A DNA stretch of 64,000 bases from Neodothiora populina. Its lineage: Eukaryota. Within the stretch, counting starts at the first letter, position 1; each line of letters begins with the position of its first letter. Where the stretch lies: contig NW_027191411.1 of NCBI RefSeq assembly GCF_041146345.1, forward strand, positions 868,001 through 932,000. Direction: 5' to 3'. The notes under the pieces are model-generated. The model had not been told where the DNA came from. It searched no databases and saw only the letters and a list, made by a program, of their open reading frames with translations. Both the position numbers and the translations under genes were made by a program. Positions 1 to 64,000 of this stretch are shown here, piece by piece.

Positions 1-405
1 GAGGAACGTGCTGGGCCTGATCTCTTGACAGGTCCCTTGGACTAGTCGGTTTCAATGTCGAACCGAGATAGAGTGGAGACGCGCTCTCTCGAGACCCCTT
101 CAAGGCCGTATAAAGGCACGTCGAATCAGCATGCAGCTCGTGTCTGCAAATACATTCGAGTGAGCGAAGCGGCTGAACACGACGCCGTCCATCCATATCG
201 GGTAACGATCACGAACATCACGATAAAACGCCAGGTGCTTCGAGTCGTGCAATAGGGAAAGAAAGATAATCCATCAATCGACTTGCCGTGCGAATTGTTC
301 AAAGGACGGAGTCGGTGTATGAGTACGTACTGTACCGTAGCCTGTGGAACGGCTATCACCATAACCGTTGAACCGTCGTTTCATCTTTAAACGCCAAGAG
401 CTATA

Positions 406-2643
406 TTAATACCCGGCGTTCCCTAAATTATGCTCTTTGATGTATTCCCCACCTTTCTCCAAGTACTCTTCCCGCGTCACAAACGATTTCCGCGAGGTCG
501 ATTGGCCAGCCCATGCTGCAGCACCTTTCCATGCATCTAGAATGGGGTCCTTGGCTCTGCGAACCCCAAGTGTCGCATCGGCTGGCAATACAGCTCGTAG
601 CTCATTACGCAATCTTTCCTCAAACCCTTGAAACAGTGTGTATCCTCCTGTCAGGAAGATGTCCTTGAGCATGTCGTCACGATATGAGGCTCCAGATAAG
701 CGTTGCGTGATGATGTCTTCGGCGATTTCGACTATGCCGGCTTGGTCGATACCGGCAATCGCAGGCTGAAACACGACTTCTGGTACCCGAATGCGCTCCA
801 CGTTCAGATGAAACTGATTCATCTCTCGCTGACTTTCTGGGTCGAATGGATAGGGTCCGCGAAGGAATGCGTGCACCAAGCTCTTGGTCCAGTCCTGTTG
901 TGCCTCCTGTGTGCTCTCTTCCGTGAAGGACGGGTCATACTTGAGCAATTGCGCTTCAATATTCTTCAAACCCCCACCTAAGTCCTCTTCCTCTTCGTCG
1001 TCGCTTTGCTCACCAGTCGCGATCTGGCGATAGATCCCCCAATCTGCATCATCGGCGCCGAAGGTATCATCGTCCCCACCGCGTCTGCGTTTTTTAGGGT
1101 TATCTGAAGCTAAATTGGCGATGTTCTTCATGCGTATTTGGCTGGCGAGAGACTTTCTGTTACCGAGGTCTGCCTTGAGACGGTCTCGGTCGCGAATCCG
1201 CTGTATCATCGCTAGGCGGGCAGCACGTCGCTCCTCGAGCCATATTTCAGGATCTTTCTCTCTCCGCTCATCGTCCAATCTCTGCTCCTCTGCAATGCGC
1301 GCTTTTTCGCGTTCCTTCTCGGCCTTGGCGCGGGCTCTCGCATCGTGATTTGCTTTGAGCAGTTTTTGCTGTCGTTTCTGCTTAAGCCCTTCTTCGTCGA
1401 GGTCCGCATCGGGAATATTGAGCAGTGGGTAAGTCGGTGGTTCTTCGATCTCTTCAAGGTCGCCGACATCTCTGTTTCGCTGCTTTCGTATGGACCGCTC
1501 CATGTCCTTCATTTTCTTTTCTAGTTGGACTTCGTCGTCAAAGTCTTCACCCTCTAGAACTTGCTTGGCTTCCTTCTTGGTCATGCCCTCCAGTCTTTGT
1601 TGCAGGTCTCTGTAATATTCCAGCTCTTGCTCTTTCCGGATGAGTTTGTCCAGGCGCATCTTGGCAGCCTGCTCCTGTAGTCGTCGTCCACTCTCCTTTC
1701 TCTTCTCAGCTGCGCGCGCGAGCTCCTCTTCAGTCTTCTGCACCACTTCCTTCTCGGTAAAGGGCATCTGTAGTACAACATCGCGATCTTCGAGCCCAGT
1801 CCAATCGAGGTAGCTAGACATCTCGGTGCCAAAGTCTTGCGCGACATAACAATACTTTCTGACGAGATCTTCAATTTGTGTATCGTTGATTTTGCCAGGA
1901 AGCCCGGGGTATTTAGCTTTGAGTAGTTTAGACAAATATTCGGCGCATTGCGAGCGTCCCCAGTCGAGACGGGTAGCGTGAGTAAAGAGAGGTTTGGTGT
2001 CAACAACTGGGATTAGGTGAGTCGAGGTATAGGCTGAAGAAACCACTATGCCAGTGCGTCCGCCGTTGTATGAGTAGGAGAACAATGAATCGATGCCATA
2101 AGCCGCCGACGGCACATTGTAAAGCTCGAAGAGAATCTCCGACATGACCCTTCTTGTGTAGGCCATGTTGGCCAAAGGCTCCGTCATCAGGACTGGGCGA
2201 TCGACATGCCCTTTCGAGCCATCAATGCCTAGTTTGATGAATATGTAGTCCAAGATGCCCTCCTGCACATCCCAGTTGTTGATGATGTTGCTGCCAGGCT
2301 CATAAATGGTCTTTGCCTGCCCGCGGGCTGTTCCGTCAAAGTAGATCTCCGAACCGATGAAGGTGAGCTTCCTGTTGAGCTTCCGGTCGGTATAGCGCGA
2401 CATCATTGGAGGGAAGGACAGGCGCGGCGCCTTGTCAAACTGCCAGCCGGCGCGGATGTTTGCCGAGCCATTGTCAATGACTATGACATTGTCGGGCGCA
2501 CTGTTACGATACGCGCTCTGCTCTATAGCATGGTAGCCTCCATACGGAGGGTCGCTGACACTGAAAGGCTGTCTGGGAGGCGGCTTGGGTGAATTGCGCC
2601 CGGAGTCGGTGCTGTCGCCGAGATCGTAAACGCGATGCACCAT
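406..2643 (-). CDS. ARP5: Actin-related protein 5 (INO80 complex subunit), intronless, 745 aa
   Basis: Actin-fold motifs (VIVIDNGS, LMTEP, ERIRVPEVVFQP, IFLTGG, DAWKG, EYLEKG...EH) plus the long charged helical insertion (RKESGRRLQEQAAKMR, DDTFGADDADW) typical of Arp5. Confidence 0.95.
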   Translation of the reverse strand: MVHRVYDLGDSTDSGRNSPKPPPRQPFSVSDPPYGGYHAIEQSAYRNSAPDNVIVIDNGSANIRAGWQFDKAPRLSFPPMMSRYTDRKLNRKLTFIGSEIYFDGTARGQAKTIYEPGSNIINNWDVQEGILDYIFIKLGIDGSKGHVDRPVLMTEPLANMAYTRRVMSEILFELYNVPSAAYGIDSLFSYSYNGGRTGIVVSSAYTSTHLIPVVDTKPLFTHATRLDWGRSQCAEYLSKLLKAKYPGLPGKINDTQIEDLVRKYCYVAQDFGTEMSSYLDWTGLEDRDVVLQMPFTEKEVVQKTEEELARAAEKRKESGRRLQEQAAKMRLDKLIRKEQELEYYRDLQQRLEGMTKKEAKQVLEGEDFDDEVQLEKKMKDMERSIRKQRNRDVGDLEEIEEPPTYPLLNIPDADLDEEGLKQKRQQKLLKANHDARARAKAEKEREKARIAEEQRLDDERREKDPEIWLEERRAARLAMIQRIRDRDRLKADLGNRKSLASQIRMKNIANLASDNPKKRRRGGDDDTFGADDADWGIYRQIATGEQSDDEEEEDLGGGLKNIEAQLLKYDPSFTEESTQEAQQDWTKSLVHAFLRGPYPFDPESQREMNQFHLNVERIRVPEVVFQPAIAGIDQAGIVEIAEDIITQRLSGASYRDDMLKDIFLTGGYTLFQGFEERLRNELRAVLPADATLGVRRAKDPILDAWKGAAAWAGQSTSRKSFVTREEYLEKGGEYIKEHNLGNAGY

Positions 2644-3088
2644 GGTGAGTGCTATGTCTATGTGGCTTGGTCGTGGACTGTTATACCATATCTGTGCAAG
2701 TCGTTGAGGTGGAAAGAGAGCACGAGATGGTTGCGCTTGGAATAAAAGAATGTAGCGGAGTCGGGGATTGTAGATGTAATGCAGCTCCAGACCCCGTGTA
2801 CGATATGGTATTGCACCTTATATAGAGCACGAGCCACATTATTGGATGTTGTTGTTTAGACATCACTCCTGCGTACTGTGAATACCTGACTAACTAGGTG
2901 ATAAGTAACACACTTTTGGTAGTGAACAAGCACACATTGGTCAAAATGGAATGGAATATCAATAGTCTGGAAATTGCTACCGATGACCAGGGTATATAAA
3001 GCCAACAGTGTGCGTAATACTCCAAAACTCCAAATAATCGATGAACGAGGAACACCTTTGATCCGTGGTGTAGTCTGGCGCAGCATGT

Positions 3089-3523
3089 CTACTCAGGATC
3101 TTTCAAGCTATCCGTAGCTAGAAGAGTGTGAGCACTATATTTGTACAGATCAGGCCGGGGCGCATTACCTTCCAGATGGAACAAGACATTGGACTGATAA
3201 TTTTTGAACATCTGCGCCACAAGTTCAACGTTCATGTTTTGCATGTTGATTTCCTACCAGCTTGCATTAGTGTTTTGTGTATCAGTCGAGAATCCTGGAA
3301 TACCAACATGAAGGCTCTTATTCAAGACCATGACAGCCTCATTCAGCTTCTCCTGAGTAAATATAAGCAACAGTACTAATAGCCGTCAATATTATGATTG
3401 AGTCTTACCACATTAGTGATTATACGCGATAGCAATAGACTCTGTTGATGTTCGTGTGGGCTCTCCTGTTCAAGCGTGAACCTCTGAACCCATATCGAGT
3501 CGAATAGTGTCCGTCCTTACCAT
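3089..3523 (-). CDS. DAD4: DASH/Dam1 kinetochore complex subunit Dad4. Five coding exons: 3521-3523, 3409-3465, 3308-3352, 3169-3253, 3089-3117
   Basis: Absent from the ORF track. Hand-spliced product [72 protein letters not shown] matches Dad4 as I recall it; all four introns are GT..AG and keep the frame. Confidence 0.93.
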
Positions 3524-3934
3524 GTTTTGATAGAACCGACTTGACTCTTGTCTTCCTTTTCCTCGTACTACTAGAATCAAGTTTCTTATATCTACCGTGT
3601 CGTTAGATTGTGTAGATACCTGCCTTTCACGTGGTAAGGTAATTATGCCCTATCCGATGCTGCCTGGACCAAGCGCCAATAACATACGGAGTCACGTTAT
3701 TACTGTGACTCTTTTGGGTAATTGTATGCCGTCATCCACTTGAACCTTCAACTTTCTACAAAGATAGATTGTTCGTGGCATATCTCACCTTACTGTAACA
3801 TATCTCTCACGGAAAGACCACCCTCACAACACAATTTGACAAGTGAAGTGCAGAGTTCTAGCCTACTGTTTAGGCCAGGCGCACTTGATCGGAGGGGAAG
3901 CTGCTTACGAGCCCATCTTCACGACGCCGACAGA

Positions 3935-6900
3935 ATGTCGTCGCTAAAGAATGCCGAGTCGCAATGGCTCGAACAGCTAAAGGCGATGAGGACAGCCATT
4001 GCAGACTTGAATTTGCCAACAAAAGATGAATCCATGACTGCATATGGTGATGGCGTCTGGACTGACGAAGAAGACTTCACCGATATCACCAGCGGGGATG
4101 ACATATGGGATTTGATCGACGAGGAGGAAGATGAGTCTAGCAGCGATGCTATGGGCGAATTTGAGGAACATTATGCTACTGCTGATTCCGAAGTGCATGC
4201 GTACGGGACGTCATGGCTACAACAACAGTTATCTGGTGTCGTAAGCCGTAGCAGCGGACTGGACTTGAATGATCTACAACAGCAGATCGTAGCGATACTA
4301 AGCTCTGATAGCAGTGACGATGAGCTACAAATGCTTCTGGCCGATACCGTCGGTTTTGAGGAACTTGACACTGTTGCTGAGCTCATTTCTCACCGTACGG
4401 ATATCATTGCTAGTGTCCAACAGTCTACGAGTCATCCGGAACCCACACCAGGCCGCTTGCTCAGCCGCAGGGAACGCGAGGCTGCATTGCACAGACAAGA
4501 CTACGAGCACAAAACTTCCGATCTAGCATCCGCTCAAGACCGCACCGGTCCTCGTTACCCTCATGTCTACAAGGCTCATGACGCTGGCAATGCACTGTCT
4601 TCGCATGGTAAAAAATACTTGTTGCCTGTCGGTAGTGAACGTAAAGAGCACGAGAAGTACGAAGAATACTCGATCCCACCTGCAAAGACCGGTGTCCTAG
4701 GTCGCGGCCAGAGCTTAGTCCACATCAAAGATATGGACCCTCTGTGCCGCGGTACCTTTCCGGGCTACAAATCCCTCAATCGCATGCAGAGTTTGGTATA
4801 TCCTGTAGCATACAAGACAAGCGAGAACATGTTGATCTGTGCTCCGACTGGTGCGGGTAAGACTGATGCGGCAATGTTGACTATTCTAAATACAATCGCC
4901 AAGAACATGTCTCCTAGTCCTTTTGAAGACCCAGAAGCTACTGACTTTGCTGTGCACACCGATGATTTCAAGATTGTCTATGTCGCGCCTATGAAAGCTC
5001 TTGCTGCCGAAGTGACTGAAAAACTCGGCAAGCGCCTGGCATGGCTTGGGATACGAGTCCGTGAACTCACGGGAGACATGCACCTTACGAAGTCCGAGAT
5101 TGTTCAAACACAGATTCTTGTGACAACTCCCGAAAAGTGGGATGTTGTCACGAGAAAGAGTACTGGAGACACCGAGCTCGTTCAGAAAGTGCGTTTACTC
5201 ATCATCGATGAGGTCCACATGTTGCATGACGAACGCGGTGCCGTGCTCGAGTCTTTGGTCGCTCGAACTGAGAGGCAAGTGGAAAGTACTCAGTCGCTCA
5301 TCCGTATCGTTGGTTTATCCGCCACTCTGCCGAACTATGTCGACGTTGCAGACTTTCTCAAGGTCAATCGCTATGCTGGTCTCTTCTACTTCGATCAATC
5401 CTTCCGTCCTGTACCACTGGAACAACATTTCCTCGGAGTGAAAGGCAAGTCAGGAAGCAAGACATCCCGAGACAACATTGACCAAGTGGCTTTTGAGAAA
5501 GTCCGAGAAATGCTGGAACTAGGACATCAGGTCATGGTATTTGTACACTCCAGGAAGGACACTGCAAAGACTGCGAAGACCATGCACGAGATGGCAGTAG
5601 AGCAAGGCTGTAGTGATCTTTTCGATCCTGCTGGGCATGATGCGTACGGGCAAGCCATGCGTGACCTAAAGACGTCAAAGGGACGTGAGCTTAGAGAGCT
5701 CGTACCAAAGGGATTCGGGACTCACAATGCTGGTATGCCTCGCTCCGATCGTAATATGATAGAGCGGTTTTTCGCAGAAGGCGTCATCAGGGTGTTGTGC
5801 TGTACAGCCACCCTTGCGTGGGGTGTGAACTTGCCTGCAGCAGCAGTCGTCATCAAGGGAACTCAACTCTACAGCGCAGAAGCAGGTAAGTTTGTCGACC
5901 TAGGAATACTTGACGTCCTGCAAATCTTTGGTCGTGCTGGTCGTCCCCAGTTCCAAGATACTGGTATCGGTTTCATTTGCACCACTCAGGACAAATTACA
6001 ACACTATCTTACCGCTGTTACCCAACAGCAGCCAATCGAGTCCAACTTCTCGAAAAGAATGGTTGATAATCTCAATGCCGAAATCGCGCTTGGAACAGTC
6101 ACATCTGTCGCTGAAGCGGTACAATGGCTTGGTTACTCATACCTCTTCGTTCGTATGCAACGCAATCCCATGTCATATGGCATCGATTGGGCGGAAATTC
6201 GAGACGACCCGCAGCTCGTGCAAAGACGAAGAGAGCTCATCATGAAGGCAGCTCGAGTACTGCAGCAAAGTCAAATGATCATCTTCAACGAGACGACTGA
6301 GGAACTTCGCGCTAAAGACGTAGGACGTATTGCAAGTCAATACTACGTTTTGCAGACTAGCGTTGAGATATTCAACACCATGATGCGTCCTCAGGCTACT
6401 GAAGCCGATGTTCTGAAGATGATCAGTATGAGCGGTGAATTCGACAACATCACTTCGAGGGAGACAGAAGAAAAGGAATTGATAAGGCTGAAAGACGAAG
6501 CTTCACCTTGCGATATCGAAGGAGGTATCGGTACGCAGTCTGGAAAGACCAATGTCCTTCTGCAATCTTACATTTCCCGCGCCCGTCTGGAAGATTTTAC
6601 ACTAGTATCCGACACTGCTTACGTGGCTCAAAATGCTACCCGTATCTGCAGAGCGCTATTCATGATAGCGCTAAACAGACGGTGGGGCTACCAGTGTTTG
6701 GTGCTGCTGTCAATGTGCAAGTCGATTGAGAAGCAAGTATGGCCGTACCAGCATCCTTTTCACCAGTTCGATCTACCACAGCCCGTCCTTAGAAACCTTG
6801 ACGAGAAGGGTTCGACTGCCTCTATCGAGTCTCTGCACGACATGGAACCTGCAGAGATCGGTCAGCTCGTTCACAATGGCAAAATGGGATATACAATCTC

Positions 6901-9900
6901 CAAATTGCTAGACAACTTTCCCACATTGACTGTGGAGGCTGAGATAGCCCCTCTGAATCGAGATGTCCTTCGAGTTCGACTCTACATTACCCCCGACTTC
7001 CGATGGAATGATAGACACCACGGCACGTCAGAGTCTTACTGGATTTGGGTTGAGAACTCGGAGACGTCCGAAATCTATCATCACGAATACTTCATCCTTT
7101 CCAGGAAAAAGCTTTACGATGAGCACGAGCTTAGTTTCACAATTCCTCTCACTGATCCCTTGCCCTCCCAGATCTATGTACGTGCAGTCTCGGACAGATG
7201 GATGGGCGCAGAGACAGTCACACCAGTCTCGTTCCAGCACCTCATCAGACCTGATACGGAGAGCGTATACACGGACTTGCTCAATCTACAGCCATTGCCT
7301 ATCTCAGCTCTGAAGAATCCGCTACTTGAAGAGCTCTATGGCGAACGTTTCCAGTTCTTCAACCCCATGCAGACACAACTGTTCCATTGTATGTATCATA
7401 CCCCAACGAACGTTTTACTGGGATCTCCGACCGGAAGTGGCAAAACTGTGGCTGCTGAGCTTGCCATGTGGTGGGCCTTCCGTGAGCGACCAGGGTCGAA
7501 AGTTGTCTACATCGCACCCATGAAAGCCCTGGTCCGCGAGAGAGTCCAGGACTGGGGCCGCCGCCTGACTAGACGTATGGGATTGAAGCTTGTCGAACTG
7601 ACAGGTGACAACACTCCCGATACACGCACTATCCGAGATGCCGATATCATCATTACCACTCCTGAGAAGTGGGATGGTATCAGTCGTAGTTGGCAGACGA
7701 GAGACTATGTTCGCAAGGTCAGTCTGGTCATCATTGACGAGATTCATCTGCTTGGTGGTGACAGAGGTCCTATCCTGGAGATCATTGTCTCTCGTATGAA
7801 CTACATCGCGTCCCAAAAGAAGGGCTCGGTTAGACTCGTAGGCATGTCTACGGCTTGTGCGAATGCGACTGATCTGGGCAACTGGTTGGGCGTGAAGGAA
7901 GGCTTGTTCAACTTCCGTCACTCAGTCAGACCTGTACCCCTGGAGATCTTCATCGACGGCTTCCCCGAGCAGAGAGGCTTCTGCCCCCTTATGCAGTCGA
8001 TGAACCGGCCGACCTTCCTCGCTATCAAGACCCACTCACCTGATAAGCCAGTAATCGTGTTCGTAGCGTCTCGCCGTCAAACACGCTTGACGGCACGCGA
8101 TCTCATCAATTTCTGCGGCATGGAAGACAACCCTCGTAGATTTGTACGCATGTCTGAAGAGGACCTTGGACTCAACCTTTCAAGAGTGAAAGATGAAGCC
8201 TTGCGCGAAGCACTAAGCTTCGGTATTGGTCTCCATCATGCTGGTCTCGTCGAGTCTGATAGACAATTGTCAGAAGAGCTATTCGCAAACAACAAGATCC
8301 AGATCCTTGTTGCTACCAGTACTCTTGCTTGGGGTGTCAATTTGCCTGCTCATCTAGTAGTGGTCAAGGGAACACAGTATTTTGATGCCAAGATAGAAGG
8401 TTACAAAGACATGGATTTGACCGATGTGCTGCAGATGCTCGGTCGTGCTGGACGTCCCGGTTTCGACACATCTGGAGTGGCCCGCATCTTCACGCAAGAT
8501 GCTAAGAAGGCTTTCTACAAGCATTTCCTTCACACTGGATTCCCTGTTGAGTCCTCTCTTCACAACGTCCTGGACAACCATTTGGGTGCAGAAGTGTCGG
8601 CGGAGACCATCGGCACAAAACAGGACGCCCTGGATTACCTGACGTGGACGTTCTTCTTCAGGCGCTTACATAAGAACCCGTCCTACTACGGTCTTGAGAT
8701 CTCGTCAGAAGAGCACAATACAATGGCAGCTCAGCAACTCGCAAATGATTACATGATCGAAATGGTCGACAAGTCGCTGGGCGAGCTTGCTGAGTCTGGC
8801 TGTGTCACCTTGCACAACAATGGCGATGTCGACCCGACACCACTGGGCAAGATCATGAGTTATTACTATCTCGCGCACAAGACGATCCGTTATCTCCTCA
8901 AACATGCGAAGCCAAATGCAACGTTTGCAAACGCATTGGCATGGATGTGTAGCGCCACCGAATATGATGAATTGCCCGTTCGACACAACGAAGATGGTGT
9001 CAATGAGCAACTTTCCAACGCCCTTCCCCTTAGTGCTCTTGATGACATGCCAGGCCTACCAATGTGGGATCCTCATATCAAGTCTTTCGTCCTGCTCCAA
9101 GCGCATTTCTCTCGCATCGACCTTCCAATCTCTGATTACGTAGGTGATCAAACCTCGATCCTCGACCAAGCGATTCGTATCCTGCAGGCTTCGATTGATG
9201 TCCTCACTGAGATGGGCTTCCGCTCCAGTTGCGCACAGATGATGACACTACTCCAATGCGTCAAATCAGCACGCTGGCCAGATGAAGGGCCGCTGTCCAT
9301 CTTCCCAGGTGTTGATTCAGAGATCGAGAAGAAACGCGTGCAGTCCGATAGCAACAGCAAACCACGCACTTTAGTCGAAGCGACCACGATGCCAAGAAAA
9401 GAGCTAGAAAGCGTACTGAGCAAGAAACACAACCTGCCTCCGCCAGCTCACGCACGCGTCTTCAAAGCCCTCGCCATGCTTCCCCAGCTCAAGGTCACAG
9501 TCCCCGAAGTCAATGCCCTGGGCCTGACCGTCGTTCTTAACAGACTCAATCCAATCTCAGACGCGGAATGCAGAATGTTCACCCCTCGCTTCCCCAAGCC
9601 TCAAACTGAAGGCTTCTTCCTCATCGTCTCAGACCCCAAGACCGACGAGATTATCGCCTTGAAACGCATCTCTTGGCCCAGCAGAGACGATAAGCGCAAC
9701 AATGGAGGCGGCAAGCAGCAGCAACGCGGGGGTGGCCTAGGTGCGCCGAAAGGCAATGGCAGGCTTTTGTCGACGAAAGCGAGCGTGAAGCTGCCTCCTG
9801 CGGACCAGGAGAGGCTTCTTGAGGTCAAGATCATCAGCGATGGATACATCGGTATGGAATGGAAGGTCGAAGGGATTGAAGTGCCGATACCGCCTAGAGT

Positions 9901-9937
9901 CGTCGATGAAGGCAAGAAGGTTGCTGCGCAGGAGTAG
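3935..9937 (+). CDS. SLH1: Ski2-like tandem-cassette helicase Slh1/Rqt2 (ASCC3/Mug81 orthologue), intronless, about 2000 aa
   Basis: Two DExH cassettes (APTGAGKT/DEVH and SPTGSGKT/DEIH), each followed by a Sec63-like region. First ATG is at 3935 (the track starts at an upstream TTG). PHVY motif and HLLGGDRGPILE favour Slh1/ASCC3 over Brr2. Confidence 0.92.
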   Translation: MSSLKNAESQWLEQLKAMRTAIADLNLPTKDESMTAYGDGVWTDEEDFTDITSGDDIWDLIDEEEDESSSDAMGEFEEHYATADSEVHAYGTSWLQQQLSGVVSRSSGLDLNDLQQQIVAILSSDSSDDELQMLLADTVGFEELDTVAELISHRTDIIASVQQSTSHPEPTPGRLLSRREREAALHRQDYEHKTSDLASAQDRTGPRYPHVYKAHDAGNALSSHGKKYLLPVGSERKEHEKYEEYSIPPAKTGVLGRGQSLVHIKDMDPLCRGTFPGYKSLNRMQSLVYPVAYKTSENMLICAPTGAGKTDAAMLTILNTIAKNMSPSPFEDPEATDFAVHTDDFKIVYVAPMKALAAEVTEKLGKRLAWLGIRVRELTGDMHLTKSEIVQTQILVTTPEKWDVVTRKSTGDTELVQKVRLLIIDEVHMLHDERGAVLESLVARTERQVESTQSLIRIVGLSATLPNYVDVADFLKVNRYAGLFYFDQSFRPVPLEQHFLGVKGKSGSKTSRDNIDQVAFEKVREMLELGHQVMVFVHSRKDTAKTAKTMHEMAVEQGCSDLFDPAGHDAYGQAMRDLKTSKGRELRELVPKGFGTHNAGMPRSDRNMIERFFAEGVIRVLCCTATLAWGVNLPAAAVVIKGTQLYSAEAGKFVDLGILDVLQIFGRAGRPQFQDTGIGFICTTQDKLQHYLTAVTQQQPIESNFSKRMVDNLNAEIALGTVTSVAEAVQWLGYSYLFVRMQRNPMSYGIDWAEIRDDPQLVQRRRELIMKAARVLQQSQMIIFNETTEELRAKDVGRIASQYYVLQTSVEIFNTMMRPQATEADVLKMISMSGEFDNITSRETEEKELIRLKDEASPCDIEGGIGTQSGKTNVLLQSYISRARLEDFTLVSDTAYVAQNATRICRALFMIALNRRWGYQCLVLLSMCKSIEKQVWPYQHPFHQFDLPQPVLRNLDEKGSTASIESLHDMEPAEIGQLVHNGKMGYTISKLLDNFPTLTVEAEIAPLNRDVLRVRLYITPDFRWNDRHHGTSESYWIWVENSETSEIYHHEYFILSRKKLYDEHELSFTIPLTDPLPSQIYVRAVSDRWMGAETVTPVSFQHLIRPDTESVYTDLLNLQPLPISALKNPLLEELYGERFQFFNPMQTQLFHCMYHTPTNVLLGSPTGSGKTVAAELAMWWAFRERPGSKVVYIAPMKALVRERVQDWGRRLTRRMGLKLVELTGDNTPDTRTIRDADIIITTPEKWDGISRSWQTRDYVRKVSLVIIDEIHLLGGDRGPILEIIVSRMNYIASQKKGSVRLVGMSTACANATDLGNWLGVKEGLFNFRHSVRPVPLEIFIDGFPEQRGFCPLMQSMNRPTFLAIKTHSPDKPVIVFVASRRQTRLTARDLINFCGMEDNPRRFVRMSEEDLGLNLSRVKDEALREALSFGIGLHHAGLVESDRQLSEELFANNKIQILVATSTLAWGVNLPAHLVVVKGTQYFDAKIEGYKDMDLTDVLQMLGRAGRPGFDTSGVARIFTQDAKKAFYKHFLHTGFPVESSLHNVLDNHLGAEVSAETIGTKQDALDYLTWTFFFRRLHKNPSYYGLEISSEEHNTMAAQQLANDYMIEMVDKSLGELAESGCVTLHNNGDVDPTPLGKIMSYYYLAHKTIRYLLKHAKPNATFANALAWMCSATEYDELPVRHNEDGVNEQLSNALPLSALDDMPGLPMWDPHIKSFVLLQAHFSRIDLPISDYVGDQTSILDQAIRILQASIDVLTEMGFRSSCAQMMTLLQCVKSARWPDEGPLSIFPGVDSEIEKKRVQSDSNSKPRTLVEATTMPRKELESVLSKKHNLPPPAHARVFKALAMLPQLKVTVPEVNALGLTVVLNRLNPISDAECRMFTPRFPKPQTEGFFLIVSDPKTDEIIALKRISWPSRDDKRNNGGGKQQQRGGGLGAPKGNGRLLSTKASVKLPPADQERLLEVKIISDGYIGMEWKVEGIEVPIPPRVVDEGKKVAAQE

Positions 9938-10062
9938 ATGGTGGTTCAAAAAAAGATCATGTCGATAATGCATATACATGGTAGAGTGCAATTGATCATT
10001 TCTAGATGCAATGCGTAGATATCTAGTACAAAATAGAGCACGTTCCGAACAGCCACCTCCAT

Positions 10063-12422
10063 CTATGCCTTCTTGCTCAGACCCTGTTTCCAAATCTCAT
10101 ATCCCTCGACCATGTCCGGCGTGATTCTCCTGACAGCTTTACTCAAGGCAGCCTCGAAGTCATCGTTCGAGATCTTCAGTGCCTCGTCATCGACAGCAAC
10201 AACCTCTTCTGCTGGAGCATTGCTTCCGAGAGCAGCGACACGTCTCCTCATGGTCGATCGAGCGGCCTCGAGACATATCTCCACCAACTCGGCGCCAGAG
10301 TATCCTTCCGTCTCGCGCGCGATGGCATCAATATCAACGCCTTCAGCAAGCGGCACAGAGCGCGTGCGAATACGCAGGATCTCTTTCCTCGCAGCCTCAT
10401 TGGGCGGCGCCACATAGATCAGCGAATCGAAACGACCAGGTCTGAGCAGGGCGGGATCCAGAATCTCCGGCTTGTTCGTTGCCGCGAGGACGAGGACGCC
10501 CTTGAGGCTCTCGATGCCGTCCATTTCGTTCAGGAGCGTGGTCAGGACGTTGAGACCTTTCGTGCCCGCCGAGTCGCGCTCTGAGCCGATCGAGTCGATT
10601 TCGTCGAAGAAGATAATGCTGGGCGCTGCGGCGCGCGCTTTGCGGAAGACTTCTCGCACCGCTCTTTCCGATTCGCCCACGTACATGGATGTCAGTTCGG
10701 CGCCTTTCACCGCGATGAAGTTCAGGCCTGAGGAGGTGGCGATCGCTTTCGCCGTGAGGGTTTTGGAACAGCCAGGGGGCCCGTAGAAGAGGATTCCTTT
10801 TTGGGCTTCGACGTTCAGCTGTCGCATTATTTGAGGGTACTTGAGGGGCCAGTTTACGACTTCGTCGAGGATTTGCTTCGTGCTGGTCGAGCCGCCGATG
10901 TCTGACCATTGCACGTTGGGCTTTTCCAGGAAGACTTCTTTCATCGCTGTTGGACGGACTTCAAGGAGCGCTTTTTCGTACTCGTCTAGTGTTGTGTGAA
11001 TGTCTGCCACTGTTTCTTCGTCGGTGGCCTCTTCGGTGCCCAATGCATCTCCAGTGCTGTCGGCTGAGCTGTCGTGATTCTCAGATGGTTGCTCAAAATA
11101 ACGATCGACTGCAATTTCTAGGGCGTGATTGTACAAAGCCTCGAGATCTTGTCCTACAAACCCGTGAGTACGCTCGCCAACGATTTCCGCAATGGCGTCC
11201 TCTTCGGCAGTCGTCCCATGCATTGCTTTGATGATCTCAACACGCGCACTCCTGTCTGGGATTGGCACCTCGATCTCATAGCGGAACCGGCCAGGGGTTC
11301 GCAATGACTTGTCGATATCATTGGGACTGTGGGTAGCACCTATAATGAGAACTTGTGTGTTCTTCAATTTGTCCATTTCGGAAACGAGAATCGAAGTAAG
11401 AGTACCGTAAGAGTCGCGCTGGTTTCCGCCTGCTATGGCCTCGAGGTTATCCATGATTACCAGGCTAGGCTGCCTGGCAATGGCTTCATCGAAAAGACCC
11501 CGTAGGGCTTGCGCATTCTTGCTTGCTGTTGCGCCGAGGACACTCTGATCGATGGTAATGACTTTGTTCCACTGGGCTTGGGCGATCCGATTCAGAAGAA
11601 GACTCTTGCCGGTACCAGCAGGTCCATACAAAAGGATACCACCATTGCGCTGGACCTGGGGAGGCAGCTTTTTGCCCCTGATCTGTCCGATGAGGCGAGA
11701 CAAGCGCTTGTTCAGCTGCTCAAACTGCTTATTCAAGCCGCCAATGCCTTCCGAGGTAATGGCAAGAGAAGACGGCATGACGAACGGCGTCGATGGCACC
11801 GAAGGTTCATCTTGAAGGACAAGATCGCTGGAATCGTCAAAGAAACACAGTGCATTTCTACCCTTGGCATCTGAATCAATATGCTCGATGAGAAATCGCT
11901 TCTTCAGTCCCTTGCGCGAAGCGACTTCGAAGGCGACGCCGGCCGAGATGGCCTCCACATTTCCTGAACACCGTGAGCAACCATTCGGTCAGGATTTTCT
12001 TCGCAATCTTCAAGCATACCTAGAGTGAAGGCGCAGCGCAATTTCCAGTTATTGTCATCTTTGGTAGCCTCTATGGCACTACTATCGGTGACGTCTATGA
12101 CAATGACACGATTTGCATGAACAATTTTCTGGGAAGCGGCTTTCTGTATGTTGACGTGGTTCCCAAGTTTGAGACTAAAGGCATCGCGCAGCGTGTCTGT
12201 CAATTTGACAGGATGTATTTGTGGTTTTGCATTTTGCTCAGTCGACCGCCATGCTATGCCAACGCCTGCAGGACCATCGGCAGAATTAATTTGACACAGA
12301 TCTCCAGCTTTGAGACCTAATATCTCCAAGTCTTTGGTGGGGATATGTACACGAAATGCTCCTTCTAACACAGTGGCGCTCGGGATGAGCGGACGCACTG
12401 TGAATGTAGGAGGATCTCCCAT
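10063..12422 (-). CDS. AFG2: Double-ring AAA+ ATPase Afg2/Drg1 (SPATA5) family. Exons 12020-12422 and 10063-11963
   Basis: D1 Walker A GPAGTGKS. D2 has the Afg2-type GPPGCSKT, IIFFDEID and ALLRPGRFD. A 56-nt intron GTATGC..CAG (12019-11964) joins the two ORFs in frame. Confidence 0.88.
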
Positions 12423-13039
12423 GATGTGTTGTAAATATCTATAATTGCTAAATAATTTTTCCTAAGAAACCATTTTCATGCGAAGCGGACGCTGAGGTCC
12501 GCCATCAAAGCTTGGCGCCCGTCCAGCAGCAATAAGACAATGATGAGGTGATGCTCACATATCAGGTTGACGTTGGATAGAGGAAGAAAACAATTATTCG
12601 ACAAGTGACCTGGGGGACGCACCTACGGCAAGAGAACGAGTTCCAGTAATACACAGTATCTGTACAGTCATTTGATACACAGGACTACTTCGCCTATTAG
12701 CGTCGATGGAGGTATTATTCCTTCCAATCAGCTAGTAGAGACACTCTTACATGCCGAAAATGATATCGTGCGTTCACAAGATGATCATGAAAATGTCGAG
12801 CAAGGCCCTATAAGAATGCAGTGAGGAAAGGCTGCTTGGGTCTACTCGTTAATACCGTGATACTGGATACAATGCATTTGTTCTTGGAAGTGTAGGTGTC
12901 CAATGAGCGATACGTGCATTTCGCTTACTAAGCGTGATATTTCGCCGCATCAGACACTCCCGAGGGTATCACATGCAATCGAGGACCAAGCAGATGATGC
13001 TTATGAGTTGCTTCACATTACTATCGCAGTCTTCCATTG

Positions 13040-14444
13040 ATGCTTCCGGCGCTACGATTGCGTCTGCGTGACTCATGCTTGAAGCAGCTGCAGCATCATG
13101 AGGTCTGCGGCTCTCTGGCAGCCCGCCGACATGTCTCCAATGAAGGCGCAGGAAACAGAAGACTACCAGCACAGGCGAAGAAGTCCAGTGCGCCGCAAGT
13201 CGAGGCTCGCAAAGAAAGTAACAATGCTTTGCTTGCGGAGCTCTTCCCTGAAGAGACGCAGCGATTTGCCCAGCAGGACCTGACTCGGGTGCAACATACC
13301 GCAGTTGCTGCAGCACAGAAACACAGAGAACCAGAAGTGCCCCGATTAAAGCTCGACGTACCAGATCTTCCAGAGCGACCAAAGGGCCCGGATCTGCGGC
13401 CAGCCCGTCGAGCCCCTGAGTTGCCATTGGATAAAGCCATGTACTGGGACTCGATGAGAGATACACAACGACAGATCGTTCATCGGGAAAAGCAAGGCGA
13501 TGCGATTAGCGTATTGGTGCTGCGCAACGCAAGTAAGAACCTTGTTGAAGAGGATTTCAGACGGGTGATTCCCCAAGGCAAGCACATTGAGGGCTGGACT
13601 CTCGATCGCGGTGACATTCTTAAAGGTGGGTGAAGATGGGAGACAATGTATGCAATAGCCAGCACCAACTGATTCATTCATCCCAGTCATACCGGGACGA
13701 CGCACTTCCACCCTTGAGCGTGACAATTTCTACTATATACTATTCAAGTCTCCAGTGTCGGCTTTTAGCTACCAGGTTCATGTAACTCGGTTGCACAGGC
13801 TTGCGCAAAGTCAAACACCAACATCATTGACTTCGCCGATACCGCCGCCGCCGGGGTACACGGTGAATGGAGAAAACATAGAAGCAATGATCCAGTCGTA
13901 TTCACTGCTTCCGCTTTCTCAGGAAATGGATATTCGACAACTCGCCCGTCCTCTGAGGCCGTCGATGCAGCAGATTGTCAACAACTTGGGTTACCCACAT
14001 CTCGTGAACCGCCCTACGAGGATGCCCGCCGAGGTTTTGCTCCACCTAGAAGGAAAGGAAATACCAATGCCCCAGATACGCTACGCTTTCGGAAAGGCCG
14101 CACGCTTCAGAGGTCTACCGTGGACGGGCGACGATCGTCTGATATACCTGGAAAAGTGGGATGGTGGGGCCAAAGACATCAGTCCGATGGGCTCAAGAGG
14201 ATTCAAGTTCGACGTGGCGCATGAAGAGATCGCCGGTCCATCCGACGAAGAGTCGACTACCAGCCTCGTGGAACCGTCGCGGCGGAAGTTCAGAGGGGCT
14301 TTACAGCGATACATCGTTGGATTTGACAACCAAGCAGAGGCGGAAACTTTCGTGAGGCATTGGCACATGCAGCCGCTGTTGGGGTTGGACCATATGCTGA
14401 ACGGCGATTCGGCTCCGATAGTGAATGTAGAAGTATTGTGGTGA
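13040..14444 (+). CDS. Conserved fungal hypothetical protein, probably mitochondrial. Exons 13040-13625 and 13687-14444
   Basis: Intron GTGGGT..CTGAT..CAG (13626-13686) joins two ORFs in frame (GDILKVIPGRRTSTLERDNFYYILF). Arg/Leu-rich N-terminus MLPALRLRLR resembles a presequence. Confidence 0.7.
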
Positions 14445-14463
14445 CGCAGGAAGCGTCCGTGTC

Positions 14464-15423
14464 TTATTCGTCCATTTGCCATGCATACTTGAGGTCCTTG
14501 ATGTTTTGCTGGTTGTTCCTGGCCTCGAACCACTTTTTCTCAAAGCCTATGCTTCTGTCGACGCCATCCCACCGATAGCCTGGTCGGATGCCATAGCGAT
14601 TAGGTTCGAAAGCGCCGACATATGTCTTCTTGCCTTTCGTGCTCTTCCCTCCCTTTCCACCACTTTTCGTGCTCAGGAACTGCAGGGCAGGATCATTCCA
14701 TCGTTCGCGTTCCTTCAACTCATTGTTCAGTCCTTTGTCATCGGCATACCTTGCCACTCCTAAGCCTTTCGCGTTGGCGAGCTCTTTCTGACGAGCTTCC
14801 TTTTCCCTCCTCTGTACATCGCCTTTTCTGTTCTCTAGCTCCTCGGCCTTTTTCCTCTCCTCTTCCTCTGCCTGCCGTCTCAACTCGGCTCGCTTCATGG
14901 CGACGTTGATGATGCGTCCAGAGGCATCACGGTAGATTGTTTCCTGTGACTTTCCTGTCGGATCGAGACCCGCCTCCTTCATCTTCTTGCGTTCCTCACG
15001 TTCGCGTCTCTTGAGGGCGGCTGAGACTTGGTCTGCTGTCTGGAGACCAGCCATGGCGCCGTTGGCCATCATAGGGCCGTCTTCGTCCACCATGGTCGGC
15101 GCTTCGTCCTCGTCCTCGCCCCTCGCTCTGTCTTCAGCGGCAGCATCCGCGAGGATTGCATCTGCTGCTGCTTGTTCGCTGTGCGAGGGCGCTGCACTGC
15201 CGACGGTCTTCCATGTTGTGGTACGTTTACTAATGTTGACACCTCCGGGCACAACTAACGGACCGTCTTCATCGTCATCTCCAGTACGTGAGTTCTTCCA
15301 AGTGTTTACGTTCTCGTCTTCATCGGCGATGATCAAGCCTGCCTCTGCTTGCTTTCTCTTGCGCTTTTTGCTTGGTTTGTCGGCAGATAGGTAGTTTTTC
15401 GCGAGGTAATCAGCAAGACCCAT
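14464..15423 (-). CDS. BUD13: Pre-mRNA splicing factor Cwc26/Bud13 (RES complex)
   Basis: N-terminal LADYLAKNYL, QETIYRDASGR, and the C-terminal Bud13 signature PNRYGIRPGYRWDGVDRS.GFE. Confidence 0.95.
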   Translation of the reverse strand: MGLADYLAKNYLSADKPSKKRKRKQAEAGLIIADEDENVNTWKNSRTGDDDEDGPLVVPGGVNISKRTTTWKTVGSAAPSHSEQAAADAILADAAAEDRARGEDEDEAPTMVDEDGPMMANGAMAGLQTADQVSAALKRREREERKKMKEAGLDPTGKSQETIYRDASGRIINVAMKRAELRRQAEEEERKKAEELENRKGDVQRREKEARQKELANAKGLGVARYADDKGLNNELKERERWNDPALQFLSTKSGGKGGKSTKGKKTYVGAFEPNRYGIRPGYRWDGVDRSIGFEKKWFEARNNQQNIKDLKYAWQMDE

Positions 15424-15701
15424 GCTGGACCTTTAAGCACAAGGGGCGAAGATAGTGACGGAAATTATGTGAAATGACTGGTACAGTTTACTTTTACACA
15501 TCTATATTCATCAAGAAAGTAATAAGGGCATACAGTCAGGAAGGCAAGAGACTGTACTATGCGCTTATGCTTGGCAGCGCCTCCCCACAATGCAGGTGGT
15601 CTTCTTGATCCACTGTGGGGAAACATCTATATTCACATTTCACATTATCGATATAGAAACCAGGAGATACGGTACTGGTCTTTTGCATTTGCATGAGCAG
15701 A

Positions 15702-16337
15702 ATGCCTCGAGATCGCTCAGATGAAGCTGCAGCGTGGTTTGGTGCCGTGTACAATGCAGTGCGTGAGATACCGCATGGAAAGGTAACAACCTACGGACAC
15801 ATTGCGAGGCTGCTCGGCAGGCGTGAGTTAATCGTATCAACTATTTCGCGACATGCCCAATTCAGCTGACCCAGTCTACGCAGCACAATGTCCAAGGTCA
15901 TTACATGTGATTACTGTTTGATGCAATCCAATTCTAACGTAGATCAGGCAAGTTGGTGTTAGCTTAAAGCATCTACCTTCAGCTACAATCCAACCCGATG
16001 CATTTTACAACAGCAACAACGTTCCCTGGCAGCGTGTAATCAATGCAAAGGGAACGATCAGTCCCAGGTATATTACTGTCGCCCTCTCTTCTTTTGGATG
16101 TGACGCGTTGAACGAACGGGCTGATATATGATCAGAGGTCCATCTGGTGCCGCTCGACAGGCCACTGCTCTCCAGGGTGAAGGCGTGCAGGTAGACAGAG
16201 GATCTATGGGCGAGTACATCATCGACCTCTCTTCTTGTGGTTGGTTTCCAGATGTTCTATCAAGCGATCTGGCCGAAGATGAGAGCAGTGATGACACCAA
16301 TCCCCACGATGATGGCAGCAACAATGACGATAGTTGA
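15702..16337 (+). CDS. ATL1: Alkyltransferase-like protein (MGMT fold). Exons 15702-15822, 15884-15896, 15948-16067, 16136-16337
   Basis: Hand-spliced product: VYNAVREIPHGKVTTYGHIARLLGRPQCPRQVG...VPWQRVINAKGTISPRGPSGAARQATALQGEGV. PWQRV replaces the catalytic PCHRV, the hallmark of ATL proteins. An in-frame ATG at 15693 is an alternative start. Confidence 0.9.
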
Positions 16338-17289
16338 GGCTACGCTTCCCTTCTTACCATTCTATGATTGAGTCATCAATCACATGCCCGTTTCGATCGT
16401 CCGTTCGCAAGAGCCAGTCGCAAACGCCTCAGCGTTTATTCAAGGCAGAGCGGGTTATGCATTTACACATCTGTTGCATAACGCCATAATTAGATCATGG
16501 ACCCTGCACGTGGAAGACACGCTGACGACATTCCATTGTTGACTCTAATCTTGCTCCTGAGCCTGATAAGCCCGAACCTGATACACAGTCTCAAAGCGAG
16601 GAGTCATCCCAACAAAGAAGCCATGTCTGCCTACGCCCCAGCCGCTACCACTACTACCTGATCCGGCCGCGGTGTTGTCCTCGGTCATAGGCATGATCTC
16701 ATCGCATCCCCCATGACTGCTGGGTGTGGCCACCTCGGTCATCCACCATGGTGGCTGACTGCCTTATCAGTGCTCTTCTCCGCAATACCTTTGTGGGGTA
16801 GTGTATGACCAACCTATTCAACCATTAAAGACAACAACAGCAGCCCCATTCGCGATAACTACAGGCTCTTTGTTCACTTACTCCCCAGACGGTTGTTTAC
16901 TTCTTCATTTCCGCACAGACTCGACAAAGTCGACGTGTTAAAGATTGTCAGAACGCCACAGCCAGTCCCACTGTGTTGCAACAACTCACATCCTTATCTC
17001 GGTCATTCGGTCCCGATCCCCACGTTGTTTCCCCGTGACTCAGGAGTGGTTACCTTATCCGTACCTCCATTGCAGTACCCCTACCGCCTGACTCTTCGAT
17101 CCACCGGTCACTCCTTGCTTATTGACCCTCTCTGTTGCCATTCGAACCTCTCCTCATTCTCTCCATCACCTACGTTACCTGATACTGGTCATCCGTATTC
17201 CGTTCCACTACTTAGACAACGATATTGGTCTTCAACGCCTATATCAACTACCTCTTCCAACACAGCCCGGTCAGCATCTTATCGTAATA

Positions 17290-17971
17290 ATGTGCTCTGA
17301 GCAAGTGTCCGACCTTCGCGCCGCTGCTCAAGACTACAAGCGCGACGAGGACGAGAAGCGCAAGTACGCGTATCGCCTTCCATGAACCAGGTTTAGCGCT
17401 GACATCTACCAGGTGGGCTCTAGGACCCAAGTATGCTCGTGGACGCGGAGCTGATGCTCATCCCCGTCCCATGAGAGTGAACGAAAGGTATGAGTGCTAT
17501 GCGTTTATGGCTGTCGACCTTGCATCACTGACAAGACATAGTTTTGAAACCCGTAGACGCTGGGAAAAACAAGAAGCCGCCAGACTCAGCAGCACCGGCA
17601 AGGCGAAGCTAGCTCGGAAGCAAGACATGACTCTCGCAGGCCAAGACCTTGCCAACCTTTCCGAGGATAGCAACACGTCCGAAGACGATGTAGAGCACGA
17701 AACCGTTGCCCCCGATGCGGGTGTTATGTACTCCTTCGACGCTTTCAAATCACCAAGCCATGGCAGTCAGATTCTGAATGCAGCACTAGCCAAGGCCATC
17801 GACAAGTACGAAGACAAGCAGACCACAAAGCTCGTCCACAGCGAGTATGAGGTTCTAGATGCGCAAGTGGACGAGGAAGAGAGCCTGGGATTGTCTCCCA
17901 TCAAGGTCAAGGGAAGAGGCAAGACCAACAAAGTCATTGATGCCGAGGACGAGGAATACGAGTTCCTCTGA
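17290..17971 (+). CDS. Small conserved hypothetical protein. Exons 17290-17363, 17413-17487, 17542-17971
   Basis: Two introns (GTACGC..CTGAC..CAG and GTATGA..CTGAC..TAG) give one continuous frame ending in YSFDAFKSPSHGSQILNAALAKAIDKYEDKQTTKLVHSEYEVL, with gene-like codon usage. Function unknown. Confidence 0.7.
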
Positions 17972-18854
17972 GGGGCTCAAGGCTTGTTTCTTGTTATGCT
18001 TGGGATGGTTACTAAGCGATGGGTACATTGCATCAGATGAACGGCGTTTCGGATGCAGGAACAGCGAAGCAAGGTTCATGAGATTGGGTTCTTCTGCGCC
18101 GATACCCGTCAAGGACATGACACGCCGCATCATGTTTTTTCTTCATTTCCTTCGGCCTTGGAATTACTTTTTGATTATCTGTCTCTATAATACCTAGGTG
18201 CCTTCGATGCACTTCACTAGCTTAGGACCAACGAAATGACTTCGATTTGGCTCATACATGAGCCTGTGGACATCTGCTCCTACGTCTACCGCGGCAAAGT
18301 GATCAGTGATCAAGCCTGCTAGAAGCAGCGCAAGCATTGTTGCCAAACAGAAGAACGTAGATCGTCTAGTAGTTTGTATATCGCAAGTGTAAACAGACCC
18401 AACAGATACTGAACCAGCAGCGCTCACGAGCCGCTAACGGCGGGGCACAAAGAGTGGGGTGCGAGTCCGCGACCAAAGTACACAAGTGGGTCCACTCATC
18501 TCCATCAACCATAGATTTGACTTGGTTTCCGTGCATGTCGCGGATATCGCCAACTTAGCTCTGCACGCCATAGTAGAACAGGTAGGTGGTTTTATAGTAG
18601 CAGTATTGGCGAAGAGGGAACAAATTTTTTCCTCGCGCTTGTCTTGGTGTCTTTTATTCTTTCCATTACGCGCTGGCAAGTTCGAGACAAAGAAAAAGTG
18701 AGGTCGAGTGAATTTACGCTGTACTGTCGCTACCTCTACATATTCACTCTGCATCATTGTCTTGTACACCGTGCCTGGTATCTGTACCTTGTCTTTGTCG
18801 CTTTGAGTTCGTGAGCTATATATACATTGCGATTCTTTCTACAGGTTGACGAAC

Positions 18855-19892
18855 ATGTCATCCTCAGCCCTTTCTCTCCAGTCAAGACTGCCTTTGGTTT
18901 CTGGGAAAGGTGAGATACCAGTCTTGGGCCTAGGTGTCTGTGTGTCTACGAAATGCGAACAATCCATTCTGTCGGCTTTGGCTGCTGGATACCGTCACAT
19001 TGATACCGCGCAAATATACTACGTGAGTTGGACGTCCACCTGAAGTCTTCTCTCTTTCCATGTTTGCTGGTTGCTAACAAATGCGCGCGGGGGCCAACAG
19101 AACGAGCGAGAGACCGGCATAGCAGTCCAAAAATTCCTATCTCAGAACTCGTCCGTCAAGCGCGAGGAACTCTTCGTCTGCTCCAAGCTATGGGAGACGG
19201 ATCTCGCACGACCAGACATGCCGACCAGTTTCGACGAACTATGCACCGGTGGACCGTGGCCCTTGAACAGTCTGGAAGCAGGACATACGACGTACACGCG
19301 AGCTGGCGCGCTCGAGGGCCTCGACCGCAGTTTGGCGACTGCTGGTCTTGAGTACTTTGATCTGTACCTCCTACATAACCCTCGTCCTGGACCGAGCGCA
19401 CGAGTGCAAGCGTGGTTAGGTCTGCAAGACGCGCTTGAGGAGGGAGTGAAGGTCAAGGCTATCGGCGTCAGTAATTGGGCTCCGAAGCACATCGAAGAAC
19501 TCATGAAACATAAAGATGTCAAGGTCTTGCCTGCTGTCAATCAGATCGAGTTTCACCCTTGGAACCAGCAGAGGGAGTTGCTGAAATATTGCCGCGAGAG
19601 AAAGATCGTGGTCACGGCTTATTCGCCGTTGACACAAGGAAAGAGACTCGGTGATCCGGTGATTGGGGCTATTGCTGAGAAATTAGGCAAGACACCTGCT
19701 CAGGTTGTGTTGAGGTGGTGCTTGCAGGTCGGTGTGGTCGTCATTCCCAAGAGTGATCGCGAGGTCAGGATTGTGGAGAACAAGGGCCTTTTCGGATGGG
19801 AGCTTGCAGAGGAGGATATGAAGAAGATTGAGGAGCTGAATGAGGGCCAGAAGGGAAACCTAGGCGAATGGAATCCATATGCTTGGGAGTAA
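18855..19892 (+). CDS. Aldo-keto reductase (AKR5-like). Exons 18855-19022 and 19101-19892
   Basis: Catalytic tetrad motifs [22 protein letters not shown], plus [15 protein letters not shown] and VIPKS. Intron GTGAGT..GCTAAC..CAG. Confidence 0.92.
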
Positions 19893-21910
19893 GCTCCTAG
19901 GTGCCTGCTTAGCGGCCGCGATTTATCTGAAGACAACCGCGTATCCAGTCAAGACATCGCTTGTGGATATGATTCAACCCAGTCTACATTGTGCACCAAT
20001 ACTCAATGCAATCAATGCAACAGACCCATCCTTTGATGCTGATTGTGGTCTATTGATCCTCGATGGTCGTCCCTCGTCTGTTTTATATCAACATACCGAG
20101 GCCACTATGCGAGGACCTGATCAATTAAACGTCACTGATTCGTCGGCGAGCACACGTCCTACCTTTTCGAAATCACTTGGACTCTACCTACCGGTGATTT
20201 CACGCGACGGTGTCCTGAATGAGCTAATTTCACGAGCCCCAGTAATTGTGATGAGCGATTTACTGTACTTCGTAAACACAATCACAATGACAAGAGTCAG
20301 GCAAACGGAGTGGACCCTGAAGTCAAGAATCACTTTGATGACGTCCGATATTTGACGAAACTACAGGTAGGTAGGTACCTTACCTGTGAACGTGAGACTC
20401 AAACCCTCCAACAGTTCACGCAGCTGCGAAGTGGGGTTGAGGAAATGAATCGTGCAGTAGATGTATACACTTTCTCACAGCCTGATCGTCACCTGGACAG
20501 GTTTTTTGTTTAGCAATCATGGATTTTGCATGAAACTAGTGGTCAGGTGAGTAGGCTCTTGTTTCTACAACGCGCAGGGCAGCGTGAACCATGATTGGTA
20601 GTTGTGTTTCTAGCTTCACATGCACAGTACGCTGCAGGTGCAGCACGCGTAATGTAGCTGTGGTGAGGTGCGCGAAGCTGTCACGATGGACTGACTGGGA
20701 TGCAGGTATGCCTCGACAGGGTAGTATCTGAGTGATGTTGGGCCCGAGGTACCTTAGAGGATGTGTAATCGCCCAAGTGATGGCTGCATTACAGCATACA
20801 AACTTCGATATCTGCAAGCAAACCTCAACACGTAGGCAGTTCTGATTGACAGTACTGCACTCAACCATGGTAGCTAGTACAATTTAGTGTAAGAATGGCA
20901 GCACAGAAGTCTTTGCGCACTTTTGTCATGCGTGTACCTCAACACAGACCATCTGTGTTTAGCTGCCTTACTTACCTTAATTACCTTACCTTACATGTGA
21001 AAGACGTTGGGTAATAGCTCGGAATTGGTGCAAAACATCAACTGTTGGCCGCGGAATAGGGATCAGTGAAGTGTAGAACTCCAGGTACTCGCAGTATATT
21101 CCACAGTGAGGATGTACTTCCAGCACTGTGCAAGTGATAATTAATTTAGGTACCGTAAGGCATCGTTTAGTACCCACCAGATGTACCCTACTAGGGGAAA
21201 TACCTGATCGTAACTGGGCCGCAACGTCGCGATTGAACGCACGTACCAAACGTACATCATTGCAGAAAGCTTGATTCAGAGACAGACACTCTGGATGCAC
21301 GCGGCTGATCCGTCCTCCGGCTCACATTCGAGTTGGATAATAATGCGGCATTGCCCCATTACTTGTCATGTAGTTCGAATTTCATATCTCTTGACGCATT
21401 TCTCTGGATCTTGAGCCGGCTGAAAGTAATAGAACGGCATATCGGGGATCGCTACTGTTGCCTTTCTATGACCGAGCGTTACCCTGTGGCCGACTATAGA
21501 AGACAGGTGTGACGGGTGTTATCTATAAAGCAGCAACCCAGCGAAAGAGGACTCAGGGAAACGGATAGTCAACCTATAGGTCGTTGCTGGAACACGCGAC
21601 CGGATCGTCTACCATACCTTATCCATTCTTTTCTCGTCCTGTTACGGCTTCAGCTACAGCTCCTCTCCTACACATTCTCATCTCTCTCTAACCGCTCACG
21701 CGACACTGCTGACCCATCTTTTCTCTGTCGTTTATCATCTTTACACCATCCTACCTTCAGTCCTCTTATCCCTTTAGTGTTGTCGTCATAGCCCTTCTAC
21801 GGCCATTGATCCGTGTGTTGTCGCATGCAACTGATGTTTGCACGACTCCTCTCTTCGCAATAGGGTTGATCTTTACTTGTTTGACCTAATTCTATACCAC
21901 AGCCCTCGCC

Positions 21911-24632
21911 ATGGGCAACAGCAGCAGTTCGACGAGAGAGGGCCACAGTCGGCTGCATGTACGACATGCGCACAGTCATGTGAACCCGAACTCACCATCT
22001 TCACACAATGGTACAACATCTCCGCAAGCAGCCGGCGAACGGGCAGTCTATAGTTCGCGTCATGGTCGAGGCAGTCGCGCTGATCTGTCCTTCCTCCACA
22101 TAGGTAACAGGGAACGTGAGAGCGAACGAGAAGCTCAGCCTGAACCGAGGCGCGAAACAAAACAGGAGAGAGAGGCTCGAAGAGTGGCGCGCGAACGGGC
22201 AGCAAGAGAGAAAGAGCGGGAACGAAGTGTGCGAGAAGAGGGTGTGGACGGCGGCTTTCTGGTCACATTGGGCACTTATGTTGGTCCGGAAGATTTCAAC
22301 AAAGCCGTCGTGAGGAGCTTAATGGTACATCAATCCTCTCCTGCCGTTTTGACTGCTCCAAGTAGATCTGTTCCTTCCCTTTTCGGCCTGCTGACTTGAC
22401 CTTCAGATTGAACGTCGCCTCGCTCCATTCTGGAAAGGACTCAATGATCACTCCGAGTCTTGGACAGAGAATCAGCTTGTCGCTGCTGTTCGAGGTCTGC
22501 CGATACCTGCCCCTGATGAAATCCCTCCACCGGAAATCGAACGACCTCAGACCTCGGCAGCGAGTGTCAACGCCCTCACCGTTCCCATTACTGGCAGATC
22601 GCAGTCGTATCAGTCCGATCGCTCTGGCGCTCCATCGGCCACCCGGCCGTCCTCCTCTTATCCCAAGAATTCCTCGAGCACCAACCTATTCCGAGGTCGC
22701 GCCAAAACGCTCGCATCATCCTTTACTACCAAGACTGCTTCTGGGTCACCCGCGCCGCACGAAGCTCGGCTGCCCGAAGATCCATACGTTAATGGTCAGC
22801 CTATCGAGGCTGTTCTCTACAAAGATGCAGCGGAATGTCCCATCTGTTTCCTGTACTACCCTCCTCATCTGAATCGGACCAGGTGTTGCGATCAACCCAT
22901 ATGTTCCGAATGTTTTGTACAAATCAAGCGTCCTGACCCGCACCCTCCTGAGCATCACGAAGACCCTTCTAACCCTACTCCGCCTCCTGCGCCAGAGGAA
23001 GAGGGTCTCCTGGTATCTGAGCCTTCAGCGTGTCCATTCTGTGTCACTCCCGAATTCGGTGTCACCTACGAGCCTCCACCTTTCCGGAAAGGCTTGATAT
23101 ATTCCGGCCCTGCCTCGCAAAACACCATATCTAGCCCTAACTCGGCCATGGCATCAACCTCTTCTCTCCAGATACCGACTACAGGCCGCAGACGCACAAC
23201 TTCCTTGTCCGCATCTGCTCCTCAGGTCATCACTACAGACAAGGTCCGCTCTGATTGGGCCAAGAAGCTCGCGGATGCCAGAGCTCATGCTCTGCGACGA
23301 TCTGCTGCTGCAACTGCTCTGCACAACGCTGCCTATATGCTTGGCAATGACGAGACCCAGGATTCGCGAGGTCTCAACATAGGTCGTCGTCGGCGTACGC
23401 TATTTGTTGGCGGCACTCCATCTGGTAGCGGCAGCGGAACACCTGCCCGATTGCCTGATTCCCACCCGCTCAGTCATCTGAGTGGCCTAATATTACAAAA
23501 TGACCAACAAGCTGACGAGCCGGACGTGAACGCTGGTCGACCAGGATCCCGCAGGAGTAGGGTACAAGATCTTGAAGATCTGATGATGATGGAAGCCATC
23601 CGGATGTCCCTCGCTTCTGAGGAAGAACGAAAGAAGAAGGAAGAAAAGGAAGCGAAAAAGAACGACAAACAGAAGGCAAAAGATGTGAAGAAGGCGGAGA
23701 AATCTATGAAGAAGAATGGCCCTCCTTACAACGCGAGCATGAATGCTAGCGATGCTACGTCGCTTGCCATGTCCCGCTCGTCAAGTAACCTCCCTCAGCC
23801 CCCGACGTCACCACCTCCTCTACCAACCTCTGACAAGGGCAAAGCTCCAATTTCTGCCAACACGTCCTCGGGCTTCAATCCCCTTAGTGAACCAACCTCT
23901 ACCTTAAATCAACAACCTACTCTGTCAGACGTTTCAGCTACGTCCGGATATAACACTGTCGCAGCTGAGAGCCCTCAGCGTCATCTCGAAGCACAACGTG
24001 CAAACCTTTCACAATCTCCTTCTTCCCAACCACAGCCATCACAGCCCATTACCCTCACGGGTGATCACCGTGCACACCTGCGCCAGCTCTCGAATGCATC
24101 TTCGGCTGCTTCTTCGGTGTTTGATTCTGCTCCCAACTCATATAATCAGTCGTCCGACCTGGGTCAATTGTCCGATAATGCATCAGGAATGCAATTTGAC
24201 AATGGCAATACTGAAACTCCTGATTATCTGCAATCAGGGACACCAGGAAATGGAGCAGGTCTGGAGCCAATGTTTAACTTCAGAAGCTTGGCCGCCATGA
24301 TTGGAGACGAAGAGAAACAACGGGAATCAGAGCACAACGAACACATCGAGAACCTAACCCCAGAACAGCAAGCGTCCAGAAATGCCTCTATAGCTTCGTC
24401 ATCTAAGCAGCAGCATTCGGAGATGACAAGGAGCAGAGGCGACAGTGGTGAGAGCGGCGAAACCAGTGCTTCAAGGGCAGCGGCTATAACTTCGGCATAT
24501 CCTAGTGGCAGCGAGGATGCAAAGGTCGGCGCTCAGCAGGAGCTTCCCACCGGCTGCTCAGGTGAGATGAATCGGAAGCACAGTGGCGAGACTATGATGA
24601 ATGCTGCCCACGACGGCCAGATCGCGCAATAG
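21911..24632 (+). CDS. SIP5: Sip5-like protein (Snf1/Reg1-interacting) with a RING-like Cys cluster. Exons 21911-22324 and 22407-24632
   Basis: MGNSSS start, [61 protein letters not shown], and UIM-like [13 protein letters not shown]. Intron GTACAT..CTGAC..CAG. Confidence 0.9.
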
Positions 24633-25567
24633 GACGCTCGCATCAGGGTCCGAGGTCTGGGTACGTGCAGACTTGTGCAGACGCTGTGAGCAGGCTTATT
24701 CGTCTTCCACGAAAGGACCCGATGCCTTGACCATCAAGTTCAATGAAGGTCGGGATTATAGCTCACCATTCCCTTCTTTTTCTTGGCTGTCTACTTTCTT
24801 TTGTGTATCATTGAGCGATCGTTGCGATTTATTTTATGTTTTTACTTGGCGAGGATCATACAGGGGAAGCAGAAGACAGGACGAACAGGTCGATAGACAG
24901 AGTAGGGGCTCTGGAATAAGTTCGGAAGTTCTTCTTTCCAAACTTTTGTGTTTCTATTTTTTCCAATCCTTTCTCTTTTTGCTCCTGGCACCAAAAAGGG
25001 CGTAAAAGCATGTTGAGCTTTTTAAAGGAAAGAAAGCAACATATCGAGACAATTGACTTTTTTGCCTTTCTCTATTGTCCTTTTTTTTCTACCCAGAGAG
25101 CACATATAACCGGAGAGGGTTTCAGCGATTCCTGTATCATCGAGGATCTCGGCAGTTGCAACCATTTCCCTCGATCCGGAACCCACCGAAAAGGAGAATG
25201 AGGAGGATGTGATATACACATGAAGTGTGGCGTTTGCGCTTGCCTTACGCACAAGAGAAAATGGGGGCAGGAGGGAAAGGAAGGCCCGAGACCAGAAGGA
25301 ATTCGCAACTTCAGAAAGGACAACAGAAGGACGTCACACAATCTTGCCATTTCCTCTTCTGGTCGCTTGCAAGCACTTGAATTGGAAAGTGGAGGCTGCT
25401 TGCTTTTCGGTAGCTAAGGTACCTATGAACAAAATATGAATGCTGGCCCTTCGTTCGTTTGTCGTTCTCTGGTCATTCTCTCCTATCTCGTTCCAGCATT
25501 ACCCATCCCAATCAACATCTCATATTCCCAACCTTCCCCTCAGAAAAGAAAGAAGAATAGAAAAGAT

Positions 25568-27617
25568 TCAGCTCCCACCCCTCCTAATACAGACCCCACC
25601 CCTGCCCAACCCGCCATCTCTGAGCATCGCACTCTCAGTCCTGACCCCGGCCCTCCAGACCGGCACCTTGTCAGTTTTCGAACTCGCGTATGCGCGCGCC
25701 GAGACGTAGCGATCTGTGATTGATTTCTTTCTCGCGGTGGCTTCTTGGTCTTTACGGGGGGAGAGGAGCGCGAGGGTCGAGGGGAGGGTATACCCCGGTG
25801 CTGAGAGGAGGTGTTGAGTTGTTTGGATCAGGGGGTGAATGGTTTCCATGTGTTGATCTTCGGAGGGTGGGGAGGGGGGAGGAAGAAGGGCAGATGGGGG
25901 AGAGAGAGGTCAGGGAGTCTAGTTTGCCCATTATTATGACGGAGATCAGGTGGTTGTGGAAGTCTTGGTTGTGGAAGTCGTAGATCAGAAACACGGTGCA
26001 GGATTTGTCGTTTGCTATTACTTGCGACGCTCGCTGTAGGGATGGGTGGATGCTGATTATAGATGCGTGCCATTCTTCTTGGGTGGAGTTGAAGGAGCTT
26101 TCGTTTTCTGTCATAGTGGTTGATGAGGGTGAAACAGAAGATGTTTTCGAGGTTTCTGTAGCTGTGCTTTTTGACGATGAAGAGGTCGGCTTGTCGTGGA
26201 TCCTCGCCCATCCGAAATACATGCCTGAAAGACGGTACTTGAGCTCGTGAGGCATGTCCTTCAGATTCGCTGTCGGCAGGCCAAACATTGCTCGACTTTT
26301 GCCTGTGCCTGGCACGATTTTGCTTTCCATGCATATAGGAAACGGATGCTTCGGTCCCCCTCCTTCTTCTTCCTCGCTTGCTGTAGGAGTGAGCGCGCGT
26401 CGAGCACTCTCACCGTCGTCAAGCCCCTGAAACGTCTCGGCGCGAACTTGGCCGTATCGCTCGTTCGCATTGTCGATTTTGTCTGGGACTCCACTCGAGT
26501 CGTACACTGTCGTAGCTGCTTCTTGGGCGATGAATCCAGGAGCGTATTGCTCGTATGTAGATGTGATTACATCTGTCACGGGTGCGACGAACGCGCTGGC
26601 TTTCGCGGCAGCTATCTGAGAGGCTATGGACACACCAACCTCGAGAGGCAGATTGCCCAGTGATGCGCCTTTGATCGATGCGCTTGACGTAGACAAGGAA
26701 GCTACTCGAAAAACTGGGCTGGGACACAGCACTTTCTTCCCTTCTCCCCCTTCGCAAACCACCAGCCTGAAATACCCGTCGCCGAGGTCTGTGTCAGGGA
26801 TTCTGACAATGTCGGTCTCACGTACAGAGTGATGCTTGAGTTCCTTGGGTGCTTTCTTCAGAAATTTCTTGACATCGCGTTGCCATGCGCGTTCGTCGTT
26901 GGGTGATTCAGAAGCGAACGTCTGTTCGGCGATGGTCCTTTCAGGCGTCACTTCGACCCAGCTACCGTTCGATCCCACGAGCGACCGCGCAGCCCATCCA
27001 GCTTTGCCTAGCCAGCCCTTTTTCTGCAACCAGATGGTTCGATCACGTGGAAGTGCTCTGTCAGCAAAGATGGTAATGGGCACTCGCGTCGCGGGGCCTT
27101 GGTAGTAGACTAATCCATGTGAGTGTCTCAACACGGAATAATGCTTCGTGGACTCGTGCGGGTGAGCTACAAGGCCTCCAGCAAGGTATCGAGCTTCCTC
27201 GAAGCCTTTCTTCCAACTTGACTTCTCGCCATCTGTGGTCGATGTCGCTGTTGTGGCTCCTGCGGTAGATGCACTCGTGCCAGTCACACTAGACATGGTG
27301 CTCCGAGGGCTGAGGACAAAGTGGTCATTGTAACAAGGCTTAGTGTCCGAGCCGGAAGACCGCGGCGGTGATGGTAGAGACCGTGAAGTATCTACATGAG
27401 TAGTGCGTGTGTGTACTGCCACTTCTTTCCTTGGTATGGTATGCGTAGTTCGCCTGGGCGGCAGTGGTGGTGTGAGAGAAAGCTCCAGTTCTCCAGGCTC
27501 CTCAGAACTACCATTGTATGACTGCTCCAGTGATAATTTCTGGAAGGCTTGGTGGATGTCTCCCAGATCCGGCTGACCACGCTTGGGGAGAGGCGGAGGC
27601 CTTTTGTCTTCAGCCAT
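25568..27617 (-). CDS. Fungal protein with a C-terminal riboflavin-kinase-like domain. Main ORF stops at 25752, but the apparent true C-terminus is in the +1 frame ending at 25568 (frameshift)
   Basis: 621-aa ORF with GTGKSRAMFGLPTANL...SGMYFGWA, an RFK-like motif. The out-of-frame segment ...DKVPVWRAGVRTESAMLRDGGLGRGGVCIRR resembles the C-terminus I recall for this family. Confidence 0.7.
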
Positions 27618-28337
27618 TATGGATTCTGCTCACCTATACTAAGGTATCACTGTAAACTACTTTGAGAGATGCTCCTGGATCTAGACGGTAACAAGAGCAG
27701 AGTATCGCGAACGTGTAACCCGTCTCGCTATCCTCTCCTCGACCTAGCAATCTTCGACTGCATCAGTAGATATACAGGCATATCTGTAGTCGAACAATCT
27801 TTCAACAAATTCAAGCTGGCTTCCTTGATAGAAGATTACTTCTGCAAGCCTATCTTCGATGCAGACACTGAACCATTGTAAGCATATTACTCTGCATATC
27901 ACGGATTACCAAGGATAGGTGGGAACGAATTTCCGACAAAGATAAGGGGGGACCCTGTTCGTAACGGTCAACGTTGATTTGACTGTATCGAAGTCAGTAT
28001 CCGAGCGAGCCGGCGACGCCAAAGTATTGTACGTGTACCACATCTCAGTACACCCACAGCGAGCAAGCAATTGAGCTACAGCTACATAGAGGTGAAGCAA
28101 TTGTATGCATCCACCGTCGTTGTGAGGAGGTGAATGATGTTTTGACGCGAAAACTGATTCGCGGGGTAAAATCAGCAGCTGGTAAATGCTTTTAAACAAG
28201 CATCGAATTTACATATATAGAGCGGCTATGTCGACTAAGCAGAAGGGCTATACACCACAATCACACCCACAATCGGACGCCGAATCAAACATGATGCACA
28301 GCTGGCCAACACACTCTACTCATTGCTTTCTCCCGCG

Positions 28338-29627
28338 TCACCGCAAAGGCACGGCGATCTCTTCGACAGGCTCGCTAACCTCCCTGGGACTCTGAGCTGG
28401 CGTAAGCCACGCGTCTTGCGTCTGGGGTACTTTGAGACCCTTCTCGCGAGCCCGCTTCTCGACATATGCCTTGTCTGGACTGTCCCATGCATAATCAAGG
28501 TACTCTTCCAGGTGCTCTTGAATGCCATCCGCCATAATCTGAACAGCACGTTTGCGGTTCAGACTCCATTCGTGGTCTCGTGCCCAACGACCAGCCTTTC
28601 GAGCAGTCTCTTGACCATCCTCAAGACCATCGAGGATACTCCTCCACACCTGCATCGTCTTCTCGAGCTCGCTGTGGTTACTGACGCCCATGACGCTGAT
28701 TCCCAGCTTCTTACCGCCAACTTGCTCATTGGACTCACGGGTCCAAGGCACACCGGAGGCGGGATCACCGCGTGATCCTACAGCCTCGCCTTGTGTGATC
28801 CAGGCCTCGAAAGCAAAACGGATGGCGATGATCTCGATGCGTTCGCCATGGCGATCGCAAAAGTCGCTGGCCCGACGCACAGCAGCACGAGTGCCCGCGC
28901 CAGCGGGGTGCCAATCGCCTTGACCTCCCATCGGAGGACCCACATGTCTGAGCAGACCCATACCCAACGGCGATGCGTTTGGCACGACGTCGACGCCAGC
29001 AGCCTTGAGCAGGTGCATACCCGAAGATGCAAGAGTAGTGTTTTGAAGAGTGAAGTTCGCATAAGACATGACCGCATCGAGACCCTCGCCAGTCTCCTCC
29101 AAGATGCGTTTGGCTAGCGAACACAGTACTGGTAGCGGATAGCCGGAGATACCCACGTACTTGATCGTGCCGTCCTGGTCCCGGATCCTGCGCAGCTCTT
29201 TCACAGCCTCAACCACTTCTTCTTCGTCGACGAATTCCACGTCATGACAGTACACGACGTCGAGATACTCAGTGTGCAGGCGCTGCAGACTGCGCTTGAT
29301 GCTCTGTCGAATCCATGCTGGCGAATAGTCGAAGTCGTCACCTGCGATGCGCCCGCATTTGGTGACGTAGAAAAGATCCTGTCGCGGAAAGTTGGCGTGT
29401 ACAAATGGAGTATCAAGAGCAGCGCCTAGTAATTCCTCGGAAGGACCATAGTAAGGCGAAGTATCAAACGCCCTGATACCGAATTCCAGAGCCTTTTGTA
29501 CAAGTCCGACGCTGTCTAAGTCTTCGAGGTGATTGTATTGCGTGTTGAAGGTCGCGGTTCCGAAGATGAGAGGAGGTAAGATAGACGAGAGTGGCTGCGC
29601 CGGTTTTCCTTTGCTGATTGTCGCCAT
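28338..29627 (-). CDS. ARA2: AKR-family NAD-dependent D-arabinose / L-galactose dehydrogenase (Ara2-like)
   Basis: LPPLIFGTATFN, AFDTSPYYGPSE, TKCGR, FDYS, LDVVYCHDVEFV, YVGISGYPL. Confidence 0.82.
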   Translation of the reverse strand: MATISKGKPAQPLSSILPPLIFGTATFNTQYNHLEDLDSVGLVQKALEFGIRAFDTSPYYGPSEELLGAALDTPFVHANFPRQDLFYVTKCGRIAGDDFDYSPAWIRQSIKRSLQRLHTEYLDVVYCHDVEFVDEEEVVEAVKELRRIRDQDGTIKYVGISGYPLPVLCSLAKRILEETGEGLDAVMSYANFTLQNTTLASSGMHLLKAAGVDVVPNASPLGMGLLRHVGPPMGGQGDWHPAGAGTRAAVRRASDFCDRHGERIEIIAIRFAFEAWITQGEAVGSRGDPASGVPWTRESNEQVGGKKLGISVMGVSNHSELEKTMQVWRSILDGLEDGQETARKAGRWARDHEWSLNRKRAVQIMADGIQEHLEEYLDYAWDSPDKAYVEKRAREKGLKVPQTQDAWLTPAQSPREVSEPVEEIAVPLR

Positions 29628-30058
29628 TGAGAACCCTACAAGTAACGAGTAAGGGCTAGGATGTGCCGTAATCTCGATATGCGGGACGATAAGGTGGAAT
29701 TTCTATGATGTATCAATGACGTTGGGGCGGGCGGCGGCAAGTATAGATATATATGTAAATATCTCTACCTGTATGAGTGGCTACCTGTCCCCAGATATGC
29801 GAATTTGGATCTGCAGAGGAAGACGCAGTGCCTAAAGTTGCGGGTAAAGTAGTACAGTAGTGGAGAGAAAGACGATATGGCGGGGAGATCGATCGATTTT
29901 GCAACGCAAACACCAAATGTCTGCCCATGAGACACGAGGGCCAAAGACAAAAGAGTAGTTGTGGAGTGTGGAAACTATCGCCAAAGTAGGCGCAAAGGGA
30001 GACCGGCTAGAAACTTACTGGACCGCCTCTACTTACTACGCGGCAACCAACATCCAAA

Positions 30059-30071
30059 CGGCCCTAACCCT
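30059..30071 (+). promoter_or_regulatory. CGGCCCTAACCCT, a telomere-like / Tbf1-type motif; identical copy at 35121-35133
   Basis: Exact 13-nt match at two intergenic sites, each near a gene 5' end. Function is inferred. Confidence 0.4.
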
Positions 30072-30282
30072 TCGCCCACGAAAATGTGGGATAATGATAT
30101 AAACGACTTTGGGCGGTGCCAGGCCCACGCCTCACGCCTCACGCTTGCCCACCCGTCCCCTTCCCTCCACGTTTAACTAGAGATCTAAATCTCTTGGCCC
30201 GCATCCTTATTCACTTCTCGATACGAGCATTCATTCTTCTATCAACCTAGCTCGGCAACGTTCCCAGCAAATCCAACCCCAT

Positions 30283-30691
30283 CTCGTAACTTAATTGCGA
30301 TCGGGAAAGGATGAATGCGAAGTCAAAAGGATGTATGGGCGCCTTTTTCCCACGCAGTCGAGTACCCCAGTATCCATCCCCTTTCTGTCGCTCCGAGGTA
30401 GCTGCTGAGTGTTCTTGATTCGCGATCACGTAGATTGACCGTGTCTGTATCGGGCGTTCACTAGACAAATTCTTGAGAGATCGGACCTCGGAGAATACAT
30501 CGAGTCTGGAGTTAAGCTGGGCGAAAGACTATCGCCGAAGTAAAGGGTGGGTGGACCCTCATAACCTCCCGATCACTGATGTTGCTCAACCGCATGATAG
30601 TGTAGTAACTTACGCCTCCAGCGGTTGTTCCTTCGAGAACGTAGGGCGAAACGAAACAAGACTCGATGTTACGTTAGGTAAGCTTTTTACA
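30283..30691 (+). ncRNA. Putative structured non-coding RNA of unknown family, with a hairpin-hinge-hairpin (H/ACA-like) layout
   Basis: Perfect helices 30391-30399/30485-30493 (9 bp), 30497-30507/30659-30669 (11 bp) and 30587-30593/30621-30627 (7 bp). ANANNA (AGAATA) at 30492-30497 lies between the two domains. No credible ORF. Confidence 0.5.
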
Positions 30692-30778
30692 TCCCTCCAG
30701 CGCCATGCTCATTTAATACGAGATTAAAAGCACAAAGATCCAAAAACAAAACTCCTTTGCCTCGCTCAGTCCCATTAT

Positions 30779-33700
30779 TTAATATGCCATGCCGCTACGT
30801 CCTTGTCCGACAGTCTTGAAAGTCATGGATTGTGCACTCATTGCGAGTGTGTCGAGTGGATCGACATCCATAAGCTGTTAAGCAAATGTTAGTCATGTGC
30901 AGAAAGTCGTTCATAGAGAAGTTTCACTTACGTTCACGCTCTCGTAACCAGAGAACCAAAAGCCCATAATGATGACCAAGTATGCCAAGATCAGAATACT
31001 GCCCTTGAAGTAGTTGCTCTTTCCCTCACCGACTACCCAGCCCATTAGAAACACTCCTAGAATCACTGTCACCATATCCCATTGTGGGAAGATTAACGTA
31101 AATGTATGATCCACGATGTCGGTCAGATCAATGTATCGGCTGTGCACAGTAGAGTAAAGCACAAGCGCCGGCACTTGAAGCAGCATCACCTGCAGAGCAT
31201 ACGCCGATCCGATCTCCATACTCAGAGCAATATTGCCATTCATCGCGAATGAGATGGCATTCAAGAACTCGGTCGTGTTGGGGACCAACGCGAAGAGTGT
31301 TATGCCCAAGAACTTCTCGTCGATGTCCACATGCTCCAGTACAGAGTCAACGGTATCGACCAGAATCTCTGCAATAATAGCGTATGCTATCGTCGCTGTA
31401 AGCAGGATCACGGCACTCTTCGTTCGACTCCAGTTGGGTGCATCGTGCCCACCAGAAGCATGTGCAGCCTCGCCAACAAGCTCTTCGGCACCACCGGACA
31501 CTGGCACATACGCGGCCTGCGCTGGTCCGCTTGCTGTAGCGCATACTTGCTGTTGCTGCGCAGTATGGTGCGGGTGATGATGGTGTCGAACCGAACCCGA
31601 AGTGGTGGCGGCCTTCTGTGATGTTCGTCTCGGCATTCTTGCAGCATCACGCGCCGCGACGGCCGCAGCGGTGGCAGCCATCTCAGCAACTTGTCTCACA
31701 AGTACTGAATTCTCTTGCGCAGAAAGTCCATGTATGTGAAGACTTCGCTGACTTCTCCGATCATCCTCGTCGTCGTCGTTCTTTGGTGGGACAAGATGAG
31801 GTATTCCATGCTGTATGGGGGAGTCAGGGTGGTGAGTTTTGACTGGAGACGAGGGCTCCGCCGGTGTCTGTGGAAGACCTGCTTGCCTCAAGGACTGTCC
31901 GAGAATGCGCTTGTAAAGTTGCGAATCGCGGATGTTCTCTTTTGGTAGACTACCTGTCGTATTACTGGTGTTCTGCCTGGTCATAGTGCTGTATGGGTCG
32001 ACGACGCCTGCGATAGGCCTGTGTTCGGGATGCATGGCTGCGTGCAATGCAGCCTGCTCCATCTTCTCGACCTTCTTTTCGTCAAATTCATTGTTCCAGA
32101 TGACAGCAGCGTGCGTGCGGAGGGTGAAGAGCAGGCCGATGACGTAGGAGAAGAAAAGCATGACTGCAGCAAACCAGATGTATGGTCTGACAGCTTCGTT
32201 GAAGAAACGATCATGAAGAGCTGGTGCTTGATTGAAATAACATCGCCTGCAGTCACGTTCAAGAGCAGCGCTATCGGAGTGAGCATAGCGACAATGATGA
32301 CAATTGAGCTCATGCTGTATAATTGGTCAGTTGTTATCATGAGGAGTTGGACAGACTGTACTCACGCTTCCGTAGATTTGGTAGAACAAGGTCGGACTGA
32401 AGGAGCCAATAACGGCGAACAAAAGCATAGTGGAAGTCACGCCTGCTGAACGAACATTGAACCGCTGAGTCTTACGCTTGATCGCGCCGAAGCACATGGA
32501 AAGTCCAGGCAAGAAAAGAATGCCGGCAAAAATACTACCGATGATACTCCCCTCGACTAGCTGCGCCTTGCCTTGGTTGAGAGCAACGCAGTACAAGAAG
32601 ACCTCGACAATGGTGGAGAAAAAGGCGTTTATGGTAGCGCCGACGCCCATAGATGATTGGGCGGAGATGGATGCAACGGCCTGTCCGATGAAGTATGCCA
32701 ACGGAATGATGGAGAAGAGCCCTAGGATGAAAATGAATCCGGACGAAGTGATGAGCGACTGCATTTCTAGCGCATTTCTAAGAACGTAAAAGTCGAAGAT
32801 GGCAAAGGCCACCATGCTGAGCAAGTTGATAAGGAAGATGTTGGTGCCGTCGACAGTATATTTCCAGTACTTGCTACCAACAGCGCGATAAGTGCACAGT
32901 AGAACACTTGACGAAGGACCATTCGGGTCTCTAGAGTAATGCCCGTCGGAGTGAAACGAGAGAGCAAGGGGATGGCGGCGAAGATGATGAAACAACAAAA
33001 TCGTGACCCTGCCCATGGGGATAGTGAAGACGAGGAACCAGCAAATACCTGAAGCGAAGAAGAGGAGGGGCGTAACTAAGCCGTAAAAGAAGACGAAGAA
33101 GATTATTCGACCAGCAGTCCACTGGCCACGGCCGAATAGCCTGTTCTTGGTTCTCGTCTTCTGGTCGCTCGATCGTCGACTCGGTCTACCGAGTAAGCTA
33201 TCGGTCTCGTTTGCGGATTCAATGCTGTCTCGTCGGCGGCCTATCAGAGAGCGGGTAGTTTCAGAAACAGAAGTAGGTCCAAAGAAAAGACGACCCTCTT
33301 CCAGGTCGCCGGTTTGCCATCGCTCATATTCGCTGATGCTGCGGCCCTCTGCCTGATCCTCGTCGAGATAAGCCTCGTCATGCTCGAGCTTGACATATTT
33401 GCCGAATGGGTAGAATATATAGCCTGCAAAGTTCCAGAAGATGGCACCATACTCCCTAGAGCCGGGCGCAAAGATGAACAGAAAGCATACAAGAGCGCCG
33501 AGAGCGGAGGCCAAGGCTAACCACCAGCCGAACAGCAGTGACCAGAGGATGTTGCTGAGAGACAACCAAGTGCTGACGTTCCCGCCAGGGGTAGAATGGA
33601 TATCTCCTTCAGCATTGGCCTGAACGGAGCGGTCTTTCTTGTACAAGGCAGGCTTCCAGATCCTGATACCAAAGGGATGAGTCTCGTTGATTGCCTCTTG

Positions 33701-34432
33701 GCGGTCCTTGAGTGTAAAGCTCTCTGCATCGCTAAGGTCTGCATCGTCGCCATCCTCGGCCGAGTTGCTGTCCTGATTGATATCATCATCATCGTCGTCG
33801 TCGTCGTCGTTCTGGTCGTCATCGTCGCCGTTGTTTCCAGTGGCGGTGTTGAGTCGAGCGACTTCCTCATCTTCATCCTCGGGACGCAGTGTGTCATCAG
33901 TGTCATCGGACGGCGGGTTCTTGGGCTTGTCTTTCGATCCACTAGGGGGTTCATGGTCCTCTCGCTCATCAGACTCAACTCGGGGCAGAGCGGGAGCCTG
34001 GGCGGCAGGACGTCGCCTCAGAGTCGAGGCTTTCCGCCGGAGCATGTGTGCAGAGGAAGTCGAGGTGGTAGCTTTGTTAAGCTTCTGGTCTTGCTCGACT
34101 TCGTCATGAGCGTCGTCGACGGAGAACTCCTGGCCTCTGTAGGGCGTGTTAGATGAGGTGCGCCGAGGTAGCGATGGCTTCTTAGGAGTGCGCGGTGTTG
34201 AAGACGAAGAAGCAGGTTTGGTAGAAATGCTCCCGTAATTGGGCCCCAGGCCTGGTCTCGGGCGCTTGCTGGCGGCGTCGCGGGTTGCCGACGAGGATGC
34301 CTGAGGGGCGAGTAGACCGGGCGAAGTCGTGGTGCTGTCAAGGGCAGAGTCTTTGGTCTCAGGTCGGGTGGAAGAAGAGTCGGCCTCTTCTTGCGATGGA
34401 AGTCCAGAGGGATTCCCATTGCTGTCGGCCAT
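30779..34432 (-). CDS. VNX1: Vacuolar cation/H+ exchanger Vnx1 (CaCA family with YccF-like N-terminal region). Exons 32366-34432, 30932-32314, 30779-30874
   Basis: ESFTLKDRQEAINETHPFGIRIWKPALYKK, IGQAVASISAQSSMGVGATINAFFST, LVPNTTEFLNAISFAMNGNIALSMEIGSAY and GKSNYFKG. Two canonical introns restore the frame. Confidence 0.92.
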
Positions 34433-36072
34433 GGCTCGCTGGCGATACGCGCTTGCGGCGCTATCGGTGCTATGGCTTATCTTGTCATCAACTGCAGAGT
34501 AAGGCAGGTCGAATTGGAAGAACAAGTCACGCTAGGTCGCCGTGTGATGAGTCTTGTTGATCCGTCATATACAAGTACACATATATTGCAAAATCAGTCA
34601 CTCTGGGAAGGAGGAGCAGAAACGGGAATTATAGTAGGCTGGCCAGTTGCGCGACTAGCCAGGGAAGGATCTGGAGCCGATTCGAAAGATATGTACGCCG
34701 GACGGACTTACAGTGGTAGGGTATATCAGGAGAGTATGAATTGTTAGACCGTTATGACGCCCGTTCGAAACAAGCTTAGCAGCTTCAGCAGATCACCGAG
34801 TTACACTCACTTCCAACCCAAGACCAACCCACTCCTAACCCAAAAATCCAGCCCGAATTATCGTCAGGTTTGTTCACAGTATGCCCAAAGCGCACAGACG
34901 ATTTTCTGGCACAGTAAAATCAAGTACATGGAATGCGACGGGCCTAAGGTAAGGTAAGGTACCTAATCAGCTGGACGCCCAATGCACTTGTGATTGCACT
35001 TGTGATTAGAGGTAAGGTAAGGCAAGTGCTAACCTTCCTTTATCGCCTGTCGAGGTATGCCGCGGGATGCGGATACAGTACGGTACATGTACTGTACACT
35101 TAAGCAGGCAGATTGATATCCGGCCCTAACCCTGGTCATAGGACTACCTGCTCTCAGTTCGTTGATATCTTTACCAGCGTGATCATTCAACGAACAAATG
35201 CGCAGTCACAGAGTCTGAGAAGACATATATCTTTTTATGCGGTATGTCCTGGAGCCCAGACCTTCAGCAAGCCAGTGCGTGTCCTTGATCTACACAACAC
35301 TTCGAAAACGGTGCTATGATATAAACGACTTCGACCCGACCACCGAGTTGCTGCGCAATTACGCAGAGGCTCTTACTCCACCGACATAGCGCTTTGAGCT
35401 CACCGTCTTCGCTACGAAGACCAATTTGCGTGCTGTCATACCGTAACTTCGTAAGTCATGGGGCTCCGTGATGGCGTACAGGTATGCCATTTCATCATAA
35501 ACATGCGATCTTGATATCCGATCTTCTCCACAATCGCACTGACTCAATGCGTTGCCAAGTCCACCAACGGTCTGCCTAGGTATGGTAGGTAATCAAGCAG
35601 CTTGAGATGGTGGATTGTCTGATGTGATTGTGATACACCCACGTTTCATCAACGAGTTTCATTACGAATGTTATTGGTGTGCTCGGCCAGCTCGCATGAC
35701 AAAAAAGATTTGTACATTCGTTCTGTGTTGATGTATCCTGTGTGAAGCCACAATTGCTTGCACGCCAACACATCGACCTGATAGAACGTCTATCAATACC
35801 GTGGTGCTCATGGATAGGCCTTGAAATTATCACACGTATACCACTTGGCATACTTGCAGAATGGGGGTTGCTCCTCGTTCGTACTCGATCAAGGTACACC
35901 ATCACGTCGTAGTCTGCTCGTGTGATCTGGGTCTGCTTTCATATTGCCACAGGTCTGCCAGATTTCACAAGCATGATTCCGTATTCGTGTCTTACCTGAT
36001 GGGTAGCAACGCTTGTTTCTCTTACGCACCTAGTCGCATTAGCAAAGTTCGCTATCTATGTTCCTCATCTGA

Positions 36073-37038
36073 TCATATGTCTACAACTTGAGGCGGGTTC
36101 TCTAAACTACCGGTGTTGATATACATCAAGCTGGCATTGACAAGCCAAGTCGATCTCGCCTCTCCTCCCCATATCTTTTCCCAAATCAAGTCAGAGACGC
36201 CATACCAAGTCACCTTTACCACGTCCAACCAAAGCTTTGGGTTCAATGAGCTCCTGAGGAAGCCGTCCTTCCGAGCACAAGCATGCTCGAACGAGCGTTG
36301 TGCATCGTCCCAATAGGCTATTGCTTTTCCTCGCCCTGCATGCACATGACCAAACACATGGAGACGTGGTTGCACACGCCAAGCCTCCTTCAATAGATAT
36401 TCACAGCCAAGTGCTGCAGGTAGATCCATGTGATATTTCGGTGGAGTGTGCGTCACTAAGACATCAGTATCATGTGGCACCGTGTTGGACCACGCGTCAC
36501 GCCCTCTAGGATACTGAAAGGCAAACTCAGGACCTCCGCATGCAGGAATCTGAGGTGCTCCATACACACGAAGTTTGCGATTGCCTTGCTTTGGGAAGTT
36601 GAGCAAGGTCGCCGAGTGCTGCAGATACTGGACTTTGCCCCATCGAAGACCTCGATGTGACAATTCTGACTGGCTTAGCGTAAGTCGCGAGCGAGGATCT
36701 AGATAGGTATCATGATTGCCAGCAATAGCTATGATATGTTCATGCGGTAGTGAATTCAACCAGTCAATCTGTGTTTGTAGCTCTTCCGGTGTTCCGGCAT
36801 TTGTGAGGTCGCCTGAATGAATCAGAAGATCGCCATCCGGTACAGATGGAGGAGTACTGCAGTGGGTGTCTGAGATGCATACCACACGCACCGAGAGGCC
36901 TGGACGGACGGTAGGTCGGCAGCGGAGGAAGAGCGTCGCTCTGTAGATCAGCCGAAGTAAATACTTTGGGGGTGAGGAGAAAAACAAGTATAGCAGAGAT
37001 GGCGGTTCAAAAGGGCTCGGTGGAGTAAAGATGCCCAT
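36073..37038 (-). CDS. Calcineurin-like metallophosphoesterase (MPPED1/2-like)
   Basis: Five metal-binding motifs: CISDTH, HSGDLT, AGNHD, THTPP, VFGHVH. First ATG is at 37038. Confidence 0.9.
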   Translation of the reverse strand: MGIFTPPSPFEPPSLLYLFFSSPPKYLLRLIYRATLFLRCRPTVRPGLSVRVVCISDTHCSTPPSVPDGDLLIHSGDLTNAGTPEELQTQIDWLNSLPHEHIIAIAGNHDTYLDPRSRLTLSQSELSHRGLRWGKVQYLQHSATLLNFPKQGNRKLRVYGAPQIPACGGPEFAFQYPRGRDAWSNTVPHDTDVLVTHTPPKYHMDLPAALGCEYLLKEAWRVQPRLHVFGHVHAGRGKAIAYWDDAQRSFEHACARKDGFLRSSLNPKLWLDVVKVTWYGVSDLIWEKIWGGEARSTWLVNASLMYINTGSLENPPQVVDI

Positions 37039-37488
37039 GACTGTCACAATTGGCACCGACCCTGTATGTACACTACCAGATTGTGGTTGTGGTGTTTATT
37101 TAAGAGAACTTGGAGGGTGATTGTTCACAATAGTCCACAAATGGCAGGCGGTGAGCTCGCAAAGGAGGGGCACAGCATCAAGGTATTTTACTGCAGTGCG
37201 ATGGTAGAGTAAGGCCGACAGTAGAGACCACAGACGAGCTGTCGAGGGAGAAGTCAGTGACGTCGTTTGGTTACGTAGATGGTAGACATGTCCCTTGTTT
37301 TGGCAGGAGCTCTGCTTCAGGTTTCCGTGTTCCAGGTTTCTTGCACTACGCATTGTATTCCATATATGTATAACTCTACCTTCTCCTCATTTCGTATAAT
37401 TATATTAAACTTCACCTGAGCTTCCCCTGGTTTAGCGGACGTAATTGAGATAGACCGGTGACCCTCTTCAAGAGGTTTTGAATTCACC

Positions 37489-39848
37489 ATGACTTCGCCA
37501 ATCACTAAAGGAAGTGGTCTCAACACAAACATGGAAGTAGACTATGTGATTGTGTTCAGGTTCGCTACGACTGGTGAGCACTACTTCGGGGTGATAAAAT
37601 TTCACAATGAAGCAAGAGAGACTGACAATTGATCAGAAAAGAAAGCTGCAGAGGATAGCTTCGCCAATCTGGTAGAGAAGTTGGCATCGATAGGCCTTGC
37701 TACTGAAGTCCGCAACGGGGACAATCACTCCCTTCTGGTATTTGTCAAAGTTGCCAGTGAAGAACATGTCTTTGGTGAAGTCTATCGCTCAAGGTAGATT
37801 AAATGCGTCCTGGCCTCAATCCACGTTGACTAACCCTGGTTCAGGGTCCGAGACTGGATCCACGGCATCCGCGCTGCAGCACCGCAACAAGAAACGCGTC
37901 AATCCCTTGAGGCGGAACCTCTTCATGAGGCAGAGCGGCTGAGAGTCATCTACCAGCTCATCACCAACCCTGAGGAGGAAGGGGGTGCGGGCATCACTCC
38001 CAAGAAGGGTAAATGGAAAAACGTCGAGTCCATCTTCGCCTTGCACGATCACGCTTACAACAAGGAGTGGATCAAGAGATGGAGCACCAAATACCTCCTG
38101 AGTCCACAAGATCTAGATGAGATCAGGGATCGTCTTGGAGAGAAGGTAACGCAGCCAATGTGTCGTTTGTCGAACTGGATGCTGACTCGAACCAGATCGC
38201 CTTTTACTTCGCCTTTACCCAATCCTACTTCACCTTCTTGGTCTTCCCCGCTGCCATAGGAGCCGCTGCGTGGTTGTTCCTCGGCAACTTCTCTTCCACT
38301 TATGGCATAATTAGTACTCTGTGGTCCGTGGTCTTTGTCGAGTACTGGAAGCATCAAGAGACCGATCTCGCCGTCCGATGGGGAGTCAGAGGTGTTTCCA
38401 AGATCCAAACAAAGAGAAAAGAATTCGAGCACGAGAAGGAAGCGACAGACCCTGTCACAGGTGAGAAGATGCAGATCTTCCCAGCGACCAAGCGTTTGCA
38501 GCGCCAGCTTCTTCAGATCCCCTTCGCAATCGGAGCAGCTACAGTCCTCGGAACCATGATCGCTACATGTTTTGGTATCGAGATTTTCATTTCCGAGATC
38601 TACAATGGACCTCTGAAGTGGGCCTTGGTCTTCCTGCCGACCGTACTGCTCACGACAATTCTACCTGTATTGACTGGCATCTTCACCTCTTTCGCTGAGC
38701 AGCTGACGAGGTTCGAGAACTACGAAACCGATGCCGCTTTTCAGACGGCCATGACTCAGAAGATCTTCGTCTTGAACTTCATCACTTCGTATCTGCCTAT
38801 CTTCCTTACGGCTTTTGTCTACGTTCCATTCGGCAGCATCATCGTCCCTTATCTCGATATTTTCAGTCTTACGGTCAGGCCCTTCGCCCAGAATGAGAAG
38901 CAGATGACAGCGCCAAAGGTTGGGTTCGCGATCAACCCAGATCGTCTGCGAAAGCAAGTCATCTACTTCACTGTAACAGCGCAGGTCGTCGGCCTCGCCA
39001 TGGAAGTCATCGTGCCCTACCTGAAGCGTCAAGGGTTCAGCAAGTACAAGCAGATGCAGAGCGAACGTGCCGCAAAGAACGGCGGAAGCACCCCAGCGCC
39101 ATCTGAGAACGACCTGCCGGAAGAATCTGCATTCCTCCAGCGCGTTCGCAAGGAAGCAGAGTTGGATGTCTACGACGTGACTTCAGATCTCAGAGAGATG
39201 GTGATCCAATTTGGTTACCTCGCCCTCTTCAGCGTAATCTGGCCTCTCACCCCCGTATCTTTCCTTGCGAATGACTGGATCGAGCTCCGTGCCGACGCAG
39301 TCAAAATCTGCATCGAGATGCAACGTCCGATCCCATGGCGTGCAGACACGATTGGCCCATGGTTGGATGCTCTCTCCTTCCTCGCATGGTTGGGCAGCCT
39401 GACTACCGCAGCGATTGTCTACATGTTCAGCAACGACGGCGTCGGACCAGGAGGCGTGCCCCACGAGCTCAAGGCCTGGGGTCTTCTCCTGACCGTCTTT
39501 TTTTCCGAGCACATCTACATGCTGGTGCGCTGGGCCGTACGGATCGGCATCAGCAAGATCGACTCTCCGGGACGTCAAAAGGAGCGCAGAGACATGTTCC
39601 TCGTACGCCAGCAGTACTTCAAGGACAGCCTGGCCCTTTCCGAGAAGGCCAAGCCTCCAAAGATTTCGGACCTCGGTGCTAGCGTCACCCGTGAGAGCCT
39701 CGAGGAAGAAGCAAGACAATCTAGTCTCAGAAGCTCGAAGATCGAGGACAGGTTCTGGGCCCGCCAGAGACACTGGACTGAGACTGCTCAGGTTGGTGGC
39801 AGGATCATTGATAATTCGATGCCAGAGGAGTCGAAGAAGAGCCAATGA
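37489..39848 (+). CDS. IST2: TMEM16/anoctamin-family Ca2+-activated lipid scramblase (Ist2-like). Exons 37489-37573, 37637-37793, 37845-38145, 38196-39848
   Basis: IFALHD, IRDRLGEKIAFYFAF, FVEYWK, ENY, REMVIQFGY, WIELRADAVKI, RADTIGPW. Three GT-AG introns with branch sites keep the frame. Confidence 0.9.
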
Positions 39849-40067
39849 GCATGGTTAGTTCCATGAATGGGGAAAAGGGGAGCAGCGACAATTATTCATG
39901 AAGCACAAATGTTCACGTGCACCAAGACCGGCGGTATTGGAAAGGTGAAGTGAGTAGTGAGGTACCTGGTATTACCTAGTATGAAATAGCGACATTATTC
40001 CAAAGATTTATCAATGAAATCCACATATGTCTATACCGATCGACGAATCCATTTAACAGACCTAAGC

Positions 40068-41190
40068 TTAGAATATGGCAAGAATATTAGGCGGACTCGC
40101 TACTCCGCCCCGAACCTATGGCTAAAGTGTTAGCATCTATCCACACTTTACATCCTACTACCCCCAAGGATGAATCCAAGAGAAGGTTTGTGAACTTACA
40201 TTACACGGCTCACTAGAAACGAAGAAACTATACCTGCCGGCCTCCTTACACTGCAGCGCCAACCTCTCGAGATCAAATAACTCACCAATCGGGCATCCCC
40301 AGCCCGACAACAAAACCTCATGCAGCAAGAACTCCTTGCGCTGCGAAGGCCAGCACTCGAAACTCGGGTGATCAGCAGCGACGGCGGAAAAAGTCTCCCA
40401 GATCCAACGCAGCACGTCCTCGCTCTGCTCGACGCCGAAGAAAGAAGGCGGGTTGACAGAGGTCAGGCGCGCGAGGTCGTCGTGGGTCTTGGACGCGTAT
40501 TGCGCCATGTAGCCTGATCTGATGAGCAGGATGTCGCCGAATTTAGGGGTTGTGTTTTGGTGCGCTAGGACGGCTTTGAGGTCGGCGAGGGAGATGGAGC
40601 CTGCGGAGAAGGCGTCGTGGGTTCGGGGTGGGGTTTGTGTCTGGTGCCAGGACTCGTAGTCGATTAGGATGCCCCGGCCTACGATGCCCTTTTCGCTCCA
40701 GGCGCCTATGCCGTTTACGTGGGGGTTTTGCTGCTCGTTGTCGGTATTGTGGATGTCGGCCATGGTGACGCCGTTGTAGAATTTCTGTTCCTTCTGGTAG
40801 GCAAAGTGGCGCAGGCCGTCCCATTGGCTGCTGGATTGCGAGTTGAATGTCCAGACGTCGTCGTTGACGCATCGCGGTGATTTGGCGTACATGTGCTGGT
40901 GGAAGGCTTGACGGCCGAAGAATGGCAGGGCGTGAGGTGTGTCGAGGGGCCAGTTCATGGATACTCTTGTGCCCGTCTTGATTTCGGTGGCGGCTTCCTT
41001 GACCACTTGATCTGTGAGACGGTTCAGGAAGCCCAGCTGGTCGGATCTGCCATATCTGGTCGGAAGGAAGATTGGTTCTAGTGTTTGTATCTGAAGAGGT
41101 TTTGGTATTGAATACTTACAGGCCCCATGCATTCAGGAATGGCCCATCTTTGTCGATTGGCAATTGATCGAAACTAGGTATGGCACTCAT
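40068..41190 (-). CDS. Putative cyclase / kynurenine formamidase-like metallohydrolase. Exons 41120-41190, 40200-41055, 40068-40115
   Basis: NAWGLYG..DQLGFLN, FNSQSSSQWDGLRHF, GIVGRGILID, GDILLIRSG, GCPIGELFDLE and GGVASPPNILAIF*. Confidence 0.9.
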
Positions 41191-41778
41191 CTTGACGCTG
41201 TACTTATCTTGGATTGCGAACAGGACGATTCCATCGAGGAAAGGTCACCGTTCGTCTCATACTACAACGTGAACTCGGTGTCTACTATACCGGAGGCTCA
41301 CTTGTTGTGCGGGGTAAGTTGGAGTATCGCAGACGGGAAGTGCTACAGTACTGTGCAGAGGGAAGTACCTCGATATTGTACCATTCTTCGAGAAAAGCTG
41401 GAGACGAATTCATGCAGAGAAAGTGGAAAGCGGAAAGACGAAAGATCAGCGAGTGCATGAAGACGGGACTTACTTGATAGCATATTCGCAGTTTGCAACC
41501 TACGATGTTGTAATTATTTGGCAGCAGATGTTTTGCTTACAGAAGACGCAAGCAATGAGAGAAATGCTCCTCCTATGTTCTCACTGGCAGGCACTACCTG
41601 ACTGAGCACTACGCGACAGCTGCGACGTCGAGCATGCGTGCGTAGATGACAAAGAGTATAGTAGGAGGATATATGTGATCCTGATGAACAGGATGTGGAT
41701 CCTTCAGTATGCCAGGTAGCACGGAAAGGGTCACAGTCGCGTCTTTCGTAGGCGTGAGCGAGGCTACGGTTCAGGTGA

Positions 41779-41802
41779 GCAAGTGCAAGTGCAAGTGCAA
41801 GT
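41779..41802. repeat. (GCAAGT)4 intergenic hexamer microsatellite
   Basis: Read directly from the sequence. Confidence 0.9.
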
Positions 41803-42625
41803 GCCTAGCACGGCATCTCCAAAAAGCCAATTAGTTCTCTGACTCAATACGGAGAATAGCAAGCCAATAGACAAAGCTATCGATTTGGAGTTCCGCGGAA
41901 GACAAGGCGACGGGCGACAAAGAATAGTCAATGGTTACCTGATCGATCACAGCAGAGGCGACAGAGGATCATACCGGTTGTACAATACAGCAGCAATAAT
42001 ACGTCAATGATGTATGATGAATAGCCATTCACCTTAGTAATGGACAGATAATTAGATGGTATGATCGGTGCCAAGGCATCACACAGCTATGACCGGCCCA
42101 AGCTTTTAGAACAAGAGCACAGGACGGAAGAATAACGATGATAATATGATTGATTGTGATTATTGCAAGGTGGAGGTTGCGGTACGCTACTTGAATGCTA
42201 CGAGGCTACGCTACCCACGCAACGCCTGTCCAGCCTCCCACTCACTGCGCGTAACTGTAACTGTAAACCTATAACTCTATCAAATACACTGTGGATTTCA
42301 TCACCATCAATCTTCCATTCCGCAGCATTCCTGCATCCTCACTCCATCAACCACTCTATCACACGTGTTTTCCTGAATCGCCGTCTTTCAATTCAGATAC
42401 TTCAATCATCACAATATTCATCAGGTCCACTGATTCTGTCATATCTGCTGTACATTTGCAAGCAATTGTCTGATTGTGCTAACACGCGCATTCCTCAAAG
42501 TCCGCAAGCAGCCACTTTCTCTTTGTTCCCTTCTCACAACGCGCCGACTGACTTTTCTTCTTGCAACAGTGGCCGGCGTCAAATACATTAAGAAGACTCC
42601 CAAGGAGCAAGAGTCGGCAGCAGAA

Positions 42626-44581
42626 ATGCCTCCCAAGAAGTCTGCTGGCGCAGCACCAACGCGTGTCTCAGCGCGCCAGGCCGCCGATACGAAACCTGAA
42701 GCAAACACCAAAGCAAAGGTCGCGAAGCCGACCACCAAGCCTGCTGCCACTACTGCAAAGTCGACCGCGAAGGCTGCCGCAAAGGCTCCTGCAAAGGCTC
42801 GCGGTAGACCCAAGGCTACTGAGACAGCTACTAAGACCACGACAAAGACTGCTGCTAAGACAGCCACCAAGGTCACCAACGGCACTACTACTACTACTAC
42901 TACTACTACTACCAAAAAGGCCGCTGCTGCCACGAAAGGTGTGTTCGACACTTTCTGCCCCTTGCGCTTCCTCCGCCTTGCAATTCACCTACTAACAAAG
43001 CTCTCCTCCAGACGCACCCAAGAAAAAGGCTGGACGGCCGGCCAAGAAGGAGGCTTCTGAAGAACCCGAGAAGAAGCCTGTCGTTTCTAGAAAGCGAAAG
43101 GCCACCGAAGAGCCCGAAGTGGCTCCCGCCAAGAAGGCAAAGGTCGTTCCAAAGGGCCCCGTCATCAACACAGTGCCCAAGCAGCCGCTGAACGTTTACG
43201 TCTTCGGAGAGGGATCATCTGGCGAACTGGGTCTCGGCACGGCCAAGAATGCCATTGACGTGAAGAGACCCCGTCTGAACGCAAACCTCAATGCCGACAG
43301 TGTCAGTGTTGTCCAGATCGCCGCCGGTGGCATGCACGTCGTCGCTCTGACCAAAGACAACAAGATCCTGAGTTGGGGAGTCAACGACCAGGGCGCTCTG
43401 GGCAGAGACACCGCCTGGGAAGGTGGTTTGAGAGATATGGACGCTGCCGAAGATTCCGACTCGGATGACGACAGTGATGCCGGCCTCAATCCCAAGGAGA
43501 GCACTCCCACCGCCATTCCCTCAGACAGGTTCCCCGAAGACACTGTGTTTGTGCAAGTCGCCGCCGGTGACTCCACCTCATTCGCCCTTACTGATGACGG
43601 TCAAGTTTGGGGCTGGGGCACTTTCAGAGTAAGTCTTTGTCGCTATCAACTGCTTGTCATAGATCACTAACACATTCGCCTCAGAGTAACGAAGGTATCT
43701 TCGGCTTCACCCAAGACGTCCTCGTCCAACGCGAGCCCATGCTCATCCCCGGTCTGAAAAAGGTCACCAGCATTGCTTGCGGCGCCAACCACACTCTGGC
43801 TCTCGACTCGAATGGTGCCGTGTTCGCGTGGGGCTCTGGTCAGCAGAACCAGCTCGGCCGCCGTGTCGTTGAGCGCACAAAGACCCAGGGTCTAGTGCCT
43901 CGTGAGTTCGGTCTTCCCAAGAAGGCCATCAAGTACATTGCATGCGGAGATTACCACTCGTTCGCCATCGACAACAAGAACCGTGTTTGGACATGGGGTC
44001 TCAACAACTACGGCGAGACTGGCATTGCCGACAACGCTGGCGAAGACGATGCTGTTGTCCTCAGACCCGAGGTTGTGACTAGCCTTTCCGAGAAGACCAT
44101 TACATGCATTCAGGGCGGTGGCCACCACTCCATTGCTGTCACTGATAATGGCGACTGTTTGGTCTGGGGCCGCATCGATGGTCACCAGATGGGTATCAAG
44201 ATCTCCGATCTACCTGACGACGCCACCATCAAGGACCAGCGTGGTTCTCCTCGCATTCTTGCCGTTCCCACCAAAGTCACTGCCATTGACGGCAAGGTCG
44301 CATTCGCCACTGCCGCAAGTGATCACTCCATCGCCATCACCGATGACGGACGTGCCTATTCCTGGGGATTCTCCACCAACTACCAGACCGGTCTTGGAAC
44401 CACCGACGACGTCGAGGTGGCCACTCACATTGACAACACTGCCACCAGAGGCAAGAAGCTCAACTATGCCACCGCCGGCAGTCAGTTCAGTATCTTGACC
44501 TCGCCCGCCGAGGAGGCTGCGGCGGCACCATCAACAGAGGCAGAGGCGCCCAAGACCAACGGTGTCAATGGTACTGCTTAG
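42626..44581 (+). CDS. PIM1: RCC1 / Ran guanine exchange factor (Pim1/Prp20). Exons 42626-42938, 43012-43628, 43685-44581; possible 19-aa N-terminal extension (see findings)
   Basis: Lys/Ala/Thr-rich N-terminal tail followed by RCC1 repeats (GELGLG, IAAGGMH, SWGVNDQGALGR, IACGANH, WGSGQQNQLGR, WGLNNYGETG, YSWGF). Two canonical introns. Confidence 0.93.
42884..42910 (+). repeat. (ACT)9 coding microsatellite giving poly-Thr in the RCC1 tail
   Basis: Read directly from the sequence. Confidence 0.9.
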
Positions 44582-45170
44582 AGTCTGGGTGGATGAGATG
44601 TGTATGCAAACACCCCTCATCCGGTTCTTTCGAGACGAGAAAGTAGCGCCACTATTCATATACTTTTATTTATGAGCTACAAACGGGGGTGGGCAATGCG
44701 ACCATGGTTTTTGTTTTTCACTAGTCACGACAGAAGATCCAGAAGGCGTTGCAGCATATGACGAGACATCAGACCTGGCATCGGATCAACTGCATATGTA
44801 GGTGGAAAGGGGATGATAGTAGGGTAGTACTAGGATAGGGTATTTTATGGAAAAAGCACAAAAGGGAAATAAAACTCTTTGAAAACGAAAGAAATCTGTT
44901 TATTCAATTGTCATCGCAATCCGGTAATTGTTTGGACGGTGAGAGTCGAGCCCTCGAATTGATCGATCTAGATAAACTACTCGGGAAACAAGGACCTGTA
45001 TCACACACGCCGTGAACAGGGTGTCTGTCGATGATGGACCGTAACAGTGATGGTAACAATAATAATAATACACTCTCCTTCTCTCCCCTCCATCCTAAAC
45101 AAATGCCAGTCCCGAGAAAAGTCCAAATATACATATCCATATACAGTACATGAAAGAGCAAGAAAAAAAT

Positions 45171-46741
45171 CTAAAACTCTCTGCTCTCGCCAATGTCACA
45201 AGTGTCAAACACACCTTCCTCGGGCAATCCTTTCCAAGCCAGAGCCTTTTTCAGCAAGGTCCTGGGCTCCAGGACGTCTTCTTCCGTCAGCACCCATGTG
45301 CCCCAGTGGATGCCCATTGCGCGCGCGCATTTCGTGTCGACGAAGATGTTGACGCTGTCGTAGGGGTTCGCGTGCCTTTTTTTTCCCGGTCATTTTGGTT
45401 AGCTACTTTCTCCTTCTCAAGGGGAGTTTGTTTTGTGGTTGGATGTTGGAGCAATGAACAGGGCAGGAGAAGGGAAAAAAGCAACTCACATGGGCGACAT
45501 GATGAAGCGCGGATCATAAGCTCCGATGGGGATGAGGCCGAGATCAAAGGGACCTCTAAGCTCGCCGATCTCAGAAAACGCCGGGCACACGGGCAGATGG
45601 CTGTATTTGTCGTCGTAGTCGAACTCGTCGTCCGGCAGGTCGGGCACGGCGCGGTAGCCTGTGTCGCCGCCGAACCAGACCTTCTTGCCGCCGCTCTCGA
45701 CGCTCCACGAGCCCCATAGCGTCTGGGCTTTGTCGAAGGGCGTGCGCGCGCTCGTGTGTTGTGCTGGGAGGCAGCTGATCGAGGCTTCGATGTCTTGTTG
45801 CATGCTGCTCGTCTTGATCGTGCCTTCTTTGTCTTCGTGCGTCGTCATCTCGCTGCTCTTGGTCTCGTCGGCGGACAGCGTGAATGTTCGCGTCTCCCAC
45901 CAGTCTAGCTCCGTCATGTTGTGCAGTCCGCAATCGGTAAACCATGCCTTGTTTCCTAGCGGCGCGAAAAAGTGCACGTTGGGGAATTTCTTCTGGATCT
46001 TGGTGATGGTTGGGTGGGAGAGATGGTCGTAATGGTTGTGTGAAATGACGACTGCGTCGATGAAAGGAAGGTTCTCGACTTGACAAGGCGCATCCGTGTA
46101 TCTCTTCGGACCAATGAAGGTGAAGGGCGAACATCTCTCGTCGAAGACCGGATCAAAGAGGACTCGGAGTCCACCGGGAAACTCGACGTAGTAGCAGGCG
46201 TGACCCAGCCATGTCGCACGCAGCTCTGGGGTTTCGCGAGTGGGCAGGAGGTCGGGTTTCCGGACAGTCACAGTCGGAGGAGTTGTATTGGGGCTGTGGG
46301 CAAGTTTAGTCAGGTTGTCATCTGGCTGTCAGCGTTGCTCGAAGGAGAGAGCCGTACGATTTCATCTTGCCCGCCATATATCGCCTATTTTCTTATCATC
46401 AGCGTGATCCTCATTGGGTCTGGATACCTAGGTATGTTTCCCATTATTTACCCTGACATCATCCTCCCCATCTCCAAAACACTTCTCTCGACATACGAGT
46501 CCCAGGGATTCAGAAATCCCTTTCCATTCTTGTTGTGATGGCGGAGCTCTTTCGCATCATTGGGTCTGGCCTTCGACCCAGACTTGGGAGCAGTGACAAT
46601 AGCATACAAAGCTGCAGAGGTGGATGCCGAAGACATCCTGGAAGTGGTAGAAAACGTAGATCTCTGCAGCGCGATCTGAGAGTGAACGCTGGGGAAAGAG
46701 AATTGGCCGCTGCGCGAGAGTCGCAAATAGAAAGGACGCAT
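45171..46741 (-). CDS. N-acyl-phosphatidylethanolamine phospholipase D family metallo-beta-lactamase (Fmp30-like). Exons 46452-46741, 46358-46384, 45490-46293, 45171-45375
   Basis: [51 protein letters not shown] and GIHWGTW. Three introns restore the frame. Confidence 0.9.
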
Positions 46742-47288
46742 TGAGATCGACTGACACAAGAAAGAAGACTACTATTAATACAAGGAAAGTGTTTCGTTCC
46801 CCTCCGGCACTCTATTCGCCCGACTCCGTTGAGTGACCTGTACAACGCTCTCTCCTCTGCGCCCTCTGGAACAAAAAAAAAGTGAAACTTAATCATCTAG
46901 TCCGTCAGTGGTGGGAGGATGCAGGACTCATATGACCCTTCGACACTTATCTCCGTGTGCTTGGCACATGAGAATGCCATCCTACCATGCAAGAGGGCAA
47001 TGTAAGCTTACGACTGGACTACAGTGGCTGGGGTGTAGTGACTTGGTATTAGGCAGCATAGATACATGACTCCTAGTTTATGTCGTGGGAAAAGAGACTC
47101 CAAGAATATCCACGCGCCGACTCGATCACATTATTATCCATTGTTGGCAAGTACAGAGATAAGAGCTGCGAGATCACAAGCCGACCGAACACAAAGAAGA
47201 CGGCCGGAGCGGCTGACCCTGCACGATCCACCACAGTCGGGCTTCGGAACAATATATGGGACTTGTATAGTACTCCGCGCCCGAGTCA

Positions 47289-49053
47289 TCATGCGCCGCC
47301 TTTCCTCGATTTGAGGTTCTCTTCGATGGTCTTAATCATCTCGTTGCCCACGCGCGTAGCCTCTGGGAAGCGAGGTGCAAAGTATGCTTGGATCCCCTCG
47401 AACTTCTCCCGGTAGCCATCCATGTTGCCCAGGTTCACACGCTCACTCCAGTCCCGTGCCGCAAAGGTAAACTCGAGATCGTCTGCTCGGAAAGATGTGT
47501 CTTCGATTGCAGTCTCGACGACCTCCTCCAGAAGTTCCTGGTTCCTGAAAAGGTATTCGGTTATACCCAGCCATAGACGGAATAGCTGCATTAGGTAGTC
47601 TGGTCAGAAACAATGAGGCAGTATGTCTGCGAATTCACTTACTGGTGTCGAGCATATCATGTGATCATACGGCACTATACCAAGCTGCCACCAGCAGTCC
47701 ACCATGGCCAGCAGACTAAGATGGTTATTCTTGACTCTTTCTGCAGGCTTCTCGCCCAAGCTGAATCGGTTGAGTAATTCATCTTCGAGTAACAGCTCAT
47801 GTTCGTCCGAGCCCTTTGTTTCCATTTGACCAAACACTGCTTGTCTTGCTGTCTCGATACGCTGTCTGAGCTCTTCTTTATGTCCACCGAGCATCAGCTT
47901 GAACAGCTCCGTCACTGACTTGGCGTACTGTTTGATCTGCCTTTGTGCTGCAGGGTTCAGGATTGCCAAACCAGCATAGACATGCCACTTGTTGGCATAG
48001 ATGCGCAGTGTAATGTTGATCTTGACATTCTCAATGCCGCCGACATAGCGTGGAATCTCCCAGGGGAACTGGTTGTTAGCTGCCCAAGCAGTACCCATGC
48101 TGAGGAAGGCTGCATGTGTGACGGCTTGCGTGTCAGCTGTGATACGGTCATGTAACTCTGCAGTGAGCTTGACATGCTTCGAGCCAAAGCAGGACAGCAT
48201 CCTTTCTACAAGAGCAAAGCTTTTATCTGATGCCCGATGCTGGATCAGGACCAAGGGCTGCCCCTTGGGGCTCACTCCAGGGCCATGCAGCGAGTGACAC
48301 GACACGATCTCAACATCTGCAGGCAAGTGCTTCTCGAAGGCTGCCATCTCGGGAGCCTTGCACGAGGTTTGGCCTCCAACGATAGCCCCTAGCTTTGTTG
48401 AAGGGCCGTAAGCAGAGACAACCGCATCGATGTTTCGGGCTTCGACACTGTAGATGATATAATCACTGCTTCTCGACACGAAGTGGCCATTTTTGAATAT
48501 CGTAACATTATTCTGCTGAAGCCTCAGCAAGACTATCTAAAGGAACTATATACAGACATGATTCATACATTGTCATTAAATGATTGCCGTAGCGAATCGT
48601 ACTTATCTGGGACATCGCAAGCGTGAACCCTGTGGGCAAGGTCTATTAGTGGCCGTGATCATTGCGGTGGTAGTAAAATTCTGCATCCAACGTTAGCTCA
48701 AAGGTTTGCATTGATCTGTTCGTTGAATTGTATAGTGGTATGGGAGAAAAGCTTTTCAGACAAAAAAAATTAAGGTAGCTGAGATTTTACATCATCGACG
48801 ACAACAGGGTCTCTCCAACTGAAACAGTGAAGAGGTGCCCCACTGCCATACTCGAGCCAAATGCACTCAAGTCATCATTGCAGAGAGGTGTAGAGATAGT
48901 GGTGGAAAGGGGGAGTTCGAACGTACCATTTCAGTGTTTGCAGCTGCGATCGGCAGACGTTGATGCATACCTCCATCCGGCCTCGCTCAGTAGGCGCGCA
49001 TACATCATCCCCATATCGCCCATACCGATCAGGCCAATGACTTCGTCACCCAT
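47289..49053 (-). CDS. TYR1: Prephenate dehydrogenase (NADP+). Exons 48971-49053, 48569-48629, 47643-48515 (or 48512), 47289-47585
   Basis: IGLIGMGDMG Rossmann motif, NGHFVSRSSDYIIYSVEA, GGQTSCK, CHSLHGP, HDRITADTQAVTH and PYDHMICSTPLFR. Confidence 0.95.
48752..48883 (-). ncRNA. snR13: Box C/D snoRNA, snR13-like (large-subunit rRNA 2'-O-methylation guide), intronic in TYR1
   Basis: Box C ATGATGA (48878-48872) and box D CTGA (48759-48756). Elements GCATTTGGCT (48864-48855) and GCTACCTTAA (48779-48770) are both antisense to LSU rRNA TTAAGGTAGCCAAATGC. The string TGAGTGCATTTGGCTCGAGT...AGCTACCTT...TCTGA matches yeast snR13 as I recall it. Ends are approximate. Confidence 0.88.
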
Positions 49054-49379
49054 GTTTGCGAGTTATGCTGCCTCGCAGCAAGCTAGAGCTCTACAACGCT
49101 AAGGTAGACAATCCAGTAAACAAGAAGCAATCGACGTACAATATGAAGCCGATTATGATCGTGTGTTACTTGGACGCAGAAGATGATTGGAGAAAATCTA
49201 GGTGAAGTCGAAGCGCGTGAGAAAGTTTATGTATGGGCGGTGCCGGCGAAACACCGGGCTTGGCGGATTCGTCTCTCCCACTCTCCATTTCTTCCAGCGA
49301 AGCAGCGCGAAAAGTTGAACTTTGGTTTGGTCGTCGAACAGTGCACATTTCGCCAACAACCAGTGAATACTAATCAAAA

Positions 49380-50186
<807 letters not shown>

Positions 50187-50635
50187 ACGCCAGGCTCTTT
50201 CTCAAGAGTCTGTGGTGGAGGATATACCTCTGCTTTGTCTGTTAGGAGGGACAACATGGAACTGGCGAAATGTGACACTGTCGCGCGAGACGGCTATGGC
50301 CTGGCTTGCATCAATCTACTTATTCGCATAGGACATGTTATCCTATCGTGACCACACTTTTATCTTTCCGTCTTGTTCTTCGTTGCAATGTGAAACTTTC
50401 TCTCTATAAAGTTATAGTAGTCTGCCCAGAGAGGAAAAAGGTGATTTCATTGTTTGCATGGAGATCCACATGACCTCCTTTGTCCGATGCAACCTGGTCG
50501 TAAAGGCAGACTGCGCCCTGGTAGTGAAAATACATCAAAACTCCCTCCCATGCATATGTTTTATAAACCTGATCCTCAACGCCAGTCAATCCCTGGACTC
50601 CACAAACCATCTCCTTGATAGTTGAAAGTGGCTCA

Positions 50636-51493
50636 TCAGTTCCCTTGCTCCGTGTCGCCGAGCAGACGCGCCGTTAGCACGTAGCTGAATATGCAAGCCA
50701 TGACGATATACAGTCTGTTCTTGCGGAACCAGCCCTGGCCAGCTCCACGAGCGGCCTGTCCCCCTTCAACGACAGCGCCCAAACCGGCATGACTCCCAGC
50801 AGGACGTCTCCTCAGCGCAGAAGTCTCCGGCGAGCAAGGGCTGGCGGGAGCAGGAGGCAGCACGGCCTTTCCAGTCGCGGGATCGATCTTGTTGTCCTCC
50901 ATCCACTTCCAGTTCTCCTCGTCCAACTCGGGCCACTCCTCCTTGAATTTCTTGCCGCCGTCACCTGCTCTGATGGCGCCGAAGCCACGCGAATTGCTGT
51001 TTGGTGTTGCTGTCGTTGTGGAAAGAGCAGGAATAGTACGATTGGACGAGCCGCCTCCGGTGCTGTTCCACCACTTGGTGCGGGCGGCGAAGACACGGCG
51101 CTCGGCCGGGGTGGCAGAGAGCGAGCCGGTGGTCATCTCCTCGCTGGTCATGAAAGACTGCAGGCCGAGAAGGATGGTGCTGACTTCCCAGGCCGGGTTG
51201 AAGCTTTTCGGATGGAAATCACTGATGCTCAGACACAGACGTGTCGAGGGCTGGAAGCGACCGCTCGGAGTGTGCATGCGGATGGCGGGAGGTGCGAAGG
51301 GGTAGTCCGGGGGGAACACCAGGGTGCCCCAGTATTGCCCGCCTTCATAGGGGGTCTCTGGGGGTCCGGTGAGGATGTAGTGCCATTCCAGAATGTTGGA
51401 TTCCGAGGGATGTGCGGTGATGAAGGGTGGGGGGTTCTCGGTGATGTTCTTGTATTCCTTTGTGAGACGCTTGTGCGCGGCGCGGGTAGCCAT
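50636..51493 (-). CDS. UBC6: ER tail-anchored ubiquitin-conjugating enzyme E2 (Ubc6/UBE2J2)
   Basis: MATRAAHKRLTKEY, TPSGRFQPSTRLCLSISDFHP with the catalytic Cys, and a C-terminal transmembrane helix. Confidence 0.95.
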   Translation of the reverse strand: MATRAAHKRLTKEYKNITENPPPFITAHPSESNILEWHYILTGPPETPYEGGQYWGTLVFPPDYPFAPPAIRMHTPSGRFQPSTRLCLSISDFHPKSFNPAWEVSTILLGLQSFMTSEEMTTGSLSATPAERRVFAARTKWWNSTGGGSSNRTIPALSTTTATPNSNSRGFGAIRAGDGGKKFKEEWPELDEENWKWMEDNKIDPATGKAVLPPAPASPCSPETSALRRRPAGSHAGLGAVVEGGQAARGAGQGWFRKNRLYIVMACIFSYVLTARLLGDTEQGN

Positions 51494-52099
51494 GGTAGCA
51501 GGGTGATCTTGTGCTTGATACTTATTTGTTGGTTTATCAGTGTCGTTGATGGTTGGTGTCTAAGTCGTATGTGAATCTGATATATATATATACATAAAGA
51601 AGAAAAAGGGACGGTCCTCGGTGGAAAAGTGTGAGTATTAATACTTGGAGTAAATCGGGTGAAAGTGAATTGAACCGAATTGAATGCAACAGACTGAAGG
51701 TACAAATGTGGGCAAGGAAGAGGAAGGAGACAGACAAGACGTCAGCATCAATCGACACCGTAAGGCAGCCACAAGCCACATTTCGTCAAGCCACATTCAC
51801 AAATCCAAGATAAGGTACAAGTACTTGTAGGTACAAGTACCTAGGTAACAAAGAGAAAAGGTTGTGGCGGGTGGGATCGGAGATTGGGACTCTCCAACAT
51901 CCGATGTTACAAGCAAAGTACAAGCAAAGTACAATCACAAGCAAACGTAGAGCTGCTGATCTGGTCCGAGCTTGGCTTTACTGATCCAAACACTGGATTA
52001 ATTGCTTCCTCTGCGACGCATCAGAAGAGTGCCGTTGATACTATACTAATACCTCATATTACTCTTGACCCGGCATTCCCGTCGTCAGTTGCAGGCTCA

Positions 52100-53762
52100 A
52101 TGGCGTCGGAAAAGGGTGATGATGTGAGTCTCGATGTGTGTCTCCGTCGTCAAGGTCAACCTGCCACTGACACTACCAACCGCAGCTCTTCTCGAGACTG
52201 AAGCAGCCCGTGGACCAAAAGGCCGTCTCGGACAAGGAGCGTGACCTCAATGCTCGCATAGAAGCACAGAACCTCAAGGCGCAGCAACGACAAGCCGAGC
52301 TGCTCTCATTGAACTCGACAAAGCCCGTCACCATCTCGTCCGTCCGTGTCTTGCACGCCACCCACACCCGCAGAGGTTTCCTCGAGAAGGTTTTCGATCC
52401 CATCCTTAGCCACAACCAGGATGCTCCTTACACTCTGCAAGAGGCGCTGCGCAACCTCGGCGGTGCCGTTGACAAGTTGAACAAGTTTGGTGCGTGTCGC
52501 GCGTGGAATACAATGCTTGATTGGCCGCCGGTCTGACCCGTCCAGGCATCTTCAAGCGGCCCATCTCTACCTATATCGATCTCCCTGATCAGACCGATGC
52601 ATCCACTTCGGCTTCCGATCTTGCCATCTTCATTTCCGCCGAAGAACGCGGCCGCTATACCATCAAGACCGGTACCGAAGCCGGCTCCTCCGAGGGCTCT
52701 GCTTTCCTCGATGTTGTCTTGCGCAACCTGTTCGGCGGCGCCGAGTCCCTGAATGCCCACGCCTCTCTAGGCACGAGGACGAGATCTGCCTACTCGGCCT
52801 ACTATGACACCCCGATTCTCAGCAACCCCGACGCACGTCTGGAGATTGGTGGTCTTGCCAGCTCTACTATCAAGCCATGGGCAAGTCACGAGGATGTGTT
52901 GAAGGGTGGCTCAGCAAAGCTCAAGTGGTTGAATGGATGGGGAAAGCATGAACTTGGCTACTCCGGCATCTGGAGACAAGTCACTGGTCTGGCCGAGAAA
53001 GCCTCGCCTACTGTACGAGCAGACGCAGGGGACAGTTTCAAGTCGAGCATAACGCATACCTGGGTGAATGACCAGAGAGACGTGCCAATGATGCCATCGC
53101 GTGGTTTCTTACTCAAGACCGTCTCTGAGATCGCTGGCTTCGGTCCCCTCAAGGGCGATGTCGCCTTTGGCAAATTTGAAGTCGAATCTCAAGGCGCAGT
53201 CCCCATTCCTGTTCCTGGCATTTCCGGCGAAAGTGGCATCTCCATGACTGCGGGTCTGAGAGGTGGTTTCTTGTACCCTCTTACTCTTGCTGGCTCCGGC
53301 GCTCCAGCCTCGACTCGCATCAACGACCGCTTCACACTTGGTGGCCCTACTGATGTCCGCGGTTTCAGGCAGGCAGGCCTGGGGCCCCGAGACGGCCAAG
53401 ATGCTGTGGGAGGTGACGTCTACGCAGCGGGCGGTGCTAGTATCTTATTCCCTGTGCCTGGCATGGGCAAGGAGACCCCTCTTCGATTCCAAACATTCAT
53501 CAATGGAGGTAGACTTCTAGCACTCCAAGACACCGCACAGGGCAAGGAAGGTGGCATGAACGGTCAAGACGTGGCAAAGAGCTTCAAGAACACAATCGCC
53601 GAGCTGCAAAACGGACTACCGAGCTGTGCTGCTGGTGTCGGTCTGGTCTATGCGCATCCCGTTGCGAGGTTCGAGCTGAACTTCTCGCTGCCTCTGGTCA
53701 TGAGGAAGGGCGAGGAGGGCAGAAAGGGCGTCAGCTTCGGTGTTGGCCTTGATTTCCTATAG
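52100..53762 (+). CDS. SAM50: Mitochondrial SAM complex beta-barrel subunit Sam50 (Omp85 family). Exons 52100-52123, 52186-52489, 52546-53762
   Basis: RNLFGGAESL, VRADAGDSFKSSI, DRFTLGGPTDVRGF, ARFELNFSLPL and a C-terminal beta-signal FGVGLDFL. Confidence 0.95.
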
Positions 53763-54852
53763 CGCACAGTTTAGATATCACCGATTTAGTCCTGGTAACC
53801 CGTCATACCTTCCGCAAAAGGACCGTTTTATGTCCACATTCGGTCGTCTCTACATGGGTGCACCCTTGTGCATCCATGCATCAGTTTTCTGTGCCTAGTA
53901 ATGTCCATGGAACACTGACGTGCTTTTGCCGAGAGGCGTGCGATGCGGAGGATACAACCCCCACCCCCTCTCGCGATCTCACTGCTGCAGGGCAATGACA
54001 CGACGCGCGCACAAGGCAAGGTAAATATTCCGATTTCGTGCCCTGTCCTAAAATAGCCCTCCAGTGATACAGTACTGTAGCAGCCCCGTCCGCCTTGGGG
54101 AAGAACGAGCACTGACGTCTCGTCACACAGTCTGGCAAACTTTCGTATTCACGCATGATGTCTGCATCTCCTATTCTCTTGGTAAAACATGTCAGCACAT
54201 ATTTCCACGAGAGGGGCCGATGCTGCTGCGACAACAGGTACCTGCTTTCCCCTCGACAACCAACTGCAATTTTGCACATCGTGAGACGTCGACGCATACG
54301 CGGGTTGTGCACAAGAGTCCAGGGCCAACGGGAAGAAGAAAATCCACGTGAACTAACGCGACGACGGTTCGAGAGATCGACACTCCATCGTGTAACAGGG
54401 GTTGTTTCACCACCAGTCCGTCCGTCATCACGTTGAGATGCGCGGGAAGCAGAGAGAGAAAAATAAAGATGGCAGGCAGTAGTACAGTACAGTCGATACT
54501 TCAATTGGATGAAATGGACGTGGGTCCATTTTTTGGCATCATATGCCTCTTGCATTCCAGAGTTCTGTAGGCGAGATCTCTCTATTCCCCATCGGTTCGT
54601 CCTCTTTGGTTCTTGTGGGACTACATATTGCTCTGATCGTCTGCTCTTTCTTGTGCAGTAGTTCTCTCATCTCATTTCTTCTCATCTCATCATAATCATC
54701 AAAAGACTTTCTACTACCCATCTATATTCTTTGTTTTTACTACATCAGCAAGAATAATTGTCTGGGTAAAGGACTAATCACCAACGATCATCCTCACCAC
54801 CACACCCATTTCAAACGAGAGAATCTTTTCTACTTTCGTATAATCCATAATC

Positions 54853-55566
54853 ATGAGATTCTCTACCATCTTCGCCGGCGCTCTCTCCTTGACAGCATTC
54901 GCCTCGGCGAGTCCTCTCACAAGCAGACGCATCAGCAATGTCACTGTCCCAGCCAACTTCTACCTAGTGACAACTAACCAACACACTCCGCTGGCAAACT
55001 CATCGGCATTGAAGAATGTCTCTCTCACGACCCTCTACGACCCTAACTATCAGCCCGACAACTTCCTGCGCACAATCAAACCGGGTTTCGCTTTCGTGCC
55101 GACCTTCAACATTTCCGACGGTGTGCTCCACTGCGAAATGGCCGGTCCTCACGGAGTCGGCGATTACGAGTACAACTCGACCCATGTCTACAGCGGTAGC
55201 GAATTGACCTTCAGAGCCGAGTATCAGGGCCATGGTGACCTGTCGCTCAAGCACGGCTATCTGCTTGCCGTCAATGGAACGGCTTCCAGTTGGACCATTT
55301 GCGAATCCAAGGGCGAGCCTGTGGTACGTGACTTTCTTTTCTGTTTCCTTTTTCACACATATGCCTCTTTATACATTGTTGCAAGGTACGGCAGTCGCTT
55401 GCAGTATAATGTTGTAATGCTCCCTGTGTTCTTGTCTCTGCTGTTCATTCTCATATGGAAAAGTTAAGCGCTGACGCGTCTTCTGTGTGACCAGGTCGAG
55501 TACAAGGGCAAAGCAGAGGGCTGTACTCCAACATATATCCAGGCCGTCGCACAAGCTCCATACTAG
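54853..55566 (+). CDS. Small secreted protein of unknown function, about 180 aa. Exons 54853-55323 and 55495-55566
   Basis: Signal peptide MRFSTIFAGALSLTAFASA, possible Kex2 site RR, and several N-glycosylation sequons. Intron GTACGT..GCTGAC..CAG gives the ending VEYKGKAEGCTPTYIQAVAQAPY*. Confidence 0.8.
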
Positions 55567-55599
55567 GGTTTCACAATTCGGATAGGCCCTCTTTAACAT

Positions 55600-55641
55600 C
55601 AACACACTCCGCTAGCAAACTCATCGGCGTTGCAGAATGTC
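55600..55641 (+). repeat. 42-bp direct repeat of coding segment 54979-55020 (39/42 identical)
   Basis: caacacactccgctggcaaactcatcggcattgaagaatgtc versus caacacactccgctagcaaactcatcggcgttgcagaatgtc. Confidence 0.9.
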
Positions 55642-55716
55642 CCTATAAGTATGCTCAAATGGGCATATTTCTCATTTGATTTCTAGCAGCTTTCTACGTA
55701 TCTCATATCAAGCCTG

Positions 55717-57330
55717 TCAGTGCATCCAGTATTGCCTTTCGTTTTCCAACATGCCATGGACTTTCTGTCCAGTCTTTCCAACAATGACCTGGCCAGGTCC
55801 CCGCTTGAGATACTGGCCATAGTCTGCTTTACCTACAACGCCTCCCTCGTCCTTGTTCCACACAACCTCTCCTCGTAGGATGGTGTACCTCGGCCAGTTT
55901 CGAACCCTCAATCCTTCAAACGGCGTATAGTCGACGCCATGGTGGAGCATGTCTTGCGTTATCGTGGTTTCGCCATTAGTACCTGGGTGCCAAATAACAA
56001 TATCTGCATCATAGCCAGGTGCAATGCTTCCCTTCCTATCAGCAAGACCATACATCTTTGCAGCATTCGTCGACGTCAGCTGTACAAACTTCGGTAAGCC
56101 AATCCTGGCCTCATCAGGAGAGAGGCATGCTTCGGACTCTGAAAACAAAAGTGCCATCCGCGTCTCAAGTCCTGGCAAGCCGTTCGGGATCTTTGCGAAT
56201 CGAGGTATGCCATCAACAAACCCGAGCTTCTTGCCATCGGGATGATCGTATTTTGATGGTGCATGGTCTGAAGACACTACGGTGAAGGTACCATTCGCGA
56301 TGCCTTGCCACAGTGCTTCGAGATCTTGGGGGTAATGTCTCAGGGGTGGTGAACACACATGTTTCGCGCCTGCAAAGTGATCGTGTGGCTTTGACTTCAA
56401 CTCCTCCGAGAGCAGGTAAAGGTAGTGCGGGCACGTTTCCGCATGGACAGGCAAAAGCCTGGTTTGTGCCTTTCTGACGTGCGTCATGGCCGTCTCCGAA
56501 GACATGTGCACAATCAGGATCGGCGCATCGACGAGCTCTGACAACGAGATGGCTCTGTAGGATGCTTCATCTTCAGCTATGCGCGGTCTTGCGACTGCAT
56601 GGAAGAAAGGATCGGTGTTCCCGTTAGCCTCGAGCCCATCGATGATCAACGCAATCATGTCCGAGTTTTCGGCATGTATCATCGTTGTCATGCCTAATGC
56701 CCGACATGCCATCATGATGCTCAGCAGTTCCCTATCGTTAAGTTTCATGGGGTCGTAAGTCATGTAGAGCTTGACGCTCGTGATGCCTTCCTTTCGAGCA
56801 ATAATTGGCAACTCATTCCGTAAGATCTCCTTGGTGGGGTTGGTCAAGATGTAGTGGAAGCCATAGTCGCAACTTGATACGCCCTTTGCCTTTGCGTGAT
56901 AGTCTTCCAGCATGGGGAACAATGACAGCTGCTCTCGCTCTTGCGTCACAAATGCAATGATGGTCGTAGTGCCGCCAGCGATAGCGCTTCGGGTACCTGT
57001 TTCGAACCCATCTCCAGTCGGCGAGTTGGCTTGTGCAAGATGTACATGGGAGTCGATTCCACCGGGTGTTATGTATGCACCTTCTGCATCCACAATCTTG
57101 GTGTTCTGGCTCGTCGGCAGCGAAGTTCCCAGACACGAGATCTTGCCGTCTTTGACACCGATCTCCAAGCCTAGGGGCAAGACTTCGCTTGCTGTGACCT
57201 ATCAATGTACTTAGAAACCTTTGTCTTGATTGTCGTCACGTCACCTGGCCTTGTAGACCTTGTCGGTAGTGGCAAGGTGATTCTCTGTACTTACAATGCG
57301 GCCATTTTTTACGACGAGATCGAACTCCAT
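55717..57330 (-). CDS. Dihydropyrimidinase / D-hydantoinase (amidohydrolase superfamily). Exons 57295-57330 and 55717-57198
   Basis: MEFDLVVKNGRIVT, PGGIDSHVH, AIAGGTTT, SVKLYMTY (carbamylated Lys), IHAEN, IVHMS, AETCPHYL, CSPPLR, SSDHAP, IPNGLPGLETR and KGSIAPGYDADIVIW. Confidence 0.93.
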
Positions 57331-58116
57331 CGCTTTGATGATAGAACTACCTTGCTACTAGGTGTGTAACCCGATCTAATCTTATCTACCAATCGGTCGA
57401 TTGCGGCTGCTGACACCAGCTTCCACCCAACAGCCTAGTCCCTAGTATCTGCAATCACAACACAAGTATAGATATTTCAGCAGGAGCGCATCTACACGAC
57501 CACAGACTTATAGTCACTATATATCTATCCACCAAACGCATCTCCCCCAGATCGGCGGAGCCGCTGCTGCTATTAGCCATGATGATGGTAACGGACGAAG
57601 TGGTCCCTCGATAAGCCGCCGCTCCTTACACCCCCGCCGCGGCGTAGATAGGGCGTTTGGCCGGAGATACGAACCCGCGACTTTCGATCACCACCGCATG
57701 CATGCACTTCTTCATGCGTATGACCTATCCGGCTAACCCAGGTCTCTGGATTCCCGAACTGCGGCGCAAATGAGCTTTGAGCTGCTGAGCAGGGCGATTC
57801 TGGCCGTGGATGTTATGTTGGCTTTGAGGTCCCGCCGGAGGTAGTTTGGGTTTGGGCTTGGGGAGTGGATATAAGTATATTTACGGTATTGCCTTGCCCT
57901 GAAGATGCCTTTGCAGCTGGTTATATTTATCTTGTGGTGAGCCGTCTGGTGTAAGGAGTGAATTGCAGGTAGTTGATACTGATAAACGCATTTCGTTCAT
58001 CATCCCTTCTCATCTCTCTTGAATTGGAGACTGTAATTGCCACCTCCCATACATCACTCTTCCAAGACCATCATATAGCAAACAAGTCCTTCAACATCGC
58101 CCCCGAAGTCTCCATC
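57331..58116. promoter_or_regulatory. Shared divergent promoter of the hydantoinase/carbamoylase pair, with multiple HGATAR sites and a CGG/CCG-rich core
   Basis: HGATAR on either strand at about 57339, 57381, 57609, 57646, 57927 and 57980. Many CGG/CCG triplets between 57550 and 57840. TATA-like elements near 57518 and 57869. Binding is inferred. Confidence 0.5.
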
Positions 58117-59370
58117 ATGGCACGTAAACTCACCGTGGCCGCCGCCCAAGTCGGCGCCATCAATCGCGACACACCCCGAAAAGAAGTAATGACCCGACTC
58201 CTCTCCCTCCTAGACCAAGCCGCAGCACAAAAAGTGCAACTACTAGTATACCCGGAATGCACATTCACGACTTTCTTCCCGCGGCACCTGATCGAGCCAG
58301 GCGACGACCTCGAGTCTTTCTTCGAAGAAACAAACGACTCAGCCACGGACCTCGACAGCGTGGCGAGAGGACCGGACACGTCTGCGCTGTTCGGGAGAGC
58401 AGTCGAGCATGGGATAGATATCGTAGTCGGGTTCGCGGAGCGGTGTGTCAGCGAAGACGAGAATAAAGGCAAAGGGTACAACACTAGTGTTTACTTCTGT
58501 GCGAGCGAGAACAGGGTCATCGCTAAGTATCGCAAAGTGCACCTGCCAGGGACTGTAGAGCCGTTTACTGAACCTGATGCTGTCAATCAGCTGGAGAAGC
58601 GGTATTTCACTCCTGGCGATCTTGGGTTCAAGGCGTTTCGAGCACCGGGGCTGTTGGGGAGGACAGCGACGGCAGATGAGGGGAGTGGCGTGTGGAGAAA
58701 GGGAACGCCCGGTGTGCCTGAGGGTGAAATCAGCAGGAGAAAAGACCAGGGCAAGGGCGATCCTGTATTGGGCATGCTGATATGTAACGATCGGAGATGG
58801 CCTGAGGCGTGGCGGGTGTATGCTCTGCAGGGAGCTGAATTGATCGTTTTCGGCTACAACACTGGTGAGTACCTATGCATCTCTTTTCCAACAGCTCTTT
58901 CAAGCGACCTTGCTCTACTCCATCCCGTATTACCCGTGTAAGAAACCAACATGAACACTTCTCACTCACGAACCCCCTCCCCACTAGGCGCCAACCTCCC
59001 CGCCCTCTGGGGCTCCCGCAAACCACTAACCCCGGCCCAAGCAGAGGCCCAAGCCCTGCACCACCACACTTTAGTGCAAACCTCGTCATCATACACAAAC
59101 TCGCTCTTCAGCATCTCCGCCGCCCGCTGCGGCCGCGACGACGCCGACGCGCGCTACGACCTGATCGCGGGCTCGATGATCGTGAACCCGCAAGGCTACG
59201 TCGTCGCCGAGGCGCAGACAAAGGGGGATGAGATTGTCGTCGCTAGGATTGATTTGGAGGAGTGTAGGCAGGGCAGGGAGAAGACTTTTGATTTCGAGAG
59301 GCATAGACGTGTTGAGCATTATGAGTTGTTGGTGCAGCGGACGGGGTGTGTCGAGCCGCCTTTGCTTTGA
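58117..59370 (+). CDS. N-carbamoyl-D-amino-acid amidohydrolase (D-carbamoylase, nitrilase superfamily). Exons 58117-58864 and 58988-59370
   Basis: Catalytic triad E (YPECTFTTFFPR), K (KYRKVHLPG), C (ICNDRRWPE), plus LEKRYF, GYNT and FDFERHRRVEHY, signatures of bacterial D-carbamoylases. Confidence 0.9.
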
Positions 59371-59654
59371 TCGGTGTGGCTGGCGCTAGTGTTTGGTCGT
59401 GAGGCTTGTCTGCGAAGGAAAACCATGGATACAATATTTACTGGGTTCGGTGTCACACTTGGAATAGAAAGTTGTGTGGCAACAGGCTGTCGAAAAGCTA
59501 ATATCAATTATGCAGTATAGGGGTATATAACCTGAAATGACAACTTCAAAGCAATAGCGTTCGTTGAACAGCATTGTCAGACACAACTTTCTTGTACTCG
59601 GTCCTGTGTTTTCGTAGAGTCTCGCCCAAACAAAAGTATCGATTTCAAGCCGAC

Positions 59655-62600
59655 TCACTGCTTGTGCCAGTCTGCCAAAAACAGCGTCCTCGCATCAAAC
59701 TCCTCGACTCCATGTTTCTCAGCCAGCTTCCTCAACTTGACTGCATTTCCGCCCTGGAGCCAATCATCCTCGGCCTGGGTCCAGAAGCCCGGCAGGTCTG
59801 TCGGCTGGCCTCGACCGGCTTTCATGTCTTCGAGCACACGCTCGCACAGTGGCGCTCGCATGGATGTCATGTAAAGCACATCGTCGATATCATCTGGATC
59901 GTGGCCGCGAGCGATCATTGCATTTTCAAAGGCCTCGACGCGCGAGCCGTCCATTGCCTGCGAGTCGAGTTCTGACTCGGCTGAGTGCACTTGTAGTTCA
60001 TACTGGCTGCTGGGCTCGGCGACATGCAGATCTGGTATCTGTGTTTCGCCACCGAAAACATATTGAGTGTCTATGACAACTGGTGTTCTGCCCTGTTCTC
60101 TATCCTGTAGCTTCGCTGGACGCGATGGCTGCGGAGACTGCGATGCCATGAAATTCCATCCACCCTCGGGTTCGACGACTGCAAGCTGGATACTGCCTGA
60201 GTCTCCATGGCTGTCCATGTCCCGAATGCGTGGGTCGATGTCCTGGGATTGGAATCCATGTAAAGGCGACTGATGAGGTGAGCTATCGGGATTCAGGGGC
60301 GCAGGTCTGTCCGAGGGAGGCCGTCGAAGCGGGGAAGATTCAGCCACGGTGCGATCAATGTCAGGGTCAAGATCTTGGGTTCTTAGAAAGTCGGGGATGT
60401 CCTTTGTATCTATAACACGTCCGTTTACCACAATTGTCTTCGCACCATCAGCCTTGTGGGGAGCAGAGTCTTGTTCGTGATACTCGTCACTCGCTTCCTC
60501 GTGAGCGAAGCATTTCAGTCGTCGATGTTTCTCCTTAAGCGCATCGAACTTCTGGCGGTCAATCCGACTTTCAGGAGGGCCCTGACCGATCAGTCCTTGG
60601 AGATAATCAGCCATATCGGTTTGATCTTTGTTGCCATCGTCTACGGCAACATCCAGTGCTCTCCTGTCTGAACGAGGGTTACCCAGCGCTTGAGCTCGTG
60701 CAAGATTTTCAGCAGTGAGGGCAATTGGCCGCGTCTGCTCCATCTCGTGCTGCAGTTGATGCTGAGCTTCGGCATCCATTTCTGACGTGTATGTGGTCTC
60801 GCCAGCTTCTGTACGGGCCACGAGGTCTTCGCTCTGATCGTCAGAAGATTCATCGCTTGATATCACGACAGCGTGTACAACTGTCTTACTTGCAGATCCC
60901 TGTGGCTCGCGTGATATTGTCGGGTTAGATGTGCTCACTTTCTGTCGTTTCTGAGGCCCCTGACTCTGTGTATCCGCCATGGTCCGTTTCGTTATTCTAG
61001 CTGATGCATTCTTGACCGGTGTCTCTTTTACTTGAGGTTCTTCTGGAGTACGGTCCAAACCACTTCCAGCAGGATGCTCCGCTGGCGTCTTTGAGGTAGG
61101 CGTCGTGCTCGGTAAAAGTGTGTCTTGGTCGTTAGATGAAGCCATTGTTTTGAGGTTGCTCACCAATCCGTTCGCGTTGTGATCCGGCTGGCCTTGCGTA
61201 CCAAACACGTCAAGAATCTTTCGATAGTCATACTGTTCGATGTCTTGCAGTGATTGGCTCTCAAGAGCTTTCAGGTCTTCGTCAGGCTTCTCTGTTTTCT
61301 CATATTCAGGATATACCACCTGCTCGTAGTATTTCCTCAATTGCTCGGCGGTAAACGGAGGGCTTGCGGCAGCCAGGAAATACCATATCTTGTTGTAACG
61401 ACCGACGGGGACACTTTGGATGTACTCCGCATTATCGAAGAGACGCCTGAAGTCATTGTCGTCGAAGCCAATTGCGCTGAAATCAAATTCTTGACGGGGT
61501 GCATTGATAAGCTCAACACCAATCTTAGATGGTTTGCTCGCATCCAATGTAGCTTCTATTGGGTCTTGCCTCACACCGACAGCAGGCGCCACCACATTAC
61601 TTGATACCATAGCTTGCTCGAGCACTAATTCTTCGTGACCTGCGCTGTTTGCTACAGTAATTGGAAGATCATCTTCGGGTCGAGGGGTGTGTTGAGGTAA
61701 AGAAGATTCGCGACTTCGCTGGACAACGACAGGTGCTTCCTGTACAGGAGCTTCGAGTAAAGTGTCTTGATTTTCAGCTTCCGTCTCAGCCATTTGTGAT
61801 AGGTCGCCCGTATCAGTATATTGTACTTGAACAGTGGTTCCAACAGCCTGCTCTGAGACATCCGCACCATCGTCAAGCTTCGGGCCCTTCATTTCAGTCA
61901 CTGCGTTGATAGCGTCTTGCTGAGGGCCTGCCACTGGTCTATCCACCATGGATTGTTCTTCGTCGGGCACTGCACTCTCTGCCGATACAGGTCGACGAGC
62001 CGACCTCCCCAAAACAGGCTTTCCAGGACGTCGAGCAGTCGCTCGACCTCGCACAGCACCAAGCGCAGTCGGAGTCGGACTGATTGGTTGAGTGACTTCC
62101 GCGTTCGATGGTAGAGCAGCAACGGTAGTAGTGCTAGGCGAAGGCGCAGGGGAAGAAGTCGGGGGTCTCAGGGCGAGATTCCTGAGATATCTTTCCCGCC
62201 ATGACTGCCATGGATGCCTCGAGTTCTCTGCTTCAAGCAACTTGTACAGCTCTGCACCTTTCACGGCATAACCATTCGCTTGACCATCTCTAACCCAGGC
62301 TAATAGATGCTCATCATCCTGAGTCGTATATGGGGTCCGCACCGTTTTCACAGGGGCTGAAGAGCCAGCTGCCCTGGGTGGTCGTGCTGCCCCACTCGCC
62401 CCTTTCGGCACGCCTGCGACATGATCTCCTACAGGAGGAAGTTCACCAGTCTGGATAGCACGATCTATGAAGGTGTATGATAACGATCCGGGAGGACAGT
62501 CGGAGCGTAAGTGATCAGCGATAAGGTAATCGGCCTGAGCCTCAAGTCTCACGACAGAACCACCATTCGCCTCTATATCTTTGACGTAGCGCGATCTCAA

Positions 62601-62702
62601 GGGTAGGCGTTGGGTCAAGAAGAACGATTTGCCAGCGAACAGTGAACCACTTATCTCAGTTGATGCCACCTTGACGCCACTATATGTCACTTGAGGAGGC
62701 AT
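59655..62702 (-). CDS. RAP1: Telomere protein Rap1 (TERF2IP-like) with BRCT, Myb and C-terminal RCT domains; intronless
   Basis: BRCT (LFAGKSFFLTQRLPLR..IEANGG..ADYLIADH), Myb (RTPYTTQDD..HPWQSWRERY) and RCT (ID.VLYMTSM..P.DLPGFWTQAED..KHG..RTLFL). First ATG is at 62702. Confidence 0.88.
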   Translation of the reverse strand: MPPQVTYSGVKVASTEISGSLFAGKSFFLTQRLPLRSRYVKDIEANGGSVVRLEAQADYLIADHLRSDCPPGSLSYTFIDRAIQTGELPPVGDHVAGVPKGASGAARPPRAAGSSAPVKTVRTPYTTQDDEHLLAWVRDGQANGYAVKGAELYKLLEAENSRHPWQSWRERYLRNLALRPPTSSPAPSPSTTTVAALPSNAEVTQPISPTPTALGAVRGRATARRPGKPVLGRSARRPVSAESAVPDEEQSMVDRPVAGPQQDAINAVTEMKGPKLDDGADVSEQAVGTTVQVQYTDTGDLSQMAETEAENQDTLLEAPVQEAPVVVQRSRESSLPQHTPRPEDDLPITVANSAGHEELVLEQAMVSSNVVAPAVGVRQDPIEATLDASKPSKIGVELINAPRQEFDFSAIGFDDNDFRRLFDNAEYIQSVPVGRYNKIWYFLAAASPPFTAEQLRKYYEQVVYPEYEKTEKPDEDLKALESQSLQDIEQYDYRKILDVFGTQGQPDHNANGLVSNLKTMASSNDQDTLLPSTTPTSKTPAEHPAGSGLDRTPEEPQVKETPVKNASARITKRTMADTQSQGPQKRQKVSTSNPTISREPQGSASKTVVHAVVISSDESSDDQSEDLVARTEAGETTYTSEMDAEAQHQLQHEMEQTRPIALTAENLARAQALGNPRSDRRALDVAVDDGNKDQTDMADYLQGLIGQGPPESRIDRQKFDALKEKHRRLKCFAHEEASDEYHEQDSAPHKADGAKTIVVNGRVIDTKDIPDFLRTQDLDPDIDRTVAESSPLRRPPSDRPAPLNPDSSPHQSPLHGFQSQDIDPRIRDMDSHGDSGSIQLAVVEPEGGWNFMASQSPQPSRPAKLQDREQGRTPVVIDTQYVFGGETQIPDLHVAEPSSQYELQVHSAESELDSQAMDGSRVEAFENAMIARGHDPDDIDDVLYMTSMRAPLCERVLEDMKAGRGQPTDLPGFWTQAEDDWLQGGNAVKLRKLAEKHGVEEFDARTLFLADWHKQ

Positions 62703-63307
62703 CCTGGACGGATTGATGTCAGACTGTCCCACGACGACTCAGCTTGGGAAATGACATCCGAACTTTCACACAGTCAAAAGAAATGTGCGCGATATGCGGA
62801 ATTGATCTACTGGGCGCACATGCCCCAGTGAACGCGGGCTTGAGTGAATATAGGACGTGTTGATAGCGCTTCATGCCGACGCGGCGGAGACGCGTGATTT
62901 CGTGATAATTATCTCGAATTACAGTAATTCCGAGATTCCGAGACGCGGGGAGCTTGGGCCATTTTCACAAGCACGGCATAAGGTTGTCACTATGCCTCGA
63001 CAGCGTTTATGCTCGAGGTCTCCTCGATTCAAAGCAGCGCAGTCTACAGTACCTTTGTAGTCTAGTGCAGAGCGGTACATGCACAAGATCTGTGACAAAC
63101 GGGACCTCATTTAAGTTGCTGCTAGAACGAGTCTTTATTCGGATACACTTACTTAATGACGTGGGGATAGTAAACGTCAATTCCACGTTCCGGTTTTCCA
63201 TACGATCCGACGGCCGCATCACTTCTCTCTACCCTCGTCGAAGGCGAGGCAATGTTGATTCCTGAGAAGACAATGCCAATGCCAATGCAACTGCCTATGC
63301 CTGTGCA

Positions 63308-64000
63308 ATGATGTTGGCCTTTCGCAACACCGTGATTGCGGTGCTTGTCATCTCCTTCTTCACTTTCGTTGCCTTGTTTGGAAAACTCCCTGCGTTGAGG
63401 AACACGCCAATCGGTGTCTTACAGCGTCTACTATGTCTGAACATCCCTGCCACTTTCCGTCGTCTCGACACTACATTCACTGGTGGTAGGACCAGTCGAG
63501 CTCTGGCTGGTATAGGACACTACTTGTTCAACCAGAAGAACCCAGTGGTTCTTGTAAGTACCAAGATCGATGCGTGCAATTTATAAGCACGTTGACTTCC
63601 TCCATTACATATTGCTCCTTCCTTTCGAATTTACCAAGCAACTTTTCAATCATCAACGCAATTCAACATAGGATGTACTTTCTCTGACCTCTTTCTCAGG
63701 CCATCTTCTTGACCCTCCTTACAGGAAGTGCATACCTCTTCCTGACAGCGGCATGGCCCCTCCTTACCTGGTCTCAAACACTCCCTCTTCCCTTCCTTCT
63801 CGGAGCTCCATACTACTTCACTTATCTCTGCGTAACAACACGAGCCGACCACATCACCCCTCAGAACCACACACGGCACCTGCACTCCTACCCCTACGAC
63901 CACCTCCTCTTCCGCCCTGACCACAAATGCCGAACCTGTGGCTTCGTCAAGCCCGCGCGTAGCAAACACTGCTCTCTCTGTGGCGTCTGTGTCGCAAAAG
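63308..64000 (+). CDS. SWF1: DHHC palmitoyltransferase Swf1, truncated by the window end. Exons 63308-63553 and 63700 to beyond 64000
   Basis: FTFVALFGKLPALRNTPIG, YPYDHLLF, and the start of the Cys-rich domain CRTCGFVKPARSKHCSLCGVCVAK. Confidence 0.88.

Follow-up and report, generated by a model that had tools for sequence, protein, structure and literature searches.

Gene content of the locus

The candidate element lies in a 64,000-nt stretch of Neodothiora populina DNA (the window; G000:C17:868001-932000), in the 24-Mb genome of a filamentous ascomycete, and the closest clusters of the neighbouring proteins are from Ascomycota. It occupies part of a gap of 1.28 kb, flanked on one side by an aldo/keto reductase gene and on the other by a Ca/H exchanger gene, whose 3' end faces it, and had been placed by an initial annotation, made from the sequence alone, at 30283-30691. 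The neighbours and the promoter-like sequence of the gap are as follows:

28338-29627, minus strand: aldo/keto reductase gene, D-arabinose 1-dehydrogenase-like, divergent neighbour
30061-30103, plus strand: promoter-like words RCCCTAA (at 30061) and TATAAA (at 30098), function predicted
30130-30279, plus strand: pyrimidine-rich tract by composition (0.76, 0.60 and 0.64 per 50 nt)
30911-34432, minus strand: Ca/H exchanger gene with a YccF domain, convergent neighbour, in two ORF pieces

The reductase gene has a TATA word of its own, 126 nt ahead of its ATG, and the exchanger is presumably VNX1-like. The sequence 30200-30760 is single copy in the genome and carries no RIP signature, and a MITE or other repeat was rejected on these grounds. 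One sequencing run, probably of DNA, gave a 232-nt contig over 30285-30516 with no differences at a depth of 3.5, which carries no weight either way.

The gap had been described as having no credible ORF, and indeed no ATG-started ORF of at least 100 aa was found in it. A stop-free frame of 97 codons (30434-30727) contains the donor word AG/GTAAGC and could be imagined as part of a small spliced protein gene, but it has no ATG, two further frames of 93-97 codons are present in the same gap, no Pfam family was matched and the best atlas value was 0.82 with low recognition; we regard such a gene as very improbable.

Secondary structure of the element

The structural features of the gap and the words associated with them are listed below.

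30179-30194, plus strand: 6-bp hairpin, probability 0.93
30197-30340, plus strand: rod with interruptions between its 4+8+5+12 pairs, carrying a side hairpin and branching at its top, seen with wider context
30296-30356, plus strand: first hairpin of the initial annotation with its ends corrected, probability at most 0.01
30391-30493, no strand assigned: domain enclosed by a perfect 9-bp stem, its interior folding worse than shuffles
30492-30497, plus strand: AGAATA, H-box-like, overlapping the feet of both closing stems
30497-30669, no strand assigned: domain enclosed by a perfect 11-bp stem, with a probability of 0.94 in the bounds first given and of 0.08-0.20 in wider contexts
30520-30536, no strand assigned: 5-bp hairpin GGCGA/TCGCC, from the fold
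30587-30627, plus strand: 7-bp stem with a 6-bp upper stem, two G-U pairs on this strand, probability 0.96-0.98 in 5/5 contexts
30627-30640, plus strand: 4-bp hairpin with a TTCG loop closed by C.A, probability 0.11-0.13
30676-30688, plus strand: donor-like word AG/GTAAGC followed by a run of five T

Both closing stems of the initial annotation were recovered letter for letter, the 9-bp stem at 30391-30399/30485-30493 and, 3 nt after it, the 11-bp stem at 30497-30507/30659-30669, and the inner helices GGCGA/TCGCC and CAACCGC/GCGGTTG are present as it gave them. The donor-like word after the last helix was also found, with its G at 30678, 8 nt behind the last stem; this 8-letter word occurs three times in the window. 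The hairpin said to open the element at 30283-30362 in fact spans 30296-30356 and had a pair probability of 0.00-0.01 in 5/5 contexts; forcing it costs 10.5 kcal/mol, its interior folds worse than 200/200 interior shuffles, and it is excluded because the rod at 30197-30340 takes its 5' arm. In the proposed UUCG-capped hairpin a C.A mismatch closes the loop, and base 30627 is also used by the stem next to it; with its low probability on the plus strand it is an improbable fold. For the suggested pseudoknot or kissing interaction, the words ACTATC (30528-30533) and GATAGT (30596-30601) are in place, but their pairing is at chance level, with a mean of 4.7 complementary hexamer pairs in 2000 shuffles of the 173-nt domain, and both words lie partly inside stems.

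The element had been called strongly structured, and comparison with shuffled sequence did not bear this out. The whole element on the plus strand gave z scores of +1.49 (95/100 shuffles as good) and +0.82 (79/100), on the minus strand +0.08 and -0.89 against dinucleotide shuffles, and the longer stretch 30170-30700 gave +0.27. The 3' domain (30497-30669) taken alone scored -2.4 and -3.0, a low value which arises because its bounds were placed on the closing stem: with the closing arms fixed, 154/300 interior shuffles folded as well on the plus strand and 46/300 on the minus strand, and for the middle domain 200/200 and 199/200 interior shuffles were as good or better. Among 36 chance segments closed by a stem of at least 11 bp and scored on the better strand, 23 reached -2.4 and 16 reached -3.0. 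An adjacent pair of 9-bp and 11-bp stems arose in 26/300 block-shuffled windows, and 551,564 bases from other fungal loci held a single case, within a tandem repeat. Perfect closing stems that are picked by eye and then used to set the bounds of a domain thus yield low z scores by construction, and this calls for caution.

The known RNAs of the N. populina genome gave z scores of +0.67 (RNase P), -0.95 (SRP), -1.15 (snR30) and -2.1 (MRP). Since the values of RNase P, SRP and snR30 are weak, folding energy fails to separate real RNAs in this genome, and the failed energy test therefore takes away the main argument of the initial annotation while leaving room for an RNA gene.

The most stable fold in the gap is an interrupted rod, 30197-30238/30307-30340, with 29 pairs in four segments, which had been overlooked; it lies partly outside the bounds first given to the element and is seen only with more sequence context. 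Its z score was -4.8 on the plus strand (better than 300/300 shuffles) and -3.0 on the minus strand, it was better than 200/200 shuffles in each of four block-shuffle settings, and its pair probability was 0.96-0.98 in 4/4 contexts. The plus strand is therefore argued for by the bias of the rod and not by the G-U pairs of the inner helices, which had been taken to favour it and which number 15 of 152 pairs on the plus strand and 16 of 151 on the minus strand, with shuffle means of 17 and 18. The rod, both closing stems and the inner hairpins coexist in one minimum-energy fold.

The rod was also placed on a window-wide scale by a regression-based scan with one shuffled replicate, where it scored -4.1, the best window of MRP RNA scoring -3.9 and that of snR30 -3.2. 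The real window held eight other loci at z -4.0 or below and the one shuffled window ten, six of them at -4.1 or below, and these null counts are a floor, since the coarse filter missed the rod itself. Chance yields several loci of this grade per 64 kb, and by arithmetic from the one replicate, again as a floor, the chance that an equally good rod falls no more than about 600 nt from a chosen position is at least 0.06. The lowest folding z of the window, -6.7 at 5010-5260, falls inside a 2000-aa ORF (3935-9937).

Promoter-like sequence of the gap

The word RCCCTAA at 30061 is taken by us to be a Tbf1-type site. Pyrimidine tracts similar to that at 30130-30279 precede the starts of the snR30, RNase P, U1 and U3 genes in this genome, and the U1 and U3 genes have a TATA word about 45 nt ahead of the start; the same spacing in the gap would put a start near 30140-30180.

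A word common to several of the known RNA genes, GCYCGTGCRC, was also observed. It precedes both U1 genes by 69 nt and snR30 by about 90 nt, and stands upstream of MRP as well. In 532,283 bases from other loci it matched exactly three times, and five of the nine known ncRNA loci lack it, namely those of RNase P, SRP, the telomerase RNA and the two U3 genes. In the gap no copy was found at up to one mismatch. The word is a possible candidate for an ncRNA-gene promoter element, and no literature match for it was found.

Comparison with known RNA families

The initial annotation had seen no signatures of snR30, RNase P/MRP, SRP, U-snRNA or U3, and this was borne out, as genes for snR30, RNase P, MRP, SRP, U1 and U3 lie elsewhere in the genome: RNase P and MRP on C6, SRP at C17:1284800, the two U1 genes on C3 and C7, and the two U3 genes on C7 and at C17:1850101; the telomerase RNA is on C2. 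In the Rfam search that had been proposed as a check, no family reached the gathering score in the window, and at E of 10 or below the element had only sub-threshold matches (sR52 at 18.7 bits of 50 and two weaker ones). Rfam missed or under-scored the real snR30, telomerase RNA and U1 of this genome. The telomerase RNA candidate (L002:1000-3092, minus strand), with the template TAACCCTAA, scored 24.6 bits, under the Rfam cut-off; it is followed by a tRNA-like gene, and no canonical donor word was seen near its 3' part.

The snR30/U17 orthologue, with m1, m2 and ACA, is at G000:C16:238445-238510 (L092:1497-1805, minus strand). It was missed by RF01271, which like a first pattern gave no match, and was found with a relaxed m1/m2 pattern drawn from PMC7601244 and from N. 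crassa ACA12 (PMC5824354; PMC2780460). This pattern occurs at two places in the genome, neither of them at the element, and the place on C16 matches N. crassa ACA12. The element resembles snR30/U17, as described in the same sources, in belonging to the 300-600 nt class and in having ANANNA between stem-closed domains, but it has neither m1/m2 nor an ACA at the foot of a stem. The part of PMC12095548 that was available added nothing on filamentous fungi. Neither U3 gene has an obvious 5' intron; a small intron is reported in each N. crassa U3 gene (PMC2780460).

Several other identities were considered. No match to HDV-like descriptors, no hammerhead core word and no Rfam ribozyme at E of 10 or below were found at the element. 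A suspected likeness to a group I intron was dropped, no Rfam match being found at E of 10 or below; unannotated fungal group I cores are reported in PMC5640933. An rRNA relic or mimic was likewise rejected: two words of 12-13 nt and a gappy collinear match to 25S rRNA were not significant, 11-25 of 308 and 10-27 of 302 background tiles scoring as well. Decayed 18S-like copies were seen near contig ends, at C9:19795-21298 and C10:19965-21412 (326 and 296 bits vs 1817). On the plus strand, box C/D-like words occur inside the rod (AGGATGA, 30308) and at 30405 and 30576 (CTGA), but none has a guide before it, and the longest plus-strand complement to rDNA is 11 nt with one G-U; the box-anchored scan missed an snR13-like control, so that odd D' boxes can escape it.

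The initial annotation had proposed a large atypical H/ACA RNA, which the evidence does not support and which we consider scarcely credible. The AGAATA word between the two stem-closed domains, its hinge, is present at 30492, but it uses two bases of the 9-bp stem, and would be single-stranded only if two pairs of one stem and one of the other opened; ANANNA occurs eight times in the 409 nt. The nearest ACA, as had been noted, is about 20 nt past the last stem (first ACA at 30689, stem end at 30669), which is out of place for this class, and the first hairpin is the improbable one described above. Guide pockets matched 15 times on the plus strand and 10 times on the minus strand vs 2-17 times in 15 shuffles, a chance-level result from a search with no positive control, whose targets were the rRNA, U1 and U3 of this genome. 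None of the pocket matches listed uses the H word at 30492, and snR30 itself is on another contig. On the minus strand an ACA follows the 9-bp stem, but the hinge has no H word.

Intron-like sequence on the minus strand

The following feature overlaps the 3' domain on the opposite strand:

30506-30613, minus strand: intron-like stretch GTAAGT ... CTTAAC ... CAG, in which 13 nt (30531-30519) are perfectly antisense to 25S rRNA

The gap holds three GTAAGT donors on this strand, and 2 nt separate the 13-nt antisense from a D-like word downstream, an arrangement found five times in 1.19 million strand-bases. Twelve letters of the antisense are shared with the D guide of N. crassa CD48/snR60 (PMC2780460). 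The minus strand might carry an intron at 30613-30506, in a long leader of the reductase gene or a tail of the exchanger gene, with a decayed guide of the snR60 kind, the helices being incidental. We consider this improbable. The C-like and D-like words both want the GA needed for a kink-turn, leaving no intact C or D box, the branch-like word departs from the consensus and stands 6 nt away from the acceptor, and no Rfam snoRNA matched at E of 10 or below. Two of the other four such runs lie in the same window, and the BLAST E value was 0.18 for a match found after many looks.

Two of the minus-strand GTAAGT donors, at 30036 and 30018, are 18 nt apart and upstream of the reductase gene, where they may belong to a 5' leader intron with a far start. 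A 15-nt direct repeat, 14/15 alike, was observed at 29974-29988 and 30528-30542, each copy downstream of a minus-strand donor. Genome-wide it has 3 exact matches (two being the copies at 29974 and 30528) and 19 near matches vs 10 in a reversed control, and it was rejected as a repeat family.

Conservation and published candidates

Relatives of the reductase were taken from metagenome contigs (the best 80 of 160, identity at most 76%). A comparison with related genomes had been suggested, and here 0/80 relatives had the exchanger or a kinase as neighbour or any DNA likeness to the element (best E 0.59); the closest reductase relative has a different gene upstream. Because none was syntenic and none was alike, the missing matches do not refute conservation. 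Models of the rod and of the 3' domain, which are weak for being built on single sequences, found only themselves in the window and in 88/94 loci (all except L001, L004, L005, L088, L089 and L091).

No description of the element was found in the literature searched, and subscription papers and two supplements may bear on the point. The four intergenic structures (1-4) described by Gao, Jones and Rivas in 2021 (PMC8216456) are also stand-alone candidates from Pezizomycotina, three of them with an H box and no ACA, but they are single hairpins with a mean length of 92-144 nt, conserved pockets and covariation.

Predicted nature of the locus

The reading we lean towards, by a modest measure, is that the element, with the reductase promoter on one side and the exchanger 3' end on the other, is non-coding flank DNA, perhaps divergently transcribed, with helices formed by chance. 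RNA polymerase II would probably fire at times from the plus-strand core promoter, that is, the TATA word at 30098, the pyrimidine tract and a start at about 30140-30180, and a divergent non-coding transcript would run across the gap towards the exchanger 3' end. The helices would be the chance tail of a sequence of 49% GC and not a selected fold. We infer this transcription, its strand and its ends, as well as the lack of function, from the features of the gap. The whole-element z score, the fixed-arm shuffles, the frequency of the stem pair, the single copy and the want of an Rfam family all favour this reading; the strength of the rod, its placement between the promoter-like tract and the domains, and the donor word 8 nt past the last stem speak against it.

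We presume the element to be of the kind of the SUT/CUT-type divergent or intergenic fungal transcripts. Such transcripts are alike in having no ORF, in diverging from a protein gene, in a promoter-like tract, in a chance fold and in single copy, whereas the rod at 30197-30340 exceeds most sequence of this kind in stability, and transcription at this locus is a prediction.

Clearly less probable than chance helices in flank DNA, though a serious rival, is a gene, restricted to one lineage, for a structured RNA of about 500 nt, in line with the undescribed ncRNA that the initial annotation had offered as its other option. It would be transcribed by polymerase II from a start at about 30140-30180 to an end at about 30677, with three domains acting as a protein-binding scaffold and a 3' end set either by the donor word or by the run of T behind the last stem. 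The rod, with its preference for the plus strand, is consistent with such a gene, as are the TATA word and a pyrimidine tract like those at U1, U3 and snR30 and the single fold that accommodates the rod together with the inner hairpins and both closing stems. Weak z scores are also found among the real RNAs of this genome, and Rfam under-detects them. Against it, each feature alone is at a 5-10% chance level or commoner, and the 11-bp stem loses most of its probability in the wider contexts. The element lacks an Sm word and a consensus C box and has no ACA box in place, and structure models gave no relative in 88 loci.

A narrower form of the RNA gene, which we hold to be quite unlikely, would be a polymerase II RNA of about 500 nt (about 30150-30677) of an undescribed family confined to one fungal lineage, its 3' end made by a spliceosomal cut at AG/GTAAGC without the second step; it would be the second RNA so matured, after telomerase RNA. 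In fungal telomerase RNA the 3' end is cut by the spliceosome (PMC4299874), and a donor-like word stands right behind the last helix, as in the element. The element differs in having no Sm word upstream of the donor word and no consensus branch word downstream of it in the gap, both of which speak against a spliceosomal 3' end, and the telomerase RNA itself is on C2.

If the RNA gene were the true reading, this fungus would have in the gap a large RNA that Rfam does not cover, and this in a genome whose usual large RNAs are accounted for. A spliceosomal 3' end, if true, would bear on the question raised by PMC4299874 of whether RNAs beyond telomerase RNA are matured in this way.

Follow-up and report, generated by a model that had tools for sequence, protein, structure and literature searches.

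How can a protein begin with a methionine for which the genomic DNA holds no ATG? The question is raised by the RCC1/Pim1/Prp20 orthologue of Neodothiora populina (Dothideales), which lies in a window of 64,000 nt (the whole stretch of DNA analysed here) and whose 5′ region contains no genomic ATG between 42195 and 42626. RCC1 is the Ran exchange factor, and two isoforms of the N. populina protein are already present in NCBI under the same locus tag, AAFC00_006775: one of 608 aa (P0002; XP_069199656.1), which begins with MPPKK at the internal ATG at 42626–42628, and one of 627 aa (P0136; XP_069199655.1), which is identical to the extended product predicted here. The two-isoform record is public, and what is gained here is interpretation, not discovery. 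Both proteins are reproduced exactly by in silico splicing only when 42939–43011 is excised; the donor of the annotated 627-aa isoform is inferred. The features of the gene are listed below by window position and strand, and a slash within a motif marks a splice junction.

42290..42499, + strand: putative leader (exon 1) of RCC1, pyrimidine-rich and ATG-free; it must extend at least to the donor that supplies the A
42425..42500, + strand: candidate internal intron, 76 nt, GTCCAC...GCTAAC...AAG; perhaps leader, alternative 5′ splice site region or internal intron
42499, + strand: A of the split start codon in the single-intron reading; joined to T42570 it gives CCTCAAATGGC and a 627-aa product equal to P0136
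42500..42569, + strand: putative intron 1, 70 nt, splitting the start codon A/TG; donor GTCCGC at 42500–05, branch element ACTGAC at 42547–52, acceptor CAG at 42567–69
42570..42625, + strand: TG of the start codon and 18 codons, AGVKYIKKTPKEQESAAE, by which the long isoform is extended at its N-terminus; P0136 begins with identical residues
42626..42628, + strand: internal ATG, start of the 608-aa isoform P0002
42939..43011, + strand: intron 2 of RCC1; donor GTGTGT, branch element TACTAAC; its excision is required for the match to P0002 and P0136
43629..43684, + strand: intron 3 of RCC1; donor GTAAGT
43685..44581, + strand: last coding exon of RCC1, through the stop codon inclusive (from the sequence and in silico splicing)

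The start codon of the long form is probably split, A/TG, by an ordinary spliceosomal intron at 42500–42569. Exon 1 would be an ATG-free leader ending at A42499, excision of the 70-nt intron would join this A to the TG at 42570 to create an AUG, and the spliced RNA would encode the 627-aa protein, MAGVKYIKKTPKEQESAAE-MPPKK. Were the intron retained, or were CAG/GTCCAC at 42425 spliced straight to 42569, this AUG would be absent and the first AUG would be that at 42626, giving the protein of 608 aa. After loss of its Met, the PPKK end of the short form would fit the XPK motif of the alpha-N-methyltransferase NTMT1.

The letters at the junctions are those expected of a split start codon: the conserved first codon lacks a contiguous ATG, CAG/TGGCC stands at 42567–74, and an A directly precedes the upstream donor at 42499/42500. 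No other A/GT occurs in the 500 nt ahead of the acceptor; the next is found at 42036/42037. Both candidate starts have a good context, CAAAUGG for the assembled AUG and GAAATGC for the internal ATG. The preliminary description of this DNA had claimed that splicing puts together an ATG farther upstream in the RCC1 frame, and in silico splicing bears this out, the added residues being MAGVKYIKKTPKEQESAAE and the product P0136. It had placed A42423, G42424, GTCCAC (42425–30), GCTAAC (42478–83), AAG (ending at 42500), TCCGC (42501–05), ACTGAC (42547–52), CAG (ending at 42569), TGGCC (from 42570) and ATG (42626–28), and all are found there. The leader thus also carries CAG/GT at 42424/5, a perfect GCTAAC and an AAG just before the donor, which are left unexplained by the single-intron reading.

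Two routes lead in silico to the same first ATG and an identical 627-aa product, namely excision of 42500–42569 alone and a two-step route in which 42425–42500 is removed beforehand. The unspliced leader and the one-step excision of 42425–42569 both leave GTG and yield the 608-aa product from MPPKK, as had been proposed for the one-step case. The earlier caveat that the intron 42500–42569 makes an ATG by itself is therefore correct, and the single-intron reading is the simpler one because it obtains the same protein as the twin route from one GT–AG intron. That the deposited protein starts at a split codon would point to an annotation built from transcripts, with GT–AG introns.

The donor of this intron is weak. 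GTCCGC at 42500 has G5 but C at +3, +4 and +6, and it falls outside the 24 hexamers that each contribute over 0.6% of the genuine donors considered in PMC9024468, as given in the available text of that source; the other two RCC1 introns in the window have the donors GTGTGT and GTAAGT. The sample for the orthologous RCC1 intron comprised 64 rows, 24 with the intron, 39 without it and one spurious; G5 is present in all 24 donors, and 22 of the 24 are on the published list of hexamers. A search for introns that bridge open reading frames returned 411 candidates in the window, mostly false, and was discarded. The position of the A suggests that 42500 serves as the donor, and weakness there could lead to partial splicing and to both isoforms, whose two N-termini may differ in modification or function. 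A switch between two N-termini of RCC1 is plausible; the presence of both the 627-aa and the 608-aa form in the public record fits the two-isoform idea put forward earlier.

The same letters had been read as a [D1,2] spliceosomal twin intron (stwintron), a class known in Pezizomycotina from the available portions of PMC9024468, PMC12403724 and PMC5587772. Under this reading, 42425–42500 is removed first, G42424 and TCCGC rebuild the donor GTCCGC, and a further excision brings A42423 next to TG; such a route, which may run in parallel with the single-intron route, is rather unlikely. At the level of letters the layout fits the definition, with the internal intron 42425–42500 lying between donor G1 (G42424) and U2 (TCCGC...), and the product would be the same 627-aa protein. 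Should 42425 be used as a donor, its closest branch element and the AG that comes next would direct splicing to 42500. Two general features count for the twin intron: CAG/GT is favourable on the exon side, and a length of 76 nt is usual among fungal introns. Search model A, as set out in the accessible part of PMC9024468, asks for a donor with G1, U2 and G5 that is one of the 24 hexamers, a branch element DYTRAY and an acceptor HAG; each branch element stands 14 nt ahead of its acceptor, GCTAAC with AAG and ACTGAC with CAG, the gaps between donor and branch element measure 47 and 41 nt, and both branch elements, both acceptors and all four spacings fit. A relaxed form of the pattern matches at 42423.

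The twin arrangement at the RCC1 leader is uncommon by chance: with the intron 42500–42569 taken as given, only 157 of 20000 mononucleotide shuffles of the leader, and 16 of 20000 Markov resamplings, contain a twin route to this ATG. Across the window, the ATG-forming version of the relaxed pattern occurs once against 0.35 expected. The relaxed pattern as such, with any GTNNNN donors, is at chance level across the window (14 observed versus 20.4 ± 4.3 expected from forty first-order Markov simulations), which counts against the twin intron. The donors do so too: GTCCAC has A at +5 in place of the obligatory G5, the rebuilt external donor GTCCGC has G5 but departs from 5′-GURWGY, and neither is among the 24 hexamers in the available text of PMC9024468, both having been called non-consensus in the earlier caveat; versions of the pattern that demand G5 or the published hexamers have no match at the 42423 site. 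Two consecutive excisions are superfluous, as a plain GT–AG intron gives an identical protein. A twin pattern is found in none of the five relatives with upstream sequence, each of which has one canonical intron, and copies of 42425–42500, whether sister, repeat or introner-like, are absent from the window and from 80 loci. Annotation pipelines would normally reject GG..AG junctions, and the net junction of the twin route is GG..AG, yet the 627-aa isoform is deposited. The twin intron is thus not upheld as the builder of the ATG, since a single intron suffices, the donors lie outside the model in the available text and none of the five relatives with upstream sequence shares the pattern; the interpretation offered in the preliminary description is partly supported overall. 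A further suggestion, a TCC micro-exon with a GC donor at 42504, yields no ATG and is without support.

It is improbable that 42425 serves as a genuine 5′ splice site in a nested-intron switch, whose splicing to 42500 would create a start-codon-building stwintron with atypical donors and whose splicing to 42569, or retention, would give the methylatable PPK form. If true, it would be one version of an RCC1 N-terminal switch kept by several Dothideomycete lineages, in which the extension is followed 19–21 residues later by an internal MXPK. In one run, labelled as probably DNA, a single 193-nt contig covers 42250–42442 at 100% identity and ends 18 letters past 42424, so that it spans none of the junctions. 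Searches for an RNA family or structure gave only a sub-threshold sR2 match and a fold z-score of −0.02.

The reading of 42500–42569 as a single start-codon-splitting intron bears also on the relatives, where there is constraint on the protein downstream of the junction and a contiguous ATG in orthologues that lack the intron. Conservation of the extension in orthologues had been named in the preliminary description as a check, and in Dothideomycete orthologues (M)AGVKYIKK proves to be conserved, with purifying selection at the level of codons. The pattern [MV]A[GQ][VI]KY[IV]x occurs within the first 90 residues of 18/120 homologues, among the matches listed, and the extension is encoded in 12 of 80 metagenome loci. 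Codon 1 is GTG, with a YAG acceptor ending on its G, in the window and in six loci (L001–L005 and L055), and is a contiguous ATG with no acceptor ahead in six others (L006, L007, L042, L067, L068 and L072). Over codons 2–9, all pairwise comparisons of 13 sequences, which are non-independent pairs, give 247 synonymous versus 24 nonsynonymous differences. In-frame stops lie 3–4 codons upstream in 5/5 relatives with upstream sequence, and there is therefore no translational read-in from upstream. A search with the N-terminal 40 residues against longer proteins matched one of 36 candidates, which was the window's own protein only.

Over codons 2–10 the six GTG-type loci differ from the window by 3, 3, 5, 3, 3 and 6 synonymous codons and by no nonsynonymous codon. 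These differences bear on the proposal that the extension is a relic in N. populina, only the 608-aa MPPKK form being made and the 627-aa model being an annotation artefact. Weak donors and the good context of the internal ATG favour it, but a relic is expected to drift, and the purely synonymous differences therefore count against it, both in the nearest relative, L055 (3 synonymous, 0 nonsynonymous), and likewise in five further loci; we regard it as hardly credible.

The relatives also speak to initiation at a near-cognate codon, by which the extension would be translated from GUG at 42569–71 of an unspliced leader. In the window the context of this GUG is good (A at −3, G at +4), and GTG stands at codon 1 in 7/7 split-type sequences, but a YAG acceptor always ends on its G, a DYTRAY branch element lies 10–18 nt before it in 5/6 sequences with enough upstream DNA, and a donor preceded by A is found upstream in all six of these. 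Relatives without the intron carry ATG at this position, not GTG, and the deposited 627-aa isoform starts with M; GUG initiation is very improbable. Extremely unlikely is a 533-nt leader intron whose distant donor, A/GTAATG at 42036/42037, supplies the A: it is the sole other A/GT within 600 nt upstream of the acceptor, but it is without G5, the intron length would be roughly five times the 102–115 nt of the relatives, and the pyrimidine-rich, ATG-free stretch 42196–42499 would be intronic, its lack of ATG then being unexplained.

The five Aureobasidium-like loci (L001–L005) each have one canonical donor preceded by A, 102–115 nt upstream of the acceptor, reading A/GTATGT, A/GTATGT, A/GTCAGT, A/GTCAGT and A/GTGAGT, respectively. 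Their branch letters include CCTGAC in L003 and CCTGAT in L005; in the scan, a branch element was assigned to L004 and none to L005. Alignment of the window to these loci upstream of the acceptor with MAFFT was unreliable, and a short-word BLAST search for homology between the leader or intron and the Aureobasidium-like introns gave just chance matches of 11–17 nt. A match spotted by eye, CATTCCTCA, was dropped together with the argument for 42425–42499 as an ancestral intron, the BLAST matches being at chance. That a 3-nt deletion destroyed an ancestral A/GTGAGT at 42424 is pure speculation.

A start of the form M[SPAG]P[KR] is present in 65/120 homologues, among the matches listed, and, of the 18 homologues with the extension, 5 retain an internal M[SPAG]PK at a distance of 19–21 residues from the first one (19 in the window). 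The Aureobasidium-like loci have Ala (GCG) at the position of the window's internal Met and have strong donors, whereas the window retains the Met and has a weak donor. This contrast, which covers two lineages only, may lend support to two functional N-termini.

If both N-termini are made, the efficiency of splicing at one weak intron would set the form of RCC1, one form exposing an XPK end and the other being capped by a conserved 19-residue tail. This would offer a testable link in fungi between splicing and control of the Ran gradient. Split start codons also defeat gene finders: many Dothideomycete RCC1 models, among the matches listed, start at the internal Met, four among the matches listed have V in place of M, and the Aureobasidium models carry three different invented N-termini.

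The locus is probably a further example of a known, rare class of intron, that which splits the start codon. In Yarrowia lipolytica, 42 introns have their 5′ splice site after a nucleotide of the start codon, according to the available text of PMC13309789. RCC1 would share with such systems an ordinary U2-type intron within codon 1, the AUG existing only in spliced RNA; a contiguous ATG at the same codon in intron-less orthologues is likewise common to both. Unlike those systems, RCC1 has a second in-frame AUG 19 codons downstream, an ancestral-type start (MPPK), and failed splicing would therefore give a shorter protein, not none. The split start also differs from the cases known from that source in lying in RCC1 and in being conserved across Dothideales relatives.

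With the [D1,2] stwintrons of Pezizomycotina, as the accessible part of PMC9024468 presents them, the leader shares the order G/GT...branch...HAG/T...branch...HAG, with matching branch elements, acceptors and spacings. It differs from that family in that both its donors lie outside the family set, the two-step route is superfluous, and neither an orthologous copy in the five relatives with upstream sequence nor a sister copy in the window or the 80 loci was found.

The substrates of NTMT1/NRMT1 with an XPK N-terminus include human (SPK) and mouse (PPK) RCC1, and in animals the XPK end of RCC1 is methylated and is needed for chromatin binding (PMC4691889, in its available portion). After Met removal the short isoform, M-PPKK, conforms to [S/P/A/G]-P-K, and the match to the NTMT1 motif proposed earlier is confirmed against that source; PPKK may be compared with PPKR of mouse RCC1, methylation of the fungal protein being a candidate only. 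In contrast to the substrates described there, the motif would lie buried in the long isoform, 19 residues in from its N-terminus.

A last comparison is with the human gene itself. Human RCC1 has alternative N-terminal isoforms that arise from alternative splicing of 5′ exons (cassette exons). The N. populina gene would resemble it in that splicing at the 5′ end alters the N-terminal tail of RCC1; unlike the human cassette exons, the mechanism in N. populina would be the creation of the start codon itself.

On its + strand the window carries the RCC1/Pim1/Prp20 orthologue, which encodes the Ran exchange factor. A full-length protein search scored 7997 candidates, of which 2198 reached E ≤ 1e-30; the best 120 of these are fungal RCC1/Pim1/Prp20 proteins. 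The sole match to the first 40 in-frame residues, from 36 candidates, was a 608-aa protein (P0002; source name Neodothiora populina AAFC00_006775), aligned from MPPKK onward. A second entry, P0136, clusters with this protein at 90%, has the same locus tag, is 627 aa long and begins MAGVKYIKKTPKEQESAAEMPPKK; the long RCC1 form is already in the public protein record. The N-terminal tail is of low complexity, rich in lysine, alanine and threonine, and includes a ten-threonine run encoded by (ACT)10 (42884–42913); positions 42874–42921 were passed over as a repeat in read matching.

The preliminary description proposed that a [D1,2] spliceosomal twin intron (stwintron) assembles an upstream ATG in frame with RCC1, and that the splice route could switch between two isoforms. 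All the motifs it named are where it placed them:

42425–42500, + strand, candidate internal intron of the stwintron, donor GTCCAC
42500–42569, + strand, candidate single intron, donor GTCCGC
42569–42571, + strand, GTG at codon 1 of the extension
42626–42628, + strand, ATG of the 608-aa form

In silico, removal of 42500–42569 alone joins A42499 to TG and gives a first ATG and product identical to P0136, an outcome already allowed for as a caveat; removal of 42425–42500, then of G42424 plus 42501–42569, gives the same. Removal of 42425–42569 in one step returns the start to MPPKK, as anticipated, and its product, like that of unspliced sequence, is identical to P0002. Ab initio gene prediction is not known to place an intron within a start codon, and annotation updaters that use transcripts normally accept canonical splice sites only; because of this pipeline behaviour, the 627-aa model is most likely based on a GT-AG intron. 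Only 42500–42569 fits as that intron, since 42499/42500 is the only A/GT within 500 nt of the acceptor.

Codon 1 is GTG in the window and in six RCC1 loci from metagenome contigs, and its G closes a YAG acceptor. Six other loci carry an uninterrupted ATG at this codon, in ordinary contexts (e.g. caccATGG) and without an acceptor before it. Five GTG loci with upstream sequence (L001–L005) fall within a 90%-identity cluster containing proteins source-named Aureobasidium melanogenum and A. pullulans. All five have in-frame stops 3–4 codons 5′ of the GTG, and each has one canonical donor directly after an A, 102–115 nt upstream (A/GTATGT twice, A/GTCAGT twice, A/GTGAGT once). A branch-type element 10–18 nt upstream of the acceptor is detectable in four (L001, L002 and L004 by scan; L003, CCTGAC, by eye); L005 reads CCTGAT, and the scan listed no branch element there. 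From the A-preceded donors and the GTG at a YAG acceptor, we infer that the start codon of this clade is interrupted by an intron that separates A from TG. A-preceded donors also occur in tandem, A/GTGAAG lying 9 nt 5′ of A/GTATGT (L001, L002) or A/GTCAGT (L003, L004), and the A/GTGAGT of L005 occupies the upstream position:

L001:3890–3904, tandem A-preceded donors
L003:3499–3513, tandem A-preceded donors
L005:2517–2522, A-preceded donor at the upstream tandem position

The donor thus seems to have moved with the start-codon A retained. Public Aureobasidium RCC1 models have three differing N-termini, as though gene finders had worked around an interrupted start codon. That of P0135 is reproduced exactly (58/58 residues) by an upstream ATG exon and a 283-nt intron with an A-preceded donor (L003:3285–3623), so the Met in ...RDA-M-AGVKY would be the same assembled A/TG; P0129 has L at the start-codon position, and P0125, marked partial, starts at a far-downstream Met.

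Conservation of the extension in orthologues, which the preliminary description left to be checked, is borne out by its distribution and by predominantly synonymous codon changes. The motif [MV]A[GQ][VI]KY[IV]x lies within the first 90 residues of 18 of the best 120 homologues (of 2198) and is encoded in 12 of 80 RCC1 loci in the contig scan; among the same best 120, 65 have the ancestral-looking start M[SPAG]P[KR]. Seven of the 18 models start MAGVKY (source names Myriangium, Sphaceloma, Elsinoe, Elasticomyces, a Dothideomycetidae), seven have MAQ[IV]KY (source names Zasmidium, Pseudocercospora, Dothistroma, Fulvia, Cercospora) and four have V in place of M. Between the window and the six GTG loci, codons 2–10 show 3–6 synonymous differences each and none that changes a residue; over codons 2–9 of all 13 sequences, pairwise differences number 247 synonymous versus 24 nonsynonymous (pairs not independent). 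Because third positions vary with the peptide fixed, the extension is evidently translated, the window's own lineage included. The read-through models P0059 (source name Lecanosticta acicola) and P0066 have VAQIKYIK, V replacing M, which suggests that Mycosphaerellales may also have a split RCC1 start codon; several models from that order begin M[AP]PK[KR] and could have an extension that their annotation overlooks.

That the stwintron makes the start codon, possibly alongside the single intron, is unlikely. Its branch elements, acceptors and spacings all match the [D1,2] search model of PMC9024468 (branch elements DYTRAY, acceptors HAG, set spacings), but both donors fail that model, which requires G1, U2 and G5 and admits 24 donor hexamers: GTCCAC lacks G5 and GTCCGC is not among the 24. 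With the 42500–42569 intron taken as given, a two-step path to this ATG arose in only 157 of 20 000 leader shuffles and 16 of 20 000 Markov resamplings; the leader is G-poor, and AGGT is a rare word there. CAG/GT at 42425 is a good exon-side context, and this donor, if used at all, is directed to 42500 by the nearest branch element and first AG downstream. Against this, the relaxed pattern occurs at chance across the window (14 versus 20.4 ± 4.3, 40 simulations; ATG-forming version, 1 versus 0.35 expected), none of the five relatives has a twin pattern, copies of the 76-nt candidate internal intron are absent from the rest of the window and from the 80 loci, and two-step excision is unnecessary for the 627-aa product. 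The weak hexamer GTCCGC is required by both routes. Of the original interpretation, the spliced in-frame ATG and the two isoforms stand, the predicted product being P0136 and both proteins being deposited under one locus tag; the stwintron as ATG maker does not.

The words TGTGGAYTT ... TTCATCAYCAA are common to the window (42291–42312) and Aureobasidium-like loci (some 220 nt 5′ of codon 1 in L001, L002 and L005), and CGGGAGTTGGCG is common to L001–L005 farther upstream; these may be promoter elements. Public-run contigs searched against a 2.8-kb stretch yielded a single 193-nt leader piece (42250–42442, 100% identity, word depth 4.4) and none over the coding region, a pattern not expected from uniform DNA coverage. 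An Rfam match to archaeal C/D-box sR2 (42372–42416, − strand; 20.2 bits against a gathering threshold of 42, E = 0.048) was taken as chance.

After Met removal, the short form has the N-terminus PPKK. PMC4691889 gives XPK, with S, P, A or G as X, for the N-terminus of NTMT1 substrates; the mouse RCC1 N-terminus is PPK. Of the 18 extension-bearing homologues among the best 120, five have M[SPAG]PK inside the chain, 19–21 residues after the first residue; in the window the distance is 19. The window keeps this Met and has a weak donor, whereas in the Aureobasidium-like loci the aligned codon is GCG (Ala) and the donors are strong; this contrast, of two lineages only, fits partial splicing that would produce both N-terminal forms.

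Phrase searches of the literature, within the text they cover, found no publication that describes a stwintron building a start codon, and none that deals with the RCC1 extension seen here. Introns that interrupt or immediately follow the start codon form a known but uncommon class: PMC13309789 groups 42 introns of Yarrowia lipolytica by a 5′ splice site after a start-codon nucleotide. The RCC1 intron proposed here, between A and TG, would likewise lie in the start codon.

Follow-up and report, generated by a model that had tools for sequence, protein, structure and literature searches.

A conserved nested intron carrying an snR13-type snoRNA in the fungal prephenate dehydrogenase gene TYR1

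To our knowledge, fungal nested splicing has been known in two forms: the obligatory one of stwintrons, and a few unexplained events detected by spliceosome profiling. Profiling documented such nested cases in Cryptococcus neoformans, for which the polyA RNA showed the large junction only, according to the accessible part of the report (Burke et al., 10.1101/224170). Stwintrons, as presented in the available sections of the work by Flipphi, Fekete and co-workers (PMC5639578), contain an internal intron that splits one of the external intron's splicing signals (donor, branch, or acceptor), and the external intron becomes functional only after the first excision. Their removal proceeds by intron definition in consecutive reactions, and the intermediates were obtained by RT-PCR using a primer spanning the external intron. 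Stepwise removal was also evident from ESTs for the "intron-intron-intron" arrays of fungal snoRNA clusters (Luo et al. 2013, PMC3596301). No description of a snoRNA-bearing nested intron in TYR1 was found in print (bioRxiv supplements and subscription journals were outside reach), nor was any paper found in which "prephenate dehydrogenase" occurs together with snoRNA and intron; the terms snR13, host gene, and nested do not appear in the main text of "The fungal snoRNAome".

The window analysed here is a stretch of 64,000 nucleotides from Neodothiora populina (contig NW_027191411.1, positions 868,001 to 932,000), and the gene of interest lies on its minus strand. Exon 1 (48971..49053) starts with the ATG at 49053, comprises 27 codons plus 2 nt, and encodes the GxGxxG-type motif IGLIGMGDMG. 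Exon 2 (48569..48629) begins with GGTTCAC at 48629 and is followed by intron 2 (48516..48568, 53 nt), which has a weak donor (GTATGA) and contains the motifs TGTATATAG and TGCTGAG. Exon 3 (48515-47643, within 47289..48515), intron 3 (47642-47586, 57 nt), and exon 4, including the stop codon (47585-47289), complete the gene. The spliced coding sequence was open and yielded a product of 437 amino acids. The initial annotation had named the gene TYR1, and searches with the product bore this out: Pfam PDH_C was matched above its cut-off (26.2 bits vs 22), the NCBIfam prephenate dehydrogenase equivalogs were matched with E=2e-18, below cut-offs that are tuned to prokaryotes, and the PDB match was prephenate dehydrogenase 1 (E=5e-5). 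On these matches, the host gene is identified as a prephenate dehydrogenase; the name TYR1 is given by function, not by a named fungal match.

Intron 1 (48630..48970, phase 2) had been described as longer than usual, and at 341 nt it clearly exceeds introns 2 and 3 of the same gene. Exon 1 ends with ATGGAG at 48971 and is followed by the outer donor D1 (GTATGC, 48965..48970), which has C rather than T at position +6 and opens a 5' shell of 44 nt (48927..48970). Next comes the inner donor D2 (GTACGT, 48921..48926), preceded by ATG, and a pyrimidine-rich, G-poor leader (48878..48920) that extends to the snoRNA, whose box C lies 49 nt downstream of D2. The inner branch (GCTAAC, 48692..48697, branch A at 48693) is located 63 nt past box D with an AG 12 nt further on, and the inner acceptor A1 (CAG, 48681..48683) is followed by AATTTT. 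The remaining 51 nt (48630..48680) constitute the 3' shell, which holds the outer branch (ACTAAT, 48650-48645) and ends with the outer acceptor A2 (CAG, 48632-48630). Every coordinate and motif that the initial annotation had listed was present exactly, on the minus strand. In line with its statement that the 5' shell has no usable branch/acceptor pair, this shell lacks CTRAY; the 3' shell contains no GT, as stated there, and in the entire intron only two CTRAY motifs occur, GCTAAC and ACTAAT. A complete set of donor, branch, and acceptor is thus located inside a larger intron that has a complete set of its own, with an inner intron of 246 nt and an outer intron of 95 nt once the inner one is removed. 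Reading the window sequence through either cross pairing (D1-A1 or D2-A2) leads to an in-frame TGA, also as first claimed.

The inner intron contains a box C/D snoRNA (48756..48877, minus strand) of 122 nt from box C to box D, with mature ends that probably lie a few nt beyond. Box C (TGATGA, 48872..48877) is followed by the D' guide (GCATTTGGCT, 48855..48864), which is the same as in the Rfam snR13 consensus and in Nc CD1 of Neurospora crassa, and right after the guide by the likely D' box (CGAG, 48854-48851). Further along are the C' box region (GATGATGT, 48789..48796), an accessory element (CAGCTACCTTA, 48771..48781) upstream of box D, and box D (CTGA, 48756..48759). The terminal boxes and the internal GATGATGT and CGAG were conserved in an alignment of 67 snoRNA sequences, although columns belonging to the search pattern are necessarily conserved in it. 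The guide region UGAGUGCAUUUGGCUCGAGU equals the Rfam consensus and differs from Nc CD1 by one base, in the D' region, and the GCTACCT core of the accessory element was found in 109 of 111 related loci. snR13 is among the snoRNAs with extra pairing beside the target (van Nues 2011). In N. crassa, Nc CD1 was cloned as an intronic RNA of 125 nt that gives a Northern blot band, and its D' guide was assigned to Am2242 of the 26S rRNA with 10/0 pairing (PMC2780460, accessible text). The snR13 match in T. rubrum is also intronic and has a length of 135 nt. Having its guide, accessory element, and order of boxes in common with Nc CD1, the RNA matches the earlier description as snR13-like, and on these features we assign the RNA in TYR1 intron 1 as an snR13 orthologue.

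The combined label snR13/SNORD15 in the initial annotation held for its first half; the pairing with SNORD15 is doubtful, U15 being the homologue of snR75/Nc CD7 in Table 1, which lists no human homologue for snR13/Nc CD1 (PMC2780460, parts available). The Rfam hit, whose absence the annotation had listed among the refuting outcomes, did not appear: no match in the window reached the gathering score of RF01223 (47 bits), and in E-value mode the alignment covered the 5' part only (16.1 bits, E=4.9). When 15 related loci were tested with the same model, the gathering score was reached by L082 (170.4 bits), L109 (54.3), and L010 (53.7), while L017 (45.6 bits) and L032 (37.6 bits) stayed below it. 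The other ten gave no hit at E<=0.01, including all six TYR1-hosted loci (L107, L076, L047, L070, L027, and L005). We attribute the missed cut-off to the divergent middle of the snoRNA.

A scan with the snoRNA guide motif provided 111 metagenome loci, and tblastn with exon 1 placed TYR1 exon 1 upstream of the snoRNA in most of them. Both TYR1 exon borders were present in 83 of the 111 loci and in the window, giving 69 distinct introns that formed 59 clusters at <85% flank identity. Conservation of the inner donor and branch had been named beforehand as a refutation test, and it was passed: the double layout, inner acceptor included, is kept in 57 of the 59 clusters. The nested layout of TYR1 intron 1 is therefore real and conserved. 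In these 57 loci the inner elements keep their places around the snoRNA: a GT[AGT]NG[TC] hexamer lies 33-80 nt upstream of box C in every locus (median 42, IQR 39-48), the branch A follows box D by 51-74 nt (median 57, IQR 55-60), and the inner intron measures 225-298 nt (IQR 233-247). The shells are variable in length, with 37-130 nt on the 5' side (median 51) and 26-97 nt on the 3' side, so that the outer intron minus the inner one amounts to 69-227 nt (median 104).

Splice-like hexamers may also arise by chance around a snoRNA in an ordinary long intron. A lone GTACGT or GCTAAC is expected occasionally per 341 nt, and shuffled sequences placed a donor-like hexamer in the right zone in about 11 of the 57 loci (10.8 expected). 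The joint pattern of a consensus inner donor with an inner CTRAY/YAG, however, was present in 55 of the 57 divergent loci, whereas 500 mononucleotide shuffles of these non-redundant loci averaged 0.86 and never exceeded 5. This control measures presence only and ignores phylogeny: the loci share descent, although their flanks are mostly unalignable. Moreover, the inner sites keep a fixed distance to the snoRNA, and the base composition shifts exactly at D2, where the mean pyrimidine content rises from 58% to 75% and G falls from 21% to 6% (57 loci). A chance origin of the inner signals is refuted by the fixed positions together with the shuffle control, and we give it practically no weight.

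The two sets of signals differed in strength. The inner branch was CTRAC in 49 of the 57 loci and the inner acceptor was CAG in 43 and TAG in 14. The outer branch was CTRAC in only 25, four loci had no outer CTRAY at all, and five used AAG as the outer acceptor. D1 has G at +5 in 37 of the 57 loci and fits GTRNGT in 16. Judged by these motif counts, the inner splice signals are the stronger ones, with the reservation that D2 was chosen by a regular expression and its apparent strength is partly a product of selection. A weak outer donor is not universal, since D1 is strong in nine of the 57 loci, reading GTGAGT in seven and GTAAGT in two. Intron 2 donors of TYR1, read at a fixed offset, have G at +5 in 33 of 51 loci; being as weak as D1, they make a weak D1 credible for an intron of about 100 nt. 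D1 is no weaker than these ordinary intron 2 donors, and its weakness may be a property of TYR1 rather than of nesting. The intron 2 donors served as the reference because sets of ordinary introns taken from tblastn HSP junctions comprised only 10, 7, and 8 introns, as tblastn reads through most short introns.

Two loci, L070 and L110, carry a simple form: a single intron of 243 and 247 nt, respectively, directly abutting the exons. Because these introns match the size of the inner intron, the core appears to be a self-sufficient intron. This bears on another explanation, in which the inner motifs serve as binding sites, e.g., for U1, U2, or associated factors that aid snoRNP assembly at a fixed distance, and catalysis takes place at the outer sites only. 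The positions of the inner motifs are indeed tied to the snoRNA and not to the exons. There may also be a mammalian precedent, as Hirose and Steitz in 2001 reportedly linked box C/D snoRNP assembly to factors that bind upstream of the branch point at a defined spacing. A binding platform would, however, need no acceptor, and what is conserved is a full donor and branch with a YAG at 9-22 nt. The introns of L070 and L110 have no splice sites other than these elements, which argues that the elements are catalytically competent, and another snR13 host, a UBE2O-like gene, likewise uses a single intron with such elements. We consider the binding-site explanation very improbable.

The layout, its conservation, the relative signal strengths, and the identity of the RNA support a strong inference about which splice sites would be used and in what order: TYR1 intron 1 is most likely removed in two steps. 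The core is the 246-nt intron with consensus signals (GTACGT ... GCTAAC-N9-CAG) and the snR13 orthologue as cargo, and it is wrapped in an outer intron of approximately 95 nt with intact but weaker signals (GTATGC ... ACTAAT-N13-CAG). In the first step, the spliceosome would pair the strong, close inner sites as these emerge, and the inner lariat would then be debranched and trimmed to the snoRNP. In the second step, the leftover short outer intron would be excised and exon 1 joined to exon 2. The spacing of the inner sites around the window's snoRNA (49 nt to box C, 63 nt past box D) is typical for fungal snoRNA introns; in N. crassa, most intronic snoRNAs are found 41-60 nt away from the 5' splice site (PMC2780460, accessible text). 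With all three outer signals intact, one-step removal would be mechanically possible as well and would give an identical mRNA.

These intact outer signals also fit a switch with two parallel routes instead of a nested pathway, in which D1-A2 splicing in one step would give the mRNA, and D2-A1 splicing of other transcripts would give the snoRNA, leaving the 95-nt shell in an RNA that meets a premature stop and decays. A retained shell does bring in an in-frame stop of its own in 57 of 57 loci, NMD-sensitive variants are common products of human snoRNA host genes according to the available portion of PMC4233243, and the upstream region shared with RPS14 in 33 of 37 loci (described below) fits transcription beyond the needs for Tyr1. 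On the other hand, if the inner sites mostly won, mRNA would be scarce unless later removal of the shell were feasible, and the shell is a complete intron in its own right, so that nothing blocks such removal. Splicing from a weak D1 across 341 nt, past a consensus D2 downstream, would be an unfavourable path to the sole productive mRNA. The 3' shells contained only 3 donor-like hexamers vs 13.5 expected (minimum of 6 across 300 shuffles); this depletion would be needless if inner-spliced RNAs were mere waste, and it is expected if the stretch meets the spliceosome after a first step. We regard parallel routes as unlikely, and two-step removal remains the preferred account. The cross pairings would be unproductive: a stop is reached in the retained part, or no more than 150 nt from it, in 55 of 57 loci for D1-A1 and in 57 of 57 for D2-A2.

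Several other candidates were tried and rejected. A bridge from D1 to A2 formed by base pairing of the two shells gave a mean z of +0.16, with 1 of 57 loci below -2. For recursive splicing through a zero-length exon (YAG/GTRAGT), AG precedes D2 in only 9 of 57 loci and TG in 33, with ATG in the window. An alternative start at an ATG before D2 was available in 15 of 57 loci, and in the window this ATG does not share the frame of exon 2. A coding role of the shell was dismissed, since retention of the 5' shell led to an in-frame stop in all 57 loci and its length was a multiple of 3 in only 23.

RPS14 lies head-to-head upstream of TYR1 in 33 of the 37 representative loci with enough flank. In the window, the divergent intergenic region (49054..49379) has 326 nt between the TYR1 ATG (49053, minus strand) and the RPS14 ATG (49380, plus strand). 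Tentatively, and with less than even confidence, the RPS14-TYR1 pair could be seen as a disguised ribosome-biogenesis unit, in which the nesting acts as a conserved "gearbox" for the ratio of snoRNA to mRNA. Transcription from the shared promoter would reach the strength of a ribosomal-protein gene, and the efficient inner intron would release one snR13 per TYR1 transcript. Only a fraction would mature to Tyr1 mRNA, held back by the weak outer intron and by intron 2, which is equally weak and conserved in sequence, and intermediates stopped at codon 29 would be destroyed. Such an arrangement would explain why the shells are retained in nearly all sampled lineages.

The TYR1 case offers evident cargo, fixed geometry, deep conservation, and a natural control in the two loci that have the inner intron only. 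It bears on how intron definition sets the order of splice sites, on whether box C/D snoRNP assembly in filamentous fungi needs a branch point approximately 55-60 nt downstream, and on how a low-demand metabolic gene can host a snoRNA required in step with ribosome synthesis. With a conserved divergent RPS14 neighbour, uncoupling of the snoRNA and mRNA outputs becomes directly testable. For annotation, gene callers would report a single intron of 341 nt here, overlooking the inner intron as well as the snoRNA.

Among the known systems, the nested introns of C. neoformans have the same topology as TYR1: a larger intron, a few hundred nt long, fully encloses a small one that has separate signals. 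The accessible text on these 13 cases, from a basidiomycete, mentions no snoRNA cargo, conservation, or host-gene logic (10.1101/224170), whereas the inner intron of TYR1 carries a snoRNA and is present at 57 of 59 distinct loci. Stwintrons share with TYR1 the nesting of U2 introns in filamentous ascomycetes (Pezizomycotina), as far as the available part of PMC5639578 describes them. In TYR1, however, the outer GTATGC, ACTAAT, and CAG are uninterrupted, within shells of 44 and 51 nt, so that two-step removal would not be obligatory as it is for stwintrons. The snoRNA-cluster arrays of Euascomycetes are similar in that snoRNA introns contain extra internal donors and acceptors; these are described, in the text at hand, as tandem introns left after exon loss in non-coding hosts and spliced 5' to 3' or through alternative acceptors (PMC3596301), unlike the single snoRNA intron of TYR1, which belongs to a protein-coding gene and is flanked on either side by parts of a second intron. 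The snoRNA itself agrees with yeast snR13 and Nc CD1 (RF01223; PMC2780460, accessible text) in box order, the 10-nt D' guide with its flanks, the accessory element, and a similar length, and differs from RF01223 in its central part (16.1 bits vs 47 for gathering). Finally, mammalian snoRNA hosts, in the portion of Lykke-Andersen et al. 2014 available to us (PMC4233243), follow a logic like the one considered here, with transcripts made mainly for the snoRNA and the surplus destroyed through premature stops; mammalian hosts use alternative exons for this, whereas in TYR1 the device would be a strong intron nested in a weak one.

The host gene, TYR1, occupied positions 49053-47289 of the minus strand in four exons (49053-48971, 48629-48569, 48515-47643, and 47585-47289), with an open coding sequence of 437 amino acids. 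Its large exon matched PDH_C, the Pfam dimerisation domain of prephenate dehydrogenase, at 26.2 bits (cut-off 22). The same exon also matched the solved structure of a prephenate dehydrogenase from a plant (E=5e-5) and NCBIfam models for this enzyme, the best of these NCBIfam matches (E=2e-18) falling short of the model cut-offs. Introns 2 and 3 measured 53 and 57 nt, and intron 1 measured 341 nt. The motif coordinates assigned to intron 1 in the initial annotation were each confirmed on the sequence. Along the minus strand, the intron contained the outer donor D1 (GTATGC, 48970), the inner donor D2 (GTACGT, 48926), box C (48877) and box D (ending at 48756) of the snoRNA, the inner branch site (GCTAAC, 48697-48692) with its acceptor A1 (CAG, ending at 48681), and the outer branch site (ACTAAT, 48650-48645) with its acceptor A2 (CAG, ending at 48630). 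These branch sites were the only CTRAY motifs in the whole intron, and GT was absent from the 51-nt 3' shell, the stretch of outer intron following the inner one.

Relatives were sampled by a single scan of metagenome contigs with GATGA-N(1-4)-TGAGTGCATTTGGCT, which requires an exact guide match and returned at least 111 loci. Among the 111 matches listed, 109 also carried the 3' GCTACCT...CTGA part (absent from L023 and L030), 83 had the snoRNA between TYR1 exons 1 and 2 at the same codon as in the window, 8 more were TYR1 loci cut at one side, and 18 were not TYR1 loci. Together with the window, the 83 loci provided 69 different introns, which grouped into 59 clusters sharing <85% identity across the flanks outside the snoRNA; one representative was kept per cluster, and the other 25 loci were set aside as near-duplicates. 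Since TYR1 identity to the window ranged from ~50% to ~89% (tblastn), the sample is broad.

The window gave zero matches in an Rfam search at gathering scores; with relaxed thresholds, snR13 (RF01223) aligned to the snoRNA at 16.1 bits (E=4.9), and the snoRNA matched the RF01223 consensus at every one of the 20 nt directly after box C. In Neurospora crassa, Nc CD1 is described as a 125-nt RNA from chromosome III, cloned, detected by Northern blotting and labelled 'Intron' (PMC2780460), and Table 1 of that study lists it as the snR13 homologue whose D' guide directs 26S Am2242. Its sequence (supplementary file 1, PMC2780460) matched the window RNA at both ends: box C, the spacer, and the guide were shared at the 5' end, where one base of the D' region differed, and the C' region, the AAAAUCUCAGCUACCUUA element, and box D were shared at the 3' end. 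Yeast snR13 is reported among the snoRNAs with a short guide and a conserved extra pairing beside the target (PMC3116282), which fits the second conserved element of the window snoRNA. The snR13 identity first proposed thus stood, through the guide end and the Nc CD1 match, and the Rfam match did not reach the gathering score. The accompanying equation of snR13 with SNORD15 found no support, as U15 is the counterpart of snR75 in the published tables for N. crassa and T. rubrum.

When the Rfam snR13 model was run on 15 of the retrieved loci, three non-TYR1 loci scored 170.4, 54.3, and 53.7 bits and two more scored 45.6 and 37.6 bits; the other ten, including all six TYR1-hosted ones, had no match at E<=0.01. 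The RNA hosted by TYR1 is hence a divergent snR13 orthologue overlooked by the curated model. Weak Rfam matches also linked the snoRNA 3' half and downstream intron (48720-48806, minus strand) with snR71, at 22.6 bits and E=0.36, and with U30, at 16.1 bits; the snoRNA 5' part had one with SNORD110 (21 bits). All scored far short of the gathering thresholds, and resemblance in boxes and guides is their most likely explanation.

The nested layout was present in 57 of the 59 representatives (clusters among the matches listed), bearing out the expectation that the inner donor, branch, and acceptor would be kept across relatives. In each, D1 bordered exon 1 and was followed in turn by the 5' shell, D2, the snoRNA, the inner branch with its YAG, the 3' shell, and the outer branch with an acceptor abutting the exon. 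Across these 57 loci, the median distances were 42 nt from D2 to box C (IQR 39-48), 57 nt from box D to the inner branch A (IQR 55-60), and 14 nt from that A to the AG (IQR 12-16), giving an inner intron of 240 nt (IQR 233-247). The 5' shell had a median of 51 nt (IQR 46-55, maximum 130) and the 3' shell likewise 51 nt (IQR 44-65, range 26-97); the outer intron would measure 104 nt after inner removal (IQR 93-118), and intron 1 as a whole measured 341 nt (IQR 326-364). Against 500 mononucleotide shuffles of the flanks, a control that ignores shared ancestry, a donor-like hexamer occurred in the right zone in 57/57 loci (shuffle mean 10.8), an inner CTRAY+YAG in 55/57 (mean 4.4), and both jointly in 55/57 (mean 0.86, maximum 5). 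The two CTRAY+YAG misses broke just the rule of >=40 nt to the exon. Because these short motifs are kept at fixed offsets although the flanks are mostly unalignable, their pattern points to selection.

A separate observation concerned the 5' shells of six loci (L087, L089, L003, L014, L062, and L108), which can pair with the snoRNA D' guide (weaker in L042 and L097) and hold GAGCCAAA-like or TGAGCCA-like strings resembling the guide target. In L087, for example, the pairing energy was -26.2 kcal/mol (z -4.6); overall, z fell below -2 in 6 of 57 loci, with a mean of -0.52. Such pairing may reflect target mimicry in cis within one clade, or may be coincidental.

Signal strength was high at the inner sites and low at the outer ones. 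With D2 and branch sites called by simple regular expressions, the inner branch was CTRAC in 49/57 loci (GCTAAC 27, GCTGAC 16, ACTGAC 6) versus 25/57 for the outer branch, which was T-final in 28/57 and lacked any CTRAY in 4/57. Inner acceptors were YAG throughout, as imposed by the search rule; the outer acceptor was AAG directly before conserved exon 2 in five loci (L008, L020, L055, L064, and L069). D1, set by the exon border alone, had G at +5 in 37/57 and GTRNGT in 16/57, GTAAAT being its commonest form (8/57), and D2 was GTAAGT, GTACGT, GTAAGC, or GTGAGT in 47/57, a comparison biased by the regular expression, which requires G at +5. The bases at -2/-1 of D2 were TG in 33/57 (ATG 15, TTG 14) and AG in 9/57. 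Two features were independent of the choice of D2 expression. Donor-like hexamers were depleted in the 3' shells (3 observed, 13.5 expected, minimum 6 in 300 shuffles), as were GT dinucleotides (141 versus 174 expected), and the mean composition shifted at D2 from 58% pyrimidine and 21% G in the 5' shell to 75% and 6% in the stretch up to box C (48878-48920, minus strand, in the window; same segment in relatives). The ordinary intron 2 donor of the same loci was equally weak (G at +5 in 33/51, GTRNGT in 6/51), which counts against a special role for the weak D1 and does show that such donors function on short introns in these fungi. Intron 2 itself (48516-48568, minus strand, and relatives) was unusually conserved for an intron, with a TGTAYATAG-type motif in 17 of 48 loci and the branch-like TGCTGAG, with its final G, in 19 of 48 (0.33 expected from shuffles).

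Two representatives, L070 and L110, had a simple form: just one donor, which abutted exon 1 and preceded box C by 48-52 nt, and just one branch and acceptor, abutting exon 2, in introns of inner-intron size (243 and 247 nt). Both lacked TYR1 intron 2, and L070 retained RPS14 upstream. Their exon 1 ended in TTACAA, versus TGGAG or TGGAA elsewhere. In a midpoint-rooted FastTree phylogeny of 159 TYR1 columns from 42 of the 59 representatives, the others being too short, L070 was placed among nested-form loci with local supports of only 0.39-0.85; its best identity was 80%, to L027. Secondary loss of the shells would be the simpler reading, and we could name no splicing product whose reverse transcription would yield the simple form.

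The inner sites are both conserved and strong, form a complete set spaced as in a snoRNA intron, and are self-sufficient in L070 and L110; we therefore took them as used. D2-A1 splicing would take out the inner snoRNA intron in a first step, after which a D1-A2 reaction on the remaining ~100-nt intron would be the sole way to Tyr1 mRNA. The cross pairings had been said to run into stops in the window, and the relatives agreed: with D1-A1, 55/57 loci met a stop in the retained part or no more than 150 nt from it, and with D2-A2, 57/57 met one inside the retained part, the latter being largely automatic for a phase-2 intron starting GTAA, GTAG, or GTGA. Both are predicted dead ends. With the inner sites taken as used, two-step nested splicing is thus probably the most economical productive route. 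The main rival, one-step removal and inner-only splicing running in parallel, appears rather unlikely.

Beyond TYR1, 11 loci among the matches listed (L009, L012, L034, L050, L032, L061, L072, L046, L075, L052, and L092) carried the same snoRNA (87-103 nt) in a gene for a UBE2O-like ubiquitin-conjugating enzyme, where it occupied one simple intron. That intron splits the UBC domain (UQ_con, 59.8 and 62.1 bits, cut-off 27), the exon ending at profile position 112 of 140. No coding flank was recognised at seven further loci, which were yeast-like, AT-rich, or short. In fungal evolution, the snoRNA has thus changed from one protein-coding host to another, and the nested layout belongs to TYR1 alone. 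Upstream of TYR1, RPS14 (uS11; 49380-50250, plus strand) lies head-to-head across a divergent intergenic region of 326 nt from ATG to ATG (49054-49379). Of the 37 representatives with >=700 nt before the exon 1 end, 33 had RPS14 exons in this divergent position; none occurred within the available flank of L004, L014, L028, and L080. This common upstream region is suggestive of co-regulation of the snoRNA host with ribosome synthesis.

Nested splicing has a precedent in 13 cases reported from C. neoformans (10.1101/224170), and obligatory two-step removal is described for fungal stwintrons (PMC5639578). By the definition in the latter source, a stwintron was ruled out, the outer signals of TYR1 intron 1 being uninterrupted; recursive splicing was ruled out as there is no YAG|GT pivot, and the intron is also distinct from the tandem complex introns described for snoRNA clusters (PMC3596301). 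A nested snoRNA intron in TYR1 was undescribed in the searchable literature, a scope outside which subscription journals and preprint supplements lay. By sequence, TYR1 intron 1 fits an 'intron within an intron', and its novelty lies in combining a snoRNA cargo, fixed geometry, and asymmetric signal strength with deep conservation within a single protein-coding host and with RPS14 as neighbour.
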